From Gnetum montanum (lineage: Eukaryota; Plantae; Gnetophyta), in NCBI GenBank assembly GCA_015680685.1, contig MNCI01003159.1:321823-385822 (forward strand): DNA of 64,000 bases, given 5' to 3'. Shown piece after piece: positions 1 through 64,000 of the stretch. A program made the translations under genes and the position numbers. Numbering within the stretch: the first letter of the stretch is position 1; the number at the start of each line of letters is the position of its first letter. Under the pieces are notes generated by a model. It did not search any database and was not told the DNA's origin. It saw only the letters and a list, made by a program, of their open reading frames with translations.

Positions 1-328
1 AAAAAGACAAAAAAGACAAAAAGATAAAACTAGAAATTGAAAAATGAAAAAATGGAAAACAAAAAGTTGTAAAATTGAAGAAAATGAAAAATATTTATTA
101 ATCTTGCCTATTATTAAAATGGGGGATATCCCCCATAACGAAACGGTTGAGGATGGCAAAGATTAATAAATGAAAGATGAGGATCCTTGCATGTTGGAAA
201 TATTGGGACCTGGTCATGCTTACCCCATTGGGGTTCACACACCTGATTATAGTAAGCATAGTGAAGCAATTTATAAGATGTAGTTTCCGGATAACGAGTT
301 GACCCACTATGATAATTGGGACCAGTAG

Positions 329-1356
329 TGTTCTCTCTCCACCCACGGCAGCTCCTACAGAAGTGGTTTCCAGCCGAACCGCGCTGGATGAAACTGTGGA
401 GGGGTATCCTCCCGGAGAAAATAAAAGCCTTCGGGTGGCTGATCCTTCATCAGGCCCTCCCTGTTCACGTCGCTCTGCAGTCTCGGGGACTGGATATCAA
501 TACCCAGTGCCCTCTGTGTAACCAGCATGCAGAAACTTTGAAGCACTTCGTACACGATTGCCAGGTGACCACGCAGTTGTGGCGAATGGCTGGACTCCAC
601 ACCCCTGAATTCTATGGGAATTCGACTACGTTGGCGGCCCTCTGGATCCTGTGGTGGGCTAGGAATGATTACATTTTCAAGGGAGCAGCTCTGTCATCCG
701 TGAGCATCCTCTCTAACAGGATTGGCAAGTTTTGGTAGGAAATCACCTCCGCTATGGCGCCGCTACAAACGCAAACACAGCAGGTTTTTGAGAGATTGCG
801 TTATAGGACCACCCCCCATGTCGTGAACCAGAGCCTGGTGCCCCAGGGGCAAAACCTGGAGGAGGAGAGGCACGAGAAAAAAGGGGGGGCCATTGACATT
901 CCCGGGGAGCAAAGCCTGAACTTCCCTGCGCAGGATTGGATGGAGAGCATCCCCAACAAGCAAAAGACCGGCATCGCCCAGATTATCGAAGAANTCCTTG
1001 CATACCATCTACTGGTCCCAATTTTTTTTTGAAAAAGGTCGAGATGATTAATTTCCAAAAAAGATGCTATACATATGTACAGCGCGGGCCAGGGCCGCTG
1101 GCCCCATGCCGGCAAGGAAAACCACCGGAAACACTCTTAGGGCCACCCCGCCATAGGTTTGCCAGCCGGCGGAAGGTTAGCCAAACCATAAAAAAAAAAC
1201 AAACAATTCCTCAATCGAACGTCCCCCCCATTACCAGGACACACCACAGCAGCCACCGAAGTTAGTTACAGCTGCTGGTACTGGGCTGGTCGGGTCCGGC
1301 AGCACGGCAACGCTAGTTTTCTTCGATAATCTGGGCGATGCCGGTCTTTTGCTTGT
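329..1356 (+). mobile_element. 5'-truncated L1-type LINE (zf-RVT region, 3'UTR, poly-A); its 3' part (995-1356) is in reverse orientation between two N bases
   Basis: ORF 316..738 has the plant L1 zf-RVT signature (WMKLWRGILPEKIKAFGWLILHQALP..CPLC..ETLKHFVHDC..LWILWWARN). 15-bp TSD AATTGGGACCAGTAG at 314-328, with its reverse complement at 1009-1023 next to a T-run (poly-A on -). Confidence 0.85.
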
Positions 1357-2778
1357 NACTATGGTGTAGACACCTTAGGAACAGTTGGTGGCGATGTAGA
1401 AGGAGGGAAAGGATGAGAATGTTGAAAATTAGGAAAAGCAGGAGAAGTGTAAGGTGCACAAGGCGGTGGTTATGTTGAGGACATGGGCTGATAGTATTGA
1501 GGAGAATGATGATGCAGTGAGATAGAGTATGTTGGCCCAGTTGGAGAAACAGGGTATTGGACTAGATAAGCATTTGGATTCAAATGATATGAAGGGTGTC
1601 TCCAGTTTAGGGGTGGCTTCCCCACGATTGGGATTGTTGCCATTATGATCAAACACAGTATCTCTGTATGAACTTGGGATGTAACATGCTTCCCCAATGC
1701 TCATATAAATATAACAAGATTGGGCATTGGCCCTTGGGGTGATCATACAGGCAAATGTTGCATTCATACGTATGATTGGCAGTTGAGCTCTTATTTTCCT
1801 CATCCCTTCTTTCCGAATGTCTAATGACATTTTGTCCTACTTCTTGGGTTGTCAAAACTCTATCTCCAATAATATTGATATATTCCCCACACTTTTTATG
1901 CATCCATTCCAACCTCTTATTGATCTTTGCCTCGATTTCATCTAATGATTGTTGTATTGGCAAAGATGGTTCTTCCTCCTTGAGATTAGTTGATTTCTCC
2001 TTTTTGTGATTATGGACCTTTGTTAAGTCAAGACTTTGGTCCCGTTGATGTTTTTCAACACTTTCCCATCTATCCATTTCTCCTTCTTCTTTTGCTACCC
2101 ACTTAATAAGCTTTTGGACTTGATGGGTTTGTAGTTCGTATAGTTGACCTTGGGCATACATCCCTAGGGTTTCTCTTGTTTCATCACNNNNNNNNTTAAC
2201 GATTTATACCATACTTTTTCTTGGCCAACAAGTGTCATAGGAAAAAGCTTGAGTTTTTTCCAACCGTTATCAATGTTGTTCCATGTGCAGGCATCATGGA
2301 AGGCTTGTAAATGTTGATGCGGATCTAAGTCATAGCCTCCTGAGAAATTGGGAAAGTTGTTCAAATCGAGCTTGGGTAGGCGGCTCTCTTTACGATGCCT
2401 ACGTGAGATTCGAATAGCCTCTTGTATTTATGTTAGGCTTGTAGTGGCCAGTAGGGGTTCATCATCATTGGGTAAGTCATGCTTTCGTGCATTGGGATGA
2501 CGTTGCTTTCGTTTATGTTTATAAGAAACCCCCACCTCGGGTTGCGTACTCCAATCTTCATTGTCATATAGTTCATTGGTTCTCCAATGAACTTCTTCAC
2601 TAGACATGGCATTATTATAGTCTTGTAGGAGAGGCATGGTTATGCAATTGTGTGTGAATTTATATGTGACTTTTTATAATTATTTCTTTCTAAAAGATAT
2701 ATCGTTAATTCTTATACAGTGACCTTGTATGATATAACTAATCTAGATAACTAGCATCGTCCCCGGCAACGGCGCCAA

Positions 2779-3570
2779 TGATGAGTGGCGAGATACCCCT
2801 ACACTCAACCATACAAATATGAGCATTTCATGCATGATCTGGTCGAACTCTGCAGACGGACTAGTTGTGATATCTAGACAGTTATCCTTAGGTCGCAGTT
2901 CGTTGTCTTCCCATCTGCACTAGTGTTAACTTGTCACGTATGGTTTAGTCCAAAGTGAGGTGTATGATGTGTTTCTACGCTAACGCTACTCCTAAAGACA
3001 ATGGAAGATAATATTAACTAAGCTAAGAGAGAAAGGGTGAGAGAGAATCTAAGCTAGCCTAAGTGCGATGAGTATCCGTTCTTCGATCATCCGTACACAT
3101 CTTGGACTTCGTGCACGACTACCACTGGGATTACCAAGCGTAGATCCTAGGTACACCACTGGGTTACCAAGTAGTCACACTTAAATGCTCATGATCAAGT
3201 TGTACTCATTCTGCGTTTAACAAGAGTTTAGGGTAGAAGAGATTAACTAAGAAAGCAATAAATAACAATTAAATAAATAATTAAGCTAAGTGGATGTTGC
3301 AATGATGAAGTAATCTCAATCTTTATTGCTGGTCATGTGTGTGTCCAAGTACGTTACACTCGAATAAAGGTGTCATACAATTACAATCACCCACTGCGGG
3401 CATGCACTGGGAGGAAAAGGGTTGAGAGAAAGAACTACTAAAACTTAATACTTAAACTAAGAACTAAAAATTGATTCCTATCAAAGCTATCTACCTCTTA
3501 TTTATAGATGAGGAGACAAGCTGCGATATCACGTGCGCGATATTGCGGTTACCTAAATGGCGACTCATCA
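2779..3570 (-). repeat. 5' LTR (792 bp) of the Athila-like element
   Basis: Termini TGATGAG/CTCATCA, internal TATAAATAAGAG on - near 3500, adjacent PBS. Homologous to 3991-4818 and 63476-64000. Confidence 0.8.
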
Positions 3571-3990
3571 CTATTCTTTCTCATTCGTGATTGTGTTATG
3601 TGTGTAGATGGCGATTACACGAACAATGGACTGGGATAGGAGGAAGCACTTAGGATGGACTAGAGCTAAAGCATTTAAGCCGGGAACAAGTTTGGTCATG
3701 TGGCTATGGATAAACAATGAAAGGCGTAATCATGATGTCGGGAGCAACGCACCTCATTTTCTTTTCTCTCTCTTCAAGCTGTCGAATGAGGGTCTAGATG
3801 TCATCTATGTATAGTGTTCACCACAAAGGGCGTGAACACCAATGTTGTAATATGTTTGTCGATCCGTTCATTGAGAACTTTGAGTTTGTTATTCCTTGTC
3901 ACTGTCAGTTCTCATTCAATAAATAATCCCATACCTTCTTAATATTTTGTAAGGAACTCAAGGATGAGTTTTCATTCAGTCATGAGGGTA

Positions 3991-4818
3991 TGATGAGTCA
4001 CGATATCGAGTACGCGATATCAAGGCCTTCCAAGCAATATTGGGCATCTGATATCGAGGCTTGTCTTGTCGCCTATAAATAAGAGTGGGTGCACTTGGTT
4101 TGGGTAGTTTTGTTGAGTAGTTTGTTAATTAGTCTTAGCCCCTTACCTAAACTCTTGCCTTTTCTCCCTCTCAGAGTTAGAATTGTTTCTGCGTGCCCGC
4201 AATAGGAGTCATAAAGTGAATGGATCCTCATTCGAGCATTGTGTACTTGAGCACACCTTATGTACGGCAATAAAGATGAACTTTGTGATAAATCTTACAG
4301 CATCCAGAATAGATTAATTAATGTTAATTACAATTATTTAATGCTTTCCTTAGTTAATTAATGTTCTCTCTCTCACCCTATAACTCTCATGAGTAAGCAC
4401 ACTCAGTACGATTATGTCAAGCATGTGTGTAACGCTTGGTAACCCAGTAACGATTAGCGTTTGGTAATCTCAGTAGTGTTGCACTAGTTCAGGATGTGTA
4501 TGGCAAGTGAGAATGGATGTTGGTGTTAGGACTAGTTAAAGCATAGTTGAGTAGTTAAATTAAATTAGTTACTTAGTTATCTCTCTCCTCCCTTTATAGC
4601 ACCAGGCCATAAAACATAAAAATATATAAAAATAATATACCTCAAGTTTACTTAACCATATAATCGTGTTATACAAGTAAGCTTAGGAAGACAACGATTG
4701 ACTAACCTGTCCTTGTTCCACAAAAGTGCATAAGCACTTAGTCCTTGGAATTCGACCGGATCGTGCGTGGACGCTCGTATTCGTATGGTTGAGCGTAGGG
4801 ATACCTCGTTGCTCACCA
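3991..4818 (+). repeat. 3' LTR (828 bp) of a related Athila-like element in the opposite orientation
   Basis: Starts TGATGAG after a purine-rich GAGGGTA, has CTATAAATAAGAG at ~4073, ends CTCACCA. It is a diverged reverse complement of 2779-3570 along its length. Confidence 0.7.
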
Positions 4819-6189
4819 ACACCCCNCCCCCCCCCCCCCTCCTAACCCAAATATGGACATAATATGATTTTTTTCACCTAAATGTTGAGGCTATGACCAC
4901 TTCTGAAGCATTTTTTAGCCCCAAAAGCTAAAGTATGTGAAATTGCATCTCATGGATTACAATCTTCATATTTTACAATGAAATTTTAGCCTCAGGTTTC
5001 ATGGGATGAGGGTTATAAGGCCATAAGGTTACAACATGCATTTTCATAGTGGTGTTTCATTGGCCCCTCTTTGTTCATGTCTTAAGGATTGAAATGAGAG
5101 GCATCGACAAAGAATACAAAACATCATTGTAGGTTCATCACTAGTGTTCCCTCTCCACGCTTGATTCAGTAGTGTCAAACCATGTTAAAGAGTGCTTGTG
5201 ATGATGAGATAAGGTCATGATGAGGCAATAGAGGGTAGTTGTAGTATTTGGCTATAAAAAAATGGTCATGAGCGTTAATAATGGATTCCAAATGTTGACA
5301 TCATGGCTACAAAATAGAACTGATATGTTGTTATGTTGTGGTCATTGTAATTCATAATGTTGTATTCAATCTACGGTGATAGAAAATTAACTTGTTAAGT
5401 TATGAATTCCAAACAAAACAAGAAGAAAATATCAAGTTCAAAGGTTCAACAGCATTTGATAAATGTTGATAGAACAATATCATAAATTCAACACAAAGTA
5501 ACAAAAATTAACAAGATTCTTGTTAAATGGTGGTTGAAAAATTCAATAGAATTATCTGAAAAAAAGCTTCATCATTATTCCAAAAGAGAAACCCTTGTCA
5601 TAGAAAAAAACATGGCAATATGAAGTGCAGTAAGTAAATAAAATTTTGAAAACTTGCATAAGAACATAGGCCCTACAATTCATAAGAAGATTTATATGAA
5701 ATTAACGTTCTAAAGTGAAAATGAGCATGCCAAACCTATAAGCATAAGAAATTTGGCTCCACATTCAAAATCACAAGAAGCCCTAAAGCAGCGACTATAA
5801 TATATTTTTAAAAATGCAAGTTGAAGAACCCTGAGCAAAGGGTACTTGTCATGGCAGATTTCTCCATAGCAGCACCAGAAATTTGAATGGAAGCTCCTCT
5901 CCAACTGCCTACGCACAAGTTTCACCTCACAAAAGGTCATGTGGTAGTAAGGCATTGACATGGTGAGAACCAAAGCAAGGTCTAAATTTGCAAATTTCTT
6001 GTTCGCAATGGAGGCAGTTGTTTGGAGCAACACCAAGCAAAATAATGAGTGTAGATATTAAGTCAACACATATGCATCAATGCATATACGTTGATGCATT
6101 TACATAGGTGTAAATACATCAATGCAGCTCTATTTGCATTGATGCAAATGTACCAACATAATGTTAATAAAGGATCCTAAAAGATTAGT

Positions 6190-6345
6190 ATTCAGAGCCT
6201 TGATGCTCATCTTGTAAAGCAAGGTCTTGGGAGGGTTAGTGAATAAGCGAAAGCCTAACTCTTTAAGTGGTTGCATCCAGATTCGAACCCATGTCTTCAA
6301 CATGAGAAATGAGAACCTCATCATCACTCCAAATGTTAATCTTTG
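6190..6345 (-). mobile_element. tRNA-derived SINE, family B (Au-like)
   Basis: On -: B-box GGGTTCGAATC then AGAGTTAGGCTTTCGCTTATTCACTAACCCTCCCAAGACCTTGCTTT. The same body occurs at ~33500-33670 and ~34470-34640. Confidence 0.6.
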
Positions 6346-8295
6346 CATAACTCCAAAAACTTAGAGGTGTATCTTGGATGATACCTTTAGCACCAATAGT
6401 TTGAGTTGAGATTAAAAATAAATCCATGTGCATGGTAATTTGGCTTTTGATTTAACATTTGGAAAATTTGAATAAGTACAAATGAAAATATTTAATACAT
6501 TTCAAATTGAGGGCAATGCATGCTAGCCTTCTTGTTCGCAAGTTGATAAGTGGAAACGATAATTCAATTTGGTTAGATTTTTTAATACTTCATTCAACAT
6601 TGATGTGTGCTCTTGAGTGTTTGCAATGTGTGTTTGAGTTGGTTGTTAAGAATCTCTATTTAAATGGTTTTGCCTAGATTTACCCATGAATGATAATAAA
6701 TAGCAAGATTCATTCATTCAAATTATAACACTTTGACTTAATTTAATTTATTTTCATTACAATTTATCAATGTTATTTATCCCAATATTAACATTTTTCT
6801 CTTACATTATTCATGGCAAAATATGTGCATCAAGGCATCGAGCATTAATTATGATTAACTTGGTAATTCCATTGGTTAATTAACTTGGTTTGCCTAGAAA
6901 TTAGTTAGCCTAGTCATCCAGTAGTTATTTGTAAATCTATGTATGTAATGAAAGGTTGACAGAGCAAATGCTCATCTCGTAATGATAGTTTATGACTTTA
7001 CTTTCAATTGCATGTTTGGTTAGTCTTAATATATATTATTTTATATTATTAGTTAATTTGAGCCAAATAGGATATTCTATCATATGCCCCAACATGTTTA
7101 ATTATATAATCCAAGGCCATTATGAACGTGATAAAAAAGACAATAACCTACAATTGATCCGCACTACTTCTAGATGCTGAGACTATTCACTCATAGACTC
7201 ATGTGGTTGGATGTTGAGCATGCCCATTGTTCATCACATCTTAATTCAATTCATTATTAAATCTTAATTTATTAACCACTTAAGTGGATATGATGGTATA
7301 TCTCAAAAACTTGATAATTGAAACACACAAACCCTAATTGTGAATGGTGTCATGTATAACATAACCTAACTAAGTAGTTGTTTTACAAGGCTATAAGCAA
7401 TGAATGTGATCCTTTTATTACACATGTTGCATGTGCCATGGCCATGGCTCTAAAATTGAAGAAAAAGACCAAACAATACAAGCTTGTGGAAGCCAAATTA
7501 GAGGCAAGGGCTTTAAGACACAATAATGCCCTATTTATATCCTCGTTATGCTTCAAACATAGATGCGCTAATGTCTAATTAACAATGGAGTGATCAAATC
7601 AAAGCCTAATTATGCTTAAGTTTTAGTAAGTGATAAAATAACCAATTTTGTTATTGTGAATTAACTATCTTAGTTATATATTTAATACATATATCTATAA
7701 TTTGGCCGAGATAATCTTGCAAAAACAAAATTGAAGTTTATATATATACTTATATACATACTTTTGTGCCCTTCCAAATTTTATTCCTTATACATTGCAA
7801 TAACAAGACATAAACTTAGAAGCCACTGATTGCTTGGAGTTGGTGTTATGAATGAAATATTATTTAGTGTTACCAATCTATGACTGCTGGCTTCTCTATC
7901 AAAAGGATCTACATATATTACCATTAATTTTTACAAGATACTAACATTAATTAATTCTTCCCAACACAACTAGACAACCTTGCTTAATACAATAAATAAT
8001 GTACTATGAAATGAAAACTATTTTTGTACTTATACATATACACGTGTGTTGAAGTTTGGAGTGGGGGGGATGTGCAGGCGGTGGTGTTGTGGGGGGTAGA
8101 GGGGTGAGATGTGTGGGAAGGATTTGTTGAACCCCAAAAAACATATGTATAAAAAATTTCAAAGTATATCATATGCTTAAACATTGACTGAAAAAACCCA
8201 AGAAACAACGTACAACATGAATAACTTTCCATTTTTAGGGATGTTTACTTGGATGAACAATCTTATAGTATACGTGTTTAAAAAATAAGATAGGT

Positions 8296-8455
8296 TAAAA
8301 TAAGGTGTTAGCCTAGTGGTACAGGACTTGGCTTGTTAACCCCAAATCACATGTTTGATTCTACCATGTAGCATTGAGTTATAAACTTTTATAAATCTTG
8401 GGGTATACCTGGGTTTCAATTATTTTGTATTCCAACACCCAAAGAAAAAAAAAAG
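8296..8455 (+). mobile_element. tRNA-derived SINE, family A1
   Basis: A-box TAGCCTAGTGGT, degenerate B-box GTTTGATTC, body shared with 62396-62531, A-rich tail. Confidence 0.65.
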
Positions 8456-8879
8456 AAACAAAAGAGGAAAATTAATTGTTAGTAGGGAGGATGGTCCTAA
8501 CCTTAACAACATTTACATCATTTTTAATATCTATGCTTTAACTTAAAATAACAAGAAATATTTGATGTAGCAATAGAAAGCTTTGGTGAAATATCATCTT
8601 TTGTAAAGGATAAAGGTACAAAAGTAAATGTTGGCACATAATGTCCATCATGTTTAATCTTATGTTGAGTCTCTTTGTGACCTTATAAAGCCTAGTTATC
8701 AACAAAGATAACATCTTTTGGTAGATAATAGTCTTTTTACATACCTTATGTGCTAATTGTTCAGATTGATTAATACTTTGTGCAGTAAATGTAAAAGTAT
8801 TTACATGAGTTTTTGTCTTCTTTGGTAATTTTATTACTATTTAATCATTCTTATCATTAACATTCTCTTAATTTTTCAT

Positions 8880-9730
8880 CTATCCAGATTATTTTTTCCT
8901 AGTCTCAACTTTAACATGCTTTTTCTTTTCATTAACAATAATACCTTTTTTTTTGTTTTCAACATATCTTTTCATTAGCAAAAAGTGACATTCATTAAAT
9001 AAATGTCCTTTACAATGATAAAAATTGTAAGAATTAGGAAGATTATAGTATGTGATTGGTTGAATATAAACATTCTTACTTGCTTGTAATACCAATTCCT
9101 TGTTATGGTTAAGAAGATTAATTTCAACCAAAAAAAAAAAAAAATCCTTTCCGTATGCTTAATGAGACCAATAATACTAACAATTTTATACCTAGTTTTT
9201 TAAAAAATGAATGAATGATTAAATAATTCAACAAAACATGGAAATTTATAATATTTTTCAAATTCAACATCAAAATTTGAAGTCCACTTACAAATCATCA
9301 AAAGTACATGCTTATGTATACATGATCCTATATATAAGGCATATTGCACCTTTGAAGCATTGCTTAGCTCAACAAGGAGAAGAAAAAAAACTAGAGTAAT
9401 ACTTGATATGAATGACTCAAATTGCATGTTTTTGCATCACATCATTTAACTATGAGGCAAAACTTTGATTACAAGGAAGGTAACCCAAAATTTGAATAAA
9501 CATATATCATGATGTAAGATTGACTACTAGCGAGTGATATATATCATTAGGGAGAATAAAATTAGGTGTCTTAGTTGTATCAACATTAGTAAAATAAAAT
9601 GTCTCAGATTTTTGCTCACGAGCTTGTAAATTTGTATCCTTAGAATTAAGAAAAAATTTTGCATCAATAAAAGAAGTAGAAATTTTGGTATTACTTGAAA
9701 AAATTGGAGGTAATTTAGAATTCCCCATAG
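8880..9730 (-). pseudogene. Heavily AT-eroded LINE ORF1 remnant (DUF4283 + zf-CCHC_4-like)
   Basis: Peptides GSCIHKHVLLMICKWTSNFDVEFEKYYKFPCFVEL and VEINLL..IQPITYYNLPNSYNFYHCKGHLFNECH resemble plant L1 ORF1 motifs. Confidence 0.6.
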
Positions 9731-10763
9731 GGAAATTCTATAGAGATAACCTATTTAAGAAAAATCAAAGAGAGAAAAATTAAATCCATTGAAATTATAC
9801 ATGCACATATACATACATACATGAATATAGACATATACATATATAATGGCCGAGAGATTTTTAGTTTTTTGAAAAATCAAATCATAAAAGGAGTCTACAA
9901 TATAGGCTATGTTTTTTCGAGTTAAGTATTTTTTCCCTTTTTGTTTGTTTTGAAAACAAGGAAATCCCAATTCTATATTAGCTAAGGTTTATGGCTAGAT
10001 GTGTTAAAAAGTAGAAACGCATCTTGGTTGTCTTGAGGAACAAGGTCTGTCATGTGTTCAGTAGCGTTCTCTATGAATGTTATGGATGTATGTATTGCAT
10101 TGATTTGGTCACTTGTATAACTATCAAAGCGTCACCGGAGGCTCCTAACCTATAGGCTAATGAGTAGCCTATGTATTGTGTACTCTTGGTTTAAGATTAT
10201 TGAGAATATTAAGACGTAATGTACCTTAAATCTGCTCCGAATCCCTTTGAGGCTGAGGAGTGATGCGTAGCGGCCGCCCCTGGAAAGCAATGCCGTTATC
10301 GTGGAGGTTATCCGTGTTGTCATTGTTTGGTGTTGGCGCCTCCTTAATTTTGGCTTCACGGGGGCCATTTACAAGGGCACTCTGGTTCCGTAGCTATGGA
10401 TGTGTAAAGAAATGCGCTTAATTACACTTAAAAAAGTTATCTTATTTAAAGGTTAGGATACGTGACGCTATAAAGCAACTTAAGCCAAATTTTGTTTCCC
10501 TAGGCAAACCTGTGGACGTTTGTTTTTTAGTAACTGAAACCACGAACGCCGACGGATTTGCTCCAGACGCTTCTTCGCACAGCCAAATTCACAGGATCGC
10601 GCAGTTTGCAGCCGCCCCCCCTGCAACTGAACGTCATCAGGTAAGTTAGCTCACTCACTCTGTTTCTGGATTTTCAGATTTTGAGCTCCTGTCGTCTGTG
10701 CTTGATTTCGATAACTTTTCCGAAAAGTTGTCCGGCGACGAATTCATACAACGAAAGAAGGAT

Positions 10764-10772
10764 TTAGGGTTT
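10764..10772 (-). promoter_or_regulatory. telo-box (AAACCCTAA) just upstream of the eRF3 start codon
   Basis: TTAGGGTTT on +, ~30 nt before the ATG. Telo-boxes are typical of plant translation-machinery genes. Confidence 0.55.
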
Positions 10773-10803
10773 CGGGAGAAGAAATCCACGGTAGGGCAAG
10801 ATC

Positions 10804-11169
10804 ATGGCGGCCCCAGAGTCATGGGAGGACATGGATGCGCAGCCGCCGTCGTCGAATCCGGGAGCTCATCCGAGATTGAATGCGAACGCGCCGTCCTTCA
10901 ACTGGAACGTGAACGCGCCTGTGTTTGCGCCGCCCATGGGAGGAGCTCACAATCCGTATTACCCTAGGCCTTCGCCTCAGCATTTTTACCCTGGAAATGC
11001 TCCTCCTTCGCCGTATATGCAGCAGCCCCCTTACAGGCAGCGCCCTGCTTACGCGCCAATGCCTGCGTATCATCCTCATCAGCCGCAGCCGCAGCCGCAG
11101 CCGCATCAGCGTCCCCCTGTTATGCATCATCCTGAGGCGCAAGTGCCTTTGAAATCCTCGGTCCCTTCC

Positions 11170-11218
<49 letters not shown>

Positions 11219-14200
11219 AATCCGCTGCTGCCGCCGCTACTCCTGCCCCTGCAAAGCATATCATTATTGGAGCGCCCGCTTCGGCGGATACTGCATCGCC
11301 TGCTGCTTCAAATGCTGATCATGATCAGAAAGCTAAATCAAGTGATGATACGACGCACCAGAAGATGGATATCGATGTTCCGGATGTGTCTGCCAAGGAC
11401 ACTTCTGTGTCGTCTTCTGCTTCCCACAGCGCAGCAGGTCTCATGCGTAATTTCTTATGCAGTCTTTATTGGAAACTACCTGTCCGTATTCTAATGTTAC
11501 GACGATTGAATATTACGGAATACTGTCTACGTTTAATAGTAACACTAAAATGAATTGACGTAGTGTTTACTCTATTTAGCCTGGAGGAATGAAAAGCTAA
11601 CTCGATTTGCTATTGAATGGTCCACAGAGAAGGTGGTGTCAGGCATGAAATCACTCAAGCTCAAGGACAGTAAGGCGGCTCAGGGTAATTTTATTTATGG
11701 CATTTTATTGTTAGGTTATCGGTTGTGCTGTTTAGGAATATTCAACATTTAATTTGTTAGCGTTTGTATATGATGTAGTGGAAGCTGAACAAAAACACGA
11801 AGAAATGCAGGAGAATTTTGAGGACGTAGAGGAGGATGAGGCATTAAAGAAGCCTCACATGAATGTAGTTTTCATTGGTCATGTTGGTATGCGAAATTTT
11901 TCTCATAAAATTATTATGGACTTGATTTTTCTTGGTAGTTTTGAAGTATAAAATTAGGCTTTATAATATCATTGAACATATGCTTATTGGTCGTGCAATT
12001 GTTTTAAAAAAAGTATATAATGTTCATGATAGATGCTGGTAAGTCTACCACTGGAGGACAAATCTTGTTTTTGTCAAACATGGTTGATGAAAGAACAATT
12101 CAAAAGTATGAAAAGGAAGCAAAGGAAAAGAATAGAGAGAGTTGGTAAGATTTTGTCGTTTTCATAACATGGAATGCTATATTCACTGGAATGATATTAT
12201 AGAGATAATGAAGTAGCCTTTGTTTTTCAAAATATGAGATTCAAATCTATGATCTTTTAAACACCCTAAAGACCCAATGTCCTTAATGTAATGATTCGGT
12301 TAGTGTTTCTATTGAAAGCTACTTCATATGTGTGAGTCTTTGTTAACAATTTTGTTAACTTAGGTACATGGCATATATTATGGATACAAATGAAGAAGAG
12401 AGAGCAAAGGTATTATAAAGATTTCAACTGTTATTAGTTTCAAGTATGAATGCACCTCAGAAAAGATTTTTAGTTGCTTCTTAAATTGAAAAAAATTTAA
12501 AACAAATCCTCTTACTTCAGGGCAAGACAGTAGAAGTTGGAAGGGCACACTTTGAGACTGATAGAACAAGGTTCACAATTTTAGATGCTCCGGTAAGTTT
12601 TAACAAGTCCAGTGTTTCTTCTGATTATCCATGTTGCATATTTTAAGGGCAGGAGTCTTCATTTTGTTGAAAGATTATTTTTACCAGCAAACTTCTATCA
12701 TGTTTTATTTCTTTAACAAAGAATTTGAAATTATACCGTTATTACTGGTTTTATTTCCAATGCAATAAAAGTGCTTAAAATTTTTTTTCAAGATACACAA
12801 TTTGAACTTGACAAATGGAGAAAGCTCATAGAGTGAACAAAATAAAATATATCAAAAGGCCTTATTCATTATTGCAATTGTCAATGGAAACTGTGTGAAG
12901 ATATTTATATCATAAAAGTATGTAATTGTTGCATGTAGAAGTTTTCAGAAATAGAGTAAAAGAAATTTTTTGTTGCAGCCAAATGTTGCTTAGCAAGGAG
13001 AGGCACCCAGATTGGCTGAAATGTAGGTTGAACTTATTACATTAATGTGATGGGAGATTAACAATCTTATTGGTCCATCATTGCAAATGCCTTTTTTACG
13101 AACTCTTTTTTTGAGTATTGTTTTTTTAAGTGTTCATTTATTAATATCTGTAATTGGTGTGTTGCATTTATTTTGTTATTTTTAAATAATATCCAAAATA
13201 GTTTAGAGTACTTTTAAATTGCTATGTTATGTTTTTGTTTATGGATTCACTATTTATGCAACTAAAGAACAAACTAGCACATTTAAATTTGACATGCTGC
13301 CTTTTTAGATTTATATGTTATTATTGTTTGTGAGATATTTTTGCCATGATCTAGATTGTTATTTTGTTCATTAGTTGTTGCAAAATCATCAATTTAAAGT
13401 ACATAGCAGATTTTTTAAAAGACAGTAATTTGGCATAGTTGTAATAATGAGATGTTAGCTTAGTGGGAAGAGCTTTGGCATGGAAACCCCAGGTCACAAG
13501 TTTGATTCCAGTAAATAACACTAACATATGGATTAAAAAAAATTTCCATAAAAGGGATTCTGAAATTGTTCTGTCCCATAGAACCAGGAGGGTGTCTTAG
13601 TAGATGTGAGTAAAAATTCAATTTCATAGACTGTAATTTAGAGGGTCAATTCTGAAATTTTTGCTTTTTTACAGGGCCACAAAAGCTATGTACCTAACAT
13701 GATCAGTGGAGCTTCTCAGGCTGATGTAGCTGTGCTGGTATGGTTCTTTGAAATTGAGTTTGCATGAGTTGATTATCTGATGTGGTTAGTTACTCTATTC
13801 TTGTTTGTGCTGAAATTGCAGGTTATATCAGCTCGTAAAGGTGAATTTGAAACAGGATTTGAAAAAGGAGGACAAACTAGAGAGCATGCAATGTTGGCAA
13901 AGACCTTAGGTGTTAGTAAATTAATTTGTGTTGTTAATAAAATGGATGATCATACGGTTCAGTGGAGCAAAGAGAGGTTAGTTATGCCATATGTTTTATC
14001 TGCATGCCAACATATTGATATCAAATAATTAGCAAAATGAAATTTCTTACTTGCATATTCAGGTATGATGAAATTGAGAAGAAGATAAGTCCGTACTTGA
14101 GGGCATGTGGCTACAATTTGAAAAAAGGTATGACTTGAATGATATTTAATAAATTAGTTTGAGAGGAAATTTGTAAGTTAGTGACTAAGACATTCTAGAT

Positions 14201-17200
14201 AACAAGTTTTCTATTGACTGTTAATTCTCGAAAAATTTGTGCTTGTATACAGTGATTAAAAAATTGGCAAATATTAGGAAAATGTTGGCATGTTTAAAAA
14301 AGGCAATATTTTGGAGGTTCCATGTTGCACATCATGTAAATATGCATAGGGAACATAGACAATACAATTAAATGCACAGAAACTAAAAAACATATTAATA
14401 AAGAGCATAATCAATATATAAAGTTTTAACGTATATTACCATAAGCTTAAATACTATTAAGGCTCATTTGTTCACAAAATATAATCCAATGAAGTCTTAA
14501 AATGATGTATCATGTTACATTAATGTCTAATTGTAAAATGTTTACAATATATTAAACATAAATCAACAATGTAACTATAAATCAGATGCATCGTTTGGAT
14601 GTTTGGTGTAGCTCTATCTCCTTTTCCCTTTGACTTCATCCTCTAAAATTGATTTTATTGGGTATCCACCGTAGTAGCTCTATTTCTAAATGTTCATTCA
14701 TGGTTATCAAAGGCTCCTTTTGTAAAGTTACATTAAAAGGCATATCAGCTCTATTCATGAGACCATTGCAAATGCATAAAATGGGTAATCTACATTGTTC
14801 ATAGCTTTATAGGCCTTATGTTCCAACAGTACCATTACTGTTATGGTTTTATCTATCAAGAAGGGTAATACGTTTGTTAGTTTCTATTAATTTTGTTAAT
14901 TTTTAAGGACAATTGTTTTTATGTTCGGTTTCTGTTTTTTTAAAAAATCTTCAATTGAAATAAATTATAAATATTTTATTATATTTGAAGGATGTTTTTA
15001 AAGAAAAAGCTGCTGTTTTTCAGCTTTTTTAAAAAAGTTGGGTTGCTCCAAATTGGTGATTTTTTCATTGGTGACATTTTCCCGAGGTGGCAAAAAAGGA
15101 CAAACTTTTTAATCGCTGCTTGTATAAAATGGGAATGGAGTTCTCAAGTGTTCCTGTTTATTTTTCTATGAGTATGCGTGAGTACATTTTTGCAATTTAT
15201 GAAAAGCTTTTTTAATAAATAAGTAATTTAAGCTACTTCTCTGTATCAGATGTGACATTTATTCCTATATCGGGTCTTAATGGCTCAAACATAAAACAGA
15301 GGCTTCCCAAAAGCATGTGTGATTGGTGGAATGGTCCATGCCTTTTTGAAGCATTAGATGATGTGGAACTACCTCCTAGAGATCCTCGAGGTCCTGTTAG
15401 GTATGTGATTATAGTGTCTGGCCTCAAATTATTTTTCCTTTTCTAAATGGTTTTGTTTTTTTATCCTTTCGTCACTTATGTATTCAGTCCAATTCGGATT
15501 TCAAGATTGCTTTTAAATCCTTTATGTAATGATTGTGACAGTGCTATGGTAAAGTGAGTTTTTATTTTCATTTATATTCGGTTAAGAAATTGCTAGATTA
15601 AGAACCTTTAGAAATAACTTTTGTTTGAATTGTATGTTCCCTTATTGAAATGTATTTCATGTTTGCGATGTTTGGGGAAGATACTTGGTTCAAAATTTTT
15701 GACTTAATTTATCATTACTCTAGTTACATTATATAGAATGGTAAATTTCAATGGAATGAAATTAGTGTATGAGATTACAAGATTTCTCAGCTTTTATATC
15801 AGTCTGCCTAATGGTTTATTTGAAACATGATGCTATTTCAGAATGCCAATCATTGATAAGTTTAAAGATATGGGAACCGTAGTTATGGGAAAAATAGAGT
15901 CAGGGACCATCAGGCAGGGAAGCAGTTTAATGGTGATGCCTAACAAGGTGTGTTCTTTGTTGCCCTGATTAGATCGTTCACATTTTAATACGTTTGTAGC
16001 TATTTCCTGACAGTTTTCTTATGTTGACTAGGCTCATGTGAAAGTTGTTGCTGTATATCATGAAAGTGATGAGGTAAAGTACGCAAGGCCTGGGGAAAAT
16101 GTTCGAGTGAAAATTTCCGGTGTAGAAGAAGAGGATATATCTTCTGGCTTTGTTTTATCATCAATTAGTAAGTTCTTATTTCTATAAACTATAAATCCTT
16201 GTAGTTTTATTACGTGCTAAATTCTATCCACGTGGTGTCCCAGGGATTTAGGGGACATTGCAGTTTCATCCAATTTCTTTTTCAAAATTGTTTCAATATA
16301 GACTGCTGGAAGGTAATCCTGTGACTTGGGATTACAAACTATCACAAGGAGCTATGCCACATTCATATACACTAGATCGTTGACAAGTTGCAAAACATTA
16401 TTTTCTATTGTGCTTCTAACCTTCCACCTTAGTTGCTACAATTCCATCTCAAAGGTTGAGTTGGTTGGGTTGCATGTCTCTCCGCCAATCAAAATGCAAG
16501 TGACGTCTCATCAGTTGTTGATGTATGTGACTACGGCTATTAAAGGAGACCTTTCCTTCTATATATCTTCTTTGTAACATGCTTCGCATTTTTACGTCTT
16601 TTATTGCCAACAATTTGGTTCTATGCTTAATATATATTTATTCTTGACAGATTTTTAATTGATTTTTAGATGCGAATTTTCTCCATGTGGATGTGGTTTT
16701 ATGAGTTGCCATTTTTAGTCCTTGTTGATCCAGAGGCTAGCTTTACAGGCATCCAATCTATAGTCTTGTTTTTTTCTTTTTCTTTTCGCAATGAGGTGGT
16801 AGTTCAACTGATAATGCATTGGTTTGGGAACCAAAATGTTGCAAGTTCAAGCTATGACATAGGTATGGGTAACCTGTGAAGTGGTTTCGGGAGTTAAGGG
16901 AAGAAGCAGGTTATAGTAAACAGATTCTATGATCCTCAGGGCATATAGCTATTTCAAATACCCATATACAAAGCCCGCAAGATTCCCCTTTCACATAATC
17001 ATTTGGAATGGCCAATAAATTTAGCAAGGAAACATTTATGTTGAGCTTTCATTTTATCCTACAAGGCTGTTAAACTTTCACAAGATAGATAAAAATTGTG
17101 TTATTTGTGCCAGGTAAACCAATTTCTGCAGTTACGGAGTTTGACGCTCAGCTACAGATACTGGAGCTTCTAGACCACAAAGTACATTCTTTGGTTTTAT

Positions 17201-17740
17201 TTTTAATCTAAGATCCTGATATATTTGCCTTGATTTATATTTCACTGAAGAGGATTTGTGAATATTAATTTTTGTATTATTTATGCTCAAGGCAATATTT
17301 ACTGCTGGATATAAAGCTGTTCTCCACATCCACTCTGCTGTGGAAGAATGCGAGATAATTCAACTCGTAGAACAAATAGATCAAAAGACGAAGAAACCAA
17401 TGAAGAAGAAACCACTTTTTGTTAAAAGTGGAGCAGTGGTGGTTGTTCGCATACAGGTTAGAGACATAGATAAGCTTTTTAACTTTGCATGGTATTGTCT
17501 ATGCACAGTAATGGTGACCAACAATAATTTACCAGGTTAATGATACCATTTGTGTGGAAAAGTTCTCCGATTTTCCTCAACTTGGAAGGTTCACATTACG
17601 GGATGAAGGTACTAACATTGTAGATGATTTGCCATGCTTTTGTAAATTTTGTTACACGTCTGAATTTCTAAATTTTTGTGATGATTCTTTTAGGTAAAAC
17701 TGTAGCGATTGGTAAAGTTGTCAAGTTATGGACAGCCTGA
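10804..17740 (+). CDS. eRF3: Eukaryotic peptide chain release factor GTP-binding subunit eRF3 (Sup35/GSPT1 ortholog), ~685 aa, 16 coding exons
   Basis: Exons, all GT-AG and phase-consistent: 10804-11437, 11628-11684, 11779-11886, 12033-12144, 12364-12409, 12521-12592, 13675-13737, 13822-13976, 14063-14127, 15250-15400, 15842-15947, 16032-16167, 17114-17181, 17292-17456, 17536-17608, 17694-17740. Motifs: [95 protein letters not shown], and C-terminal [17 protein letters not shown]. The small exon 2 is the least certain. Confidence 0.95.
11170..11217 (+). repeat. (CCTGCT)8 coding microsatellite encoding (Pro-Ala)8 in the eRF3 N-domain
   Basis: Perfect hexamer repeat read directly from the sequence. 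Confidence 0.9.
13444..13620 (+). mobile_element. tRNA-derived SINE, family A2, in an eRF3 intron
   Basis: TAGCTTAGTGG A-box and GTTTGATTCC B-box. Aligns over ~170 bp with 43690-43860. Confidence 0.65.
14250..15118. mobile_element. Non-autonomous hAT element (869 bp) in an eRF3 intron
   Basis: TIR CAGTGATTAAAAA (14250-14262) / TTTTTAATCGCTG (15106-15118), with a perfect 8-bp TSD CTTGTATA at 14242-14249 and 15119-15126. Confidence 0.85.
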
Positions 17741-17800
17741 CTGACTACCATGACCAGCTTCTTTCAGCAATCCCTAAATAATGGCTAATAAATGTACAAG

Positions 17801-17908
17801 GTACAGTAGTGCTTTACACATACAGAGCTTTACACTCTTCTGGTTCTGATCAAAGTTTATGTGATGTTCAAGAAACTCACAATTTCAAATTTTCATTTTT
17901 GTTGACAG
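17801..17908 (+). other. Predicted 108-nt intron in the eRF3 3'UTR, 60 nt downstream of the stop codon
   Basis: Donor AAG|GTACAG (GTAC donors are also used at 17182 and 17609), branch-like CTCAC at 17876-17880, U-rich tract, acceptor TTTTTGTTGACAG|GT. The size matches other short introns of the gene. Confidence 0.7.
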
Positions 17909-20379
17909 GTGCTTTAATTCTATAGAGATTTATGATCTGGCTCTTATAGATATGTTCCTGTTAACTTTTTCTTAAATGAGTTCAGGGAATTGTATCATCG
18001 TTTAAACAAGCAAAGCAGTTTGAATGTTTGAGGGTGAAACACTCGATTTTATTCTCAGTGTTGATCAAATTTATTGTTGATCTAGTTACTTTTTGTTAAT
18101 TCTCTAGCTGAAATTAGTCAGCAGTATTTCTTTTCAGAATTATGCATTTTGGGTCTTGGATTAGCAGTTTCCTTTGATACCTATTCGTACATGAATTGTA
18201 CCGGATATATGTTATTGCTGCCGTTTTAATTTGCAGTTTATTAATATAAATTTGTATAATTTTCGTTAATTTATCGATTTTTATTGCAGTTTCATTTGTG
18301 TTTGCTGGTGATTTGAAAGGGAAGTTCTGTTGTACGTAGTTTGCGTCGTTTTGTTTCAACCGCATACAGGAACTTGGAAATTTCCCTCCTGAAGGGATTT
18401 CTACGCTACAGACCTGTTTCACGTGAACCCTTAATCTCACTAAAATCAGTGTAATACGATCGATGTCGGTTTGCCTGTCTGGGTTTGAATGAATACCAAA
18501 GTGTATGATTCATTAGATTCATCAATATGCGTACAAGAACGTTGTGAATGCAAATGACATTGGAATTGCGGGTGGTGCTGGAACCGAAGTTGGTATTTGT
18601 ATTGGTATTCTGAATTTGCAGTACGGCGGCTAGTTGATTAACTATCTCAACTATCTGTCAACGATTTTAAAATCAGCGGTTACATGATACGAAACGCTAC
18701 TATTCGGGTTTAAAACGTGAAACTAACATGACCGGATAAATAGAAGAATTTATCGAAATTTTAAAGTTGGATATATCTGTTATATTTAACACAATAGTTA
18801 TAGTGTAACATATTTAGCAAATTTGGCTGGAGTGTGAACTAAGCATATTAACATGCAAAACAAATCCTTGGATGTAAAACTTGGAGGCTGTTCATGTTTT
18901 TTTTATTTATGAAGATTTTGATTCTGTTTGGACGCTTGATTCAGATGTAAAACATTGGCCTTTGGCATGTTTGCAATTGGATGGCTTGGTGAGGGTTGTG
19001 ATCTTACATTTATAAGATTAAAAAGATCTAAAGACTCAATGTTCATTTCCCAAGGTAAGGGGTGAAAGCTTAAACTCCCTTAAAGCTTAAACTCTTTTGA
19101 GGGAATGAGGAAAAGCTTAAATCTTTTTTCCAGTGGTTGTATCTAAGCTTGTTCTTATTGACTTTAATAAATTACTGTTGAGATATACATGCTCTTATGT
19201 TTGAATACGTCATCTTAAGATGTTTGGAAGTTAACCTGAATATGCTACGTTTGTTTTTAATTTAAAAAATCTATTCGCGTATGGTCCCAATGGAAAAAAG
19301 AAAGAAAAAATGCTACTGGTTGCTTTAAGCAAATTCCTTTCTTTGAGCTGGAAAACGTTTCAAGCAAATTGTGACTTGTGCACGTAAACCTGAGAAAATG
19401 TTTAGTTACTAACTCATTTTAAATGCAATTTGAATTTATGGGTTGAAAACTTAGGGGTGGGGAAATTTGAAATCTTTAAAAGCATAACTTGGGTAAAAAC
19501 TTCAGATCTGATTCAGTAACAAAGTCTCAAGATTATTCATTAGCAATTTTTGGCATTCTTTTTACCGGAAATTTGTGCTTCCCTGCAGATCGTTGAGGAA
19601 TCAGACTTATCGTTAAATGCAACTTCGATGATGATTATTAGGTGATAGGTTTTCTCGTTTTCTGTCTCTGCAAATTTGGTGCTGTGATGCAATTCGTGGC
19701 GTCACTTGCTAAAGTTGATTGCAAGAGGACATGGTCCTGCAGATTCCACGTCGCCGGAAACCCATGCTTTTTTAACAGCCACATAACTTCTTTACACTGG
19801 TTGACTTTCGCATCAAAAGAAAGAAATATTTTAAAAGAGATTAGGTCATTTGTGGGAGCCGTACCATAAATTTAAAAAGAAAATAAAAGTTTAAGCAGTA
19901 GCGATCTGAATTTAAAGGGAGTGAGGTTGTATTTGCGTTGACTTGTTGGTGGTGGGGCAACTGGGAATTCGGAAATAGTACGGCCGTTATACAACTAACA
20001 CTGTCAACTCCAACGAAGGCCGGGATGTTTCGGGAAAGCAATCACGAGGCTAAGAAATATAAAATAATTTGCTCAGAGCCCCAGGCGCTGAGAAATATAA
20101 AATAAGAAAGAAGTTGAATTTCCTCGGAGCTCGGGGCAGAGGTTATGCTAGCCCATGGGATCTGCTCCACTTCTACTCGTTTCTGGACTCCTCCAGCGCT
20201 TTGTCTTCTTCGCTGTGTAACCATCACCAATGTCTGTCTGTCTAGACGCTCGACGCTTTCGCCAATCGCGGATCATGATCATGGTTCACGGATTCACATA
20301 TACACCTTTCAATTTGCCGATCAGCGAGACTCAGCATATCGAATGCTAAAAAAACGGATCGTCTGCTGTTAAGCCGTGA

Positions 20380-21440
20380 TCAATACAACTCTAGAACAAC
20401 ATCTGCAGTAGACACAACAAATGCGAACACAGACATTAGAATGATGAGATACTGATGGTAAAATACTAAATAATGCATAGTTGAGTTCTTTAGGGCCTCG
20501 GAGTAGAAATCCAACTCACATTCTGTCTCGGTTTTGATCTTGTAACCTCTGCTGTGAGGCAGAGACGCAGACATGATGTGAAGAGGCACCGAGGAGGCGT
20601 TCTTCTCGTCTTCATCTTCAGGCGAGTGTGCCAATTGATGCTTATGCTTTTTCTTCATGAATACACGTTTCATTTTGCTTAGCATTGGTCTCTCAATGTT
20701 GTCGAATGATTTCATGGAACTGCCACCAGGGGGTGCTTTCTTGAGAGTGTGTGTTTCCTTTCGACCGGAACGCAGGAGGCTTAGCTCGTTTTCATCTTTT
20801 CTTCTGAAGAAAATGAGATTTGCGAGAAGGCTGACGCAATGCATATCGGTCAGCATAGCCTGGCGGCCGGAGTATTTGAATGTTGTTGTTTCCGGTGCAC
20901 GATCGTTAGTTATGCCGAAGAAACACGGCTCGCCTTGCATTACAACGCGTACGCACTTCATGTCGACGTTGTCTGCTTTCTCATCATGCTCGCGTTGAGA
21001 CGAGCACGGTTCTACTTTCAGGAGCTCTAATCCGAGCGTTCCCACGGCCAAGCACGGCCGCTCTTCCTCCATTTTGACGGACCTGAACAACGGGAACAGA
21101 GCTGTAGCTTCCGAGCCTTGTGTATTAATGCCGCGCCCTCTCCGAACGTTTTCCTTTGCCTTTCCTGCAAAACTCCATCTCATCCTATTTAGCTATCTTA
21201 TACAAAGTTAGACAGTACATTCTTTGCACTTGGATGCAAACGTATACTTTTGTGCTTGTGCAGATACCTGAAATGGAGGATCGATTCGGATGCTTTGAAT
21301 TGAGGACGAGGCTTGGATGCAACCACGACATGATTCCCTGCACGGCACAAAGCAAATGAAAATCAAGATCTGAGCAAAAATGGAGGCGAGAGATACAACA
21401 TCATTGTACAAAGAGGTAGAAATCAGGTAAAAACCTTCAT
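20380..21440 (-). CDS. LAZY1/IGT-family (LAZY/DRO1/NGR-like) gravitropism protein
   Basis: Characteristic 6-nt first coding exon ATGAAG|GT (21440-21435). Exon 2 starts at 21192 (MK-LNRMRWSF) and has the IGT-like motif CLAVGTLG. Splicing 20520|20402 (GTGAGT..TGCAG, 117 nt) yields C-terminal IKTETEYVVLELY*, matching the LAZY domain V/CCL motif (KTDxxYxVLEL). A further in-frame intron at 20956-20804 is possible. Confidence 0.8.
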
Positions 21441-21521
21441 GTTTGCTAGCTGAGTAGCGACGAGCTTCAGTTTCGTGCGATTGAAACGAGAGTAGCGGAT
21501 GAGTTACACGCAGAGACCTCC

Positions 21522-21532
21522 AGTATATATAG
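21522..21532 (-). promoter_or_regulatory. Probable TATA box of the LAZY-like gene
   Basis: CTATATATACT on -, ~85 nt upstream of the ATG at 21440. Confidence 0.5.
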
Positions 21533-22939
21533 AAGTCGAGTGCGGGAATAGCGAAAGCTATATCCAGTGGAAATTTAGGTAATTGAAACGTGCCGGCGAG
21601 AGAGAATGTCCACGCTGAGCAAAATCGGGATGCGGCAGCAACGAAGGCCCTAGTTGCGCAAAAGCAACGATCTGTGCATGTGCATTTGCATGCCACATGC
21701 GGTTGGCAATGGTCCAACGAGCTGCGAGCGGCCAAGGCAAAGTTAGGTCTCACGCATCCCCAGTCTCCAATGTGGCTTCCATTATCGTTCTCCTGAAACT
21801 TCTGCGTTTTTATCCTTTTCCTTGGACCTCCCTCCGTTGGTTTCTCCATTTGACAGTTTGACTCCCATCATTTTTGGTTCTAGGAACCTGTGCTTACCTG
21901 CCATTGCTGCCCCTGTGCTCGGTTGTCCTTTTTGACATGCAAAGTCATCCCATGTGTTTTGGTTTTACGTCTATGCTCGTTGTATAGCTGGATTCGCCTT
22001 TTCTGATGCTCACCGAACTTGGTCTGGTTGCGTTATGGCAGGTTTGATCTACCGTATCAGGATGTGTAATGATGGGAGATACGCAATAAGGCGTCCTGCT
22101 TCGTTGGAATGACTGCCTAGGTCGGTAGTCCTTTTGTCTGAAGGCTGCAACTCGGGGAGGTCAGTGTGTTTTCATGTTAATTTTAAGTTTCCACTATTCC
22201 ACTGCCGTTCGACGCTTGTAAAGTTCCATACTGTAACGCTCTTTGAACCGATGCTGCGTTTCGCAGTTCGATTTCAATTTGGCTGCAACTTGCCTTGGTA
22301 GCTTTGAGAAATGGAGTGCCGTACGCTAGAAATTTTGCAGAGTTCACTCGTTCATAATTCTCGAAACACTACTGTAGTATTCCAGCATGTGAAGGGTCCT
22401 TTTTTACTTGAAATTGAAAACGCAGTGGCGTACTGCTGGTTAATCGCTTTGCAACCATTGATCCATAGCGAGTCCTCTAATAAAACTGAATCAAAGGGAA
22501 GAAAATCTCAAGAATTATCCAGAATTTGTGCACGCTACGCTCCATATGGCATTGCACTTTACATAAAACTTTTCTGGATGAAACTTTTCCGGGAATGTAA
22601 ACGCGCTCCTATTACCCTGGGAACGCATGTAACAGACGTTTAATATTTAGAAAATTAAAAATTAAATTTTATAATTTAACTTTATCACAATAACTGTAAA
22701 GTATAAGAAATAATCTATGAATGCTATATGTTACAAGCTTTTTTACACAGAGATGGTAATTGAATTAATTTTCTTATTTTCTTCTTTGCAAGAAAAAGGA
22801 GTATGCAACTTGCAATTTTTTCTAACTTGGCCAGTATTTCCTATATTATCTCGTCATATATAAATTTCTATTAACTTAGAAAATCGGTAAAAATTATATT
22901 TATATATATTTCACATCCATCTAACCTTGCTACTACTAA

Positions 22940-25900
22940 TGTGAGAGATGTCCCAGAGTGGTGGTTCTCTTGGGCTCTCCCCATGGGACACCCTCCTGTT
23001 GCAACGCTCTTCTCTAAGTCCTCTTCCTTCTCTCTTCTCCGTGGAGAACTACATGGCCCTGATTCTACGGTGGTTGTAGATATGTAGGCAGCCAAGACTA
23101 GATAGTTTTGGTGCGGTGCCAGGCCACACCTTGTACCAAATCATGAGGGATCTGGGGGTGAGGCACCTCCCCTTGTAGGTGCATCGTCTCCCCTCCCACC
23201 GATGTTTTCTACAAGGTTGTGTGTTTGCTTGTTTGCTTGGTCCTCGTTTTGGAGTCGGTTACCCTCCATGAGGTGCGTTGTCATGCATGGTAAGAAGTTG
23301 TGCTTTTGCTTGCTCTCACTCATGAGATGCTGAGCTTGCTTGAGGCGTATTCCCCAGGTCTTTTGCCCCAAATCCATTGGATCTTCGTGAATTCCTTGGG
23401 GTGCTGGACAACGTCGAGGCAACATTATTATAGATGGTATCAGAGCGTTTTTGAAATTGTGTTGGGATATGGTTGTGCTCTTTGGTTGTGTTACTCCATT
23501 GAGCTTGTTTGGTTAATGATCCCTTCGGATTGATACCTAGGTGATCTAGGATCATATCCTTATGTATTTTTGAAGAGTTGCCTGAGGGCAATGTTCTACA
23601 CTCTTCATGAGGGGATAGATGATAAGTTGTGAGCAACTAATGTATGTTGCTCTCCGTGAGGATATAAACAATGGCGTTGTGGTGATGTCCTCCACTTGTG
23701 TACTTGTGGTTGGAATAGTTGTTATTGTATGCGATATGGTTGAGAGGAGTTCTACTAGCAACTCAGGAATTTTTGTTGCTCAAGGAGCTCTCATCTCAAG
23801 TCTCCAGTGATTCATCTAGGATGAATCGGACCCAGTCTCTGCTTTGATTTCCACCCAGATGACATGTTTCGAGATGGCATTTGCTGAATCGTGCAGGATA
23901 TGATATCCTTGGCACTTCCACTCACCCTAGATACAGTGAGTATGGCAAATTACAAATTGGGACAAGATGGTTCCCAGGTACCTCAGGTGGAGGTCTTTCA
24001 AACATGTGCTCTTGGTGAGCCTTGTTCTGGGTGGACTAAGACCATTGCCGGTAGACTTTCTACGTTCGTGCTTACGATTGTATGTTTGTCTATTTGTGTA
24101 TGCGTGTCTTCTTGGTTGCGCTTTCAAATTTTGCATGTGTGTTATCTTGGTCATGTCTATTGTTCGTAATGGAAGGCTTAATGTTTTACGTGGTATGATG
24201 ACTTATTGTTGGGAACGTTAAGGATGCAATGGTTGTTTGTGTCATCCCAAAGCCAAATGTTTGTTGTCTTGTTTGACAACTTCTTGTGCATGAGGCATGA
24301 TTGCTCTTATTGTTGATCTTTGCGAGTTGTGCTCCTTTGTTGAGCTGGTGGTGTTGCCCTTAGGCTCGTGGCATCACTATTTTGATTGGTGACATTTGTT
24401 AGTCACTCTGATTCGAAAACTACTGGTGTGGGTCATCCTATTGTTGGTTCTTGTTGAGACCACACCTCTTTTGATGAGAGTCTTCTTGTGAACGCATCCT
24501 TCGTGATGTTGCTTGTTGTTGCGAGAATTGGTTTGATGTAGACTTGTTGTTGGATAGACCTTGGTGTTCCACCTTATTTTTGGGTTGAGATGACGATTGT
24601 CTATTGCCCATGACTCATACGACTGTGTTGAGATTTTGGTCCTGGTGGAGGCCAATGTTAGTTGCTGGGAATTATTGTTGTGTATGAATCTTTAAATTCT
24701 GAGAGTGTGCTATCTCTCTCTTGGTGTGCCTCATGATGAAATTGTTTGTTCGAGTGGGGATGTAATTCATCCATCAATGTTTTGCATGATTGATCTCTAT
24801 GCATGTTGTTGAGGTCTTGATTTTTTATGATGTGCAAGAGTGATATGACCTTGTTATATGATCATGCTTGATAGTTGTGTATGAGGCTGATGTGCTAATT
24901 GTGTTCTTGCTAACTTCTATGTTTCTGAGCTTACGTCTCAGTGTTTGCAAGTAGCATGGGTACAAAGATGCAGCCAGTGGTGACCTTAGTTGATTCTGTG
25001 AGCACTATGTCTATGGGGAAGATATGTGCTCTTGAGACCTTCATGAACTGATTATTTGGTCTCAGAATCCCAATATTGGGTTGTGGATTTATCAGTACCT
25101 TGGCTGTGATGGATCATCAGGTACATCAGGATTTGTTTGCCTCTCAGTGCTGGGGGAGCACTAACAGAGGATGGTGATCTGTCCTAGACCCTACATATAT
25201 TGGGCTAGCAGATGGCATGAAATGGTATCCTTGGCCATGCTGGATACCGATGGCCTAGAAGTGGCCAATGCAATGAGGTCCCACTATGGCAAGATGGTGG
25301 ATACTCAGTTGGTGTGTTTCGTTATTCGATCGTTGCGTTTGTGTCTTGAATCGTTTTCGTTCGATGTTACCCGTGCAGTGGGTTCAGTGCGACGGTAGAT
25401 CATGTATCTTTTGAGACAGTAGTGCAATGACAGATGATCGTTTATGCTTCATGACAGAGATAGGTTTTGCTCAAAACACCATGGTTCTTTCATGATATGC
25501 TCTTGGTGGCCTAAATGCTTCAACCTAGGATGGGCTTGGATAGTTTGTCCTATAGCCTTTTAGCATTGGGTAGCATTCCCAAATGCCATGTATGTTCCCA
25601 TATATGAATGTAATCCTATCCTTGGGTGTGTGAAATGTATCCTTGTGATATTCTCAATTCGATTGTATGCACTTAAAAGTGCTAGATGTATTGCCTATGT
25701 GACTTAGTTGTCTCCTGCTTGTAGGCCTATGCCACACACTGTGACAAGGCCAAGCTTGATGTATGGTGTTTTCCTGGTGCCTTGCTATATGTTGTAAATG
25801 GCCATTGTGCCTTGATGTATAATCCTGCTGAAAAATTCATGGGAAACTCTTTAGTTGGATACAGTGTTGTAACGAACGGACCAGGGCATGTCCTTGCCCA

Positions 25901-28900
25901 TTATGCTCGTGAACTGGTGCCATGTGTTCTTGATGATGTTGGCACGCCTGGGTGGTGCATGCATGGTGAACGTCCTTGAGACAGGACAAATCTTGGGAAC
26001 ACATTCTCTTGTGTTCATGGACTGGCAAAGATCTTGTCCACAAATGATCGATGGTGACTGAAATTCATATCAATATGATGTCTAGCGGGGGATTTGGGTT
26101 GTTTTGGGTATTGGCACCTAGACTCGCTCTTCCATGTTGGATGTGATCATGGAGCAGCTATCCAAACATTGGGATGGTGGTCCATCCTTGCATAAATGAC
26201 GTTACAAATACAAAAAGTGTGATTTCTCTTAGTGGCCTAGCTTGGTGGGCTTGAATGTGCTCAAAACACTTGAGTCGATGCTCTCATGATTGGGGGTTTC
26301 CAATGATTTGTACATGTTGGTGGGCTCTCTTGACTAATTGCTTTTGGTGCTTTGGAGAGCTATGATGTGCTCTCATATATTGGGACATATTGATGCTTTC
26401 GTGGTCTATGGTGTGATTTCATGATAGGGGACTCGTTGTGCCTAATAGGCTATGGTGTCTTGCTGAATTTTCCCGTGTACTCTGTCCCTTGTGTACATTG
26501 ATGTATCACACAGTCCCTCCCTGATGTATTGTCCCATGTCTCTGGTGTGATGTTAATTCATGTTGGTGTTCTCACCTCCCTTGTGGGATAGCAGAGTTGA
26601 TCATGATATTACTTGGTGAATCTTTAATTGTATGAGGGTTCAGTCTCCATTTCAATGGACACCCTCTTCAGTTCCTGAAATAATAAGGCAAGTGGTATTG
26701 AGACGGTTGTGTCCTATTTGGGACCTAGAAGCAGTTGATGTTTGGGACTTGTTCCTAGTAGTGGTCCCATGTTCGTGAACTCGTAGGGCTTGTTCTCAGG
26801 TAAAATTCATGAAACCTCCTTTTGTGAGGTCGTGTTGTTGATGTAAATTAAAGATACATATTGCTTTTCATGTAAGCAAGGCATGATCTTGTGTACTCTC
26901 TTAGTTTTGGAGGCTTCAGAGGTACTTCCTTGTTGGGGTTCTCTGGTAGACCATCCTTATTATAAACCCTTCGGGGATGAATCGTTTTGTGTTTGAGTTG
27001 TAAATGATGTTGATGAAAGCCCATTCCATGTAAAACTATCTTGAGGACCTAGTCCTCCTATGGGCAAGATGTTGTTGCTGACTTGTGTCTATTGTTTGGG
27101 TTGAATGATAATAGGTAGTGGTGTGGCCTTGTCCACCACAAATTGATGTAAACAGGCTTGACTGGGAAGTATGAAACAAAAAAAACCCAGATCTCCCAAG
27201 ATGAAACAAGAATCCCTCTTGAGAAAATTTCAAAGGGATGAACTGCTTGGTGTCTCAAGTTGTTCTCAAGGTGAAAATTGAATTTGGGTAAGACTTGTGA
27301 ACCCATGTCTTCCCTTAGTTGATGGCAGTTCGATGAGATGGATTTGTTGGCTATATTGACTACTCGGGCATGTGTTACGGGTAAGGTGTAGCTGGGCTGC
27401 TATACTTACCTATGGAAGAAACCTCCCAAAGGAGGGTCCTTCCTGCAAGTGCAAAATCTAATGAAAGGTGTTGATCGTGAGACTGGCAGTCATTCTTGAT
27501 ATAGTGGGGAAATGCAAATTCTGAGAACGTTGATGTTCCTTGGAGAATTCATGATCTGATTACTCTCTGAGGTGACTCTATATTCATTCCTGGACCTAGT
27601 GTTCAGAAAATGGTGCTTGTCCCATAACTTGGAGTGGGAAGGATAGTTTGCATGTAGCAAATGTGGGTGATCCTTCTCCATGAAAGGGATATTATGGTTG
27701 CATTCAATTATGTGCTTACGGCTGATATGAGACAGGTGATGGAGGATTGTCACGGGGTTGGCTGCCCAATTGACCCTCCACTTGTTTTAACATTCGAGCA
27801 GACATTCTCGATGTTGGACAATCACAAGAGGTGTTGATGATAGTTGGGGCTTGTTGTATGTTAGCCTCTTGGAGAAGTTTCCAAACAAATTTTTGGATCT
27901 TCTCTCTCGTTGTGGTTATGAAATACTATTGAATGATGAATTGAGGCATGCGATGCTGGTGTTTGCAGACGGCAAGGTCAAGCTCAAAAGATCTGCCCTT
28001 GTACCTTGTTTGTAAGGGAGAACATGTTTGACTCCCTTTATAGCAGCTTGAACAAACATGATAAGAAAAAGAGAATGTGCATGGTACCGATGCATGTGGA
28101 ATAGGTGCTTAGATGGTTGCATTGGTGAGACCCCATGGGTCTCGATGCGAGTAGCAGAACATGGAGTTTTGGCAAGCATGAGTTGCTTGTGGAGACATGG
28201 CTCTTTGGAGCATGTCCTACCTCTCGGTGTGATGTTTCCAAGTCCATCACCATGGGTGGTGGCCCTGGTGAGCCCTAAAAAAAAAAAAATCAATTGGTGC
28301 TGAGATGCCATTCACAAAAGAACTCGGTGCGACTTGCAGAAAAGGAGCTATCTTCTTGCATAAGTATGGGTTTACACAAGAAGATATTTGTAGACCCTCA
28401 GAAGGGACGGATCTAGGGGACGCCTTAGAGACATTGGCCCTTTGGGTTGGACTCTCTTGCTCATATAGAGAAGGGAAGTCTTTGGGCTTCCTTCAATTGC
28501 CCTTGCATTTCATGCAAGGCATTGGATGGAAGGATGTATCAGGTGTTGGGGTTGGTACCTTCCTTCAAACCTGGCGTCTAAGGAGTTGACAGATCTTTGG
28601 AATTGACGAAGTTCCAAACCCCTTTAGAAGTGTACACTCGAAGCTATCCTAGGCTCCGCTCCGAGGACATCACTTCTTTGTGTGGGGGAGGATTGTGAGA
28701 GATGTCCCAGAGTGGTGGTTGTTTTGGGGTCTCCCCATGGTTTGGGGGCCATGGAACACTTTGAGGCGCTCTTGGGTGACTCTCAAGTGTTAGAGAACCC
28801 ACCCTAGCTTGCTAGTACCAAGTTAGCAACAAGACACCCTCCTGTTGCAACTCTCTTCTCTAAGTCCTCTTTCTTCCTTCTTCTTCGTGGAGAACTACAT

Positions 28901-29269
28901 GGCCTTGATTCTACGATGGTTGTAAATATGTAGGCAGCCAAGACTGGATAGTTTTGGTGCAGTGCCAAGCCACACCTTGTATCAGATCATCAGGGATCTG
29001 GGGGTGAGGCACCTCCTCTTGTAGGTGCATCGTCTCCCCTCCCACCGATGTTATCTACAAGGTTATGTGTTTGCTTGGTCCTCGTTTTGGAGTCAGTTAC
29101 CCTCCATGAGGTGCATTGCCATGTACGTTAAGAAGTTGTGCTTTTGCTTGCTCTCACTCATGAGATTCTGAGCTTGCTTGAGGCGTATTCTCAGATCTTC
29201 CGCCTTAGATTCATTGGATCTTCATGAATTCCTTGGGGTGCTAGACAACGTCAAGGCAACGTTGTTACA
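22940..29269 (+). mobile_element. Structurally complete LTR retrotransposon (Ty3/gypsy-derived, decayed internal region)
   Basis: 5'LTR 22940-23432, PBS TGGTATCAGAGC (tRNA-Met) at 23435-23446, PPT GGGGGAGGA at ~28684-28692, 3'LTR 28694-29269 (TG...CA), 5-bp TSD ACTAA at 22935-22939 and 29270-29274. Only faint RT-like (~26400) and integrase-like (~27320) traces remain, in gypsy order. Confidence 0.9.
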
Positions 29270-29844
29270 ACTAACAACTAAACTCCCAAACTTGTTTGGG
29301 AACACTCTCCACCGTTCTGCCCTTCCCACGTCTCCAAAACATATGAAACACAGCAAAAAGCATGGCAAAAACGTACGACGTATGAAATAATGTCCGATGC
29401 GCCAGTCAGATGCTTGTTCTGAATCAAGCCTTAAAACACGTTTAAACCCTGTCAGTTTCTACATCGTTATGATCCAATTCGTTTGCATGGCTTGATTCAT
29501 TATCTCTTGCAATTAGTTTTGTAACCACATCTGCTACGCGAATGCTTCGATAAATTCGAACACTCTAGTTATTAATTAGGACTTTTGCAAAACAATGGAG
29601 AGTGATCTACCGTTTTCAGTAAGGGAAAATGTATTCGAAACATTCAAAGTATGAAATAATAAATTTCCATAATCCATAACGTATCCCCTAATTTTTTTTC
29701 ATTTATTATTTAATTATTAAAATTTCTGATAGGCTTGGGTACCTCCCAACATGGGATTAAATTAGATCACGTGGACTTGGAACGTCATGCATAGCATTTG
29801 ATTAAGGATTCAACGGGCAGCTATAGTTGAATGGTGTCTGGTTG

Positions 29845-32800
29845 TTAAGGTTGCGGTCGTGCCTGGACTAGGTAAATGTCATTCCCGACCACGCAACCTT
29901 CCACATCCTGAGGACATCCAAACTTCTGTTCCAGAAAGAAACCAATGGTCGTCAACCGTTGGCCAAACCGCTGGCGAAAGGCGGAATCCACGGACAACGG
30001 TTTCCTGCTGTAATCCACGGAAATTTTCTGAACCAGGTCATGGGCCAGGCCGCCTGGATTAATTATAAGCTCCTCGCTGAAATTAGCGAAAGCCAGGGTC
30101 TTGACGCTTCCCTGAAATTTGTCACCAGCCAACCGCCAAGGCGTGCCTCTGGTTCCGGAGGCCAAGGTCTCACCCAAGCCGGCAGCAATTTCTGCCTCCA
30201 CAATGTTTTTGTTCCTGTCAATGGGGCTCACAGTGTGCAGCACGAATGATAACTGCGGAGAAAGCATCTCCTGAACCAGCACGGCCATGGCCGCTTCTCT
30301 CTGTGGTACCTTTGCAACCCGTCGACTAAGTACGGCCCGCCTGGTGTAGAGTGACGCCCACACTCGTGCTATGGCACTTGCAAGTAGTTCGGGATCACTG
30401 GCATTCACAGTGGGAATGGATTCATACAAACCCGCCCCAGACATGCCTGCCAGGTCCTCGACGTTGGCGCTGGAGCGGGCAATTAGCCTGGCATCCGCCC
30501 GAAAGCTTTCCGCAATTTGGCCGACGACATCTGGCACAGGCCGTTGCGATTCTACCAGGGACTGTAATTCCCAACAAAACTTGTCAAGCTGCCCTTCCTC
30601 TAATTTTGCCTCCTCGATCTTTTCCAGCAGGGTTTGGAATTGGTCGAAAGATCCGCTCGATTCCAGAGCAGACTGCATAGCTCCGAATGGTATCACTTTC
30701 CCTTGTGGAACGTGAAACGCTGCCGAAACGCCTTGACTGCTAAGAACTGCAATGAAAGGCGACATGCAATTGAATGATCGAATTCTCCTTCACTATCCAT
30801 GCTGTTTGGATTTGTGATGTTTAAGAGTTAGTTTGCAATTGATGGATGAATGTTCACCTTCTTCGCTCTGATAGGCAAGTTCTGCAAGCCGTCCACATGA
30901 AGCCGCCTTAGCGCCACAGCTCTCGATGTCCGCATGGACGACGTCCATAACAACTGCCCCAGGGTTTGCACTGACCTGTATTTCACCGCACATTTTTTTC
31001 GTTTATGATTAAAAGAAGAAAAAGATTGGTGGACATTATAGCACTAATAGAAGCTGCAGCTACGATAAGCCTTCAGGTTTCCGCAATAGAACGATATAGA
31101 TGCTTGCAGAATTACAGGCATAGTCTTCATTCCCATGGTACACACCTGATAGCGAGAAGCAACGCTGTTTGGAGCAGACGCTTTAACTGTTCCATTTTCA
31201 GCATCGGAATCTTTTAGATTTGCTATTGCCAATTCTTTCCATTCTTCCGATGAAGCAGGCGAGATATCCACGGTCTCAGCTGATGCTTGTAATCTGATCA
31301 AAACGCAGCAGATAAAAGTGCTGGATCCATATTAGAATAATATAGCAAAAATAAGTTATATTGCTATTACCGAACAGATTGGTTTAGAAGTTGTTGAAGC
31401 CCTGTGATTTTCTCGTCGTCTTCACATGTCACAAAAACCACATTTTCCTGCATATAAAAACAGGCATTTGACAATAAATGGCTACACCATTGAAATTCGA
31501 ACAGAATACAACTAATGTTTCGATGAACTGGTGTTTCCTACACGATTGGATTTCAATAGAAATCCTATCTAATATATATTCCCCTTTTTTTTAACCGAAA
31601 CTTTTCTTACCTGCCTTGCTCTGACTCCGAGATGTGAAAGATGAGGCAGTTCTTGTAACAGAACTATACCAACAATGTTCTCTCCAGCGGCCTTAACCTG
31701 AGAAGTTGTGAAAGAGATGCATTGCGTAAGTCTTTGAAATACAGCAATCTTAGATGAAGCGTTTTATTGCAGACTATATTTCCTACAAAATTTAAGTATG
31801 AACTTTACGACACACAGCACAGTTGCCGCTAACCTCTTCATCTCCATCAGCTCTATTAACTACTAGAACTACTGGTTCTCTGTTAGCTGTATCCAAGGAA
31901 CCAGGGATGATTCTATCGACCTGTTTCAAGAACTCGCATTTTAGACTTTGCCAACATACAAAAATATGCCTTCATGAAGAAAGGTCTCTTTCGGAAGAGA
32001 GAAGTACCTGCAGTAATTTGCCAACTGCCTTTCCAGGGACTAAGGTATCCCAACCATCACATCCTGATAGCGATCTCACTGACTTAAGCAGAAGAGAGAC
32101 TAGTTTGGAAATCTGGAAAACCACACTGACAATAAAATGGAAGACAGTTGACAAATGAAATACATAGTCGAGAACTATAACGTTAGCACGGTCCCACCAT
32201 AAAACTACCTTGAGTATTTCTAACATAGCTAGATTATACAAGGAAACAACAGTGTCCTTTGAAGTAAAAATCTAACTGCAAACCAGCTACCTTGCACGAA
32301 TTTCTGCTTCCGTGTATGTTCTTACAGTGTTCTCTGGAATACCAAGTGCGTTACCTAATTTCTGAAAAGTCATTATTGTAGTTTGTCACCATTTACGACA
32401 ATTTTTTTTAATTGCAATGCAATCGACTTAATATCATTGGAGTTACTGAATACTGTAATTGTCTATCACCTGAACTTTATCAGGGAATATCTCTACAAGA
32501 GTATCCGAATATCCTTCAGTGAGACGTCTTGTCCTGTCTAAGGTAGCCTTGAATCTTAGCGCCCAAATATTGATTCCGTCCTCTCCTAAAGTATCAGCAG
32601 GCGACAATAAGGCTATATAATAATGTAATGTAATCACATAATATAATGTATTCCGTAAAAAACAATTACCATAATATCCATTTAGCATACCTTCAGTCTC
32701 TGGTATTCCTTTGTTTTGCCAGCATTGAAGCTCGTTTTCAATTGCTATGCATTCAAGTTGTTGCCACCCAGACAATCCAAGTTGCCGAATCCCAATTACA

Positions 32801-35800
32801 AGGGCCCCTATAGGATGGCTCCAGCTCTTCGAATTTCTTCGCATTGCTTCTTGAACTAAATATGATGAGCCTCCTCGAGCTTCAAGAACATTTACAAACC
32901 TGGTAAAGGAGTAAACAGATCAGTGCAAGCTTACAGAAAGAATGTATGACTCAGTCTCGGTGAAAACAGAACAGAACAAGGGCTAATATGCACGTTAGTA
33001 TCCTTTATTACAAGGGATGAAAAGTTAGAACTAGTCTGGACAACTTCTCAATTATTTCTTATAGCAAAGGCCACTTATTTTTCCCTAAGCATGGGACAAA
33101 AGATGATCCGGATTATGTTGATGATTGGCGAAAGGAAAAGAACATTTCTATTCAAGGGAAACAAATCAGATAATCAGTGAACAGACCGACTCTGGTCAGT
33201 GTTTAAATGTTCAATTTTAAGCTCATTGAAACTTTTGCAAAGATACTATAACAAAAAGTTTAAAACAAAACTCAGACATCTATTCCAGTGCATTATGAAA
33301 TTTTACATGACGAGTTCATCGAACGGTGGAGCTTTGTAAAAAGAAGTAGCACTAAAACAAGTTTGAAAACTTGATAGATAATACCAGATCACTCTCCAAC
33401 AATACTTCTCCATATTTGTTTACTCATCACACTGCCCTTGCCACATTTTACGTGGCAATAGGTAATTTTATGGATATATATACTTTTCTAAAGTCTGGGA
33501 TTACCACTTGGAGTCATGGTAATGTACCTGTTTCTCAAGTGGTAAGGGTAAGTCATGGGTTCAAGCAGGGCAAAGCCACTCAGAAGAGGTTAGGCTTTTG
33601 CTCATCGACCACCCTCCCAAGACCTTGCTTTGGCTAGATAAGCAATAAACCTTTGGGTGATGATCCTTTTATACACTTCTCTACAGTCATCTACAACAAA
33701 ATCGTTTCACAGGCTTGCTGCAAACTTCTTAAAACCTACTCTGCTTTTCCTATTTCCGTTTCTTACACAATTTAGCTTTCAAGAAAATAAGAAAAGCTGA
33801 ATTTACAAAACAGTAATCAAGCTAGGAGCATCTAGCTGCAATACACAGTAGATATTTAGAATAATTACCAAGCACAGAAGCCATTGGTAAAATTATTATC
33901 CAAAATTAGTTTGTTGATTCATCATAACTAGAAAACCCAAAGGTTAGACAATCTTACATGGTTTTCCCAAATAAACTATATTTTTTATATAATTTAGCTT
34001 AGCTATATGTGTGTGTATAATTGGTGAAGGGTATCTTATCCTAGCTTGAAAGGATTCCTATAAGAATAGGAAATTTGTGAGCACAAAAAGAAGTCGGTTC
34101 ATTTAATCTCTATTTTCTGTTAGTTTCAACTTTTTTCTTTAGGATTAAGTTTATGGAAATGGAATCGATGCAAAACACCAAACAAGGACTGTATGATCCC
34201 AGGCATATAATTGCTGATTTCTGATATAAGTGTAGTATTGCCTCAATTATAGTGCAAACTCATATTTCTAGATTGAAAACCACCAAACTGACCTATTTAG
34301 CTGTCACCTCATTGGTACAACTAAAGTATTTAGACTTGTCTTATAGCTTCTTATATTTCACATTTCATTCCTGTTGATTATTAACCTACACATGCTACCC
34401 TTGGAATTTATGATGTAATTTTGAAGTTTACAGCAAGGATATAATGGAGTTTGGTACAGATATTGTGACATTCTATTCCCAGATGTCACTAGCATACTCT
34501 ACTTTCAAGTTCTAAGACTTGGGTTCGAGACTAGTACTTGAAAAGAGGTTAGATTTTTGCTTATCCACCAACCCTCCTATGATCCCACTGTGACAGGATG
34601 AATATAAGTTTATGGGCACAACCATTTATGACCCTTTTTTAACTCCAAAAAAAAGGAAAAAAGAAAAAGCGTCATCACTGGGAAGCCAGTAGATGACAGA
34701 AAGCCTAATATCTTTTCAAGAGGCTATGTCCAGGCTTGAAGACCCGAGAAATAAACAATCAAGCACCTCACCATCATTTTAAATGATGGCCCCACTTATT
34801 TTCAACTCCCAAATGATCCATAAATTCTTGAAAAAAGGAAGAACATGAATCATTATTAGTAAAGAAGCAATCTAGCCTTCACATCTCTTTGGAACATTTA
34901 AATTGCTAATAAAGCCTTCTAAGTATCATTGCATTCAAGCCTGGTGGAAGACATAAATAGTGAAATGGAGCTATGAAAATATGCCTACATTGGATGGCTT
35001 TGTTCGCTTTATATAAATAATGTTTTGTTGGCTTGGCAATGACATCATTATAGAGGACAAGAAGGTAAGGCGTGGACAAAATTTCCATAGTTTATTTGGT
35101 TTGTGGTGTGGCAAGAACGAAATTTTAGAGATTTTCAGTGGAGGTCAAGAAGCCCAACATCAGTTTGGATTCCTGCTTTGGCTCTTTGGAGGGATGCTAC
35201 AAAATTTTGGAGGAATTATAACTAGAACAATGTTGTTTAGTTATATTTCTAGAAGAGCAATCTGGATGGTAATGTATATGTTGTTTTGTTTGTTTATTCT
35301 TTCAATGGAATTATCATTTTGTGATGTAGCCACTATAGATTCAGGATGTTGGTTTGATCCCAAAAAAAGTTACTAGATTTTACATTTAAGAGGAAAGAAG
35401 AAAATATAATCAACTAAGGCAAGGATTTAACAATACAGCTGCAGAGCACGAGGTAAAGTTTATAAGGCTCTTGTGATGTATATGACATAAAAATCTTGAT
35501 GAAGAAACAAAGCATGGCATTTTGTAGATTTTCACAACTTGCATTATTTGAGAAAGTTTCAAACACAATGCCAATAATTCTAGTTGAAAACGTAGAAGGT
35601 GAAAAAATAGTAAAGGCATACTAGCATAAATGTCAAACGGATAAAAAAAAAACAGAAGCTTTTTAGATCTTACACCTTTACCTTCAACAAAGAAAACAAC
35701 TGCCAGGAACCATGATGGAGGATAGATGGTAACATAAGCATCTTGGGTGAAAATGAGACTGGCCTGATGCTAGTGAAAGCTACAGCACCAAGATTGCTAA

Positions 35801-38800
35801 CATCGATCAAGGCTCTCAGCCAACTAAATGTCCATCATATTCAAAAGAATGAAGATGTTTTAAATGTGAAGGACTCCATCTGATTTGATTCCATCCAAAT
35901 GGACAAAAGCCTATCAGCAAGAGATTAGGATCCTAAGGAACGCAGCCTACGCCATTTCAAGTGGGGAGATTTCAAGTAGTGATAGAGAATAACGAGTCTG
36001 TCATTAGAACAGCATAATACAAGTAAAGGCCTCGTTAATACTAGGGAGATAAACACACTTTTTGGATGCGAAGACACTCATCATTTGATTTCTCCTAGAA
36101 TAGGGGAATTTAAGAAATTAAATTGTGTGCCAATTGAGAACATCATTGAATTGACAAATAGGTCTATTACAAAAGTCAGCCAATAAGTTCCAGACTGTAT
36201 GTTATATTTAAGAAATTATGATTTAGTCTTGGGGATGAATTGGCTATATGAACATTGAGCTTTAATTAATTATCAGAATAAATTAGTTTGTATAAAATAC
36301 ATTACCAACAATAAATCCTGAGTACAACTCATGTGTCCAATATTCAAGTAGTTTAAACACTTCTTCTATATATTATCTTAAAATTAACAGTGATAGCTTG
36401 AATACAAAGTTTGATTTGACATTTGCAATTTTCTTTTCAAGAAATTTGTTCCATGATATTTTAATAATACAAATTACTATTCTTCTACCACTTGTAGTGG
36501 ACACAATCAACATACTGTCCTCATGTTGCACATTATCCCATTTTCTAATTTCAATTTGAAAATGATTGTGATCTCATTTATCCTCTACTCACTAGTGTTT
36601 GCATGGATAGAGAAATAGTTGCACACAAATATTTTGCTTTATCATGCATTGAAGCTTGGATTATTTTTGTGCATTGTTCTTCCATTTCTCTAGAACCTTC
36701 TTTCCCAAGCCTGTTTTGAATTCATTATTACATCAAAGTTTTCAATCCTCCATTTTTTGTAGCCAGGATTTTCCTTTATGATACCAACCTTGCTGCTAAG
36801 ATTTTTGAACAATATCTCTTGAGATCTTCTTACAAATTTTTATTATTCAAATAGAATGTCAATAGTAAATATATTGCCTTAGCTTCCAACAACAACATAT
36901 TAGCTTGTAGTAATAAATGTATTGCACATGGGACTTGAGTTTTGACCTTAAAAACATCCAACAAGAAGTGTTTTTTAAGTTTTCTAATTTTCTTCCAAGA
37001 TTTCTAATCACAACCTAGACCCAAAACTACAAATACTTAAAGCATTGCAGGTTGCATAATTGTTTAAAGTAAATATTTTCAAAATCTTCAAGTCCAACTG
37101 TTATGATTGATACATATGTTTTTCATTGTGTTTAAAGCCTTGTAACCATTTGCAACTCATGATATACAATGCTTCTAGTTATTTGGATAGCATTCTACTC
37201 CCAAATATCTATTATGTATCCATAGTCTCAAGTTGTCTATTATTATTTTTGTTATTGATTCTACAATTAACACTTTTGCTCTGTTAACATTCACCTTCAT
37301 CCTTGCATGTTTCCAAAAATTTTCTTGTTGATGCAATATTGCTTCTAACCATGTTCTCTAAATCTACAACTAATGCTACATCATCTACAAAGATTAAAAG
37401 TCACATCCATGATTGATACACCCTAATGGCATAATTTGCAAGTACATGTTTAATCCTCTTTTCTAGTTATTCAATAAAAATGTCAAACAATGTTAATGAA
37501 ATAAAACAACCTTGCTTTACTTCTATATTCTTGTAAAACTAACAAGATTCTATAGTTTCTTCATCTCTTCGTTCAAAAATTGTTTCTCTATATAATTTTT
37601 AAATAGCAATCAGGAAACCAAGATTGACTTTAAGTTTGATAAGTCTATTCCATAATTTCTCTCATATCTGAATCAAATGCCTTGGTGAAGTTAACAAAGT
37701 AGATAAATATCTTCCCTTGTTTTCCCTTTGCTTGTTTAATGTAGTATCGAAGAGTAACCAACTGGTCTATGTAGAATGCTTTGTTATACATCCTACTTAT
37801 GAGTTTGCAAATAAATTATTTCCTTTTGTCCAATCCCCTAAGTTTTCTCCAAAATGGCACCTAGCGATTTTGGAAACAAGTTACTAATCATAATTGATCT
37901 ATAGTTGTTTAAATATGATTTCATCGTATTGTTAAACCTTCATTATTTTAGAAATTTTTGATTGCTAACATTGTTCATAGATGTTATGCATCAAACCACT
38001 TATTCTTCTCAATAAACTTCATATGCATAGAGACTTTTTTAACAGCCTCCAACAAAATCTACTCTAACCTAGTTTCATTTTTTAAAACAAATTTTGTAAC
38101 TCTTGTTGAAAAGGTTTTGTATCTTTAGTTGTAATACTTCTTCTTAGTTTCCAATATTCAATATTGCTATAGTAACTTCCCTTGAAAGAAAATTGTATAT
38201 AGTGGTGTGGAGACTATTAATTTTTCACCAACACAAAATTTAATGACTCTTATCACATTTTAAAGGATGATTAGTAGTGGATATATACATGAACATCTTC
38301 TACTTTTTAAAAAGTACATCTCAAGCTTTAATTGAATCCAATACAAAATGATAAGATCAAGAACTTGTCCCTATTTGTTTTTCTATTTGATTTATTTGAT
38401 ATCCCCTGATGGTCTTTCCTATCTATTTCCCAGTCAACCCTAATTTTTCTTATCTAGCCATACTTAGTTATTTTGCACTTTGATAGTGTATGCACATGGA
38501 GGTGTTGTGCATGTCTTATGTGATGCATAGTACCATTTCCAATTGTACACATCGCACAATGAAAAGTTAAAGTGGTACAATGGTGATGGTATGCTAAATT
38601 TATGTGGAAGAGTTTGTATTTGAATAAATGAATTAAATTATGACACATGCAAAATAAAATCGCAAAGAATCACACAAAATCTATCATGTGCATGAGCAGC
38701 TACATTATGTGATTTTTACCTCCAAAAAATGCATCTCATAGCATCACACATCATGATCATGTGCATAGTCCATAAAATGTCAATTTGTTTAGAGCTAGTC

Positions 38801-41800
38801 TTTGCATCAAAGTCTCCAATATTCCTTTTGATTTAAGTTAAACTATATCCTTTATTAAATACTGAAAAGAATATTTTCTCAATAATCCTAACTTTGTATA
38901 ATATCTTTCATCTGCTACGTGAAAGTAACAGAATGCCATATATACAAGGTAGTTTTGATAATCTTCAACCAGATATATTGTTTATGTTAGCAATCTTCTC
39001 CACCTTGATTACTTTTTAAAGTCTTTTTTGAACATAGAAGGTAAAGCTCCTAATGGTCTTTCACATATATGACATCTAACACTTGCTACTTTATTATAAT
39101 AAAATCAAGCAAATGAAAATGTTCAAAATCATCATCTTCCTAAGTCAACTCCTTCAGAAATATGAAAGGTATTTAAAACACAAAGTTGTATAATAAAGTC
39201 ATTTTAGTGGCAATGCCACTATTCATATTCAAAAATCAACAACATAAAGTATTTAGGCATTTTTTAAAGTGCTCTATCTTTAATTACTGCAATGTAATTG
39301 CTTTTGTATTTCAATTCTTCCATTTTCTTTGTAAGCTCTTTTCATCATGTTTTACTTTATCCAAATTTTTTCTCCTTTTAAACTGCTATAAGGCAAAGCA
39401 GGTGAATGGAATTCTTTAGTATTTTGATTTTGAAAACTAATACGATGAAAGGGAAATAAAGTTGCAAAAGCTCTTCATCAAGAAGGATATCTCAAGGCTA
39501 TAATGAAGATTCAAAATCAACTATAAACTATAAAAAAAGTATCTAGAAAGCTTAAGCGAAAAACAATGTTATGCAGGAGTGCACTCCCACAAAAATTTAT
39601 GCGCTCTGTGTGTTCTGGATATGGGAGTGTTTTCTATTTTGCTTGGGAACTCATAGACGTTGAACAGCTCCAAGAAATCAATATAGTTTAATGTTTACTA
39701 CAAGTTCTACAACTGTATTAATGCAAAATCAATGCAACTCTATATGTTAATAATTGAAAAAGATTCCACCAAATCAACAAACATGCTCTAAATGGACCCA
39801 TAAAAGATATTTTTAATATTCAAGATTATATTAACACTAAGAATAGCTAAAGAATAATGAGTGTATTTGGACATTATGAATTAAGAATATTGTAAACTGC
39901 AAGTTATTCAACTACACATTTCTAATTTGAATAGAAGATAAAGATTTTGATGATGTAAGTTTGATTGCTAGTGATAATATGATTGGTGAATTTAATTAGA
40001 ATGAAAATTTAAAAGTTGGTTTTTATATGAAAGTTCAAAGCATTTTATTTTTAAAACTAAAATATCAACACTAGAAAAACAACTTAAAACTTTCACTTAT
40101 CTTAGGATAAAAATTAAAATAAAATTTAAAACTTTCACATTAAAACAAAAATGGTAACTTTTAATTATTGAAATTTCTTAGTGAACATTAAGTTTACTGT
40201 TGTGAATTTTCTCTTTGTAATTGATAGAGTTAGTATATTTAACATTGAGGTTTCATAGAATTAGATAATTGAAATTGTTTAGTTGAGAATTATAGTTGTA
40301 GAGGTAAAGAATTGATGTCATGATATTGGTAATAAGTATTAATAAAAACTAATATTTAAAGTATATTTTTATATATATCTTATAAACTTTTTATATTTAT
40401 GTTCCACATGTGTTTGGCCTTGCTCCCAAAAAATGCTCCTTGTTCCCAAACTCATTTGGGCCGCATTCCCCATCATTGTGAAACATAGGGGAAAAATGAA
40501 AATTGCAATTACTAAAAGAGCCTTGAGAGAGAGAGAGTATGTGTGTGTGTGTTAATTTTACAGTTTAAAGATACAGGTAATTATAGCGTTGAATAGATAA
40601 TGTTATTCAATTTAAAGAAAGGTAGGCTGTTCCCAAAATTGATGTAATGAACTATTTTAATGTGTTTATTTTATTTTGAAAAACTACACTTGCCAACTTT
40701 TCTAAAAGTTTTTATTTTGCATATTGTCAGTTTGCTAATGCATTTTTCCCCAAACTTTTGCCAACTTTTAAATTTTCCAAAATTTTGAAGCAGCCAGCAA
40801 AACTTTTTTTTTTAATTTTTGAATAATTTCACCTTGATTATCATAGAACATGATAATTGATTTGAAGATGTTTTCCTTTAATTCACAAAAAAATTATTGA
40901 ACTTTACGAGTTCTGTTACAAGATTTAAAGTAACTCTATAGTTTATACTTTGTAGAGGTCAATAATATTATTCTATTCTTCTTTGTTTAGTAGACCACTA
41001 GGAAATCACATTTCGTTTGTGTTTACTTATAACACTAGTTGTTTAGCTAAAGTTGTTGACAATTGTGCCTTTTTGTTCCTTTAAATATCGGCTGGCAAGC
41101 ACTTGTGCAGCAAGTTTCAGTATTATTTTTATACTGGCCCTGTTTATGGGTTTTGCTGTTGGCTTGGCACTCTAATTCATCCTTCTAGGGGGATTGGTAC
41201 CACTTTGTGTAATTGTGTTCTCTTCTATTGGGGACTACATTAATAGAACTTGATTGACCTTACTTTCATTAAAAAAAATAAAACGAGTTGTTAAGTTTCT
41301 AACAGTAGTATCTCCTCCCTAATCATGGCCTTCCAGATATGTTTTGGAGGAACTGTTACACATTAGACCATATGTTTCAGTGCCTATGTATAAGGATTCC
41401 CAGGGCAAGAGCCATTCGGATCTATGTAAGCTGTTGATGAAATGGAGACATTTAGAAGTTGGTTGGTCTGATGTTTGTAAGGCACACCAATTTTCCAATG
41501 AATGTTCTATAAAGCATGGGATTATCTATTGGATTAGAAGCATCCTTTCTAGAACAATTGCACGGTCTACTTGCATAAACAGTAGTTTCCAATTTAAGAT
41601 ACTGTCTTCCTCCAAGAGTTTCAGTGTGTACTTTATCTCAGTAGTATGCATACTATTATACAACTGATGTATTTTGAAGCCAAAAAGATAACTGAGCAGG
41701 CCAAGGTCCAACATGTCCAACTTATTCTTAACTTCATGAATCAGCCATGATGACTCCCCAACTATTATAATATTAAGTATCAAAACAACCGCCCTATGTC

Positions 41801-44800
41801 AGTTTGGGATGAAATAGTGATACAAACTAAGATTTATGTTTGATCTGCTGAACCCCAATTGATGTATTATTTATCAAACTTTATATACCATTCTCAAATA
41901 GTTTGGTTGAAATTGTAGAGATATTTCTCCAATATGCAGACATAATCAGGATAAGAACTATCTATAAAGTCTTTTGGTTAGTACATAATATTTAACTCTT
42001 CTTCTTGCAGATCACTACCGAGGGAAGTAAATTCAACAGCAAGTTAAAATAACTTTCAACCACATGCATTAGTTAGAGAGAAAGTTCCTTGCGATTCTTT
42101 GTTTCATAGGTGGGGCAAAAGTTTCTTTATTGCAACCTTTAACAACCAATGGTGTCTTATATTCGTAATTTGTATATGCTTAGCTCGTACTGTCCTCCTA
42201 ATCATGTTAGGTTTTATTATTCTCAAAAAAGAAAACAAAATTAACCAAAGATAAGGATTATATATAGGTTGTACTTTTTGTTACTAAAGTGAATGATGAC
42301 ATGAATCAAGCACAAATTCAGCATACACTTTTTCTTTTGAATACGTACAGAGAAAATAATTTTAAAAAATAAGATTTGAATTTATCATAACTTATCCATT
42401 AGTGTATTCTCAAACTGACATGCACTTAACAATTGAATTGAAATCATACCTACTCAGCACGACAAAAGAGTAGTCTTCAAGTCCAATTTCAGAAAGACGC
42501 CACTGTATTTAAAACAAACAAAAAAAAGGATGAAACAAAACATTTCTATCATTAAATCAATGAAATCCCAAAATTGTGAAATGAATTATTACAGTTACGA
42601 TGGTATCAAATGATGAACAAACCTTTTGCCGTGCAGCAATAGCTGTGTCAGGGGCATCGTTCCTCAAGCCACTCTCAACTCCTTTGACTAGTATTGCCCG
42701 CAACCCAGTTAGCGAATGTAGTGTTCTAATAATAATTTCCATGCCCTTTTCAGGTGGAATCTCGGCTGATTTTTCCAGCTCTTCCATTTTCTGTTTGCCC
42801 ATTAAGCATCAATAGATTACAAAGAAAGTAGAGTCAATATCAAGCTACAGAAGCTCACGTTGTCAAGAAATGTATGTGTGTGCTTTTCAAGTTCATGATT
42901 TAATGACAAGGTATTGTGACAAGTTCCTAACTACAGGATCCTTTTTTATAAAATATGATTGACCAATTTAGCTACTTTGCATATTTTATTGGGAAAGGGG
43001 CCAACCTAGCTTTGAACTGAGTCTTCCCATCCTATTAATCCTTGCCTAATTTATCTATACAATATATTGAGATACATCTCTTATATTTATTTTACAAATC
43101 TGGTATTGGGGGAAGGAAAGATAGAACATGCCTTCAAAGAAGCTCGCTATTGCAAACTTCAGTTTTTTTTTTTTATGTGTTTTTTTCCTTTAAATACATA
43201 GTTGAGCTAAAAGATCCTTAAGGCACTAGATTGAATTACAAGAGACTGACAAGATGAAGGTAAAAGATGACAAAAGAATCTTCACAACTATACTCCTTTT
43301 GCAACACTTAAGGTAGAAAATGAAAGAAAATTAATTATGTAAGTGCCCATTTTCATTAATCCCCTCTTTAATTTGCTCTCTCTTTTTAACACTCTTCTTC
43401 GTTGATCAGCCTCTAGTGCGCTGTGCATATCAAAGAGTTCATCATGAGAGTTTGACCATAACAAAATTATCTTAGTCCTATTTACCCATTTTTACATCTA
43501 GTCGATTTGAAGTCTACTCCATCCCATTTTACATGTATACAATACAATGAGGAAAATGATAAAGCATACTTATAAATAGAAGAAGAATTCAAATCAGCAG
43601 TTAAGAATGTTAATATAAATAAACTAGTAGGGAGGAGTCAGACACCAAACATTTCTCTGGTAGTTTATAGAACAGCATTATGTCTTAGCATAATGAAGTG
43701 TTAGCTCAGTGGTAAGAGCCTTGGCATGGAAACCCCATGTCACAGGTTTAATTCCAGTCAGCAATGCTGAGTTATGGATTTAAAAAAGTTTTGTAAATGG
43801 AATTTTGAAACTACTTTGTCTAGCAGATCCAAGAGGGTCTCAATGGATGCAAATAAAAATTTAGTTCCAGTTTCAGTTTCATAACCCATTAGAACCCCCA
43901 ACATGTAACTTGTATACATATGATTTATCAGACATAATACCATATGCATACAATTGCCTTGATTTGATTGGCTCACACTGAATACTGAACTAATCACACA
44001 AACTTAAAAGCTTTTTTTTTTCCCTTGAATTTGGTAATCTAGAATAACCTTGAAATTTCTAAGAAACAAACAGAAACCTTCATTTTCCACTTTTTTTAAT
44101 GAAAAAAAAATCTATGAGCGTTAGTTATCAACTAACCTGCTTTGAAGCAAGGAAGTTTACTAAAGCTGAAACACCCTCATCATCCAAGGAGGGCTTAACT
44201 GCTTCAAGCTGTTCAGTAAGACTACATAAAGGCACAGAATGTATTATTGAATTAGAAGCAAGTTGTATAATTTGAATAAAAAAGTATATGGCAGCGAAAT
44301 TGACAATTCAGAAACTATCAAACAAAAATTGAATGATTCTAATATGAAGCTAATCTTATTGTGTTATTAAGTCAATTACAATGCCAAAATATATAAATGT
44401 ATTCTGATGTACACATAGGATGTTCAGAACTCATAGAATAAGAAACTTCCAAAACCATGGTGGATTCATTTGGTTAAGGTATCAAATCATTGAATGTTCA
44501 TAATAGCAATAAACTTATATAGGCAGGGGCGTAGGACTTGAAGCCCTGGCAGACGCTCTACGGCTATGCGTGCAAAATGCAAGCACAAGGGTGGTTGATT
44601 CTTGAGCTGCACCACCTGTTGGCGGCCATGTACCCGCCGGTACCAAGCTGGTGGTAGATCTGGAAGGGATGGCTGCCCGAGAAAATTAAAGTGTTCCTAT
44701 GGTTAATTAAGAATGACGCGCTGCTTGTTTGGGTGCTCTTATATAGACGAGGCCTTTTTTTGGATGACACTTGTTCTCTGTGTGGCACCGTGCCCAAGAC

Positions 44801-47800
44801 CATGCAACACTTCATTTACAAATGTGCCTACATGCGCTCCACATGGCGTATTGCGGGTGCAGCCCCCCCGATGCACTTCACAGGCGATTCTTGAGCCACA
44901 CTACTTTTATGGGTAGTGTAGAAGATGAGAAATCGCACAAACTTCCAACAACACAGATTGCGCCCGCCCCCCCCCNACAGGTGGTTTCCCAAGCCGAAGT
45001 TGCATGGAGAGAGATTAAGGCAATGATGGGAGTCACACTGACGTACGAACCTGACTATGCGGCATTCCAAACGGATGAGGAGCTGTGGCAGATGGTGGAG
45101 CAGTGCAGCTGGAGCGATGCCCTACAATGGCTGGTCGGTGACCCAGACCTCTCAGATGACGCTTTTTTCACCAACTAGCATGAGGACTGAACCTACTTTA
45201 GGGGTACAAAGGTCATCGTCACTGAATCTTTGATTGCCAAGTGTTTGGGGGCCTAGGTAGATGGCAAAATCATTCTGCCATCCTCATGCGGGCTACAGGA
45301 CGCTGAAATTTTCTTCAATGGGCCGGTGCCACACACGTAGAGCAGAGAAGTTCCCAGATCCTCCTTGCCCTGAATCTAGGCCTAAGCAGTGGATCTTGTG
45401 GATAGATTTTTTGTCCAGTCTAGCAACAAGTCAAAACTCCAAGGCATCCACTTCGCTTTCCTCAAATGCCTTAAATTGGGAGTTAGGGTCAACTTGCCCA
45501 GGTTTTTTTTGGCGGCTCTAAAGCAGCAGAGGTGAGGCCGCCACTCTGGGCTCATCCTGGCCTTGTGGCAAGGGGCAGCCCGGGGGGGGGGTGGGGGCAA
45601 CATCCTTCAAGGCTGCGGAGTGCCCCCTCGCTGGGAGGCTCCCCATCTGACCCATCCCTTCCGGTCGGATGGGAGAGTCTGTGGACCCAGCCCACAATCA
45701 CGTATACTAGGAGAAGACATAGCCATCAGGGATGGAGGGCCCCAAACCCCATGGCAACGCCAGAGATGTCGCCACCTGAAACGTTGGGGCGCAAAAGCAG
45801 GGACGAGGTGCTATAGTAAGCGGCAAAGAGGCCGCAGTCGTGGCACATGATGCTGAGCGCTAGGAGTGGAAAGCAAAGTGGGAGGAAGCCCTTGCACAAG
45901 CATGAACCGAAATGGAAACCCTTTCCGTGAATGGGAGTAGGAGATAATTAGGCAACAAGCCCTGTTGGCAGAAGCGGCCTGGGCCCGTTTGGTGGATGAG
46001 ATCCGGGCCCAAGTGAGAGACGAGCTGCTCCAGGAGGAAACCGCCTGAAGAGAGCGCGAGGTGGCTGAACAAGCTCAGCAAGAGCGAGAGCAAGAGGAGG
46101 CATAGAGATAGTGCTAGCTCGACCGGGCGCACAAGCAGAGTGAACACCAGTGGCTTAGAGTTGGACGATGTCCATATATCATCCTAGGCATCAACTGTGA
46201 TTGCACATGGTGGGAGCTTCGGCGCCACATCTGTCGGACCTCAGTGTGTTTCCACCCAAACGAGGGGACGTCGATGGAGGATCGAAACCGGCGTGAATCG
46301 ACCATGCAAGGACTCCAATAGGCCTCCAGCTTTGTGGACACGGAGCTCCATCGTAACATGTTGGACATTCTCCATGCTCTAGAACGTCCACACTGCGCTT
46401 GTCATAGGTTGCCGACAAGCCCATAGCGTGACTACCCCTAACGTGGCAATGGGCCTTTTGGTTTCGTTTTGCCACCCCCCTCCTGGTTTTGTTTTGCACC
46501 CCCCCCCCCCCCCCCCCCCCCGCNGGTGCCCCCCTGTCTAGTATGGTTTAGCGTTTTTTGACGTAAACAACTAGTGCACGGTTGGGCACAATGGATTGAG
46601 GTTTAAAAACCTTCTACTTGGGCCAATGTCGTTGACCCACATTTTGTAATATCTTGTATTCTATTTTCAGTAATTTAATCCCAAACATTTCCTCAAAAAA
46701 AAAAAAAACTTATACAAGAACATATTTATTAATTTGGGCTATACCAATTTGAAATGGGCAAGAGTGCGGTGAACGTTGGGAGAGCAGGGAGCATTGGGAG
46801 TGCGAGGCACACTAGAGGGGGTGCGGTGAGCACTGACAGCAGTGGAGGGATCCTTGCAAATCGGCCCAAGCGGATTGGCTAGAGGAGTATCAGTGTCACC
46901 CGATGGGGAGGAAGGGATTGAAGCTTGCTCGTGGGAGGGTGGGACTATGAGATTGCAGATCGGGCAACCACCTATGGAGGGGTTGTGTACATTGGAACTC
47001 AACCTCCTTGGTAAGTTTGTCTTGGAGGGTGTGACCCAAGATGGACCTTGTTCAACGTTGAGCTTGCATGGCATGGGGACCGGAGAATGTGCAAGTCCAT
47101 AGTTTGGCAGATGATAGGCTTTTGTTTGTGTTCCAGTTGGAAGCTGACAAAGAGAGGGTGATGTTTGGGGGCCCATGGTTTTATGGGGCCTGTGGGTTGG
47201 CCCTTGCGCCTTGGCAGCCAAGGGCCCACTAAGATGCAAATCTCTTTGCCAAGGCATCGATCTGGGTTAGGATCTTGGATTTGCCTCTAGAGTTTTGGAC
47301 ACCAAGTTTCCTGAAAACATTGGCTGGATTGTTTATGGAATTCATAAAGTTCGATAGTTTCACTAAGTCACTTGATAGGATGGGATATGCCCACTTTTTG
47401 TGTGCGGAGGTTGTTGGGTTTTGAGGATAGGATCAGCAAGGTGGTTTTAGCCCTACCCTCAGGAGATAAAAAGATAAGGGTTGAATACGAAAACTTGTTG
47501 ACAAGTAAGTTGGTGACGAAAGAGGCGTCATCTAATGGGTGTGCAATCTATGGAAAGGGCCACTTGATGGCGGATTGTCAAGTCCGCCTAAAGGCTCTGT
47601 TGCACCAACCGCAGGGTGGGTGGAGCCTAGTCAGGAAGAAGGGCCGAGTGGTGAAGGTTGTTGCTATGGCACTAGCAGGCCCAATACATCGTGCGAGACC
47701 TCATGAGCTGGCCGTGGGGGCAGTTGTTGGGGGGAATGGGGCAAGGGCCTACTGAGAAGGCTAGAGAAGCGCTGGTGGATTTCAGCTTTGGTGAGAGGGA

Positions 47801-50800
47801 GTTGAAGTTGTTGGTTGGAGGGGTAGGGGAGAGTGCTCCTAACACCCCCCCCCCCCCCCCCCCAAGAAGGCTTCGACAATGGTGCTGCCATTGTTGAATG
47901 ACTGGATTGGGGTTGTTCGAGGCTCCCCATTTCCAAAAATGTCCGAGATATTGCAGGACCAATAGGAGGGAAGGGGTGGCCACTTAGTCTCACCAGAGGC
48001 CAATAGGATTGGGAGACCGCTGTCACCAGTTGAGGAGGATTTGGGGGGGGGTGTTGGAGGGGGGAAGAGAGAGAGGGGGTGTATCCTAGTCTCACCAGAA
48101 GCTACTAGGATTGGGAGGTCATTGTCACCTATTGCCTGGAGTAAAATTACACAAGCCAAGACTGACTTGGGGGTGCAACGTGTTGGATAAATGAAGACAA
48201 ATACATTAGTATTATTTGTTGTATTTCCTTTTATGTTTTTTAAAAGGATGTTGCATTTTAAATAATATAAAGGGGTTAGTTTGTAAAGTGATGTTTATCC
48301 CACATGTGTTGGGATTGGGGTTTGGTCCTAATGTTTCTTTATGAATAGAAGGCTTGGGGTAGCCTTCAAGGATGTGTTTTTGATGTGGGAGCATTGTATT
48401 GAGGTTTTACCTTGGAGACGAGAGTCTTTTTGATGTTGATCTAAGATTTGTTGAAGTAATAGATTGGGTGCTTGGGAAAGCTATGAGGACAGCCTGTGTC
48501 CTTAAGATTCGAGCATAATAGAAGGCAGATTAACATTGTTGTGGAGGTAGGGTAAAAAGGGCCCAAACCATGTAAATCTCTATGTTCTTGTGCTATTTTC
48601 TTTCACTGTGTTCATTCTTCTTTTACAGCCAAACATTTGTTGGAGTTTACAGTGGTTTTTTTAGTGATTTACAATGTCCACATGATTTGCTACAGCGCGA
48701 TATTTTCTGCCTCTAACATTTTATTCAGATCTACAACGTTTGAATAATTTCTCCATAGCTTCTCTAGTGTATGTTCAGATTTGATCTACTGACTGTTTTA
48801 TTGAAACTATCGCTTCCGACTATAACACAGCAAACCTTGAAGGTGGTGTATAGAAAGCAATCGGCTGGGATGCCATGAAGATCCTCTTTTGGAATTGCAA
48901 GGGACAAGGTACCTCCTACAAGCAAAATACCCTTCGAGATATTGTGCATCAGGAGGAGTGTGACATTGTGTGCCTATAGGAGACAAAAATATAGGCTTCA
49001 GAGGCCCACTTCCTACAGTGGGTGGGATGGCAAACTCAAATTGTGCCTTGTTTAGGAAGAGCAGGTGGGTTTGCCATGTTGGCAAAAAGGCCATTTCAGT
49101 TGGTTGACTCCTCATGATGGAGTATTACGATGTAGCTGGAGGTGGTAGATATTAGGCTCACAAACTTTTATGAGGCCTAGAGATGGGAACAACGGTTGCA
49201 GGAGCTGAGGAGGTTCGTTGCTCTAGTTGACTACCAACGTTGGATCATCATTGGCGATTTCAATCAATGTTTGTTTGCATGGGAGAAAACTGGTAATGAT
49301 ATGATGGAACCTCTGGGAAGCAATCAGTCCTTGGAGTTACTGCAGGAGCATGATTTGGTAGACGTGGAGATTTTTGGATGCAGGTATACCTGGAGCAACC
49401 ACCATAGAGGGAATGATTAGCTGTTGTCTCAAATCGATCGAGTGTGGATCAGCGCACACATTATGTTGGAATCTAAGATTCCAGTGGTGGGAAAAGAGAG
49501 ACTGGCGTCTGATCACCGATCTCTCTATTGTCAAGTGGGCAGACCTAGTCAGCCCAAAGCTTCTTCATTTCATTTTGAGAGAGCCCGATTGGCTAAACCT
49601 TGGCTTAGATCGCTGGTTGTGGGGATTTGGGTGGACTACAACCTGGAGGTTGACCCCTGTGATTTCTTGAAGTGGGGGCTTTCTCGTCTCAAGCAGGCTC
49701 TTCGGTTGGTAAAGGCCAAGGAGAGGTTCTCTTTTAGGGCTGGGAGGACTAATCTTCTGGGACATTTAGCTACTTTGCAAGCTCAGTAGGAGCTAGGTGA
49801 AGAGGCGGGTAAAGAGGAGCAGGTTGTTCAGAGGAAGCTGCAAACACTTGACATCAAGGAGGAGACTTAAGGGAAGCAACATGCCAAAAATACATGGTTG
49901 AGAGATGGGGATTGTAACATGAACTTTTTCTTTGTCGTTGCTAAAGTGAATCGGGCTGCTAAAGAGGTGAGATTAAATATCAATGGGGAGAAGGTTATGA
50001 AGACTCAAGATGTTGCTCAGGACATTCAGCACTATTGGGCTAGAATTTGGGCTTATAGGAGAATGAAGCTTGTTTCAGTGCTGGTGGAGCTAGTGTTGGG
50101 GGCTGAGGAGAATAAGTTGTTGTTGGAGCCCTTCTCGCAACAAGAGTTGGAGGAGGCCTTGGCTTCCATGCCATCAGATCGTGTGCTAGGGCCAAATGGT
50201 TGGCCGATGGAACTTTTTAGGGAATTCACTGATGTAATGGGACCGAATATTTTAGATGCTTTCAACCAGATGCTTTAGCAGTAGCAAGTTTGGAATGAAA
50301 TCAACTATTCTAGAATTGTTCTTATTCCCAAGGTGGCTAAGCCTTCTAAGCCATCTTAGTTTCAACCTATTGGGGTGTGCAACACGCTGATTCAAATTTT
50401 TACTAGGATGGTGGTGCGATGTCTTACCCCCTAATGCCACAATTGGTGGGGAATAATCAAATAGGTTTCATGAAAGGAAGGTACATTCAAGATCAGGTGA
50501 TTCTGCTTCAGGAGGTGATGCATTCGCTTCAGCGTTGGAGGTATCCTGGTATGTGCGTCAAGCTTGATATTAAAAAAGCTTATGATACTATGTTGGGATG
50601 CGTTGGCTAATATTATGGAGTGGAAAGGCTTTGATCCAAGGTTTATTGCACGGTGTATCCAAATCTAGGTGTTGAGGGCCTATTCTTTCAATATTGGAGG
50701 TAGGCTATGGGGGTTTTCCTCCCTTGGGTGTGGTTTAAGGCAGGGTGATCCACTCTCACCTTACTGGTTTATCCTTGCAATGGATACATTGCAGGGGTAT

Positions 50801-53800
50801 TGCAAAGCAGAAGGGGTGCAGGGGCTTAATGTGGTTGGGATCAATTGTATGATTGAGAACTACGCGGATGATATGATGATTTTCTCACAGGCATCAATCC
50901 CACAAGCATAGGCCATTAATCAAGCACTGGATTGAATGGCTTGGGAGGTAGGGTTGGAAGTCAACTAGGACAATTGCATGGTGCATTTGTTGCAGGTGTC
51001 TTGTTTGGTTCGAGGGAAGATTCTGCAATGTCTGGGGATGGTGACAGAAACTAACCAAGAGGCCTAGCTAAGGCTCCCTATGTTTGGCTTGGAATCATAA
51101 AGAGGCCTAGACATCTCTTATTTCATGGCTGCAATGAAAGGTTGATCATTGGACAATACAATTTTTAACACGGAAAGGGCAAATGCTTTTGGTGAATTTG
51201 GTGCTACTAGCCATGGCCAAATACACAGTGGCCATTGTCGTGCCTCCTGTCGGGGTGGTGGAAAAAGTAGATCAGATTACCCAAAGTTTTATTTGGTCAG
51301 GAGGAAAAGGAGGGTGAAAACTTCATCTGGTGAAGTGGGAAACAGTTGCATGACCACGAGAGGCTGGGGGTCTAGGAGTGCTTAAGTTTTGGGATGTTAT
51401 TATGATGGGTTACCAAACTTTGGTTAATCGTTTAATGCATCCAACTTCTCCAGATGCTCAATGGATTCAGATTATGAGGGCTAAATACACACCATGGCAA
51501 ACAAATTAGCACAATTCAATCATATGGAGAACTATGTGCACACATGTTACCAACATGATGGCTGGTGATATGATGGGCAAGTCACTCCAGGAAATCATAA
51601 AATGGAAGTTCCTAGTGGTGTGGGGGTGGCAAACATTATGGAGAGGTTGTCTACCTAAAAAGTTAAAAGTTTTTCTTTGGCTTATGAATCATGACGTGTT
51701 GCCAGTGCGGGCTGTGTTGCAGGCTCAAGGCCTTCATATATTGTACATCTATCTATTATGTTGAAGGGCCTTGGAGATTGTGCATCACTTTGTTTATCAA
51801 TGGTGTAATCTTGAACTCTCTTTTGTCCATCATGAGCATGCTCTAAAGAGGGATTCAGTGGGCACAACTGTGCTTTGGGCTATGTGGAAGGCAAGGAACG
51901 CACAAGTGTTTAGAGTTGCGAGGTTGCCAGCGCTGCAGCAATTGGTGGCACGAGGGCTTAGGTTGTGGTGGCAAGTGATGGTTGCAATGGGATGGATGGC
52001 CACGTTTGAACCTAATTGCACGGGATTCTAGCAAAATGCTGAGCTATGGCCAATGATCTAGGAGGTGGCATGGGCCGATGTGATGCAATTACTGAGGGGG
52101 GACCCTGATTTGGAGGGTGATACTTTTTTCCGCAATTGGCATGGGGATGTAACAACGTTTTGAGGGATCCACATTCCACTGATTGACAAGGCGATGGCTA
52201 ATTGTTTGGGGGTCACAGCTTCAAGGCAGGTTATTCTGTTGGTGGGTCAAGGTGTTCAAGATATGCACGTTTTCTTCTCCAGGGCTATTCCTAAGACTAC
52301 CAGTGGATAGATCCCAAAGTCAACACTGTAGCAAATTTGGCAGAAAGTGGTGGAGCTTGTGGACCATTACTTTGTCCACTCTAGCAATGTCTCTACGCTG
52401 CAGGGGGTCCACTTTGCGTTTTTGAAATGTCTGAAGTTGGGGAGGTGAGTTAATCTTTTGAGGTATTTCTTAGCCATGTTGAAGCTCATTGGGGGCACCA
52501 TTCGGGTTTAATTCTTGCCCTTTGGCAAGCTATGGTTCTGGCTATGCCAAGATTTGTGCAGCTAGAGCCACAAATTGTGTCCAATAGATGTTTGGGGGGG
52601 GGGGGGGGGGGGGGGGTGTTTGTGTCAAGGCCTACACATGCATGGGATATAGTGGTCGTTGGGCATGGTTCTAGTGAGCCAGTGCCAAATTTGGTGGTCT
52701 AGCTGGAGGCGACACAAACTCAAATCAAGTGGCTAGAGGAGGAGAAAGAGAGGTTAGAGATTGAGACAGAGGCAGCAAGGGCAACTACTGTGGCTAAGGG
52801 GGCCGTGGAGCAAACTTGACGGGCAGAGAAAAATGCTTGGGAGGCAAAGTGGGTAGCTCGCAAGTAGGAGTTTGAGTGCCACGAAGCAACAACAACTTGA
52901 ACAAGAAAGGGACTTTCAATGCAGTTGGGATCTGAAAGAGTCAACCCTTAGGGCTACACTTGAAGATTCCCTTCAAGAACAGGTTAGGGTCGAGTTGCTG
53001 CTTGTTGAGCAACTAAGTGTAGAGCAAAAGAGGGCTGAGCAGTAGGAGCAAGAGCGGGAAAGGCAGAAAGAGGAGAAGTGCATGAGATAGATCAACCAGG
53101 CACATGTGAGTCAGGTTCGAGTGTGGCTATGGTCTAGCAAATGTCCATACGAAGTTATGGGCATTTGCTATGGCACACCATGGGGGGTGCTTCATAGGCA
53201 CATTTGATGGTGGTCGATGAAGCTTCATCCTGATGAAAAAGGATCGAAGGAGAAGCGGGCATGTAAACCTAAGGCATCTAAGCAATTTCAATAAGCTGCC
53301 ACCTACATGGATACTGAGCAGCACTAAGCAGTGTTAGATAATATCCATGCTCATGAGAGGGTGAGTTGTCCGTGTTCGTGCTTGCCATGAAGATTGTAAT
53401 GTTGAGCCATGGGTGGGTGGTGGCTTTGGGGGTGGGGGAGGTTCCCTCCCGCCTTGGGGGTCGTTTGGAAGGGAATGCAGTTTTGTCTTTGGTCTTTTTG
53501 CGATGGGGGGAGGACTTCCCCCCCACCTTGTACATATTTTCATCTTAATATAATTTTCCTTGACCATTTCTCAAAAAAAAAAAAAGAAGAAAAACTTATA
53601 CAAAGAGTAACAAAACAAGAACTTAAGAACTTAATCCAATTTTATCACAACTGTAAAAATTACATGATGTTTGACAATATGATCACACCTGTAAAAAGTC
53701 AACAGCTTATGGACTATTTGCTAAGCCATTAAACTGGAAGCGGAGTTTCCTATTAAAGTACATTTCGATAGGCCCTTCATTTACTCATAGTTGAATTTCA

Positions 53801-56800
53801 ATAGGCTAAATTCTTGCAATAGCATAAAATTAATATTAATCACCTTCCTGCATTAAAGAAGTCTTTCAGTTCCTCGTAGAAAATTTTGAGCTGCTCCACG
53901 AATGCATCACTATACTGTCCAGGTGTCTTCGTCACTGTTTTAAGTAACGCCTCTGTTGCAATCAGGTCCTCTGGGCCAGCATTCCTATGAAGCTTGTTTT
54001 GTATTGTATGTTTAATTTCTTGCTGCATATGAATAAACCATCAATTCTGATATTGCAAGCACAAAATAGAAAAGGGGCTAAATTATATTTAAATGCACTT
54101 TGCAAGAATAGAATATAGAAGGAGGTTGTGTCTGCAAAAATTCATGTAAGCACACACCTTCAGCTCATGAGGAATGTCATTACGATGTGCTATGTCTCTT
54201 ATACGTGTTAGTGGAACTGATGCCGTGAACTCTGACTTGAAGGAAGGTAAACAAGGATGAATCTTCCGAACTACAAGAATTTCCTGCAAATTCCAACATT
54301 TGCTTTGTATCACAGATTTCCCTATTAATAATTCCTTTTAGTGAAAAAAAATATGGCAAACAAAGAGAAATTAAGGTATAAAGGCATTTGCTATTTTGCT
54401 AGAACACTGCATTAAGCAGCCACAATCATTAAAGAAGATCATTTACATTGATGTCCATATCTTATATTTAACTGCCTACACAGAACTTGTAGATATTGCC
54501 CATAAATGTAAACTTTGTGATAGGTTCCCCCAATACATTGTTTCGTTTGAAGCTGAACTTTATCCAATGATCGATATCACAAGATACTTATCCCATCTAT
54601 TGTGGGCAAGCTCCATTTATAGTTTTTATTTTTTAAAATCCATGATCTATCATAGCATAGTCAAAACCATTATCATTTTCTTTTTATCTCACCAACTGAA
54701 GCTGACCATTAAGGTAGGCAGATGATTTTTCAGCTCATCTACCTAACACCAATCTGAATGTTTACCATATCCCCAGGTAGCACATGCCTCAAGTGAATCA
54801 TAAATATGCAATTTACTGGTCAACAAACCAATGGACCATGAAATCAGCTCTCACATCATTCGTTGTCATATCAGGATAGAAAGAATAAAGAATTACCAAT
54901 CCAGAACAAGTTTAAAACTGTAGCTATGCAAAATACATGATAAAGGGCTACAGTAACCTAGGAAATATATGGTGGAAAAACCTGTGGTATGGCAGCTTTA
55001 TCTGACAAAACCCTTTCTAGTTCCCGGAATATTAGTCTAGATATTTCAGCATGTTTATTTGGCCTGTAATGTCCTCCGTCCTCATAGCAAGGAATCTGAC
55101 CTGTGTTAATCCACTGAACAGACCAAAGACTATTAGAAAACAAAAAAGCATACAAAAAACATTATATAAAATTTTGAAGTACCTTTAAGTAGACGGCAAC
55201 ATTCAAAAGTGCCTCCAATCTATTCTCTTTCCCCATGTCACTCATTAAAAGCTCACGCACAACATCTAACTGCACTAGGAAAGAAAAATGAAATCTGTAT
55301 TCAAAAAGCCTAACAACCTCAAAGTTGCATCAAACAAAACCCTACCACTAGAGGTTACTTTGAAAGAAATAAAATTGTTTGTATGAGCAATCATCATAAT
55401 ACTTGAAGTAAACAATGCAACAGGTAAGTATTGCTTTGAACTAATTGTATAACTAGGAAATAAACAGGAAAGTCTCCATGATATTAAAAACTAAGTAGCC
55501 AACATCAAAGATACAAGGTAAGTAGATGACAATAAGCTCAAGATGCATTCAACCTCCCCCATTACATTCCAACTTAGTTTTGAAAATATATCTTTTTAAT
55601 TTGATATTTAAGAAAATCCTTCAAATAGGGTTTCTCTCAGACCTATGCTAAATATTGTAAAACATCTTAGCATACATTTTACCGTATTCTTTCCTAATAA
55701 TGTAACCCTAAATTTGCAGCTACCTCATTCATCCACAAGTATGCATCTCAAATGAATTTTCTCTCTGTTCTTGACATTTCTTGGGTGCTCAACATTTCAG
55801 TTCATATAACATAGCAGTTTTATCCACCATTTTGCAAAATTTCTTTTTATTTTCTTTTTGTCTATCTTGAACTGTATGAAGACATACGGCTTCCATATCT
55901 TGCCTACATTTTGTAGAAGAAACAAGATTCTGTTAGTAACATCCTCTTCAATTTCTCCAAATGTTTGCTTCATTGATCATTTCTAATGAGATTATCACTA
56001 TTTTCATCTCTCTTGGTTCTCGATTTCAACAATTACACCTTCCATATCTGTGTTAGCACCAAACTTGCACTTCATGCATTTGTCTTGTTTCTTGTTAAGT
56101 GATTAGTCTGATTCATCTATCAATCATATGCTGTTTGGAATTAACATTCACAGACGAATATCATCTTGTTAATTGATTTGTAATAACTCTCAAAAAATGT
56201 GTTTAAGACTTTGGCACAAGAGTGGGACTTGTGTTTAATGTAAGGCATGCGACTAAAGCTCAAAGGAGGCATATGGTAAAACCCTCACCCTCCCAGGACT
56301 GCAGGCTGAGGTACAGGCTCGTGGGTTGCAGCTGGAATCAGCTGTAGCCTGCTAACAAAAAAGACTCTTTGGCTTTCGATAGTTTTTTGGGCTTGGCAAC
56401 TTGTAGCGAGGCCTGTTATGGTCATTTCTATCTTAATTGCCTGCATTGCATGAATATCACTCTCCAAACATGAAGAATAGGGATCTGAGGTGGGGGCCAC
56501 AACCATTGAATGTTCTGCCTTGGCTCAACCTAAAGCTTGCTTTTTGGAGGTTGTGCCTTTCTTGGCCTCAGAAGAAACCCTCAGCACAAGTACCAATTCA
56601 GATCCTAAAGAATATAAAAAAGTAACATTTTTAAACTCAAGCAAATCTTCGAAACCCAAAAGAGCAAATATGAGCATGCATTCATCAGTGTCCTCAAAAG
56701 GCAAAGCCTTGTTCTCAAGGACATGCAAGCCTAAGTCAAGCACATATCACTATATATTCATGTCTAGGTTTTCTCCTGTCCTCTTGTTGTTTTTTGGCAG

Positions 56801-59800
56801 TGTTGATTCCTCCTTGTTTAACAAGAGAATCCTGGCCTCTAGTGCCCGCAAGGTCTAATGGAGATGCACATATAGCTTTAGAAGCCAAGATTCTTCCCCT
56901 CCCAAATAATCTACAGTCGATGCCATCCAAGAGTGCAAAAGCTTCCTAATATGGCTTCAATAGCACGACTACATCCAGGTTTTGAAAGTAGATATCACCA
57001 ATGATATCTATAATGATCAAGAAAAGGTATATCCATATTGCCCTAACATCATAGTTACTTTTAAGATGTAATTCACGTTCTTGCTTCTTTTTTTATATTT
57101 TTTCCAAATTTGATTTTTCGTGTGGTTAACTATTTTAATGTTTTTTTTAACGATCGCCTTTTAGTTTAAAAATATCATTGATGAGCCGTAAGTTTCATAA
57201 TACATAACAGGTTTATACACCCCCACTAGGATATCTATTCTTCTTGGTATGCATTATGTAATCTGCTGGAATCCGATAATATGCTTTCTGAAAGTAGATG
57301 AAGAGAATGCATAGAGTCGTTTCTCTAACTTTGTCTTATTTTCTTTTAGTTGAAAAAGCAATAAATTAATCCTATTTTATAACTGATTAGTCTTATACAA
57401 TAATCTAAAGATCATCATAATCTTGGTGCCTTTAACCCATTATGGTATATGAAGGATTGGTAATGATTTTTTCTATGGCCTGCTGAACATATCATATGAA
57501 AATAACATGTGATTTCTCAAGAATGAAAATTGATGCAAGTCTTGTTTAAAATGCAGACCTTCCCACTGTTCAGATTCAAGAGGTATTTGTAATTCACTGC
57601 ATCAAAACTTGAAATATCAGGCATAATGGCAATTGGCATCTTCTTTAAAAACGCTAATATTAAGAAGGTCAGGTATGAATAAGAAATTCCAGGCTCATGT
57701 TCTTTACATTTCAATTTCAGAAAATTTTAAAACATATTTTATCAGCATTTTAAATCAAATTTACATAAGAGATTGTTAATATTGTGACAAACAGACCTGT
57801 AAGCCGATACCATAATTTTACTAATAAAGAGGAAGAAATAAAAATGGATAGAATATCATGATTTTTCAAACACAAAATAGCATCATTCCAGGTAGAAACT
57901 TTTTAAATCCATATTTCAACATGGTGGGCTTCTCTCGTGACTGTAAAATAAGCTGAAAATCTGCATACCATGTCCAAGTAAAATTCGAAGAAATCTTTAA
58001 AAACAAAAAATCAAAATAATTCACCTTTCGCCACCAGTTCCTTGCCTTTTGATCACGTTCCACCAGCATTAGTGCAGGTCCCTCTAACCCTGAGGTATTC
58101 CAGGTCCTTTGACTTTCCCTGCTAGCGTGTTCATTAGATCTCATAAAAACAATATCCTTACCCTGCCATCCCTGAACAAAAGGACTTTCCTCCACCTTGT
58201 CATCAGTTTCAACTGGAAGCTGACTTTCCTTTGAATCTGGTGACACTGGCTCAGCCTGATCGTTTAGCGTTTTCAACTCTAGTAGCTCATGATCTGTTGT
58301 ACTGTCCCAGATACAAATAACTTCAAAGCTTCCTTCTCTTGGGATTTCCAAAACACGATTTTCACCACTCTCCCAAATCAACTTCCCCTTTCCAGTAACA
58401 ATTACAAACTTATATTCAACCTTTTCCCCAGCATTAGCCTCCAAATCCAAAATCCAACCGGACTCTGTCCATGACATCATCTTCTTCTTTTTCCATGAAC
58501 CGAAATCCTTTGATGAACCTAGAATGGCATGGTGTTCACCAAACTTGACTTGATGTTTCAACAGAAAATGTAGTTTCACTTTTTGACAACGATGATGAGA
58601 CTTCATTTTCTCTGCACTGTGGGTGAAACAGGAATTCAAGGAGGGGAAAAAACAAAAATATTAGCAGCCCTTTTTTATCAACTGAACCACAAGTAAACAA
58701 TGATTAGCATTCACATATTCTACGTTCTAAAAATTTCTTTAATCATTTCTGACTGAATAATGTTTCGGGTGAAAAAAAACTATCTCTTGCTGCGGGCCTG
58801 TAAACTAATAAAAATTTCTTAATTAGAAACCAGCTGAAATAAATTTTTAAGGTTAAACGAAAAGATAGGCTCAACCAGAAGAGCATAAAGGCTTAGCATG
58901 TCAGGAATACGGATATCATCATTAGCCTCGTCGACTTTGACAACATTTGTATCCGTTGAGTGAACTTTCACGCATAAAAAGCCCCACTGATCCAATTCTG
59001 GCAAAGATGTCATTTCATGTAGAAGGTAAAAAATACAAAGGGATGGTAGACAATGCTAAAGGGAAGATGAAACTGAAACTAGAAGGTATGTTTTTACTTC
59101 TTAGAGCCTAGAATTTTTACGGATTATGGCTGTTCGCCTTCCACGACTTAAAATGTTGCAACTCACTTATCATCGGGTTAACTGCTGTATGAGTTCTTTT
59201 CCATCATTACAGACCAAAATTAATACTAATCCTCAAATCTTAGACATCATCCAGGAAGGTTGAAGGATAGTGGGGGAAGGGACTTGCCACTAGTTATTAT
59301 CAGTAATACAACGGGTCTTACCACCGGTGATAACAGCAACAAAAATTTATTTTTAAGTCCTAGAAAAGCAATATAGCCCACAAAGTAACCGAAATTATTA
59401 TTAACTCAGCTAACCAAGCTAACTGACGAAGTAGCAACAAAACAAACTATATATATATAAATATATATGGAATGGTTGTCTGAAGAAATAACAAACAATA
59501 TATATATATATATATATATATATGGAATGGTTGTCTGAAGAAATAAAAAACAAACAATATATATATATATATGGAATGGTTGTCTCTACAACAAACAGAA
59601 GGAAAGAATCCCTATTTTGTGACACTGGAATGATTATGTGCGCAGAAGGAAATAAAGAAGTATTGTTTCACAATACAAAAAGTAACAATTATAAGGAGAA
59701 ATAACATCTGTGCACACAGCATCAACGAAAGAGAGGTAAAAATTTCAACCAATCAAAAAATCAATCAATCAAATCAGCCAAAATCAATCGTTGCTCAAAC

Positions 59801-61032
59801 TCAAGCACAAATGTTACAGAGAAGAATGTGCTGCTGCAAACAGAGATTAAAAAAATGCTTCTTCCTATGTAGGATACTTGTACGAACCTCTCAAAGTTTC
59901 TAGCAGAGAAAGATAGGCTGTAGTTTCCACCAGAGAAAATGGCTTTTGGGGACTGGCTGAGACACTCGTTTTCCTATTGTGACTAAATAATGTTTGCTTT
60001 GGTGCTACAGCATTAAAATGCATAAAATAATCACCGAGTGAAACGGTTATGAATGATTATGAAACTGATTATTATCAATAGTAAGTACCATACCCCTAAT
60101 GTTCAACCTTCCCCATCCGTCTTACATACTAATATGTTTTGATTTCCTTTTGATGCTTTCCTTCTACTTTACAAGCTGGTTAGGAAAATCTCGTACGCGA
60201 ATTTTCAAATTCACAAGCTACCAGAGAAGCGGTATCATGCCATAAGATACCTGTCGTCATCGGAAGTGATTCTAAGGTTTTATTGATGGCAACCAAAACA
60301 CTTTCATAAATATATTTAACAAAGGGAATATGGCAGCAAAGCTTATTTAAAGTAACGCAGAAAGCGCATTCGAGTTGGCTTTGCGGTACAAGGAAGGTAT
60401 CACAACAGATTCTAAATTAAGGCAATCTGTTTCGAATCCAGAGAAAACAAACAAGTTCGCCAGGATTAATTTATAGTCTTTGAGTTGAAGGCAACGAGAT
60501 TCTATACCGGTGTCCTCCCTTTGCATCACAGTTCTCGGCTTTGGATATCGTATTGCTTTTTTCGTGGAATCAGATTTAAAGGCATCACTTGTGGACGTTT
60601 CTAACCAATCATTCTCGCCCCGAATTACAATACACGGCACTAAATGCTTTCATGTTTAACTCTGACCAAAATGTGCAGTGTGAAAACGTGAAAATAGCAT
60701 GAATTTCAATCATGTACTTGAAGCAAATAGAGAGGGACTGTGGAGCGTGAAAATAGCGATCCAAAATTCTAGCGAAGGTAAAAAGCCGACCTTTCAACTG
60801 AAGTGGCAGCCGTGGTTGGACTCGAAGAAGAAGCGTAAACTCGATAAGCAATCGATTTGTAATTCCGAAGCCAGAGCGGGAAGAACGCATTTACTCCTTT
60901 ACTTCCAGAGCTCGTATATGCAGATTTTCGACGGAAATCAACGCTTCTCCTCTTCTCCGACGCAGCAACAGTAAGAGAATTCGGAATCCAGACCGGGCAG
61001 CTGCGCACGATAAAACGTTCCGCCGTTGCCAT
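29845..61032 (-). CDS. PWD: Phosphoglucan, water dikinase (PWD/GWD3), chloroplastic, ~1198 aa, 19 exons
   Basis: Exons, all GT-AG and phase-consistent: 61032-60791, 58616-58025, 55269-55183, 55113-54982, 54283-54158, 54022-53844, 44221-44137, 42790-42623, 42502-42450, 32899-32691, 32585-32470, 32361-32291, 32125-32008, 31920-31834, 31697-31611, 31447-31371, 31293-31146, 30975-30858, 30746-29845. Ser/Arg-rich transit peptide, CBM20 ([32 protein letters not shown]), [17 protein letters not shown], phosphohistidine motif [13 protein letters not shown], nucleotide-binding domain [47 protein letters not shown]. Confidence 0.95.
33500..33670 (+). mobile_element. tRNA-derived SINE, family B (Au-like), in PWD intron 9
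   Basis: GGGTTCAAG B-box, body AGAGGTTAGGCTTTTGCTCATCGACCACCCTCCCAAGACCTTGCTTT, ends GATCCTTTT. Matches 6190-6345. Confidence 0.6.
34470..34640 (+). mobile_element. tRNA-derived SINE, family B (Au-like)
   Basis: GGGTTCGAGAC B-box, AGAGGTTAGATTTTTGCTTATCCACCAACCCTCC body, ends GACCCTTTTTT. Confidence 0.55.
34900..35368 (+). mobile_element. Short degenerate L1 3'-end fragment
   Basis: ATTTGGTTTGTGGTGTGGCAAGAACGAAAT encodes [10 protein letters not shown] (plant L1 WxxWxERN motif). A-run at ~35362. Confidence 0.45.
36000..36300 (+). pseudogene. Ty3/gypsy aspartic protease remnant
   Basis: Traces resembling LLDxGxTHxFIS (~36060) and [12 protein letters not shown] (~36215, cf. DVILGMDWL). Confidence 0.45.
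36400..39400 (-). mobile_element. Old AT-eroded non-LTR retrotransposon (RT remnant, non-L1 clade-like)
   Basis: On -: [10 protein letters not shown]-like (~37700-37670), [16 protein letters not shown] (~37517-37470), LIFVDDVAL (~37397-37371). Boundaries are approximate. Confidence 0.55.
39564..40488. mobile_element. Probable old non-autonomous hAT element
   Basis: Imperfect TIR CAATGTT / AACATAG with a near-perfect 8-bp TSD GCGAAAAA (39556-39563) / GGGAAAAA (40489-40496). Confidence 0.45.
41350..42200 (-). pseudogene. Ty1/copia reverse transcriptase (RVT_2) remnant
   Basis: ORF 41526..41783 [44 protein letters not shown] matches copia RT. An ETFAP motif lies near 42120. Confidence 0.7.
43690..43860 (+). 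mobile_element. tRNA-derived SINE, family A2, in PWD intron 7
   Basis: TAGCTCAGTGGTAAGAGC A-box and GGTTTAATTCC B-box. Homologous to 13444-13620. Confidence 0.7.
44520..46705 (+). mobile_element. 5'-truncated L1-type LINE with an extended ORF2 C-terminus, in PWD intron 6
   Basis: zf-RVT ([34 protein letters not shown]), poly-A from 46695, TSD AAACTTATA at 44511-44519 and 46706-46714. Confidence 0.85.
46718..53591 (+). mobile_element. Near full-length (6.9 kb) decayed L1-type LINE in PWD intron 6
   Basis: ORF1 remnant ([21 protein letters not shown]). ORF2 from 48875: [36 protein letters not shown] (APE endonuclease), [24 protein letters not shown] (RT), [11 protein letters not shown] (zf-RVT). 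Poly-A at 53573-53585, TSD AAACTTATACAA at 46706-46717 and 53592-53603. Confidence 0.92.
59445..59586 (+). repeat. Three tandem copies of (AT)n-GGAATGGTTGTCT(GAAGAAATA) minisatellite in PWD intron 1
   Basis: Direct repeats at ~59469, ~59524 and ~59573, separated by AT microsatellites. Confidence 0.8.
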
Positions 61033-62010
61033 ATCAGACGCAATGTGCAGAGCTCAAACTGCTGCAATCGATCAAAAATCTGGATCCTGTATTGCGTCAA
61101 AGAATTTCAGAAACCGACAAAGAAAACAGACCAGGCATGGAGATTGAGATGGACCAGCAGACTTTCATACGATCGTCATGCCGCGAAATTATAAATTGTA
61201 ATCTCTCATATTCGAAATGCTACGTATTTGGACGGACCTGACTCTGTGACTGCATATAACTGTCGTCACGTGAGGTGCAATCCGCGAGAACGCTTTGATT
61301 TCTCGAGCGTTTGCGCCGCATTTGCAGTGGTTGCGCACCTCATCGTTGTTCTTTCTTCGAGTAGTCCAGGCGAGGACTGAGATAGCGTTCCGTTGACGTA
61401 AGTGGATTGGTAAATGTGAATCTGAAATTGGAAAGTGTAGTTTGTTTGGTAGGTTCCCAAACAGACCGTTCCATGCTTTGTATAATTTTCGACATCTCCG
61501 CAGTGGGGACAAATCGTTCCAGGCGCAAAGCGATGGAAATCTGTGTTGACGTTATGGATTGAGCTGTAAGTCACGGGGCTATATCACATTATCAGCTTCT
61601 ATGTATTTTGTTGAACTATGGGATGGTTAAATCCAGAAGGTCTATAGGTGTAACTATAAAATCGATTAGTTTGATCAGCTGAATTTAAGTAAATTTTAAT
61701 GGCATTTTACACACAATTTCATTTTTTTAATCATGTTCCCAACAACGTCTATATAAACCCAAAACACATTAAACTATAATTGTAATAATTCTTTTTATAT
61801 GATGTTTATATATATCAACAACAATGTATTGAGATTGAACGAATGATTTATAGAAGCCCACATTTTAACCAAAAAGCTAGACACATCAATATCGTTAAAC
61901 CTAAGTAAATTGGTACGACCAGTGCAAGGCTTTTTTAAACCGGTTATCTCTCATCACCTTAAATTTCCTTTTTTACCCTTCTAATGTATTTATCTACTAC
62001 TATATATAAT

Positions 62011-62124
62011 TGATGTTAATGAACACATGCACATTGGAAACTAGAAATTTTTATTATGTTTAGGAAATGATGTTGATGAACACATGCACATTGGAAACTA
62101 GAAATTTTTATTATGTTTAGGAAA
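62011..62124 (+). repeat. 57-bp tandem duplication
   Basis: 62011-62067 and 62068-62124 differ by one base. Confidence 0.85.
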
Positions 62125-63000
62125 TCACTAAGGAAGTGTTGGATAGTTTCGAAGCCTTTAACATATTTTTGAAGAAAGTTGAAAACATTATTGATGTAAT
62201 GTCGTAGGCAGATAGGAACACTTTGAAAGAATACAAACAACAAATTACAATTAATATTATAATTCAATTGAAAGTGAGGCAAAGTTAGGAAAAATAAAAA
62301 GATATGTTCTTCATCTTCTATGCTTTGTTTGCATAGTCTGCAATACACTCTTCTTTTAGTAAATTGATCCAACAACCTATCTCAATAAGGAGATGATATA
62401 ATAATGAGGTGTCAAGACTTGGCCTAATAACCACAAGTCATAGGTTCAATTCTACTAGGTAGCATTGAGTTATAAACTTCTATAAATCTTGGGGTATACC
62501 TATGTTTCAATTATTTCGGGTTCAACACCCTTCAATAAGGAGATGTTGAAAGCTCATTCTTGTTATAGTAATTTGATTCCTTAAATGCATAGGAATAATT
62601 GAGAATAGATACTTTTAAGTACTAGATAACAAACCTCCTATCACAAAATATAAATAAAAATGTTTTTTCCTTTTATATTCTTCCAAACTAAGACTTTAAC
62701 TAAACTTTAACTAAGACTTTTTCTTTTGTATTCTTCCAAAAGAGCCATTTGTTTAAAGGAAGACACTTTTTAATTATATTCCATGACTAAAGCCATAATT
62801 TTCCTTAATGAAACCATCTATTTTCTTATGTAGCATTTATCATCTCCTTAGCATAATTGACTTCCTCCATGCAACTTAACTTTTGAATATAAGCAACAAA
62901 TTGACAAAGGGCTTTGACTTCAAGAGGAAGCAAATTTGATTCTAAAAGTAAGATATCATTAGAAGTCTACATTTTCACTCGAAATTCACATACAAGAAAT
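62125..63000 (-). mobile_element. Degenerate non-LTR retrotransposon 3' end
   Basis: ORF 62016..62375 RRVYCRLCKQSIEDEEHIFLF resembles the RxCxxC..EDExHF C-terminal zinc motif of LINE ORF2. Extent is approximate. Confidence 0.5.
62396..62531 (+). mobile_element. tRNA-derived SINE, family A1, with a 14-bp TSD
   Basis: TSD TCAATAAGGAGATG at 62382-62395 and 62532-62545. Body homologous to 8296-8455, A-box deleted, B-box GGTTCAATTC. Confidence 0.8.
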
Positions 63001-63475
63001 TGTTTTGGAAGATGTTTAAATTTTTTCTAATTATGTATAGAAAGATGATGAGCGGTGGGTAGTTCCTATGCCCAACTATACAAATCACAAGCATTCTCAT
63101 GCAATCTGGTTGAATTTCATGGACTTATTTACCTAACTGGTTGATATTCCTAAATGGTGAATTATATAGTTGTAAGTCATTGTATTCTCAATCCACACTT
63201 ATGTTTATCTGTGGTATGGTTAAGTATGGTTGAGGCATAAGATATTTATTTTTATTATTTTTCTCCTATTTGATAACTGATTAAATAAATGAAGCTTTAA
63301 TGTGTAAATTAACTACTTCATTAACTAACTATCCTAACATGGAGTATCTATTTTCACTCGTCGTACACATCTTGAATCTATATTAACACTGCTAGGTTAC
63401 CATGCCTATACAACTGGGTGCATCAAGTATCCATTACTAGGATTACCAAGCATTAATATGCTACGCTTAAAATGG

Positions 63476-64000
63476 TGATAAGTGGCGAGGTACCCCTACA
63501 CTCAACCATACGAATACGAGCGTGTACGCGCGATCCGGTCGAACTCCGCATACTAAATGCCTTAACGCCACAAGGAACGCTTGGGGTTAATCGGTCGTTG
63601 TCTTCCCAGGCTTGCTTGTATGTGTCACAGTGTATGGTTAAGCAAGTCTGAGGTATATGATTTTTTTTGGTATTTTTGGGTTTATCTCCTAAGCTATGAG
63701 GGAAAGGGTTGAGAAACTAACTAACTCTAACTAATGTCCTAAGTCTAAATTAACTAGCGTCAGCATCCGTTCCCACTTATCGGACACACCCTGAACTATG
63801 CAACTGTGGCTACCAAACGCTAATCGTTACTGGGATCACCACACATAACGCAAGTGCTCGAAGTGGTCGTACTGAGGCACCTATTTAGCCTAAGTGTGAT
63901 AAGCAGCCGATTCCTTGGCTAGCCGTACACACTCGTGGGTGCTCGTAACCAAGTCGTACTTATCACACGTTCTAGCCTAGCGATGAGTAGCCGATTCCTT
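63476..64000 (-). repeat. LTR of the same Athila-like family (runs off the window), next to an older LTR remnant (~63300-63470)
   Basis: TGATAAGTGGCGAGGTACCCCTACACTCAACCATACGAATACGAGC..GATCCGGTCGAACTC matches 2779 onward. No PBS is adjacent, so this is a 3' or solo LTR. Confidence 0.8.

Follow-up and report, generated by a model that had tools for sequence, protein, structure and literature searches.

A spliced 3'UTR intron 60 nt past the stop in eRF3 of Gnetum montanum: an ancient land-plant feature and a candidate trigger of weak NMD

The window analyzed here, a stretch of 64,000 nucleotides of Gnetum montanum DNA (GenBank assembly GCA_015680685.1, contig MNCI01003159.1, positions 321,823 to 385,822 of the forward strand), carries a gene for an EF1A-like GTPase whose sequence places it with eRF3, with Hbs1 and eEF1A as more distant matches. 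When the exon ORF 13780-14028 was compared with structures (a single exon was searched), the best match was eRF3 (4e-23), followed by Hbs1L (3e-13) and eEF1A (~1e-12), and the full-length relatives of the gene returned by homolog searches bear the name eRF3A. An earlier note on this DNA had named the gene eRF3, and this assignment stands. The tblastn ranking placed gymnosperm-type relatives slightly ahead (~64% vs 60%), a difference that is not decisive. The features of the gene, with positions counted within the window, are as follows.

10806..17740, + strand: eRF3 coding region with many introns; ATG at 10806; exon 1 has a PAM2-like N-terminus
17182..17291, + strand: coding intron, a control for splicing, seen in X1-X4 contigs
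17457..17535, + strand: coding intron, a control for splicing, seen in X1-X4 contigs
17609..17693, + strand: coding intron, a control for splicing, seen in X1-X4 contigs
17694..17740, + strand: final coding exon, with the TGA stop at its end (17738-17740); acceptor from a contig joint, and reading frame
17741..17791, + strand: C at +4, 15-codon in-frame extension and tandem TAA TAA (17786-17791), as read from the sequence
17741..17800, + strand: first 3'UTR exon segment, 60 nt, from contig joints; aligns with conifer-like orthologs, with a common donor position
17777..17781, + strand: expected site of the EJC, 20-24 nt upstream of the junction, predicted from the vertebrate/plant EJC model as cited in PMC3711448
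17801..17908, + strand: 3'UTR intron, 108 nt, GT (17801)..AG (17907-17908), removed in contigs of four runs
17909..18269, + strand: second 3'UTR exon, to the poly(A) site, from an X3 contig ending in eight untemplated A's
18270..18994, + strand: longer 3'UTR forms or downstream transcription, from an X1 contig reaching 18771 and an X2 contig reaching 18994

The 3'UTR intron predicted in the earlier note is real and is spliced. Twenty public runs contain all or part of the stretch, and about half of the sampled words or more were found in 13 of them, as is expected because transcripts lack introns. Contigs of runs X1-X4, each run from a different study and under a different organism label, were aligned to positions 16800-19000. 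Every one of the four runs has a contig in which 17800 is joined directly to 17909 across GT..AG ends. This is the very junction that had been proposed for confirmation by RNA mapping, and these contigs also lack the coding introns 17182-17291, 17457-17535 and 17609-17693. Retention of the 3'UTR intron was seen in none of the contigs listed for X1-X4, evidence of a kind that establishes the presence of the spliced form but neither its amount nor the exclusion of rare forms. Chance cannot account for a spliced intron. The RNA label of the runs is only a guess, and one may ask whether the intron was mispredicted or whether the runs are DNA with artefact joints. The probability of this is negligible, as it is refuted by four GT..AG joints within single contigs from four studies, by the poly(A) tail on one contig, and by an upstream intronic contig depth of ~1% of the exonic depth. 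The spliced 3'UTR measures 421 nt if it ends at 18269, the poly(A) site of the X3 contig, and 923 nt or more to the contig ends; the depth of the X4 contig drops from 865 to 13 beyond ~18213. A search of 17600-19100 against Rfam gave no match and thus no sign of a hosted snoRNA.

The coding sequence closes with TGA (17738-17740); the next base, a C, opens a run of 15 sense codons (17741-17785) that ends in TAA TAA (17786-17791). The distance from the TGA to the donor is 60 nt, while the backup stops end 9-12 nt before the junction, with the first of them 12 nt from the donor. All of this matches the description in the earlier note, and by its position the next in-frame stop would be one that does not elicit NMD, as in a 3'UTR of the eRF1-1 type. 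Open runs of at least 15 codons are found in ~32% of UTR shuffles and at ~32% of local non-coding positions (p about 0.32), so that an extension of this length is expected by chance and carries no weight alone. A role of the extension as a functional peptide was considered and rejected, the peptide not being conserved and the conserved nucleotides lying in different frames.

The proposal that the UGA-C context is a leaky readthrough signal is weak. The hexamer after the TGA, CTGACT, agrees with CARYYA at +4 only, and the stop context does not match the type II readthrough motif (UGA-CGG or UGA-CUA), a motif that generally needs a 3' structure for efficiency (PMC3159437). No consensus RNA structure after the stop was predicted across eight ortholog cDNAs, and the window segment after the stop folds worse than its shuffles (z +1.37). 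The C-terminus of the window eRF3 (17720-17740) is at least 4 residues short of the liverwort, lycophyte and most gymnosperm-type relatives, whose longer tails have the form KL-P-x(5-7)-Q/H-E; the Selaginella tail is no longer than that of the window. As the window protein ends earlier than these relatives, its stop and stop context are specific to the window lineage.

The distance of 60 nt can be read against published plant thresholds. Reporters tested in N. benthamiana showed no NMD when the intron lay 30 or 40 nt past the stop, and at 50, 60, 70, 80, and 95 nt they showed NMD that rose with distance (PMC3711448); in an earlier plant test, 28 nt gave no NMD and 99 nt did (PMC1693880). Plant 3'UTRs above 350-400 nt are themselves NMD elements (PMC5397192). 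The window thus has both a spliceable intron beyond the 50 nt needed for intron-based NMD and, at 421 nt in the polyadenylated form, a 3'UTR at or above the length threshold. The claim that the junction would induce NMD is supported insofar as 60 nt falls inside the reporter range, but only at the weak end of a graded response. Since the spliced form is the form assembled in four runs, any decay is not drastic. In a differential-expression table of P. patens smg1, no eRF3 gene is among the rows listed, where it may stand under another name, and this is not evidence either way.

To place the intron among plants, orthologs were sought in JGI metagenome contigs by alignment of the 55-residue exon 17292-17456, and 80 plant eRF3 loci were returned, some genomic and some cDNA-like. 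These loci come without a taxonomy of their own, and several of them were labeled by C-terminal peptides identical to named proteins, which gave Populus (two paralogs), soybean-type and Medicago-type legumes, Asteraceae, and three Sphagnum paralogs; for a further group, called conifer-like here, the named proteins that come closest are those of Ginkgo (70%) and Araucaria (67%). The comparison covers moss-type, conifer-like, grass-type, and dicot loci. Where a cDNA could be paired with a genomic locus (at least 97% identity per aligned piece, and at least 98.7% for moss-type pairs), the 3'UTR intron has GT-AG ends in each of the following pairs.

Moss, L031/L046: stop to donor 53 nt, intron 232 nt
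Moss, L035/L043: stop to donor 53 nt, intron 205 nt
Moss, L069/L068: stop to donor 53 nt, intron 150 nt
Moss, L057/L047: stop to donor 55 nt, intron 230 nt
Grass-like, L071/L072: stop to donor 25 nt, intron 79 nt
Grass-like, L074/L070: stop to donor 24 nt, intron 79 nt

Three conifer-like cDNAs (L004, L005, and L014) part from the genomic locus L001 at a GTACGT donor that lies 54 nt past the stop and aligns with the window donor. The acceptor was not found within ~2 kb of contig L001, and therefore only the donor is defined for conifer-like loci. In dicot genomic loci a consensus donor is predicted 9-25 nt past the stop, directly 3' of a short conserved motif, and the verified grass donor has this motif in front of it as well. 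One legume-type locus (L048) has GC in place of GT at its predicted 3'UTR donor, ~22 nt past the stop, and may contain a GC-AG intron. Taken together, the loci compared indicate that the eRF3 3'UTR intron is ancient, an old feature of land plants, and this finding is new. The alignment of ortholog 3' ends suggested in the earlier note gives a divided answer. A junction more than 50 nt past the stop, the position relevant to NMD, recurs in moss-type (53-55 nt) and conifer-like (54 nt) loci, but the stop, the hexamer, and the extension vary, and in flowering-plant loci the junction lies at 9-25 nt. Because reporter NMD is graded from 50 nt, only weak NMD is to be expected at the distances seen in the window, the moss-type, and the conifer-like genes; those of flowering-plant loci fall outside the NMD range, as reporters at 30-40 nt gave no NMD.

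The stop itself differs among the orthologs. Non-flowering loci have TGA-C, TGA-T, or TAA-C, and in flowering-plant loci the base at +4 is A, G, or T. A C at +4 is found in the window, in conifer-like loci, and in most moss-like loci, and in none of the flowering-plant loci; it accompanies a long distance between stop and junction and is missing where the distance is short, an association that comprises only two or three independent lineages. The near-invariant stop context that marks eRF1-1 is thus not seen among eRF3 orthologs, and their extension peptides are unrelated to one another. Backup stops before the junction are present in the window, in conifer-like loci, and in most moss-like loci. 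The second in-frame stop is fixed at +13 in mosses (L022, L028, L043, L046, L047, and L007) and at +16 in conifer-like loci (L001, L004, L005, and L014), and this fixation would agree with selection for a second stop that backs up a leaky first one. In the moss-like pair L068/L069 there is no in-frame stop before the junction, and in its spliced cDNA the frame runs on for 82 codons.

These observations bear on the reading proposed in the earlier note, in which readthrough of UGA-C is an evolved sensor that places eRF3 under negative feedback, parallel to eRF1-1. Efficient termination would keep the EJC in place and lead to decay, and poor termination would strip the EJC and leave the mRNA stable. 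The geometry fits, with 60 nt between the main stop and the junction and 12 nt between the backup stop and the junction, and in non-flowering orthologs the main stop is at least 53 nt and the backup stop less than 40 nt from it. The second in-frame stops fixed within mosses and within conifer-like loci speak in the same direction, and precedents exist in Neurospora eRF1 and in plant eRF1-1 (PMC5397192). Against it stand the match to CARYYA at +4 only, the lack of a type II motif or a 3' structure, stop contexts that vary among eRF3 genes while that of eRF1-1 is almost invariant, the absence of a backup stop before the junction in L068/L069, and the loss of the arrangement in flowering plants. 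What survives of the proposed switch is thus the intron, the 60-nt distance, and the backup-stop geometry, while stop context, conservation, and flowering-plant position tell against it, and we consider an evolved sensor of this kind improbable. In the form of an ancient termination-sensing circuit of non-flowering land plants, with weak EJC-type NMD from a junction at 53-60 nt, its relief where ribosomes leak past a stop that has C at +4, backup stops retained so that readthrough ends safely, and a later loss in flowering plants, the idea likewise appears to be a long shot. If it were true, eRF3 and eRF1-1 would have partner circuits, and the loss in flowering plants would have come about through the vanishing of ~30 nt between stop and donor. 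The 3'UTR is a real one of the NMD type and a useful lead; a purpose-built readthrough switch is an unproven candidate.

Plant eRF1-1 is the closest known system, and the leaky-stop/NMD control invoked for it as a precedent is supported by the literature (PMC5397192). Both genes encode termination factors, and in both the 3'UTR is long and contains an intron that is spliced out, with more than 50 nt between stop and intron, a next in-frame stop near the junction, and a C at +4 (Nyiko et al., 2017; PMC5397192). In eRF1-1, however, the stop is followed by a CARYYA sequence that is almost invariant across angiosperms, the hexamer being a near-invariant CAATCA, and the intron lies 130 nt downstream (PMC5397192). 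The eRF3 hexamer, in contrast, is variable and not CARYYA, and the eRF3 junction lies at only 53-60 nt, in the weak zone, or, in flowering plants, 9-25 nt past the stop. When the whole of Arabidopsis was screened for CARYYA combined with an NMD-type 3'UTR, eRF1-1 alone was returned (PMC5397192).

Between the stop and the 3'UTR donor, flowering-plant eRF3 loci share the motif CAATTTTG, which was found within the first 25 nt past the stop in L006, L010, L023, L027, L036, L058, L070, and L072. As it occurs in different reading frames, it is conserved as nucleotides and not as codons. A version of CAAT plus pyrimidines also precedes the donor elsewhere, by 17 nt in moss-like loci and by 23 nt in the conifer-like ones; in the window (17768-17773) the spacing is 33 nt. 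It is conceivable that the intron has a role unrelated to NMD, such as splicing-dependent enhancement of expression or of 3' end formation, or that a regulatory RNA element lies by the donor; no regulatory meaning would then attach to the stop context, to the extension, or to the distance of 60 nt. In favor of such a role, flowering plants have kept the intron just 9-25 nt past the stop, where its long survival needs no NMD, and dicot, grass, and moss-like loci have CAAT plus pyrimidines, in any frame, at 15-20 nt from the donor on its 5' side. The chance expectation for a 15-codon extension and the lack of retention in the contigs listed are in keeping with it too. It fits poorly with the recurrence of 53-60 nt distances in three deep lineages, with a 53-nt segment that is free of indels across the Sphagnum paralogs and two other mosses, and with plant reporters that do show NMD at 53-60 nt. 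On balance we regard it as unlikely, but the survival of the intron in flowering plants at a non-NMD distance makes another role, or none, a serious rival. A comparable case is found in plant SMG7 and Barentsz, in which the intron-bearing structure of the 3'UTR is conserved and not its sequence, as in eRF3; the NMD-irrelevant proximal intron of SMG7 resembles the intron of flowering-plant eRF3 (Nyiko et al., 2013; PMC3711448). The NMD-relevant introns of SMG7 and Barentsz, however, lie 118-163 nt or more past the stop, and their NMD response has been shown (PMC3711448).

The reading that we tentatively prefer, at a little under an even chance, is that the ancient, spliced 3'UTR intron of eRF3, where its distance from the stop just reaches the range in which plant NMD acts, makes the mRNA a weak standing NMD substrate. 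The identity of the gene, the splicing, the distances, and the conservation of the intron in eRF3 are established by the matches, contigs and loci described above. NMD sensitivity is what we infer from them: with a junction at the lower NMD edge and a long 3'UTR, the mRNA is most likely, or at least probably, such a substrate, and its level would therefore be tied to termination and NMD in the cell. Constitutive splicing of the intron leaves an exon junction 53-60 nt past the stop in the window, moss-type, and conifer-like genes, an EJC presumably deposited near it would elicit weak EJC-dependent NMD, and the long spliced 3'UTR of 421 nt or more would add a second NMD feature. Occasional slippage at UGA-C may let ribosomes continue to the backup TAA and clear the EJC site, though at a basal leak rate only; this leakage would be the sole counter to decay, and both the readthrough and any feedback through it are conjectural.

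In the literature searched, no paper describes a 3'UTR intron of eRF3 or the control of eRF3 by NMD or readthrough. To our knowledge, no mechanism that sets the level of plant eRF3 has been described, the circuit of eRF1-1 being the sole one on record. In Neurospora crassa, eRF1 is reportedly controlled by readthrough and 3'UTR-intron NMD, as Kurilla et al. are said to have described in FEBS Lett in 2020 (cited in PMC10578600). That logic of a leaky stop and a 3'UTR intron in a termination factor is like the one considered here, while gene and kingdom differ. The eRF1-1 paper touches on eRF3 in passing only (PMC5397192). A conserved eRF3 3'UTR intron at the threshold distance for NMD provides a concrete hypothesis that reporters can test, and nature supplies the contrast, with 53-60 nt in mosses and gymnosperm-like plants and 9-25 nt in flowering plants. 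Even if the effect on NMD were nil, the intron and its flanking motif would call for an explanation.

Some further features lie at the other end of the gene. An acidic SWE(D/E) sequence followed by LNANAPSF-type PAM2 repeats, first noted by the earlier reader, lies at the N-terminus in the window (10806-10932) and is also present in the full-length cDNAs of conifer-like L004 (138-300) and moss-type L057 (174-330); the Brassica-type protein P0026 is without it. A hexanucleotide repeat in exon 1 (11166-11215) encodes an alternating proline/alanine run. In the 5' leader, a consensus donor from 10641 onward suggests that the gene has a 5'UTR intron too.
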